The notes under the pieces: generated by a model
Told to the model about the DNA's origin: nothing
The model's database searches: none
What the model saw: the letters and a program-made list of their open reading frames with translations, nothing else
Translations under genes and position numbers: made by a program
Shown here: in pieces, positions 1 to 15,583 of the stretch
Position numbering within the stretch: the stretch's first letter is position 1
How the letters are laid out: each line of letters begins with the position of its first letter
Source of the DNA: Candidatus Hermodarchaeota archaeon
GTDB lineage: Archaea; Asgardarchaeota; Hermodarchaeia; Hermodarchaeales; Hermodarchaeaceae
Direction of reading: 5' to 3'
Length of the DNA stretch: 15,583 nucleotides
Assembly: GCA_016840065.1 (NCBI GenBank)
Contig: JAEOTB010000038.1
Span: 1 to 15,583, forward strand

Positions 1-2854
1 CCTTCGCGACTTCTTCGGGTGTGCCTTGTGCAACAATGTAGCCTCCTTCATCGCCACCCTCTGGTCCCAAGTCGATGATGTAATCTGCACACTTGATCAC
101 ATCGGGGTGATGCTCGATAATAATTACCGTGTTCCCAGCATCGACTAGACGGTTAAGCACATCTAGGAGTTTGGCCACATCTGCCATGTGGAGACCAGTC
201 GTAGGTTCATCGAGGAAGTAGAGGGTCTTGCCGGTACTTCTCTTTCCTAGCTCCCTGCTCAACTTGATACGCTGTGCCTCCCCACCGCTTACTGTGGGAG
301 CTGTCTGACCTAACTCCATGTATCCCAGTCCAACATCCTGAAGGGTCTTGAGGATCCGGATAATATTCGGGATGTTCTCGTAAAAGTCTGCGGCTTCGTC
401 GACCGTCATTCTGAGAACTTCATAGATGGTCTTGCCCTTGTAGCGTATCTGTAAAGTATCTTTGTTGAATCGTTTCCCGTGGCACTCTTCGCAGATAACA
501 TAGACGTCGGGGAGGAACTGCATTTCGATTCTGAGGACACCTCCACCCTGACATGCTTCACACCTTCCGCCTTTCACATTGAAGCTGAACCGTCCGGGTT
601 TGTATCCTCGCATGCGCGCTTCTTCTGTTTTGGCGAAGAGATTTCGGATAGGTGTAAACAACCCAGTGTAGGTTGCGGGGTTAGAGCGAGGGGTGCGGCC
701 GATGGGTGACTGATCCACCAGGATTACTTTGTCAATGAATTCGATGCCAGTCAGCTCCTTGAAAGGTCCTGGCTTGACAATCATACCCGAACGCGCCTTT
801 GATACGAACGCGCCTGTTTTTACAGAACGCGCCCGTTTACGACGCTTCTGACGGAACTGCCATCTCAACCCAGGATATAACGTGTCCGTGATTAGGGTAC
901 TCTTCCCCGAGCCGGAAACCCCGGTCACACAGATGAAAGTGCCCAACGGAAAGTCTACGTCAACTTTCTTAAGGTTGTGGTGATGCGCCCCTTTCAACTT
1001 GATTGCCGTCCCGTTGCCTCGTCGCCGACTCACTGGTAGAGATATCTGAAGCTCGCCGCGCAGGTACTTACCCGTTATAGATTTCGGAGATGCTTCAATA
1101 TCTGCAACAGTTCCCTCTGCTACTACTTGACCTCCGAGAACCCCTGCCCCAGGACCCAAGTCGATGATGTGGTCTGCGGCTCGGATGAAGCCCTCATCAT
1201 GCTCAACAACCAATACTGTGTTTCCGAGATCACGGAGCTGCAGGAGCATGTTCAGCAGCCGGTCGTTATCACGCATATGGAGTCCTATACTAGGTTCATC
1301 TAGGATGTAGGTGACGCCGACAAGGCGTGACCCTATCTGGGTGGCTAGGCGTACTCTCTGGGCTTCTCCCCCTGCGAGGGTGGCAGATTGACGGTTCATT
1401 GTTAGGTACTCTAAGCCAACCTCTGAGAGGAACCGGAGCCGCTCCTTTATCTCTCGCATCGTCTGCTTTCCTATCGTGAGTTCCCGCTTTGTCAATCGGA
1501 GTTTCTCAAAATACTTGACAGCCTCACCAACTGACTTGTTACTGATTTCATCGATTCTTCTCCCGTGAATCGTAACAGCGAGGGCTTCTGGGCGAAGTTT
1601 TCTGCCTTTGCATTCGGGGCAGTCGTTGTGTGCCATGAATTGCTCGACGCTCTGACGCACTATCTCGGATTTGGTAGCTGAGTACCGATGCTTCAGTCCC
1701 GCTATTACACCCATTGTGGGCTTCTCTGTGATCCATTCCCAGCTTCTTCCGCTGCCAGTCACTCCGCGGTGCTCGAAGCGTATCGCCTCGTCCCCAGAAC
1801 CATACAAGATGATTTTCTGGATCTTGGGGTCTAGGTCCTTGAATGGCACATCTAGGCTGAAGCCGTAATGGTTTGCGATGCTCGTTATACTCCTAAGACG
1901 CCATCCCTCTAGTGGTGCGCTCCAGGGTGCGACGGCTCCTTGACGGATGGTGAGTGTCTTGTCTGGGATGACAAGAAGTGGGTCGACCTCAAGGGTGTAG
2001 CCAAGTCCTTTACATCTTGGACAGGCACCGTAGGGTGAGTTGAAACTGAATAGTCGTGGCGCTAGGTCGGGGAAGCTAACGCCACAAACAGGGCATCCTG
2101 CTGACTCACTGAATAAGTGTTCTTGGTCACCCATTACATCAGCGATAACTACACCCTTCCCGAATTCTAGGGCGGTTTCCACCGACTGGGTTAGTCTCTG
2201 CTCTATTGAAGGTTTTATCACCAGCCGGTCCACGATAATTTCGATTGAGTGTTGTTTGTAGCGGTCGAGTTCGATGGTTTCTTTATCGAGCCGGTAGTCC
2301 TTTCCGTTCACGCGGACTCTGATGAAGCCTTCGCGCTGCAGCTTCTTGAACAAGCTCTTGTAGTGTCCTTTCCTGCCACGGACTACAGGGGAGAGAATCC
2401 TGACCTGTTTTCCTTCGCCAAGCTCCATAATCTGTCGGACTATCTGTTGAGCCGATTGCGGGGAGATGCGACGACCGCACTGGTGACAGTGAGGGATACC
2501 GATGCGGGCCCAGAGGAGCCGCATGTAGTCATAGACTTCTGTTTGTGTTCCGACGGTTGACCGTGGATTACCACCAGCTGAGCGTTGATCAATGGAGATG
2601 GCTGGGCTGAGTCCTTCGATGGAGTCTACGTCGGGCTTGCTCATGCGTCCAAGGAACTGGCGGGCATAGGCGCTCAGGGATTCTACGTAGCGGCGCTGCC
2701 CTTCGGCGAAAAGAGTGTCAAAGGCTAGAGAGGACTTGCCTGAGCCTGATAGTCCAGTTATCACTACGTATTTATCGCGTGGTATCTTGACAGAGATGTT
2801 TTTTAGGTTGTGTACGCGAGCGCCCTTGACTACAATATACTTTTCTGGACTCAA
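1..2854 (-). CDS. uvrA: Excinuclease ABC subunit A (UvrA); 3' end lies beyond the window's left edge
   Basis: Manual translation from TTG at 2854 gives [69 protein letters not shown] (Walker A 1). The second ABC module shows [10 protein letters not shown] and [16 protein letters not shown]. The same frame reaches position 2 (...[19 protein letters not shown]). It is absent from the ORF track because no stop codon lies inside the window. Confidence 0.97.
789..833. repeat. Three direct copies of GAACGCGCC inside uvrA
   Basis: Copies at 789-797, 806-814 and 825-833 (periods 17 and 19 nt). Confidence 0.8.
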
Positions 2855-3042
2855 CTAATACACCGGCTTGCCGCCTCGTGACACCTAGCATGAATAACTG
2901 TTATGGTCTTCTGCTAGGCCCTGCTATACCTCGACGGAGTTCTGTTCCCTCATGGTTAGTGTTTATCTGCTTTTCCTTTACGGCGAGTCAGCTTAAACAG
3001 ACAAACAAGCTGGGAGCTAATTGAAACTATTATTCTGTTTTA

Positions 3043-3237
3043 TCACCTAAAACGAACCAACTCAGTTTCTAGACCAAACCTTCCCTCTGCCTTTGCAGCG
3101 ATAACACGTTCTCTGATAGCTACCAGGAATGTTAGATCTAATCTTCCCTGATCCTCGGCAAAGGTAGCAAAGTCGAATTGTAGACAATGGGAATCACCAC
3201 TAGAAACCTCCAAAAATGCCAAGAAAAAGCTTAGCAT
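3043..3237 (-). CDS. Possible 64-aa small protein between uvrB and uvrA
   Basis: ATG 10 nt after the uvrB stop, with GGAG directly upstream. No recognisable family. Confidence 0.25.
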   Translation of the reverse strand: MLSFFLAFLEVSSGDSHCLQFDFATFAEDQGRLDLTFLVAIRERVIAAKAEGRFGLETELVRFR

Positions 3238-3247
3238 TTCTCCTGGT

Positions 3248-5272
3248 TCACTTGCTTCTGCGGCCTCGTTCAGGTTTTCCCGTTGCGCGGAGACCAAGAT
3301 AGGCTTCAATCTCGTTGACAAGGTCTCGGAGCTCAGCAGCTCGCTCGAACTCTAGTTCCTCTGCAGCGTGAAGCATCTCCTCCCGCAGCTCCACTATCAA
3401 AAGAGCAAGATCACTTTCATTTGCGGTGCGCCAATTCCGGGGGAGACGGACATCAGGTGCTGCATCTGCTGCGACTCTTTCAACATCTTCTGCGATGTCA
3501 TCGAGTGACTTCACGATTGTTGTTGGTGTGATTCCATGCTCACGGTTATGCGCCATCTGGAGGTCCCGTCTGCGATTATTCTCAGAAATAGCCCGCTGCA
3601 TAGAATCTGTCACCTTGTCAGCGTAGAGAATCACGGTTCCGTTCACGTTCCGGCTCGCACGACCCATCGTCTGAATCAAGCTGGTTTCAGAACGTAGGAA
3701 GCCCTCTTTATCTGCATCCAGTATCGCGACAAGTGATACTTCCGGAAGGTCAAGCCCTTCGCGGAGAAGGTTGATACCGACAACAACATCGAACTTACCA
3801 CGCCGCAGGTTCCGAAGGACCTCCACTCGTTCAAGGGTGGCAACCTCGGAGTGAAGGTACTCGGCTTTCACTCCCGCGTGAACTAGATAATCTGAGAGGT
3901 CCTCAGCCATCCTCTTAGTCAGGGTAGTAATCAGCACCCGCTCATCCCGTTTTTCCCTCTCTCGTATCTCTGAGAGTAGATCCTCTATCTGACCCTTAGT
4001 TGGGCGAACAATGATTAACGGGTCGATAAGACCTGTGGGTCTGATTATTTGTTCCACAATCTGTTGAGCTTGTCTTCGCTCATAATCTGCAGGTGTCGCA
4101 GAGGTGAAGAGGACCCGTCGCATGAAAGGCTCAAACTCATCGAAGGTAAGAGGTCTGTTATCATAGGCGGAGGGTAAGCGGAACCCGAAGCCCACTAGAT
4201 TATCCTTCCGGGCACGGTCTCCACGATACATACCGCGCAACTGGGGTATGGTGACATGGGACTCGTCGAGGACGAGTAGAAAGTCCTTGGGGAAGTGGTC
4301 TAGCAGGCAGTAGGGCTTCTCCCCTTCAGCGCGACCATCAAAGTAACGGGAGTAATTCTCGATACCACTCGTCCAGCCCACGGTGCTCAACATCTCCATA
4401 TCATATTTAACACGGCGACGAAGACGGTCTGCTTCTAGAATTTTCTCAGCTGCTTCTAGCTCTGCGACACGCTCTCTCAGCTCAACTTCGACCGCTTTAA
4501 CGACTTGAGGAATGTCTTCGCGGTTTGTGGTAAACTGTTTGGCGGGGAATATGCGGATCCGCTCTCGTTCACCCAGCACAGTTCCGTGCAAGGGCGCTAC
4601 CTCGACAATTTCCTCAATGGTGTCGCCAAATGTTTCAAGTCTAACGGGTGTGTCCGCGTAAGCTGGAAAGACTTCAATAACATCACCCCGTACCCTAAAG
4701 GTACCCCTCTTGAAATCGAAATCGTTCCTTTGATACTGAAGATGAACAAGGCGCGAGAACAGCTCCTTCCGGGTTATGGTCTGTCCCTTCGTCAACTCCA
4801 GCATCACACCACGATACGCGCTGGGCGCTCCAGTGCCGAAGATGCAAGAAACCGTTGCCACAATTAGCACATCTTTCCGCATAGCCAATGATGCTGTCGC
4901 AGCCAGCCGCATACGCTCCACCTCCTCATTGATCGAGGAATCCTTCTCGATGTAGGTGTCCGAAGTCGGCAAGTAGGCCTCGGGTTGATAATAATCATAA
5001 AATGACACATAGTACTCTACTGCTGAACCCGGGAAGTATTCCCGGAACATGCTGCAGAGCTGAGCGGCAAGAGTTTTGTTCGGGGCGATGACAAGTGTGG
5101 GTTTCTGGAGCGCGGTAACCACTGAAGCAACAGTGAAGGTCTTACCTGACCCAGTTACTCCAAGAAGGACCTGCTTGTTGTGACCTTCCTTGTAGCCTTT
5201 CAGAAGTCGTTTGATGGCTTTAGGTTGGTCGCCTCGTGGCTTGTAACGTGGGTTCAACTCGAACTTTGTCAC
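3248..5272 (-). CDS. uvrB: Excinuclease ABC subunit B (UvrB)
   Basis: 674 aa. Motifs GVTGSGKT, APNKTLAAQL, beta-hairpin YYDYYQPEAY, DESH, GFRLPSAYDNRPL, LREGLDLPEVSLVAILDADKEGFLRS, and a C-terminal UVR domain (AAEELEFERAAELRD). GTG start with GGAGG RBS at ~5283-5287. Confidence 0.98.
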   Translation of the reverse strand: MTKFELNPRYKPRGDQPKAIKRLLKGYKEGHNKQVLLGVTGSGKTFTVASVVTALQKPTLVIAPNKTLAAQLCSMFREYFPGSAVEYYVSFYDYYQPEAYLPTSDTYIEKDSSINEEVERMRLAATASLAMRKDVLIVATVSCIFGTGAPSAYRGVMLELTKGQTITRKELFSRLVHLQYQRNDFDFKRGTFRVRGDVIEVFPAYADTPVRLETFGDTIEEIVEVAPLHGTVLGERERIRIFPAKQFTTNREDIPQVVKAVEVELRERVAELEAAEKILEADRLRRRVKYDMEMLSTVGWTSGIENYSRYFDGRAEGEKPYCLLDHFPKDFLLVLDESHVTIPQLRGMYRGDRARKDNLVGFGFRLPSAYDNRPLTFDEFEPFMRRVLFTSATPADYERRQAQQIVEQIIRPTGLIDPLIIVRPTKGQIEDLLSEIREREKRDERVLITTLTKRMAEDLSDYLVHAGVKAEYLHSEVATLERVEVLRNLRRGKFDVVVGINLLREGLDLPEVSLVAILDADKEGFLRSETSLIQTMGRASRNVNGTVILYADKVTDSMQRAISENNRRRDLQMAHNREHGITPTTIVKSLDDIAEDVERVAADAAPDVRLPRNWRTANESDLALLIVELREEMLHAAEELEFERAAELRDLVNEIEAYLGLRATGKPERGRRSK

Positions 5273-5439
5273 TGGTTTCGCGCCTCCGGTCGCACAAACC
5301 CACTCTTTGCTTTATCACTTTTGTGGGGTGCAGGATAAGTATCTTCAACGATACTGGGGTATCCGATGTGTTTTACCGCTTCTGCAGTTTCCTTGATTCT
5401 AATGAAACATTTAAAGCGGATGGAATCGGAAACTAATAA

Positions 5440-5617
5440 GAATTAACACTGTTAATTCAAGGAAGTTGTACGAAAGAGGAAGGGAGGCCCCTTTCATATT
5501 TTCTACTGGTAATGCCACCAGTATTATCAATGTTGAAATAAAGCCACAATACTCGTCGTGGCAATGAACTGTTGCAAGAAAGGGAGAGGCCCTTCTCATC
5601 ATGCACTTCTAGGCTTG
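5440..5617 (+). ncRNA. Candidate multi-hairpin RNA/element between uvrB and pckA
   Basis: Several hairpins, including two near-duplicate AAGGG-AG(A)GG(C)-CCCTT hairpins, a closing helix, and an upstream GAAACA-TTTAAA (TATA 5410-5415). Confidence 0.35.
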
Positions 5618-5629
5618 CATTGTCTGGTT

Positions 5630-7561
5630 CTATTTGTAGTGTTGTTCATAGAACTGCTTGATTTCTTCTGGGGTTGGTAGTGAACAGCGTTCCCATACGT
5701 GGATGACTTCTTCTAGTTCCTTCTCTCCTTGTTGTCCCCTAAAGAGTTCAGATAGATGCTGGGTTCGTTCTTGGATATCTCGTTTGCACAAATCAAGGTA
5801 CACCTCGGCACTGTAGTATTTCAGGGGATTGAACCTTTCAGCATACCCCTTCATCCCATGTTCCTTCTCAATCTCTTCTGGCGAGGGAAGTAAGTAGCCT
5901 TCACCGAAGACAGGGTGAGGAATCCACGTCTTTATTCGGCGGCTCTCTACCAGTTCCACTAAGCGCTTGGTGTCTTCTACTCTGATTTTTTCGCCTAACC
6001 CATGGTAGACTGGTTTGCCCTGCCCATCGAGGGATGCTTTACCTGTGACCTTATCGATTTTAGGAATTGGTTGTCCCTGTTCGTCGAGGCGGCGGCGTTG
6101 TTTGCCCTTGAAGTCGTGTTCACCGACATAACCTGAGTTGACAATAGCAAAGACTAGATTGCCACCCTCTATCCTAGAGTTCGCGTATTGACCTAACCCC
6201 ATCTCTGAATACACTTTGTGTTTTAGTAGTGCTTGATGGGCCTGCTCTCGTACCATAAAGTCTGTGGCAGCATAGGAGCGGACCCTGGTGCCGGGGATTT
6301 TTCCGCCGATGGCTGAGGTGATGATGGTTTCGCATCCTGAGTCTAGGGCTACCGCCATGGCAGGATCAGTGATACGGATTAGGGGTTGGAAGATGTCGAA
6401 GCGCCGGAAGGAGAGCATCTCGGTTTTGAGCCACTTATCCGTTCCTGGCTCCCAGTCCGGATTCAGTGCATCGAACTTGAAGATGAATCGACCGTTGGTT
6501 GTTCCTGATTTCTCATAGCGAGTACACTGAAGGGAGCCCACCTTCTCTCCTGTAATGGGGCAGGGGACGCGAACTGGATGTCCCTTAACCTCCATCATTT
6601 TGTACTCTATGCCTTCACAGTCGATGTTCTGGGCGAGAACTACTTCACGCGTGCCGTCTGGACGCTTCTCCTTGGATTTCATCAGTCCTGGCCATTCAGG
6701 GCTTGCGGAATCCAATCCTTCACTCTTGGCATAAGACGCTGCCTCTAATCCAATCACTTGCACCTTCTCGACCCGACCACTACCGTTGGGTATTGGCAGC
6801 CCTAAGCATGCGTCGTCTTGGTGCAGCTGAGGACCAACAGTCAGGGTCGTTTTGCCTGTACCGGATAACCCCTTGAGAACCCGAGTTTCAGTACATCCCG
6901 CATGGTAGGAAACGAGTCCTTGTGCTTCGCCTCGGTTCCATACTAGCGTGAGGTTTGGTTTTTTGAAGGCTCCTCCGAAATAATCCACGCGCAGGCTCAT
7001 CACTCGTCTGTGGTCTTCATCCATTCTGGTCATGTCATAGAGGGTGAGGGGCTCATCGGGGTCGAATTCTGGCCAGAAGCTGCGGATTTCTTCAATGACA
7101 TAATCGGGTAACCGCTCCTGCACAATATAGTTCCAGCACTGAACATCCATTCCTTCCTCTGGTGGATAGACCATTAGTTTGCCAAACCAGCCAATGTATG
7201 CGGTGTGCGGGTTTTCCAAGCTTATGATGATACGTAGACCTGTCTTGTATTCCGCTTCACCTTGAATTCCTTCAAGGACCAGTACTTTTGTACTCTTGAG
7301 ATATCTCTGGATGACCTCAAAGAGCTTTAAGCCGATTTCTCGGTCGAAGACCCTCTGCCCCTTACCTAGCCGGTAACCTTTAGGGGGGATGAAAAAGGCG
7401 CGGTCAGGTCGGCGACCTGGCTGCGTGTTCCCGAACAAGTATTGTCCATCCGCTGTCAGAACATAATATGGTTTCAGGATTTCCCTGAACCAGTCGTGAT
7501 CAGGATTTCGAGTGACATTCTTTGCTTCAAAATGAAGGTCGTCTTCTATATGGATTGACAT
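5630..7561 (-). CDS. pckA: Divergent phosphoenolpyruvate carboxykinase (ATP-type family)
   Basis: PEPCK-ATP motifs in the expected order: YFGGAFKK (cf. YGGEMKK), SYHAGC (catalytic His), GLSGTGKTTLT (P-loop), QDD (kinase-2), EAASYAK (cf. EGGCYAK), TTNGR (cf. TENTR). Confidence 0.8.
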   Translation of the reverse strand: MSIHIEDDLHFEAKNVTRNPDHDWFREILKPYYVLTADGQYLFGNTQPGRRPDRAFFIPPKGYRLGKGQRVFDREIGLKLFEVIQRYLKSTKVLVLEGIQGEAEYKTGLRIIISLENPHTAYIGWFGKLMVYPPEEGMDVQCWNYIVQERLPDYVIEEIRSFWPEFDPDEPLTLYDMTRMDEDHRRVMSLRVDYFGGAFKKPNLTLVWNRGEAQGLVSYHAGCTETRVLKGLSGTGKTTLTVGPQLHQDDACLGLPIPNGSGRVEKVQVIGLEAASYAKSEGLDSASPEWPGLMKSKEKRPDGTREVVLAQNIDCEGIEYKMMEVKGHPVRVPCPITGEKVGSLQCTRYEKSGTTNGRFIFKFDALNPDWEPGTDKWLKTEMLSFRRFDIFQPLIRITDPAMAVALDSGCETIITSAIGGKIPGTRVRSYAATDFMVREQAHQALLKHKVYSEMGLGQYANSRIEGGNLVFAIVNSGYVGEHDFKGKQRRRLDEQGQPIPKIDKVTGKASLDGQGKPVYHGLGEKIRVEDTKRLVELVESRRIKTWIPHPVFGEGYLLPSPEEIEKEHGMKGYAERFNPLKYYSAEVYLDLCKRDIQERTQHLSELFRGQQGEKELEEVIHVWERCSLPTPEEIKQFYEQHYK

Positions 7562-7734
7562 TCTAGCATGTACCCCACTCTACAGCGCTTAGGCTTTTCA
7601 TCTAAATCAAGCAGGATTGATGCCCTGCGTCTCCCCGTCCTTTTATCCTCCCCTTTAATTCCTTTTGTAGTTCGAGACATTCTTCTTCGAACTCTCCAAC
7701 AATCTTAAGTACCAGTTAGAGATTGGGGGAATCA

Positions 7735-7779
7735 AGCGGGTGGGATTCGCACCGTGCTCCGCTAATCAAATAAATCCCG
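7735..7779 (+). promoter_or_regulatory. Candidate pseudoknotted cis-regulatory RNA (riboswitch-like) in the queT 5' leader
   Basis: P1 AGCGGG/TCCGCT, loop TGGGATT pairing with downstream AATCCCG, and A-rich linker AATCAAATA. It starts about 24 nt after a TATA-like TTAAGTA (7705-7711). Confidence 0.45.
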
Positions 7780-7799
7780 GGCTGCGAGTTGTATTGCAA

Positions 7800-8300
7800 A
7801 TGAATCAAGCAAAATTTAATCCTCTCCAGGCTATTGCCCTTACAGCAATAATGGCGGCATTATATGCCGCAGTTACCATTGTCCTCGGACCAATCGCCTT
7901 TTTGCCACTAATCAATCTACGAATTTCAGATGTCCTTCTACCTTTCCCATACATACTAGGATGGCCGATGGCTGTTGCGCTCTTCCTCGGATGCGCAGTT
8001 GCGAATATTTTCGGAGGGCTAGGACTCCTTGATATCGTTCTTGGAAGTCTCCTCAATCTTACTGCTGGTGTGCTGGTCATGAACAGGAAGACCTGCCCTC
8101 ATTGGGCTCTTGCTTGGCTTTACCCGACACTAATAGTTGGTCTTGGTGTCCCCGCATACCTACAATTCCTAATATACCTGCCCTACATAGCAATATTCCC
8201 TGAGATCCTGGCAAGTACCGCATTGTGGTCTGCCATCGGTGTTATCGTCATGCAGGCGGTAGAAAGGGCTTTACCGGATGTATTTCCTCCTGAGAAATAA
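7800..8300 (+). CDS. queT: QueT-family (ECF S-component-like) membrane protein, putative 7-deazaguanine precursor transporter
   Basis: About 5 hydrophobic segments. N-terminal AIMAALYAAVT..L.PIAF...NLRISD.L, followed by LFLGCAVANIFG.LG.LDI.LGSL, is typical of QueT. ATG 7800 is preferred over GTG 7740 because the family-like sequence starts there and 7740 lies inside a structured leader. Confidence 0.82.
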   Translation: MNQAKFNPLQAIALTAIMAALYAAVTIVLGPIAFLPLINLRISDVLLPFPYILGWPMAVALFLGCAVANIFGGLGLLDIVLGSLLNLTAGVLVMNRKTCPHWALAWLYPTLIVGLGVPAYLQFLIYLPYIAIFPEILASTALWSAIGVIVMQAVERALPDVFPPEK

Positions 8301-8377
8301 TGGAAATACATCAGGTTAGACGACCGAACTGGTAAAATAGTAAGTTCGACAACCTACCGATTCAGTTGGGATGCCGT

Positions 8378-9826
8378 ATGGATGATAAAACCTTCAAACA
8401 GTTCGAAGAGTTCATTCACGCCCAATCCATCGCCTTAATCGGAACGAGCCCCAATTCAAATTTTTACTGGCTGAAATCCTTCCTAAACTTCGGCTACAAG
8501 GGCAAGCTGTACCCAGTCAACCCTAAACTCGATGAGGCTCTCGGGCTGAAATGCTACAAGTCGCTCAGCGAAGTACCTGGTCCCGTAGACTATGCGGTCA
8601 TCCGGGTCCCCGCCAAGGTCGTATCCAGTGTTCTCGACGAATGCATCGCCAAGGGCGTCAAGTGCGTCACAATCTTTTCAAGCGGCTTCAGCGAATTGGG
8701 CACCGAAGAAGGAAGAAGCCGCGAAGCAGAACTAATAGAGAAAATCCGAGCTAGCCCGATACGTGTCTTCGGACCCAACTGTATGGGCTTGTGCTGCCCA
8801 GAGTCAAGGTTCTCCTTCCGCCCCGACCTAAAACCAAATCCTGGCCCAATCGGCTTCATCGCCCAGTCCGGTGGTAAGGCAATCGACACATACCTTGCTG
8901 TCGAAGAGGCAGGCGAGGGCTGTAGCAAATTCTTCAGCTTCGGCAACGAAACCGACATCAGCAGCTCCCAACTCGTCGAATACCTAGCACGTGACCCCAA
9001 AACCAAAGTCATCGGGATGTACTTAGAAGGAGCAAGAGATGGACAGAAACTCCGTGAAGCCCTCGCAGACACCGCGCCTAAAAAACCCATTGTGGTGTGG
9101 AAGGCAGGAAATACGATAGAGGGGGCACGCGCTGTTGCTAGTCATAGTGCCGCATTAGCAGGCTCGCCCCAGGTTTGGAGCGGTTTTCTCCAACAGACTG
9201 GCGTCGCTGTAGTCGAAAGCTTCGAACACCTAATCGACACGATGGTTGCTTTCATGCGCTGTCCTCCACCAAAGGGCAATCGAGTCGCCTTCATCGCTAT
9301 CAGCGGAGGGGCAGGAGTAGTCGGCACCGATCTCCTCGTTTCACAAGGCTTCAAACTCCCCACATTAACTAAGGAAAAGATTGAAGCCCTTAGTAAAATC
9401 GTTCAGGGAGTAGGCACCAACATCCGAAACCCCATCGACTTGGCTGCCAGCTACTTCTACCCAGATGTCACATCCAAGTCCCTCCGTCTCGTCGCTGAAG
9501 ATGATAACATCGATGCTATCATTCTCGAGGCAGCCCCTCATTATATTGAGTTCATGGCAAGACATCTGGAGATGAAAGACTACACTCGTGATTACTGGAA
9601 AATAATCATCGATGCAGCTAACTATTGTATGCGCGACCTGCACAAACCATTCCTAGTAGCTGTACCTGCCATAGGATTCGCCGAAGAAAACCTCGCCGCC
9701 CGTCGCCAATTCCGAGAAGGAGGACTCCCTATATCCTTTACTACAGCCGATGCAGCAAAAACCCTACGAACTCTCATCACCTACTACCAACGGCACCCCA
9801 ACATCACCTCACCCTTTGAAACCTAA
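8378..9826 (+). CDS. ADP-forming acyl/acetyl-CoA synthetase alpha subunit (CoA-binding plus ligase domains, no ATP-grasp)
   Basis: SIALIGTS, YPVNPK, SGFSE, GPNCMG, IAQSGG, SFGNETDI, phospho-His region ASHSAALAG, ISGGAGV and NPIDL. ATG at 8378 is the likely start (track start is TTG 8366). Confidence 0.88.
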   Translation: MDDKTFKQFEEFIHAQSIALIGTSPNSNFYWLKSFLNFGYKGKLYPVNPKLDEALGLKCYKSLSEVPGPVDYAVIRVPAKVVSSVLDECIAKGVKCVTIFSSGFSELGTEEGRSREAELIEKIRASPIRVFGPNCMGLCCPESRFSFRPDLKPNPGPIGFIAQSGGKAIDTYLAVEEAGEGCSKFFSFGNETDISSSQLVEYLARDPKTKVIGMYLEGARDGQKLREALADTAPKKPIVVWKAGNTIEGARAVASHSAALAGSPQVWSGFLQQTGVAVVESFEHLIDTMVAFMRCPPPKGNRVAFIAISGGAGVVGTDLLVSQGFKLPTLTKEKIEALSKIVQGVGTNIRNPIDLAASYFYPDVTSKSLRLVAEDDNIDAIILEAAPHYIEFMARHLEMKDYTRDYWKIIIDAANYCMRDLHKPFLVAVPAIGFAEENLAARRQFREGGLPISFTTADAAKTLRTLITYYQRHPNITSPFET

Positions 9827-9885
9827 CATCGGGCTACTTTTTTCTTGTTAGAAGAAGTAAAAATACTTGTACCGATAAGCAAGAG

Positions 9886-9893
9886 TTTAAATA
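9886..9893 (+). promoter_or_regulatory. Archaeal TATA box (TTTAAATA) with purine-rich BRE upstream
   Basis: AAGCAAGAG-TTTAAATA ends 23 nt before the GGG at 9916 that opens a long terminal stem. Confidence 0.65.
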
Positions 9894-9915
9894 TTCTAAG
9901 AAGAACAATAATAAC

Positions 9916-10037
9916 GGGTGCTGGGGACTGGCGAAAGATAACGGCACTTCCATCCCCCCCTAGAAAAACCATTCCCTCTCCCCTCCAATTGTGTCCTTTT
10001 TTGGACGTGCCCTATCCGCTATAAAACCCCAGCAGCC
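9916..10037 (+). ncRNA. Candidate structured small RNA (~122 nt), family unknown
   Basis: Nested helices TGCTGGGG/CCCCAGCA, TGGCG/CGCTA, GATA/TATC, GGCAC/GTGCC and GTCC/GGAC. TATA upstream, pyrimidine tract (10040-10048) downstream, and no ORF in the track. Confidence 0.6.
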
Positions 10038-10114
10038 AATTCTTCTTTATTAGTAGCACTTATTTTACTTGAGCACTAATTTGATTTCTATCAACTATTT
10101 CCTACGGTGATTAT

Positions 10115-10675
10115 TTGAAATTCAACGAGTTGTTGGCGAAGAGACGCTCTATCCGTGACTACGAGAATAGGGAGGTTTCATTGGATATTGTTAACGAGAT
10201 AATAAGGGAAAGCTGCTTGGCTCCTAGCGCGACTAATGGTCAGCCTTGGCGCTTCATCGTAATTACTAACCGTGATCTTATGCGACGGCTTTCCGACGAA
10301 AGCAAAGGGAACATCCTAACCTTTATGGAAAAAAGCCCCAGCTCATTAACGTCAATGTACGGTGAGCTTCTCCGGAACAAAGCCTACAATGTTTTCTACA
10401 ACGCGCCTTGCCTTGTCATCATCGTTGGTCCAAAGAATCATAGATCCCTAAAGGTGGATTGCGCTTTAGCTGCTAGTTATTTCATGTTTGCCGCCACAGC
10501 TAGGGGTCTGGGAACCTGCTGGATAGGCTTGGGACAATTTATACAGAACTCCGAACTCCGGCAGGAAATAGGGCTCCCCGAAGGCTACACCATCATTGCC
10601 CCAATTATCTTGGGATATCCTAGTAGTGTACCTCCTCAGCCATCTCGAGACCCAAGAATCCTAAAAACACTCTAA
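10115..10675 (+). CDS. Nitroreductase family flavoprotein
   Basis: KRRSIRDY, APSATNGQPWRF, ARGLGTCWIG, I.LGYP. TTG start with GGTGA RBS at 10106-10110. Confidence 0.93.
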   Translation: MKFNELLAKRRSIRDYENREVSLDIVNEIIRESCLAPSATNGQPWRFIVITNRDLMRRLSDESKGNILTFMEKSPSSLTSMYGELLRNKAYNVFYNAPCLVIIVGPKNHRSLKVDCALAASYFMFAATARGLGTCWIGLGQFIQNSELRQEIGLPEGYTIIAPIILGYPSSVPPQPSRDPRILKTL

Positions 10676-11517
10676 CTTAGAAGCCCTACTTCACGCCTGT
10701 AGCTTCGGTAATCCTCAAGTTTCTTCTTGGATATCTTACTAATTAGGTGAGTACGGCTCGTTGGCTGCGCGACCTTTAGGGCTTGGGTATTTGGTTCTTC
10801 CCCGTCACCAAAACGGTGCGATGGGTCCGCAATACAGGTTGCACCACAAGTGAAAGCGCCTGAAACCGGAGAGCGAATTGCCTGATCTGCACTCACAATA
10901 GGCACAGAGAACTCCTTGGAACGAACAGCCACCAATGATTGCCAAGCCCATCGACCATAGCCTATGAGTTGCTCTTCAAGAACTGTTGTCATCGTGGGTA
11001 CAGCTAGAAAATCCACTTCGCGGGCTACTTGGTTGACAATCCTAGCATCCCAGAGATCAGCACAGACAAGGATAGCTATTCTTAACTGATTATGTTCAAA
11101 GGTTGGTGTTCGGTTCCCAGCCTCAAGGCCCAATTTCTTCTCCATCCTGAAGGGGCGCTGTTTATCATACTCGCCGATAACCTTACCTCGGGAGGAGAAA
11201 AGGTAACTGCGGTTCCGCCATCTTCCTTCAGGAGTTTTGAACGGCATCGAGCCCGCTACAATGGTTACACGATGCTTGTGGCAAAGGCGGGAAACCTGCT
11301 CCCAAACCTGAAGGTAATAGTCCTCACCCTTCACACCCGCGAGCCTCCATTCTGGCACCGATCCGAAACAGTACTCTGGGAGAACGACACAGTCTGGCTT
11401 GATTTCCTGAGAAATAATAGAATTAACCAGTGAATCGATGACGGTGATAGTGTCAGAAAGGTCTGATGATGGAATCAACTGCAAAGCGACAAGTGTGATG
11501 AATTCCTCAGAAGCCAA
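10672..11517 (-). CDS. Carbon-nitrogen hydrolase (nitrilase superfamily)
   Basis: Glu-Lys-Cys triad contexts VVLPEY, YDKQRPF and ILVCADLW, plus IVAGS and NRSYLF. Confidence 0.9.
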   Translation of the reverse strand: MASEEFITLVALQLIPSSDLSDTITVIDSLVNSIISQEIKPDCVVLPEYCFGSVPEWRLAGVKGEDYYLQVWEQVSRLCHKHRVTIVAGSMPFKTPEGRWRNRSYLFSSRGKVIGEYDKQRPFRMEKKLGLEAGNRTPTFEHNQLRIAILVCADLWDARIVNQVAREVDFLAVPTMTTVLEEQLIGYGRWAWQSLVAVRSKEFSVPIVSADQAIRSPVSGAFTCGATCIADPSHRFGDGEEPNTQALKVAQPTSRTHLISKISKKKLEDYRSYRREVGLLS

Positions 11518-11570
11518 AGAGAAAACCTCTCTAAAGAGGTACTCAGTCTGCCTTAAGAAGGTTGACTAAG

Positions 11571-13223
11571 CTACTCAAGGGGAGGCAAGGTTTCGCCAGG
11601 GCAAGGAATCATATTCCCAGGGTTAATAATCCAATGCGGATCAAGGGCAGATTTCACTTGTGCCATCTGTGCCAGACCCGCTTCTCCATACATAACTTGC
11701 AGGAATGGTCGTTTTAACTTACCAATACCATGCTCGGCGCTAACTGTGCCACCTAGTTCAACAGCTTTACGGGCAAAGCGCTGGTAGATTCGCATTCCAA
11801 TATGAACTTCCTCGTCGTTCGCTGGTAGCAGGTTACAGTGTAAATGATTGTTCCCGATATGTCCAAAGATGATGTATTGGAGCCCTGCCTCTTCGATTTG
11901 TTCCTTGTAGTAAGCTAGGATGGTTTCTAGATGCTCGTCGGGCACTGCCATATCAGTACCTAACTTGTGGACAGTAGGGTACTGTTGTTTGCGCTGAGCA
12001 ATGAGACTGTTGACGGTTTCGGGGATTAAGTGACGGACTGCTTTCATTTTAGCTAGATCAGATGGTTCCATGCCTGCCCAGCTGTCCTCCATTCCTATAC
12101 CGTGTTTGCTGAGTAGTTCTTGAGTTGCCAAGAAGGTTGGCTCCATATCGGCTTCAGCGAAGGGGACTTCAAAGAAGATGATAGCCTGGGCGGTCTCCAC
12201 TTGGGACGGGACAGTAACACCGCCTGCACCTTTTTGACGGGCGTCTCTGAGCATGGCGACAGCGTGGCTGTCAAAGTACTCTACGAGTGTTGGCTTTACC
12301 GGGCTAGTTTCGCTTCGGATGTCCTTGACGAAGGCAACAGCTGCTGCTTCGCTGGGGAAGAAGGCAAAAACCACAATAGCCTGCTCAGGATAGGGGTGGA
12401 GAAGAACCTCTGCTTCAGTTATGATTCCGAGAATCCCCTCTGACCCAATGAAGAGGTCAATTAGGTCCATACCTGGTTTGGCGTAAAGGCCAGCAGCGTT
12501 CTTTGTTGAGGGCATTTTGTATGTTGGTACCATTATTTCGGAGGTGGAGCCATCTGTGAATTCAATGATGAACTTTCCGTCCTGAGCTGTGACTTCGCCA
12601 CGTTGGATATCAAGTACATCTCCGTTTGCGAGTACAACACGAATCCTCCGCACCCATTCCCTGACTGCTTTATACATAAAGGACCTCGCGCCCGATGCGT
12701 TGGCAGCTACTGCACCACCAAGGTGGGCAGTCATTTCAGTTGGGTCCGGTGGAAAGAAATAGCTTTGAGGATCTTGGGTAAATCGGTCAAGGGCACCTTT
12801 TTTCTTAAGCTTGTCCAGCTGTTTCTTTCGGACTGCGTTGTTCAATGCTTCCAGTGTGATACCTACTTCTGCGCTAAGATACCAGACCTTGGCATCTTCG
12901 TCAAACCCCAAGTTGAGCAATGCATCCATCGATTCAAGGGTGATGAGTACACCACCTAGAGGGTTGCAGCCGCCAGCAAGCCCTGTACGGCCTGCCGAAA
13001 CTGTGAGGGGTTTCTGTTCAGAGAAAGCCCATTTACAGATAGCTACTACATCGGCTTCCGACTTTGCGAAAAAGAGCCTCTCTGCCCGGGGGTCGCCATA
13101 ACTTGATTCATCGGTGAGGTAGTCGCTGAACTTCTCACGGATTTCAGTTTCACCTTCTACGACGCGAATTTCTGCAAGGTCAGTGGGCTTTACAGTTTCA
13201 GCTTTGATACGATTTGTAGTCAT
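11571..13223 (-). CDS. FAD-binding oxidoreductase, GlcD / D-lactate (D-2-hydroxyacid) dehydrogenase family
   Basis: AGRTGLAGG, FPPDP, LGGAVAANASG, FIGSEGILGIITE, FGHIGNNHLH, SAEHGIG and LDP..IINPG. ATG 13223 is the likely start (track start 13238). Confidence 0.9.
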   Translation of the reverse strand: MTTNRIKAETVKPTDLAEIRVVEGETEIREKFSDYLTDESSYGDPRAERLFFAKSEADVVAICKWAFSEQKPLTVSAGRTGLAGGCNPLGGVLITLESMDALLNLGFDEDAKVWYLSAEVGITLEALNNAVRKKQLDKLKKKGALDRFTQDPQSYFFPPDPTEMTAHLGGAVAANASGARSFMYKAVREWVRRIRVVLANGDVLDIQRGEVTAQDGKFIIEFTDGSTSEIMVPTYKMPSTKNAAGLYAKPGMDLIDLFIGSEGILGIITEAEVLLHPYPEQAIVVFAFFPSEAAAVAFVKDIRSETSPVKPTLVEYFDSHAVAMLRDARQKGAGGVTVPSQVETAQAIIFFEVPFAEADMEPTFLATQELLSKHGIGMEDSWAGMEPSDLAKMKAVRHLIPETVNSLIAQRKQQYPTVHKLGTDMAVPDEHLETILAYYKEQIEEAGLQYIIFGHIGNNHLHCNLLPANDEEVHIGMRIYQRFARKAVELGGTVSAEHGIGKLKRPFLQVMYGEAGLAQMAQVKSALDPHWIINPGNMIPCPGETLPPLE

Positions 13224-13307
13224 CAGTTGATACCACACAAGGTTAGAGATGATATAGCCTAAACTCAGCTACTTGTATTTCTTATTTGCTCATCTTGTAG
13301 GAAATAA

Positions 13308-14438
13308 TCATGGGTCCTTGAGGAGAAAGTCTTCTATCTTATCACGAGCCTCTTCGCGACGCTCCTGATGCTTGGTCAAGTATTCGGTGGCAAGTTCAAT
13401 GCAGATACCCTTACACTCGCCACACAACATTTCTCCTGAGCGGCAGCGGCGCTCGATTTCTCCAAGCTTGTCATCCTCTGGCATGAATACTAATTGGTAG
13501 TTGGCAAAGATAGAGCAAATATCTGGATTTCCACCCAGTTTACGCTGTTCTGCTGCGTTACCCCTCCCACCTGTGAAAGCGTTCCTGAGCTTCTTCTCTA
13601 TAACTTTCGGTGGATCGACTGTGAACACAGCGGATTCAGGATCCGAGGCTGACATCTTACCACCTTGCTGAAGTCCAGGCAGAAACTTTGAGTGCAGTAT
13701 TGCAGGGCTGAAGTAGCCAATCTTGGGTAGGACATCACGGGCAACCCTGAAATGTGCGTCCTGATCGATGGCCAGCGGAATGACACAGGGTACATTCCTC
13801 CCAACCCTTACACTGTGAAGAATAGAGGGGACCGCTTGAAAGCTAGTGTAGAAGATTTGACCGATATTATGGGAATTAGTGAACCCAAAGGTAGCACGGA
13901 CGGTCGAGAAGGTTATCCGCTTTGCCACTCGTATCGCCAATGGGTAGAGCGTCCCAGCGTGTTCGCTGTCAATGATGATGTGAGTCTTGTCTGGTTCGAA
14001 GCCCATCGCGATGAGGTCGAGGGCGTTTTCCCGCGCAAAGAAGTTGGTCTGCTCCAGAGTCATTTCAAAATTGTGCACGAATTTCTCGTCGTCGGTGAGC
14101 TGGAAATAGAAGGGGACCTGGAACTTGTCCTGCATGTACTTGGTGAATATGAACTGGGTTAGGTGCCCGATGTGGGTGTGCCCGCTTGGACCACGACCAT
14201 TGTAGAGGAAGAAAGGATTGCCTTTCTCCAGCTCATCAAAAACCCACTTCATGTCGCGGTGTGAGAAATATACGCCACGCCGTAGGAGGTAATGTAGTTC
14301 TCCTGCGTGTTTTTCAAAACGCTTGAGCAGCGCCGCGTCAATGAGTTCTGCGCCGAATTGCTTGACAAGCTTGTCGTAATCGATGTCGCCCTTCACTTCG
14401 TAGGGCGTGACAACCATACTATCTTCGTCACTGGGCAT
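13308..14438 (-). CDS. trpS: Tryptophanyl-tRNA synthetase, archaeal/eukaryote type
   Basis: VTPYEVKGDIDYDKLVKQFG, LRRGVYFSHRD, GRGPSGHTHIGH (HIGH), TDDEK, IDQDAHF, KMSAS (KMSKS), AFTGGR. Confidence 0.98.
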   Translation of the reverse strand: MPSDEDSMVVTPYEVKGDIDYDKLVKQFGAELIDAALLKRFEKHAGELHYLLRRGVYFSHRDMKWVFDELEKGNPFFLYNGRGPSGHTHIGHLTQFIFTKYMQDKFQVPFYFQLTDDEKFVHNFEMTLEQTNFFARENALDLIAMGFEPDKTHIIIDSEHAGTLYPLAIRVAKRITFSTVRATFGFTNSHNIGQIFYTSFQAVPSILHSVRVGRNVPCVIPLAIDQDAHFRVARDVLPKIGYFSPAILHSKFLPGLQQGGKMSASDPESAVFTVDPPKVIEKKLRNAFTGGRGNAAEQRKLGGNPDICSIFANYQLVFMPEDDKLGEIERRCRSGEMLCGECKGICIELATEYLTKHQERREEARDKIEDFLLKDP

Positions 14439-14708
14439 TTAGACTAGCATCTCCTAGATTTTCTGGGTTCAAGTGGAGTAGCAGAATCAGACCTGAAACC
14501 AAAAAGCTTTGGTCTGCAGCGAAATCTCCACAAGAAGTAGACTTTGTGGCATGTAGGCTAGGGCTGGGCAAAGAATTAGTTCGCTTGTGGCAACAGCCAA
14601 AAACTACCGCCTACCATCATAACCACAACGCACATTCAACAAGTCTCTTATTTAAATGATAGCGTTACGGAACCAAACCAAGTCTGAACTAGAGAATAAG
14701 ACTCTATC

Positions 14709-14723
14709 AAAAAAAGCTTTAAA
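14709..14723 (+). promoter_or_regulatory. BRE + TATA promoter of tRNA-Trp
   Basis: AAAAAAAGC-TTTAAA, with the TATA element at 14718-14723, about 29 nt upstream of the tRNA 5' G. Confidence 0.65.
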
Positions 14724-14751
14724 CCATAGTAAACCTTACCGCTTCTGCATT

Positions 14752-14949
14752 GGGGTCATGGCCTAAAGTGCTGATCAAAAGCATGGGTAACCCGGCATGG
14801 CAACGGGCTCCAGAGTTAGCTTCCAGTAAGTAGCTGACCGGAAAACCGGGATGACGAGGTTCTGGAGCGATCGGGCGAAACCCGTAGATTGAGGGTTCAA
14901 AAGCCGCCAGAGAAACGCTCAGCGGCGGGAGATCCCTCTGACCCCACCA
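14752..14949 (+). tRNA. tRNA-Trp(CCA) with three introns (14767-14790, 14814-14879, 14902-14932) and encoded 3' CCA
   Basis: Acceptor GGGGTCA/TGACCCC + A73 + CCA; D-arm GCCT-AACCCGGCA-TGGC; anticodon stem ACGGG/CCCGT with loop CT-CCA-GA; T-arm GAGGG-TTCAAAT-CCCTC. Removing three BHB-like bounded inserts yields a 77-nt cloverleaf. Confidence 0.93.
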
Positions 14950-14950
14950 C

Positions 14951-14958
14951 TCTTTTTC
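14951..14958 (+). terminator. Oligo-T tract after tRNA-Trp
   Basis: TCTTTTTC starts 2 nt after the CCA end, as expected for an archaeal U-rich terminator. Confidence 0.5.
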
Positions 14959-15027
14959 ATTATAGACGAAGGCATACTAATTGGAACCAGATTAGATTTA
15001 TATTCGGAGATTCACCATTTTTATCTG

Positions 15028-15555
15028 GTGGGTATGGTGTTCCGTCTGTTTGGTTTGCCTATAGACCCTATCGTGGTGTTAGATACCCTCTGGATAATAG
15101 GTCTCACATTGGGGGCTTTCATCTTTTGCATGGGTTCAACTTCGTCTAGAGCGGAAATATTCAACAATGTGGGTGAACCTATTCGAAGAGGCCGAGGGCC
15201 CATCACAAGTCGTCTTGTAACTCGAAGACGGAGATCCTCCTTGATTCGGTTCTATTACAGCAATCCACGGAAATTCAGAATTCTGGTTTTCATCGGTTCC
15301 GCTATTTTCGCCATGGTATTTATGATATTGTGGTGGTATCCTCAAATCCCCCATTACGAAGGCTTCATTGGAGTTCAGCTAACTGCGGAGCTCACTTTGA
15401 GGGTCAATATGTCAATGTTGATTGCAGGGCTATGTCTAATTCCCATAGGTCTACTAGTGACTCGTGGTTTCGGTAAAGGCAAGGCCCCACAACCCGACCG
15501 CGCGCGATCGAAGCTAACCAGGCGCCTTATGGATGAGGCGGGAAGCCCAGCGTGA
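15028..15555 (+). CDS. Hypothetical membrane protein (~3 TM helices, basic loop)
   Basis: 175-aa ORF with three hydrophobic stretches and an Arg-rich loop. TTTATATT at 14997-15004 suggests a leaderless start at GTG 15028 or ATG 15034. Confidence 0.7.
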   Translation: MGMVFRLFGLPIDPIVVLDTLWIIGLTLGAFIFCMGSTSSRAEIFNNVGEPIRRGRGPITSRLVTRRRRSSLIRFYYSNPRKFRILVFIGSAIFAMVFMILWWYPQIPHYEGFIGVQLTAELTLRVNMSMLIAGLCLIPIGLLVTRGFGKGKAPQPDRARSKLTRRLMDEAGSPA

Positions 15556-15583
15556 CGTAATATGTCAGAAACAACGATTTGTA

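Follow-up and report, generated by a model that had tools for sequence, protein, structure and literature searches.

A preliminary description of a stretch of DNA from a Hermodarchaeota archaeon raised the question of whether the leader of an archaeal queT gene holds a 7-deazaguanine riboswitch resembling the bacterial preQ1-I class. Our comparative analysis supports a candidate archaeal 7-deazaguanine riboswitch, a variant or new class, by conservation, covariation and gene context, with its ligand predicted. The window (the whole stretch analysed, 15,583 nt) encodes UvrB, a PEP-carboxykinase-like protein, QueT, an acyl-CoA ligase-like protein, TrpRS and others. The leader's gene is queT, as first described: positions 7800–8300 (forward strand) encode a 166-aa ECF-type S component for 7-deazaguanine precursors (PF06177, 83 bits, E = 2.6e-23). 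QueT is a predicted ECF S component often found under preQ1 riboswitches (PMC5372724). Divergent from queT, positions 5630–7561 (reverse strand) encode the 643-aa PEP-carboxykinase-like protein, itself a divergent sequence with a weak PEPCK_ATP match (27 bits) and an NCBIfam score below cut-off.

The queT leader in this genome is 65 bases long (7735–7799), with the ATG at 7800, and opens with a short helix, P1. An imperfect TATA-like box at 7703–7711 (forward strand), located from the sequence and by homolog comparison, lies 33 nt upstream of P1, and across 161 homologs TATA-like hexamers peak 30–36 nt upstream of P1, with an AT fraction of 0.86 at −33. This clustering places the start of the element at the 5′ end of the transcript, in agreement with the preliminary description, with a predicted transcription start near 7733–7734. 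The downstream edge of the element falls 8–10 nt short of the start codon. Translation from a GTG at 7740, raised earlier as an alternative start, was rejected, as just 3 of 17 family members keep an open frame from there to the start codon.

The element (7735–7791) precedes queT in all 16 of the host-family genomes that have the gene, from 18 genomes in total, and occupies the same place in three other Asgard families. Its wider spread takes in Asgard, Bathyarchaeia, Nitrososphaeria and Methanomethylicia, and a motif-first search of GTDB, using the commoner form as the pattern, returned at least 120 records, nearly all from these groups. Among the matches listed, the next gene was queT in 110 cases, queE in 4 and queC in 1, four ends were too short, and one match preceded an unassigned protein followed by queC and queT. 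All 116 evaluable loci among the matches listed therefore lead into queT, queE or queC, and the RNA precedes three unrelated 7-deazaguanine-pathway protein families and nothing else; the QueE-like genes scored best on QueE models yet below cut-off, and QueC scored above it. Searched with a covariance model, 151 Asgard genomes yielded 27 strong matches, one per genome and each directly before queT, and 151 Thermoproteota genomes yielded 28, again one per genome and 28 of 28 directly before a QueT match. In Thermoproteota the motif is patchy: queT occurs in 74 of the 151 genomes, and 40 other queT leaders returned no motif even with filters off. Matches on viral contigs, and nine of ten relaxed metagenome matches, were due to chance. 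The unassigned protein (277 aa; L063:5727–6557, reverse strand) has hydrophobic stretches and no Pfam or NCBIfam match, and is a candidate new 7-deazaguanine transporter.

Comparison of queT upstream regions from related archaea, the check recommended at the outset, found the element conserved and both the P1 flank and a second helix, P2, covarying. P1 forms as originally drawn, between AGCGGG at 7735–7740 and 7758–7763 (both forward strand), with five Watson–Crick pairs and an inner G–U. The core pairs, fixed by the search pattern that yielded at least 120 of the copies, are invariant and therefore lack covariation. By contrast, 157 of 164 copies keep the P1 flanking pair, through six pair types, including GC, AU, UA, CG and GU, with two-sided changes in 56 cells compared with 23 after shuffling (kinship ignored) and with G–U favoured over A–C by 12 to 3. 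The inner G7740–U7758 pair proposed earlier is also supported by comparison of copies, as the sole variant at that G in a metagenome scan (L275) is a natural G-to-A change that keeps the pair as A–U. Pairing of G7740 with a loop-3 C or with base 7775 is ruled out because 7775 is C, U or A and the G-to-A variant retains U7758.

Loop 1 (7741–7744, forward strand) begins with U7741, a candidate ligand-pocket base that is invariant in gene-first and model-found copies; the preliminary description correctly noted a U after the P1 5′ strand but counted it twice, as an unpaired base and as the first base of P2. Loop 2 is the single base 7757 (forward strand), at the position of the preQ1-I specificity C, where the reported C is present in this copy but is replaced in most homologs (U in 150, C in 13 and A in 1 of 164 copies; U in 20 and A in 1 of the model-found set). 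The A-rich tail lies where it was first placed, as loop 3 (7764–7777, forward strand), and comprises an AAA at 7772–7774 conserved among homologs, the variable 7775 and an invariant CC at 7776–7777, two further candidate pocket bases. In all, about 15 near-invariant bases, shared by two phyla, cluster where the helices meet, and U7741, C7776 and C7777 are invariant without a structural explanation; one of C7776 and C7777 may read the guanine-like face of the ligand. Aligned in one register, the copies give the consensus N-GCGG-G-U-(variable loop 1 + anti-SD)-G-H-U-CCGC-N′-(A-rich)-AAA-H-CC-C-(P2 3′ strand with SD).

Which helix forms P2 separates the element from its first description. The 7-bp complementarity 7741–7747/7773–7779, originally taken as P2, exists, and its GGG/CCC is invariant within the host family, but the conserved helix instead pairs the anti-Shine–Dalgarno (anti-SD) strand 7745–7756, with G7754 bulged and G7756 invariant, with 7778–7789, where C7782 is bulged and the strand overlaps the Shine–Dalgarno (SD) site (both forward strand). 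The register first drawn shows no compensatory change in the family, where A7744–U7775 is broken in 8 of 17 members, and outside the family its positions 3, 5, 6 and 7 pair in just 4–23% of 147 copies. Duplex energy is −11.2 kcal/mol for the conserved P2 against −7.9 kcal/mol for the earlier one, and among 29 distinct sequence types P2 strands paired with their own partners at −10.5 kcal/mol compared with −8.0 ± 0.4 kcal/mol after swapping, a value reached in 0 of 2,000 swaps (kinship ignored). Lineages replace the two strands jointly: CCUCC/GGAGG in most, UCGCA/UGCGA here, GUCUC/GAGAC in L093 and UUCCGAC/GUCGGAA in L209. Where the common form has CC next to the junction, the host family has U/A and a bulged G, with a matching extra G on the 3′ side, and in L013 the U7755–G7779 pair has become U–A. 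Covariation within the family is too sparse to separate the two P2 models by a shuffle test, so the choice rests on the wider set. As the helix 7741–7747/7773–7779 overlaps the conserved P2, it may, speculatively, be a family-specific alternative formed without ligand.

P1 and P2 cross and both covary, so that the alignment predicts an H-type pseudoknot. In the single sequence, a crossing pair of 6- and 7-bp helices is equalled in 23 of 600 shuffles, which is mildly unusual, and folding z-scores of 0 to +1 are not significant; as judged from the aligned copies, the pseudoknot is beyond chance by conservation rather than by single-sequence folding. A nested model gives P2 pair probabilities of about 0.9 without ligand. 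The 5-bp hairpin described as abutting the ATG (7783–7787/7794–7798) is present but not conserved beyond the genus, and was rejected as an element: 0–3 of its 5 pairs are kept in 14 relatives, and its 5′ arm is the true P2 3′ strand.

The P2 3′ strand also carries the expression platform. SD matches of at least 5 contiguous bases fall within it in 144 of 164 copies; the SD-like site is usually GAGGUK in the host family and GGAGGUG in other phyla. Here the site is GAGUUG (7786–7791, forward strand), among the weakest with 3 contiguous matches, in what is a divergent lineage variant of the motif. SD strength was scored against the general archaeal consensus, because a search of the assembly did not turn up the host's own 16S 3′ end. 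Given the weak site, control here may partly use steric blocking, which is documented for one preQ1-I riboswitch (PMC10018353). An inner hairpin competing for the anti-SD strand is better than shuffled in 129 of 164 copies overall and is absent in the host family (gain −4.9 versus −6.9 shuffled). The leader thus holds a conserved structured RNA, tied to one pathway and equipped with an expression platform, and we regard it as a real conserved cis-regulatory RNA with near certainty.

What the RNA senses is a separate matter. Rather than by the small molecule itself, the same switch could be read by unmodified tRNA or by a protein, for example arcTGT, one of the Que enzymes or an RNA-binding repressor; this would account equally well for the gene context and for SD sequestration, and protein-binding leaders can also be conserved across phyla. 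However, near-invariant unpaired junction bases over two phyla in a compact H-type fold appear typical of metabolite aptamers, the downstream open reading frames of the motif-first matches listed include no regulator gene that accompanies the motif, and no tRNA-like shape was found, ARAGORN returning no tRNA or tRNA fragment. We therefore consider a protein or tRNA reader unlikely and a metabolite-binding riboswitch quite probable.

The archaeosine pathway of the host family points to a ligand. Its sole TGT is the archaeosine enzyme TgtA/arcTGT (15 of 18 genomes; TIGR00432 above cut-off); a TGT was not found in the 84% complete assembly of this genome, and full-length QueC, QueF and bacterial Tgt were not found in the host family. 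With arcTGT present and these three not found, the family must salvage its precursor; among the Asgard genomes sampled, the families with a full QueC are ones that lack this QueT. preQ0 is the precursor from which archaea make archaeosine, and its salvage by them has been predicted (PMC5372724). For these reasons preQ0 is the first-candidate ligand, and we think it probable that the element is a preQ0-responsive translation-OFF switch. The archaeosine base, CDG, preQ1 or guanine could take the place of preQ0. Neither ArcS nor QueF was found in the host family, so finished archaeosine base may be imported and it or CDG could be the true ligand, and queT–queC operons (19 loci among the at least 120 matches listed; 12 of 28 in another set) suggest CDG salvage elsewhere. 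Yet preQ0 is the end product of QueE and QueC, which suits a repression of both genes, a preQ1 ligand requires QueF and bacterial Tgt, neither of which was found, and no purine-pathway gene follows the motif among the matches listed; a ligand other than preQ0 is accordingly improbable. As a separate observation, families f1, f2 and f12 (for example L151, L152, G019 and G029) have arcTGT, and full ArcS, QueF and QueC were not found in them, near-complete genomes included; archaeosine may be completed by another route there, or preQ0 may be left in the tRNA.

We compared the element with the known preQ1 riboswitch classes. An Rfam search at E up to 10 of the window and six homolog loci, canonical copies included, returned no preQ1-I, preQ1-II or preQ1-III match and no other relevant match. 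preQ1-III (RF02680) is a pseudoknot of about 100 nt and five helices before queT; the archaeal element shares the pseudoknot and the gene but has about 55 nt and two helices. preQ1-II (the COG4708 or queT motif, RF01054), a translation-OFF class of Lactobacillales, carries C–U just past its first stem and has a loop 3 that contains a hairpin. Like it, the archaeal element precedes queT, has an anti-SD strand immediately upstream of the first stem's 3′ strand that pairs extensively with the SD, and is predicted to switch translation off; unlike it, loop 1 starts with U-G/A rather than CU, loop 3 is a short A-rich strand without a hairpin, and sequence similarity is absent. The reference bases in preQ1-I of the Thermoanaerobacter tengcongensis (Tte) type (RF00522) are G5–C16, U6 and the loop-2 C15, which forms a Watson–Crick pair with the ligand (PMC6445138). 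Likeness to this class extends to a small H-type pseudoknot, a P1 of 5–6 bp followed by U, an A-rich loop 3, SD sequestration in stem 2 and control of queT and queC. The differences are that the equivalent of the conserved C15 is U, C or A, that the equivalent of Tte A29, the last base of loop 3, is C, with an invariant CC ending the loop before the G–C pair that opens P2, that loop 2 is one base, and that P2 is 8–12 bp with a full anti-SD and the inner P1 pair is G–U, all in an archaeal RNA. Judged by these resemblances, its predicted behaviour is that of a translation-OFF preQ1 riboswitch, and it resembles preQ1-II in topology and preQ1-I in size.

The preQ1-I-like label did not hold. A divergent member of that class, with 7741–7747/7773–7779 as P2 and C7757 pairing the ligand, gains from the alignment of P1, the following U, C7757 and the A-rich tail with the Tte bases (PMC6445138) and from the family-invariant GGG/CCC. 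However, 151 of 164 copies, three host-family members among them, have U or A in place of C7757, the required helix lacks compensatory change and fails outside the family, and Rfam gave no preQ1 match; such a reading is very improbable, and since the specificity C is not conserved the element is, on alignment evidence, not preQ1-I. Weaker still is a DNA operator just past the promoter, or a constitutive 5′-stabilising or translation-damping structure without sensing, for although the element starts at the predicted transcription start and P2 can form ligand-free, the inverted arms are spaced by a P1 loop of 14–27 nt, unlike a DNA operator, the P1 flank keeps G–U over A–C, unpaired bases are invariant and the motif is confined to one pathway's genes.

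We therefore return to a riboswitch, probably a 7-deazaguanine-responsive, translation-OFF member of a new class, as the reading that best fits the comparative data. Weighing against it are the ability of P2 to form ligand-free, the weak SD and the TGT not found in this assembly, and the 40 Thermoproteota queT leaders that lack the motif. The whole queT 5′ leader would be one compact riboswitch, its transcript starting a few bases before P1. P1 would fold first, its loop carrying the anti-SD strand, which would then pair with the SD-bearing 3′ strand to complete the pseudoknot, while the A-rich loop 3 would cross the P1 minor groove. A 7-deazaguanine, most likely preQ0, may bind at the P1/P2 junction formed by G7740–U7758, U7741, G7756–C7778, C7776 and C7777; bound ligand would lock P2 and block 30S binding, and plentiful precursor would leave the transporter (or QueE and QueC in other archaea) untranslated. 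Without ligand, the anti-SD strand would be held by the hairpin inside the P1 loop in most archaea and, speculatively, by the helix 7741–7747/7773–7779 in the host family. Somewhat more guardedly, we favour a fourth, archaea-specific 7-deazaguanine aptamer class for preQ0 (or the archaeosine base), with a loop-3 cytidine pocket replacing the loop-2 C. In Asgard archaea and Thermoproteota alike, such a class would act on translation to control how archaeosine precursors are taken up and made, and it may be the first archaea-native riboswitch class.

To our knowledge, few riboswitches are known in archaea, and we found no description of an archaeal 7-deazaguanine riboswitch or of this motif in the non-subscription literature searched. 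Riboswitches have been described as primarily bacterial (PMC10018353). If preQ0 binds, the element would represent a new aptamer fold, show how archaeosine supply is regulated and strengthen the case that QueT salvages preQ0 in archaea, and it would show that the closest relatives of eukaryotes use riboswitches acting on the SD. At 55 nt and with a named candidate ligand, the RNA lends itself to a cheap in vitro test, and the host-family variant, with its extra bulge, loop-2 C and weak SD, can serve as a natural control in working out which bases matter.

Several individual loci merit separate mention. Motif-less queT-like genes in three Asgard loci (L021, L025 and L027) have in common two spaced TACGTA palindromes, which lie about 30 bases ahead of the start and adjoin a small divergent open reading frame; the pair is possibly a protein-repressor operator in the riboswitch's stead. 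Two records titled Acidiferrales and Krumholzibacteriaceae (L109 and L110; G154 and G155) have the motif and queT in genomes of 1.0–1.3 Mb, and as these encode TBP they are probably mislabelled archaeal bins. In L211 and L212, AA replaces the two G after the junction C, leaving a single junction G–C pair and a separate anti-SD helix, which makes them useful minimal constructs. The shortest copy (L024:1901–1954, reverse strand), with a P1 loop of 14 nt, comes from a complete 1.4 Mb Asgard genome and is a good candidate for crystallisation.

Follow-up and report, generated by a model that had tools for sequence, protein, structure and literature searches.

RESULTS

Organization of the tRNA-Trp locus

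The window, by which we mean the whole stretch of 15,583 nucleotides that was analyzed, is the entire contig C11 of a genome assembly of 2.59 Mb in 131 contigs (84% complete). Toward its end lies a tRNA-Trp(CCA) gene whose four exons are separated by three introns, with the gene for the tryptophan-tRNA ligase on the opposite strand. The features of the locus, in positions of the window, are as follows.

13308-14438, minus strand: trpS, tryptophan-tRNA ligase, divergent from the tRNA-Trp gene across a 313-bp spacer
14709-14725, plus strand: putative promoter, an A-rich BRE-like run and TATA-like GCTTTAAAC, centered ~32 nt upstream of tRNA position 1
14752-14766, plus strand: exon 1, 15 nt, tRNA positions 1-15 (acceptor 5′ strand, D-stem 5′ strand, A14 and A15)
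14767-14790, plus strand: intron 1, 24 nt, D-loop position 15/16, relaxed motif
14791-14813, plus strand: exon 2, 23 nt, positions 16-37 (D-loop, D-stem 3′ strand, anticodon-stem 5′ strand)
14809-14811, plus strand: anticodon CCA, within exon 2
14814-14879, plus strand: intron 2, 66 nt, canonical position 37/38, a conserved long tRNA-Trp intron
14834-14854, plus strand: candidate k-turn module, with D′-like CUGA at 14834-14837, stem CCGG/CCGG (14838-14841 with 14846-14849) and C′-like GAUGA at 14850-14854
14860-14868, plus strand: guide UUCUGGAGC, 9 nt, complementary to G31-G37 and the first two intron bases
14880-14901, plus strand: exon 3, 22 nt, positions 38-59 (anticodon-stem 3′ strand, variable loop, T-stem 5′ strand, T-loop to A59)
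14902-14932, plus strand: intron 3, 31 nt, T-loop position 59/60, hBHBh′-type, closed by the T stem
14933-14949, plus strand: exon 4, 17 nt, positions 60-76 (T-stem 3′ strand, acceptor 3′ strand, A73)
14947-14949, plus strand: encoded CCA, the end of exon 4
14953-14957, plus strand: T5 run just 3′ of CCA, a likely archaeal terminator

An earlier note on this DNA, made by reading the letters, had proposed a tRNA-Trp in four exons, and all of its exon and intron coordinates and lengths proved correct. ARAGORN identifies the 77-nt product of the four exons as tRNA-Trp(CCA), whose acceptor stem has 7 bp and whose anticodon and T stems have 5 bp each; A73, the G1-C72 pair and the encoded CCA are visible directly in the joined sequence, and its T-loop is GTTCAAATC. 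The cloverleaf has no stem mismatch except at 13:22, where mismatches are common in tRNAs. Exon 1 is identical in the orthologues of the congeners G002 and G003 and nearly so in the sister genus. The 198-nt unspliced precursor also has a fold that beats all 200 shuffles (z = −3.9).

Upstream of the gene, 16 relatives have the block AAAAAAG(C/G)TTTAAA(T/C)C at an unchanged distance from their orthologous gene, and by its sequence this block would serve as the promoter. T-rich tracts follow CCA in the orthologues too, and transcription may end at the T5 run. The trpS gene was identified by NCBIfam NF008927 (490.5 bits, cut-off 478) and by Pfam tRNA-synt_1b matches, and its head-to-head arrangement with tRNA-Trp is kept in six relatives, namely G002, G003 and four sister-genus genomes. 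Elsewhere on the contig, genes for UvrA and UvrB adjoin each other (2-2854 and 3248-5272, both on the minus strand), and beyond them are encoded a QueT transporter, an ADP-forming CoA ligase-like protein, a nitroreductase and a FAD-linked oxidase. The genome encodes an ESCRT-II EAP30 protein (89.7 bits, above the Pfam cut-off), an actin-family protein and a weak profilin-like match, in agreement with an Asgard host.

Three introns with bulge-helix-bulge elements

Introns of the bulge-helix-bulge (BHB) type had been proposed at 15/16, 37/38 and 59/60, and the BHB elements quoted for them are all present at the locus. Each of the three introns has its two bulges separated by 4 positions, with both cut sites in the register needed to restore the tRNA, and all modeled pairs in the three motifs are standard pairs. 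Intron 1 has a central helix of 4 bp, two of which are G-U; in introns 2 and 3 alike, three pairs are accompanied by one mismatch. Among the features that count against the three-intron reading are these single mismatches, the lack of an exon helix at the 3′ cut of intron 1 and, for intron 2, the greater stability of the guide-duplex fold described below.

In intron 1, G10-U13 pair with intron nucleotides 19-22 (GCCU/GGGU, two G-C and two G-U pairs), and a 5-bp inner hairpin, GUGCU/AGCAU, closes the AAA bulge that holds the 5′ cut (after AA). The 3′ cut, between AA and C16, sits in an open loop, where the helix could extend by G9-C17 alone, and it is because this site has no closing exon helix that we class the motif as relaxed. 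The fold is present in the unconstrained minimum free energy (MFE) structure. The boundaries of intron 1 can slide across a repeated TAA, and we place it at 15/16 because the bulge geometry selects that register. The TAA at both ends was also considered as a target-site duplication and rejected, since this gene's other introns in relatives lack the repeat and BHB motifs would have A-rich bulges in any case. The 15/16 insert is absent from all 16 family orthologues; in these loci the sequence GGCCTAACC(C/A)GG runs on continuously and equals the predicted splice junction. No second copy of intron 1 with 3 or fewer mismatches was found in G000-G004, G000 being the genome of the window, and a search of the same five genomes for donor copies of introns 1 and 3 gave nothing above chance.

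The BHB motif of intron 2 is present just as the earlier note had described it, with the anticodon stem, the central helix CUCC/GGCG with a U33×C mismatch, and bulges AGA (cut after AG) and AAA (cut after AA). Its flanking helices are the anticodon stem and a possible 7-bp intron helix, which competes with the k-turn.

In intron 3, U54-C56 pair with intron nucleotides 27-29 (UUC/GGA) next to an A57×G26 mismatch, and the inner helix GCCGC/GCGGC has 5 bp. The elements claimed for this motif and its closure by the T stem were borne out, and the A57×G mismatch in the central helix has to be added to that description. The fold is part of the unconstrained MFE structure. Orthologous 31-nt introns stand at 59/60 in G003, of the same genus, and in G004, of the sister genus. 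Both flanking helices, the T stem and the 5-bp intron helix, are kept in the three genomes, as are 16 of 16 pairs, two of them by compensatory changes, a count that is statistically weak with three sequences. In 13 family orthologues the 59/60 insert is absent and GGGTTCAAATCCC is continuous, again equal to the predicted junction. At least four other tRNA genes of the same genome carry a 26-30-nt insert at 59/60.

Orthologues with other intron sets

A DNA search of 40 relatives found a tRNA-Trp orthologue in 15 of the 18 same-family genomes, and the orthologous loci were inspected directly and by a spliced aligner. Twelve sister-genus genomes have the anticodon intron alone, and their D-arm (GGCCTAACCAGG) and T-arm are continuous at the sites of introns 1 and 3. 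The congeners G002 and G003 have, in place of the 15/16 insert, a 30-nt intron in the anticodon stem, after GGCAAC. Because these natural intron-less alleles show continuous sequence, the splice junctions are fixed independently of any motif, and the inserts are dispensable for the mature tRNA-Trp sequence. The agreement between alleles and predicted junctions goes far beyond what chance would give. The differing intron sets also indicate that intron turnover in this gene is recent, because the congeners that differ in them have TrpRS proteins 93-95% identical.

The T arm itself comes in two alleles. GAGGG/CCCTC accompanies the 59/60 intron in the three genomes that have it (window 14891-14938, L004:1384-1431 and L005:1606-1653), and CTGGG/CCCAG is found in all 13 orthologues without it, the congener G002 included. 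The 5′ half of the gene tracks the genus, while the T arm is discordant. Such a pattern suggests that the 3′ portion of the tRNA-Trp gene has undergone recombination or conversion.

A predicted broad-specificity splicing endonuclease

Two EndA paralogues are encoded in the genome, each with both PF01974 and PF02778 (the N- and C-terminal EndA domains). The alpha paralogue, a 185-amino-acid ORF at L001:1222-1779, aligns over its full length with the catalytic subunit of Aeropyrum pernix (3P1Z_B, 6e-45) and has a triad of Tyr, His (+8) and Lys (+31). Its L1/CSL loop, GFFGKPLGIRKPK, aligns with A. pernix GYYGQPLDVEKPR, which contains K44, and the equivalent lysine is present. In the beta-like paralogue, a 201-amino-acid ORF on L002, Thr replaces the catalytic His; this protein matches the N-terminal, structural half of fused EndA models and is nearer to the Methanocaldococcus jannaschii alpha4 enzyme (1A79, 7e-22) than to A. 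pernix beta (2e-4). Its gene (C10:100109-100714, equal to L002:1192-1797) lies within a cluster of intron-containing tRNA genes and ends 15 nt from a two-intron tRNA gene (C10:100729-100855). RtcB is encoded as well (566 bits).

According to Kaneta et al. 2018 (PMC5829648), Asgard archaea possess an (alpha-beta)2 EndA with the L1 loop, and the lysine of that loop (K44) enables the enzyme to cut relaxed motifs. The earlier note had deduced from the introns that this organism would have a broad-specificity EndA, and the two paralogues agree with it, one being catalytic with a crenarchaeal-type L1/CSL loop and its lysine, and the other having lost the catalytic His. Their sequences thus support the prediction that the genome encodes an (alpha-beta)2 EndA of the broad-specificity type.

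This enzyme bears on the reading of intron 1, which could instead be a retained, enlarged D-loop, introns 2 and 3 alone being spliced. Automated annotators often output such genes with the D-loop insert retained. The relaxed motif, with its unclosed 3′ cut, would fit retention, and the 24-nt insert is known from this genome only and therefore has no comparative support for its fold. However, a 32-nt D-loop would break the D-stem, whose 5′ strand pairs with the insert in the MFE structure, as well as the G18G19 elbow contacts, and the central helix, 3-nt bulges and intron hairpin set the cuts in the sole register in which splicing recreates the sequence seen in the intron-less orthologues. The loop and lysine linked to cleavage of relaxed motifs are present in the alpha EndA, and D-arm inserts of Asgard tRNAs occur at BHB motifs far above null models (bioRxiv 10.64898/2026.10.13.758758). 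We consider retention very improbable and treat the 24-nt insert as a spliced intron in what follows.

Intron 2 carries a conserved k-turn-like module and guide

Among 16 family genomes the anticodon intron is ~80% identical. R1, a covariance model built on the core of this intron, found that core in 46 of 151 sampled genomes of the phylum, and the core also occurs in Bathyarchaeia tRNA-Trp genes. A scan of a contig collection from other lineages with an 18-nt intron pattern (16 specified bases) returned mostly chance bacterial matches, the real ones being Bathyarchaeia tRNA-Trp. Within the intron, GA...GAUGA is nearly invariant, the first box having the general form xxGA, and the stem between them covaries, reading CCGG/CCGG here and CCAG/CUGG, CCGC/GUGG or CCC/GGG in the distant copies of Bathyarchaeia. 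We read this GA-stem and stem-GAU-GA layout as a k-turn, to which L7Ae may bind.

The guide UUCUGGAGC spans the 5′ exon-intron junction in its pairing, covering C34, and is invariant in all 23 aligned introns. Its duplex is part of the MFE structure; forcing all three splicing motifs to form costs 16.6 kcal/mol in stability. These modeled conformer energies match an order in which the guide would act first and splicing would come later. At the 5-nt ruler distance from the C34 partner there is no consensus D box or CUGA-like box, the 4 nt at the ruler position being AUCG here and ACCU, GUCU or GUCA in other introns. Because of this missing D box, we infer C34 methylation and do not claim it outright. 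Fibrillarin is encoded in the genome (292 bits).

Only one box pair is found in intron 2, CUGA at 14834-14837 and (G)GAUGA at 14849-14854, flanking the 4-bp stem; a second, terminal C/D box pair is not recognizable in it. For the guide that precedes CUGA, the precursor in the window offers no complementary stretch of at least 6 nt, and a position-39 guide, such as those of Haloferax and Bathyarchaeia, was sought and is absent from the window's family. The missing box at the ruler distance and this unmatched guide both depart from a textbook C/D RNA. No curated RNA family in Rfam matched the intron at threshold, and permissive thresholds gave no credible C/D family, the only C/D match being sR23 with 9.3 bits on the opposite strand. 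Introns of tRNA-Trp have been described with a median length of 65 nt and a nested box C/D sRNA that guides C34 and U39 methylation (PMC4090602), and in Sulfolobus the boxes of the tRNA-Trp intron are degenerate while the complementarities are kept (PMC3326292).

Bathyarchaeia tRNA-Trp introns (L022, L035, L039, L048 and L098) share the GAUGA-guide core with those of Asgard archaea and retain a second guide, ACGGGUUUG-C(U/G)GA, which pairs with the junction of the intron and 3′ exon and has C39 at the 5-nt ruler position. Several Bathyarchaeia tRNA-Trp genes have an extra intron in the variable region or D-loop. In the sister genus (L007-L018), the guide just upstream of CUGA is complementary to the gene's own 5′ leader (GUCUGUC/GACAGAC), so that nucleotides ~3-11 upstream of tRNA position 1 would pair with intron-2 bases ~12-20. 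Among 13 genomes, 4-5 of the 7-8 pairs change on both sides, a covariation that was reached by 2 of 500 shuffles, with slid controls far lower. This pairing is absent from the window's genus and from G004. If true, either a clamp between leader and intron or a C/D guide directed at the leader would be out of the ordinary.

The gene is overlooked by standard searches and is the only copy found

The unspliced locus is not called by ARAGORN, has no match at the Rfam gathering thresholds and is not found by RF00005 when the whole genome is searched at E ≤ 1; no tRNA match appears in the 401 bases around it with all Rfam models at E ≤ 10. The suspicion that standard annotation may miss the gene was thus well placed, with both ARAGORN and the Rfam tRNA model failing on it. 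Because these two standard searches overlook the gene, the tRNA-Trp of such Asgard genomes would be wrongly annotated as missing. With introns allowed, ARAGORN reports 28 tRNA genes in the genome, 16 of them with inserts and none of them tRNA-Trp, and only ~29 tRNA genes are detectable in the assembly by standard models.

An intact tRNA-Trp elsewhere would have spoken against the proposal, and none was found in the 84%-complete assembly by ARAGORN, BLAST with the mature tRNA, a scan for an uninterrupted CCA anticodon arm with a T-loop after it, or model R1, the last three returning this locus alone. Because the genome is 84% complete, a second tRNA-Trp gene may still exist; the present one is the sole gene found here for an essential tRNA. 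A scan for T arms in the same genome returned further tRNA genes with inserts of 26-30 nt at 59/60 that are missed by ARAGORN and RF00005 or lie below their cut-offs:

C78:101267-101462, minus strand: Leu-like tRNA gene, 196 nt, several inserts
C102:44351-44468, minus strand: tRNA-Leu(TAG), 30-nt insert at 59/60
C78:77948-78051, plus strand: tRNA-Gly(TCC), 30-nt insert at 59/60
C10:100729-100855, minus strand: Arg(CCT)-like tRNA gene, inserts in the D-loop and at 59/60

The incompleteness and fragmentation of the assembly, together with the small number of tRNA genes that standard models detect, would also suit a decaying pseudogene or mis-assembly, with the functional tRNA-Trp in the unassembled 16% of the genome, but we consider this very improbable, as the spliced product is a flawless cloverleaf apart from 13:22, the promoter, terminator and trpS neighborhood are kept in independent assemblies, introns 2 and 3 stand at the same sites in other assemblies, and other tRNA genes of this genome that standard searches miss share the architecture.

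DISCUSSION

We conclude, with a probability of roughly 0.9, that the locus is a functional tRNA-Trp(CCA) gene, the only one in the assembly, with three protein-spliced introns of the BHB type. In the mechanism that we propose, the BRE/TATA promoter would give rise to a precursor of ~200 nt that carries all three introns, and those at 15/16 and 59/60 would fold locally into bulge-helix-bulge-like motifs. The 66-nt intron would probably act first as a box C/D-like guide for ribose methylation of C34, in a guide-target conformer, and would then refold into the BHB conformer and be spliced. The predicted heterotetrameric (alpha-beta)2 EndA, in which the L1/CSL loop of alpha would permit relaxed motifs, is expected to cut the introns, and RtcB would ligate the exons. 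The sequence comparisons establish the boundaries of exons and introns, the motifs, the enzyme genes and their conservation, and from these we predict splicing itself, the sequence of steps and the methylation.

Triple-intron tRNAs had been presented in the earlier note as rare and described mainly in Thermoproteales and Thermofilum, a background that needs correction: this host belongs to the Asgard archaea, a group for which genes with as many as five inserts have been published (PMC11291895; bioRxiv 10.64898/2026.10.13.758758). In Atabeyarchaeia and Freyarchaeia, 92-95% of tRNA genes are interrupted, more than half of them by several introns (PMC11291895). A census of Asgard tRNAs counts 2.2 inserts per gene on average and five at most, notes that tRNAscan-SE misses those in the D-arm, and describes repeated terminal gains, an enrichment of inserts at BHB motifs and two EndA paralogues; its preprint text mentions neither Hermodarchaeia nor tRNA-Trp (bioRxiv 10.64898/2026.10.13.758758). 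The novelty of our locus is lowered accordingly, because multi-intron Asgard tRNAs, D-arm introns missed by annotators and the (alpha-beta)2 EndA have already been published (PMC11291895, PMC5829648, bioRxiv 10.64898/2026.10.13.758758). Our gene resembles these cases from the same phylum in having several inserts of ~20-30 nt in the D-arm, anticodon and T-arm regions at BHB motifs, in the D-arm insert that annotators miss, in the two-paralogue EndA and in repeated lineage-specific gains. It differs from them in that the gene is a tRNA-Trp, whose canonical intron is long and has a k-turn and guide by our reading, and in that intron gain and loss are traceable among congeners (TrpRS identity 93-95%).

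The triple-intron tRNAs of Thermoproteales, as they are summarized in PMC4033280 and PMC4090602 (Sugahara 2007, 2008; Fujishima 2010), likewise have up to three BHB introns at non-canonical positions and depend on an (alpha-beta)2 EndA with the CSL loop. They belong to a different phylum, and in those summaries similar intron sequences recur across tRNAs, which points to transposition, whereas no second copy of intron 1 or 3 was found here. The endonuclease of A. pernix (3P1Z, 3AJV) shares with our predicted enzyme the CSL/L1 loop of alpha, the K44 equivalent, the triad and a second, non-catalytic paralogue; here, however, the beta-like paralogue is closer to the alpha4 enzyme of M. jannaschii, and the activity is predicted from sequence.

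For intron 2, the nearest parallel is the nested box C/D sRNA of Haloferax and Pyrococcus, as reported in PMC4090602 and PMC3326292 (Clouet d'Orval 2001; Singh 2004), with an intron of ~65 nt at 37/38, a guide duplex over C34 across the 5′ junction, a CUGA/GAUGA k-turn pair, and guide-duplex and BHB conformers that compete. Unlike those introns as reported there, ours has one clear internal D′/C′-like pair without consensus terminal C and D boxes, and its precursor holds two further introns. It also differs from the Bathyarchaeia copies, in which ACGGGUUUG-CUGA matches position 39, in that the second guide has no match to that position. Because two non-canonical introns and an ancient guide-bearing intron share one precursor, the gene is a convenient substrate on which to study how broad a range of substrates Asgard EndA accepts and in which order methylation and splicing would take place.

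What this locus adds is turnover at a fine scale, as genomes with nearly identical TrpRS (93-95%) differ in the non-canonical introns of their tRNA-Trp genes. The intron-less and differently interrupted orthologues of close relatives make this a well-controlled case for interrupted Asgard tRNA genes. It is conceivable, and in our view rather unlikely, that the BHB introns of this genus's tRNA-Trp are gained or exchanged very fast, arriving and spreading by recombination of tRNA gene segments between related lineages. This reading draws on the 15/16 intron that is unique to this genome, the 30-nt anticodon-stem intron of the congeners, and the 59/60 intron that occurs with GAGGG/CCCTC across two genera; if it were true, introns would reach and pass between related lineages along with segments of the tRNA gene. 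In other families of the phylum (L158-L165), tRNA-Trp genes have two to four introns at differing sites, and that of G039 (L159, C1, ~779.8 kb) apparently has four, in the D-loop, at 37/38, in the variable region or T-stem, and in the T-arm. The 1.4-Mb genomes of the phylum have a tRNA-Trp with the 37/38 intron and an insert of ~29 nt in the variable region.

Follow-up and report, generated by a model that had tools for sequence, protein, structure and literature searches.

Introns of archaeal pre-tRNA-Trp are already known to act as guides, as in the euryarchaeal systems of Haloferax volcanii and Pyrococcus sR50 (PMC7994747; PMC4090602), and such a role has been hinted at for Sulfolobus. In S. 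solfataricus, the tRNA-Trp intron is a stable circle complementary to positions 34 and 39; Danan 2012 described two 7-bp complementarities and suggested a guide role, finding no consensus boxes, and the same circular intron was also detected in S. acidocaldarius (PMC3326292). In the latter species, L7Ae RIP-seq enriched tRNA-Trp as the single tRNA (log2FC 3.02, q 2.6e-11), with 'many reads of intron', and the table of RIP results assigns it no K-turn (PMC5539422, Table S1). Furthermore, S. acidocaldarius tRNA-Trp carries Cm34 as a measured modification (PMC7668247). Other related designs include the Nanoarchaeum equitans tRNA-Met intron RNA, from a different tRNA, which is stable, bears a single C/D-like pair and has a proposed, putative guide activity (PMC3491384), and the free-standing Pyrobaculum sR26, a separate gene with C34 of tRNA-Trp as its predicted target (PMC6009581). 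In the engineered BMG1 and halfmer RNAs, a D-side guide that has no box D accompanies a single intact C'/D' motif (PMC9670817; PMC7229835). BMG1 requires a 4-bp stem in the D register, which can rescue the missing box D (PMC9670817), and halfmers rely on the guide that precedes their own box D and not on the one that follows box C. Natural archaeal guides with a missing C/D motif are an open question according to Wang, Yang and Ye 2022 (PMC9670817).

The window analyzed here, a stretch of 15,583 nucleotides, belongs to a 2.59-Mb assembly that is 84% complete. Its source is an Asgard archaeon, because genomes of its family and close protein relatives bear the label Promethearchaeota; class labels among relatives are mixed, one of them being Hermodarchaeota. 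The window carries a tRNA-Trp(CCA) gene with the following layout.

13308-14438, minus strand: trpS (tryptophanyl-tRNA synthetase), above the cut-off of NCBIfam NF008927, divergent from tRNA-Trp
14718-14723, plus strand: TTTAAA, a TATA-like box some 30 nt ahead of the tRNA gene, a putative promoter element judged by its sequence
14752-14949, plus strand: tRNA-Trp(CCA) gene with three introns
14752-14766, plus strand: exon 1, positions 1-15
14767-14790, plus strand: D-loop intron at 15/16, 24 nt, its probable register taken from BHB pairing and intronless relatives
14791-14813, plus strand: exon 2, positions 16-37, with C34 at 14810 as the predicted 2'-O-methylation site
14814-14879, plus strand: anticodon intron at 37/38, 66 nt, bearing the guide
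14880-14901, plus strand: exon 3, positions 38-59
14902-14932, plus strand: T-loop intron at 59/60, 31 nt
14933-14949, plus strand: exon 4, with the encoded CCA end

Excision of 14767-14790, 14814-14879 and 14902-14932 yields a normal 77-nt tRNA-Trp(CCA) that is accepted by ARAGORN; in the window itself the program missed the gene because of its three introns, and a search of Rfam returned no relevant family. The anticodon intron has the features of an archaeal BHB intron: its BHB is relaxed (3/4 central pairs, likewise in 98/170 homologs) and two splicing-endonuclease genes (PF01974) are present in the source genome, which also encodes Nop5, fibrillarin and an L7Ae-family protein. Boxes similar to TTTAAA also lie upstream of tRNA-Trp in relatives, and the divergent trpS/tRNA-Trp arrangement recurs in the window's family (loci L002, L003, L005-L007 and L014). 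Downstream of the tRNA, a 175-aa ORF (15028-15555, plus strand) has no Pfam or NCBIfam match. Within one genus the additional introns vary and the guide intron is constant: genomes G003 (L002) and G002 (L005), of the same genus as the source archaeon, are without the 15/16 intron, have one inserted into the anticodon stem on its 5' strand, and are unlike the window with respect to the 59/60 intron. In addition, the 16S rRNA matches of family genomes are as long as 3.6 kb (L321, at G012:C71:619-4212) or are split (L322-L326), which suggests rRNA introns.

Within the anticodon intron, the following elements can be distinguished.

14814-14817, plus strand: first intron bases, pairing with 14861-14858 and extending the target over the 5' splice junction, with covariation
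14819-14826, plus strand: anti-guide containing CCAG, which would cover the guide by pairing when the RNA adopts the splice-competent BHB fold
14821-14833, plus strand: D' spacer, the one-time C39 guide, now targetless
14834-14837, plus strand: box D' CTGA
14838-14849, plus strand: canonical K-turn stem-loop CCGG-AAAA-CCGG, 4 bp, base pairs 1-4 covarying above all shuffles
14851-14857, plus strand: box C' ATGACGA
14858-14869, plus strand: spacer of 12 nt that follows box C' and contains the C34 guide TCTGGAGC at 14861-14868
14870-14873, plus strand: position of box D in canonical homologs, here ATCG (CCGA in Halobacteriales), with neither a box nor an in-register stem
14874-14879, plus strand: 3' strand of the relaxed BHB with the 3' bulge, 3 of 4 pairs in the central helix

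Box D', hairpin, box C', guide and intron had been placed at these coordinates in the initial annotation, all of which proved correct, and its reading was likewise borne out in that the intron is homologous to the C/D guide of euryarchaeal tRNA-Trp introns and its C'/D' K-turn is real. The K-turn cassette occurs once in the assembly. The guide had been described as antisense to positions 31-38 of the tRNA; in the unspliced RNA, it is antisense to positions 31-37 plus the first intron bases. In the precursor, the guide can pair with 14807-14817 over 11 bp (8 Watson-Crick and 3 G.U), spanning the exon-intron junction, with G14865, the 8th nucleotide after box C', paired to C34.

Compared with a canonical box C/D sRNA, the window intron has the internal C'/D' K-turn or K-loop and an 8-10 bp antisense spacer to a stable RNA, and lacks two defining features: it has no terminal boxes C and D forming a K-turn, and the target is not paired five nucleotides upstream of a box D or D', C34 sitting at the homologous position. 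The absence of canonical terminal boxes, noted before, was thus upheld, with ATCG at the D position and no box C (no RTGA) in the 5' part of the intron; GCGA, once proposed as a box D candidate, is not conserved and would aim at G37. Like members of the sR50-type family, the intron lies at 37/38 of tRNA-Trp(CCA) and holds a C34 guide 3 nt past box C' and across the 5' splice junction; it has no position-39 guide upstream of D' (0/16 in the window's family). The 37/38 site, box C' (position 5 often C) followed after 3 nt by TCTGGAG, and junction-spanning targets are shared with the euryarchaeal guide, as is the anti-guide CCAG within the D' spacer with the halobacterial homologs, where it is found in 17/17 introns (15/16 in the window's family). 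Unlike the halobacterial introns, the window intron is about 40 nt shorter and is without terminal box C, box D, terminal stem and position-39 guide. It is homologous to the sR50/Haloferax intron guide and most probably alike in its working mode. It is not a BMG1-type guide, given that the 4-bp stem in the D register was sought and is absent. A stem replacing C/D in register was also rejected for the homologs as a whole: helices that begin at segment D and reach 4 bp or more are no commoner than in shuffled sequences (14/172 vs. 18.8), and in the window's family the pairing is limited to 2 bp. The distance from box C' is the only invariant.

The single-K-turn guide design recurs in about 200 distinct tRNA-Trp introns of TACK and Asgard archaea. 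Among 19 family genomes, 16 such introns were found, all of which keep the order D', stem, C', 3 nt and TCTGGAGC, with D' as CTGA, CCGA or CGGA only; the spacer segment beside D' is their most variable part, and the boxes and C34 guide are conserved. A pattern scan returned at least 119 loci, and among the matches listed were Bathyarchaeia, Jord/Freyarchaeia, Odin, Asgardarchaeum, Nezha, Culex, Methanomethylicia, one Micrarchaeon and full-length introns of Halobacteriales, besides some chance matches. Three looser searches were run so that the pattern would not dictate the answer. With the interval between C' and guide left free at 1-6 nt, it was 3 nt in 33/33 Asgard tRNA matches; four further matches were obtained, three of which were checked and none of these is a tRNA. 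With no box imposed, RTGA stood exactly 10 nt before TCTGGAG in 85/89 Thermoproteota tRNA-Trp matches (11 nt in the other 4) vs. 0/17 chance matches, which places box C' exactly 3 nt ahead of the guide in those 85. Finally, a reverse search, in which the C39 guide was required and the C34 guide left open, gave 23 further introns, 23/23 with a C34-pairing core and 20 of them in register. Together with the losses of the C39 guide, which is missing from 16/16 introns of the window's family and from 57/143 TACK introns, these looser searches identify the C34 guide as the retained part. C34 and C35 each face a guide G in 199/199 introns, a count set in part by the search patterns. Only 8/172 short introns combine a box C with a segment D that ends in GA, six of these eight being Jordarchaeia. 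Nine homologs are off by about 1 nt (6-7 with a 4-nt spacer and three more off register); those in which the guide is shifted 1 nt from box C' (L229, L245, L246, L248, L300, L301, L316) offer natural tests of the ruler. Among other observations on these loci, in the L219-L221 introns the sequence of the 3' splice junction is repeated internally, possibly as a decoy or second splice site; L055, L057 and L121, on contigs titled as bacteria, carry an archaeal tRNA-Trp with the guide intron and are likely mislabelled or misbinned; and L319 (G049:C16:9480-9730) is an additional tRNA-Trp-like copy, 1.5 kb away from the other one, with anticodon TCA, a degenerate 5' half and the intron guide kept, probably a pseudogene or integration remnant.

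The design extends to a species in which L7Ae binding and Cm34 have been published. In the S. acidocaldarius genome, to which a published sRNA mapped at its published coordinates, the tRNA-Trp intron (49256-49197, minus strand) shares with the window intron the single K-turn, the 3-nt spacer and the guide; its end lies 4 nt past the guide, which leaves no room for a box D. Of the Sulfolobus tRNA-Trp introns described in the literature (PMC3326292; PMC5539422; PMC7668247), that of S. acidocaldarius belongs beside the window intron in its single K-turn, its guide at C'+3 and its want of a box D; it differs in keeping an in-register C39 guide, which the window's family has lost. The guide core CTGGAG was found in none of 62 listed S. 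acidocaldarius free sRNAs.

Covariation indicates what the guide pairs with, in counts that are inflated by the phylogenetic relatedness of the sequences and compared with shuffle counts that are not p-values. The first intron base is Watson-Crick paired to spacer position 9 (i1:s9) in 196/199 introns, as A-T, C-G or T-A; i2:s10 pairs in 156/199 vs. 96 shuffled, with all four Watson-Crick pair types, and i3:s11 in 100/199 vs. 46 shuffled. Pairing of s10 with C39 of the mature tRNA is possible in only 6/169. The guide covaries with intron bases and not with the mature 3' exon, and the target indicated by this covariation is therefore the unspliced pre-tRNA. The position-39 guide, where it survives (93/172 short homologs, in exact N+5 register in those 93), covaries with the last intron base in 92/93 vs. 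46 shuffled, again with all four Watson-Crick pair types.

These features are probably best explained by an active, box-D-less Cm34 guide at 14814-14879, which would, again probably, be tethered to its target in cis. L7Ae would bind the D'/C' K-turn, as the published enrichment of the S. acidocaldarius homolog suggests, and recruit Nop5-fibrillarin. The 12-nt spacer past box C' pairs, in the unspliced pre-tRNA-Trp that covariation shows to be its target, with positions 31-37 and with the 1-4 bases that open the intron, and C34, facing the 8th nucleotide after box C' (D-5 of canonical homologs), would receive the 2'-O-methyl group that is seen as Cm34 in S. acidocaldarius. Tethering of the guide to its target, most likely within a single molecule, might make box D dispensable, with action in cis somewhat favored over action in trans; a high local concentration would then make the box unnecessary, and the anticodon stem of the tRNA could conceivably fill the second Nop5 site. 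Afterwards, as the energies suggest, the anti-guide would cover the guide and the RNA would refold to the relaxed BHB before splicing, in a family in which the C39 guide has been lost. In the window precursor, the guide-exon fold in cis has a predicted energy of -31.6 vs. -25.0 kcal/mol for the BHB, in calculations confined to secondary structure, K-turn, tRNA tertiary structure and proteins being left aside; by this measure, unlike in the halobacterial precursors (1/17 Halobacteriales), the cis fold is favored in 14/16 family members and 119/143 TACK introns. In Asgard families f4, f13 and f19, separate genes encode free-standing sRNAs that have four boxes, the same guide and D-5 on C34; these families gave no intronic match, and the pattern by which the free-standing sRNAs were found required a D-like box. 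These free-standing loci (L336-L340, L348 and L349, each near position 1501) include L340, which also has a C39-type D' guide. The stability of the cis fold in short introns and the four-box, free-standing guides elsewhere both point to tethering.

Action in trans, from the excised circular intron or from another pre-tRNA, is a sub-case of this guide and, on balance, the less likely one. Trans action is known from the guide of Haloferax (PMC7994747; PMC4090602), and the stable Sulfolobus circle would suit such a mode (PMC3326292). Against it, the free-standing guides found with the D-requiring pattern all keep box D and the intronic ones mostly lose it, and the circle of the window intron folds with the guide hidden by the anti-guide and with at most 2 bp at segment D. 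The junction sequences of the circularized intron are, by inspection, not conserved as boxes, so that a box C/D made by circularization was rejected.

That the intron is a device of folding and splice timing only is rather improbable. L7Ae would sit on the K-turn, the antisense would hold the precursor unspliceable or shield the anticodon loop, and Cm34 would come from guide-independent Nop5-fibrillarin or a stand-alone enzyme; methylation of the former kind is reported in the title of one paper (PMC5558902). In vitro findings with D-less guides speak for this reading and against the guide: deletion of C/D abolishes D-guide activity and the link between box C' and spacer is described as loose, with no ruler (PMC7229835), and a box D mutant keeps 2% activity (PMC3001065, Table 2). 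The intron has neither box D nor a replacement stem, and its cis fold outcompetes the BHB. Also against the guide, an 11-bp duplex would exceed the 10-bp limit of the enzyme. However, a pure folding role needs no fixed 3-nt distance from box C', and that register coincides with D-5 on C34 in homologs with intact D and is accompanied by a C39 guide in exact N+5 register in 93 homologs.

That the intron is a relic in decay, or that its D' spacer has turned it to a new target in rRNA or a different tRNA, is very improbable, and sequence conservation has largely refuted this reading. The initial annotation had leaned this way, calling the guide degenerating or retargeted, and several facts fit: boxes C and D are absent, the C39 guide is gone throughout the family, the D' spacer, as was reported, does not match this tRNA's C39 junction, and the H. 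volcanii intron is dispensable (PMC4090602). The term degenerating is not supported, because the box-D-less layout is the majority state in TACK and Asgard, with invariant C34 pairing, fixed spacing of C' and guide, and compensatory changes; the boxes persist in all 16 family introns, and the guide with them, while the adjacent spacer drifts. As for retargeting, no 12-13-mer of the D' spacer has a complement in the rest of the genome. The best matches of the spacer to same-genus 16S and an incomplete set of relatives' 23S (the assembly itself is without rRNA) are no better than those of shuffled spacers, and the ARAGORN-called tRNAs of the genome gave nothing above shuffles, so that new targets were rejected. 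The 7-bp hairpin said to mask D' is indeed the minimum-energy fold of the linear intron, but only 2/16 family members form it. Least probable of all is that the antisense is the helix partner of an inner BHB in nested two-step splicing, with the K-turn incidental: its strict form is possible in all 13 introns of genus g2, but in only 30/199 introns overall and not in the window's genus, and the covariation follows the unbulged register i1:s9, i2:s10, so that it was rejected.

With less confidence than the guide role itself, and with somewhat less than an even chance of proving right, the intron guide that is most common in tRNA-Trp of TACK archaea and of several lineages of Asgard may methylate C34 with neither a box D nor a substitute stem, the site being set from box C' and by the tethered pre-tRNA itself in a methylate-then-splice switch. 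No description of the single-K-turn, box-D-less design or its range was found in the literature searched, which was short of most subscription papers and of the primary 2001-2008 studies, nor, in a search likewise with most subscription papers outside its scope, of tRNA-intron guides in Asgard or Bathyarchaeia. The tRNA-Trp intron family is a widespread natural candidate for a guide missing a C/D motif, and it goes beyond the BMG1 construct because the replacement stem is absent as well. The design is directly testable, since a genetically tractable host and recombinant Sulfolobus proteins exist. The biological stake is modest, a single modification that is dispensable in Haloferax. If true, the model would mean that nature departs here from the rule 'five nucleotides upstream of box D', and the guide role would offer a reason for the retention of this intron across TACK and Asgard archaea.
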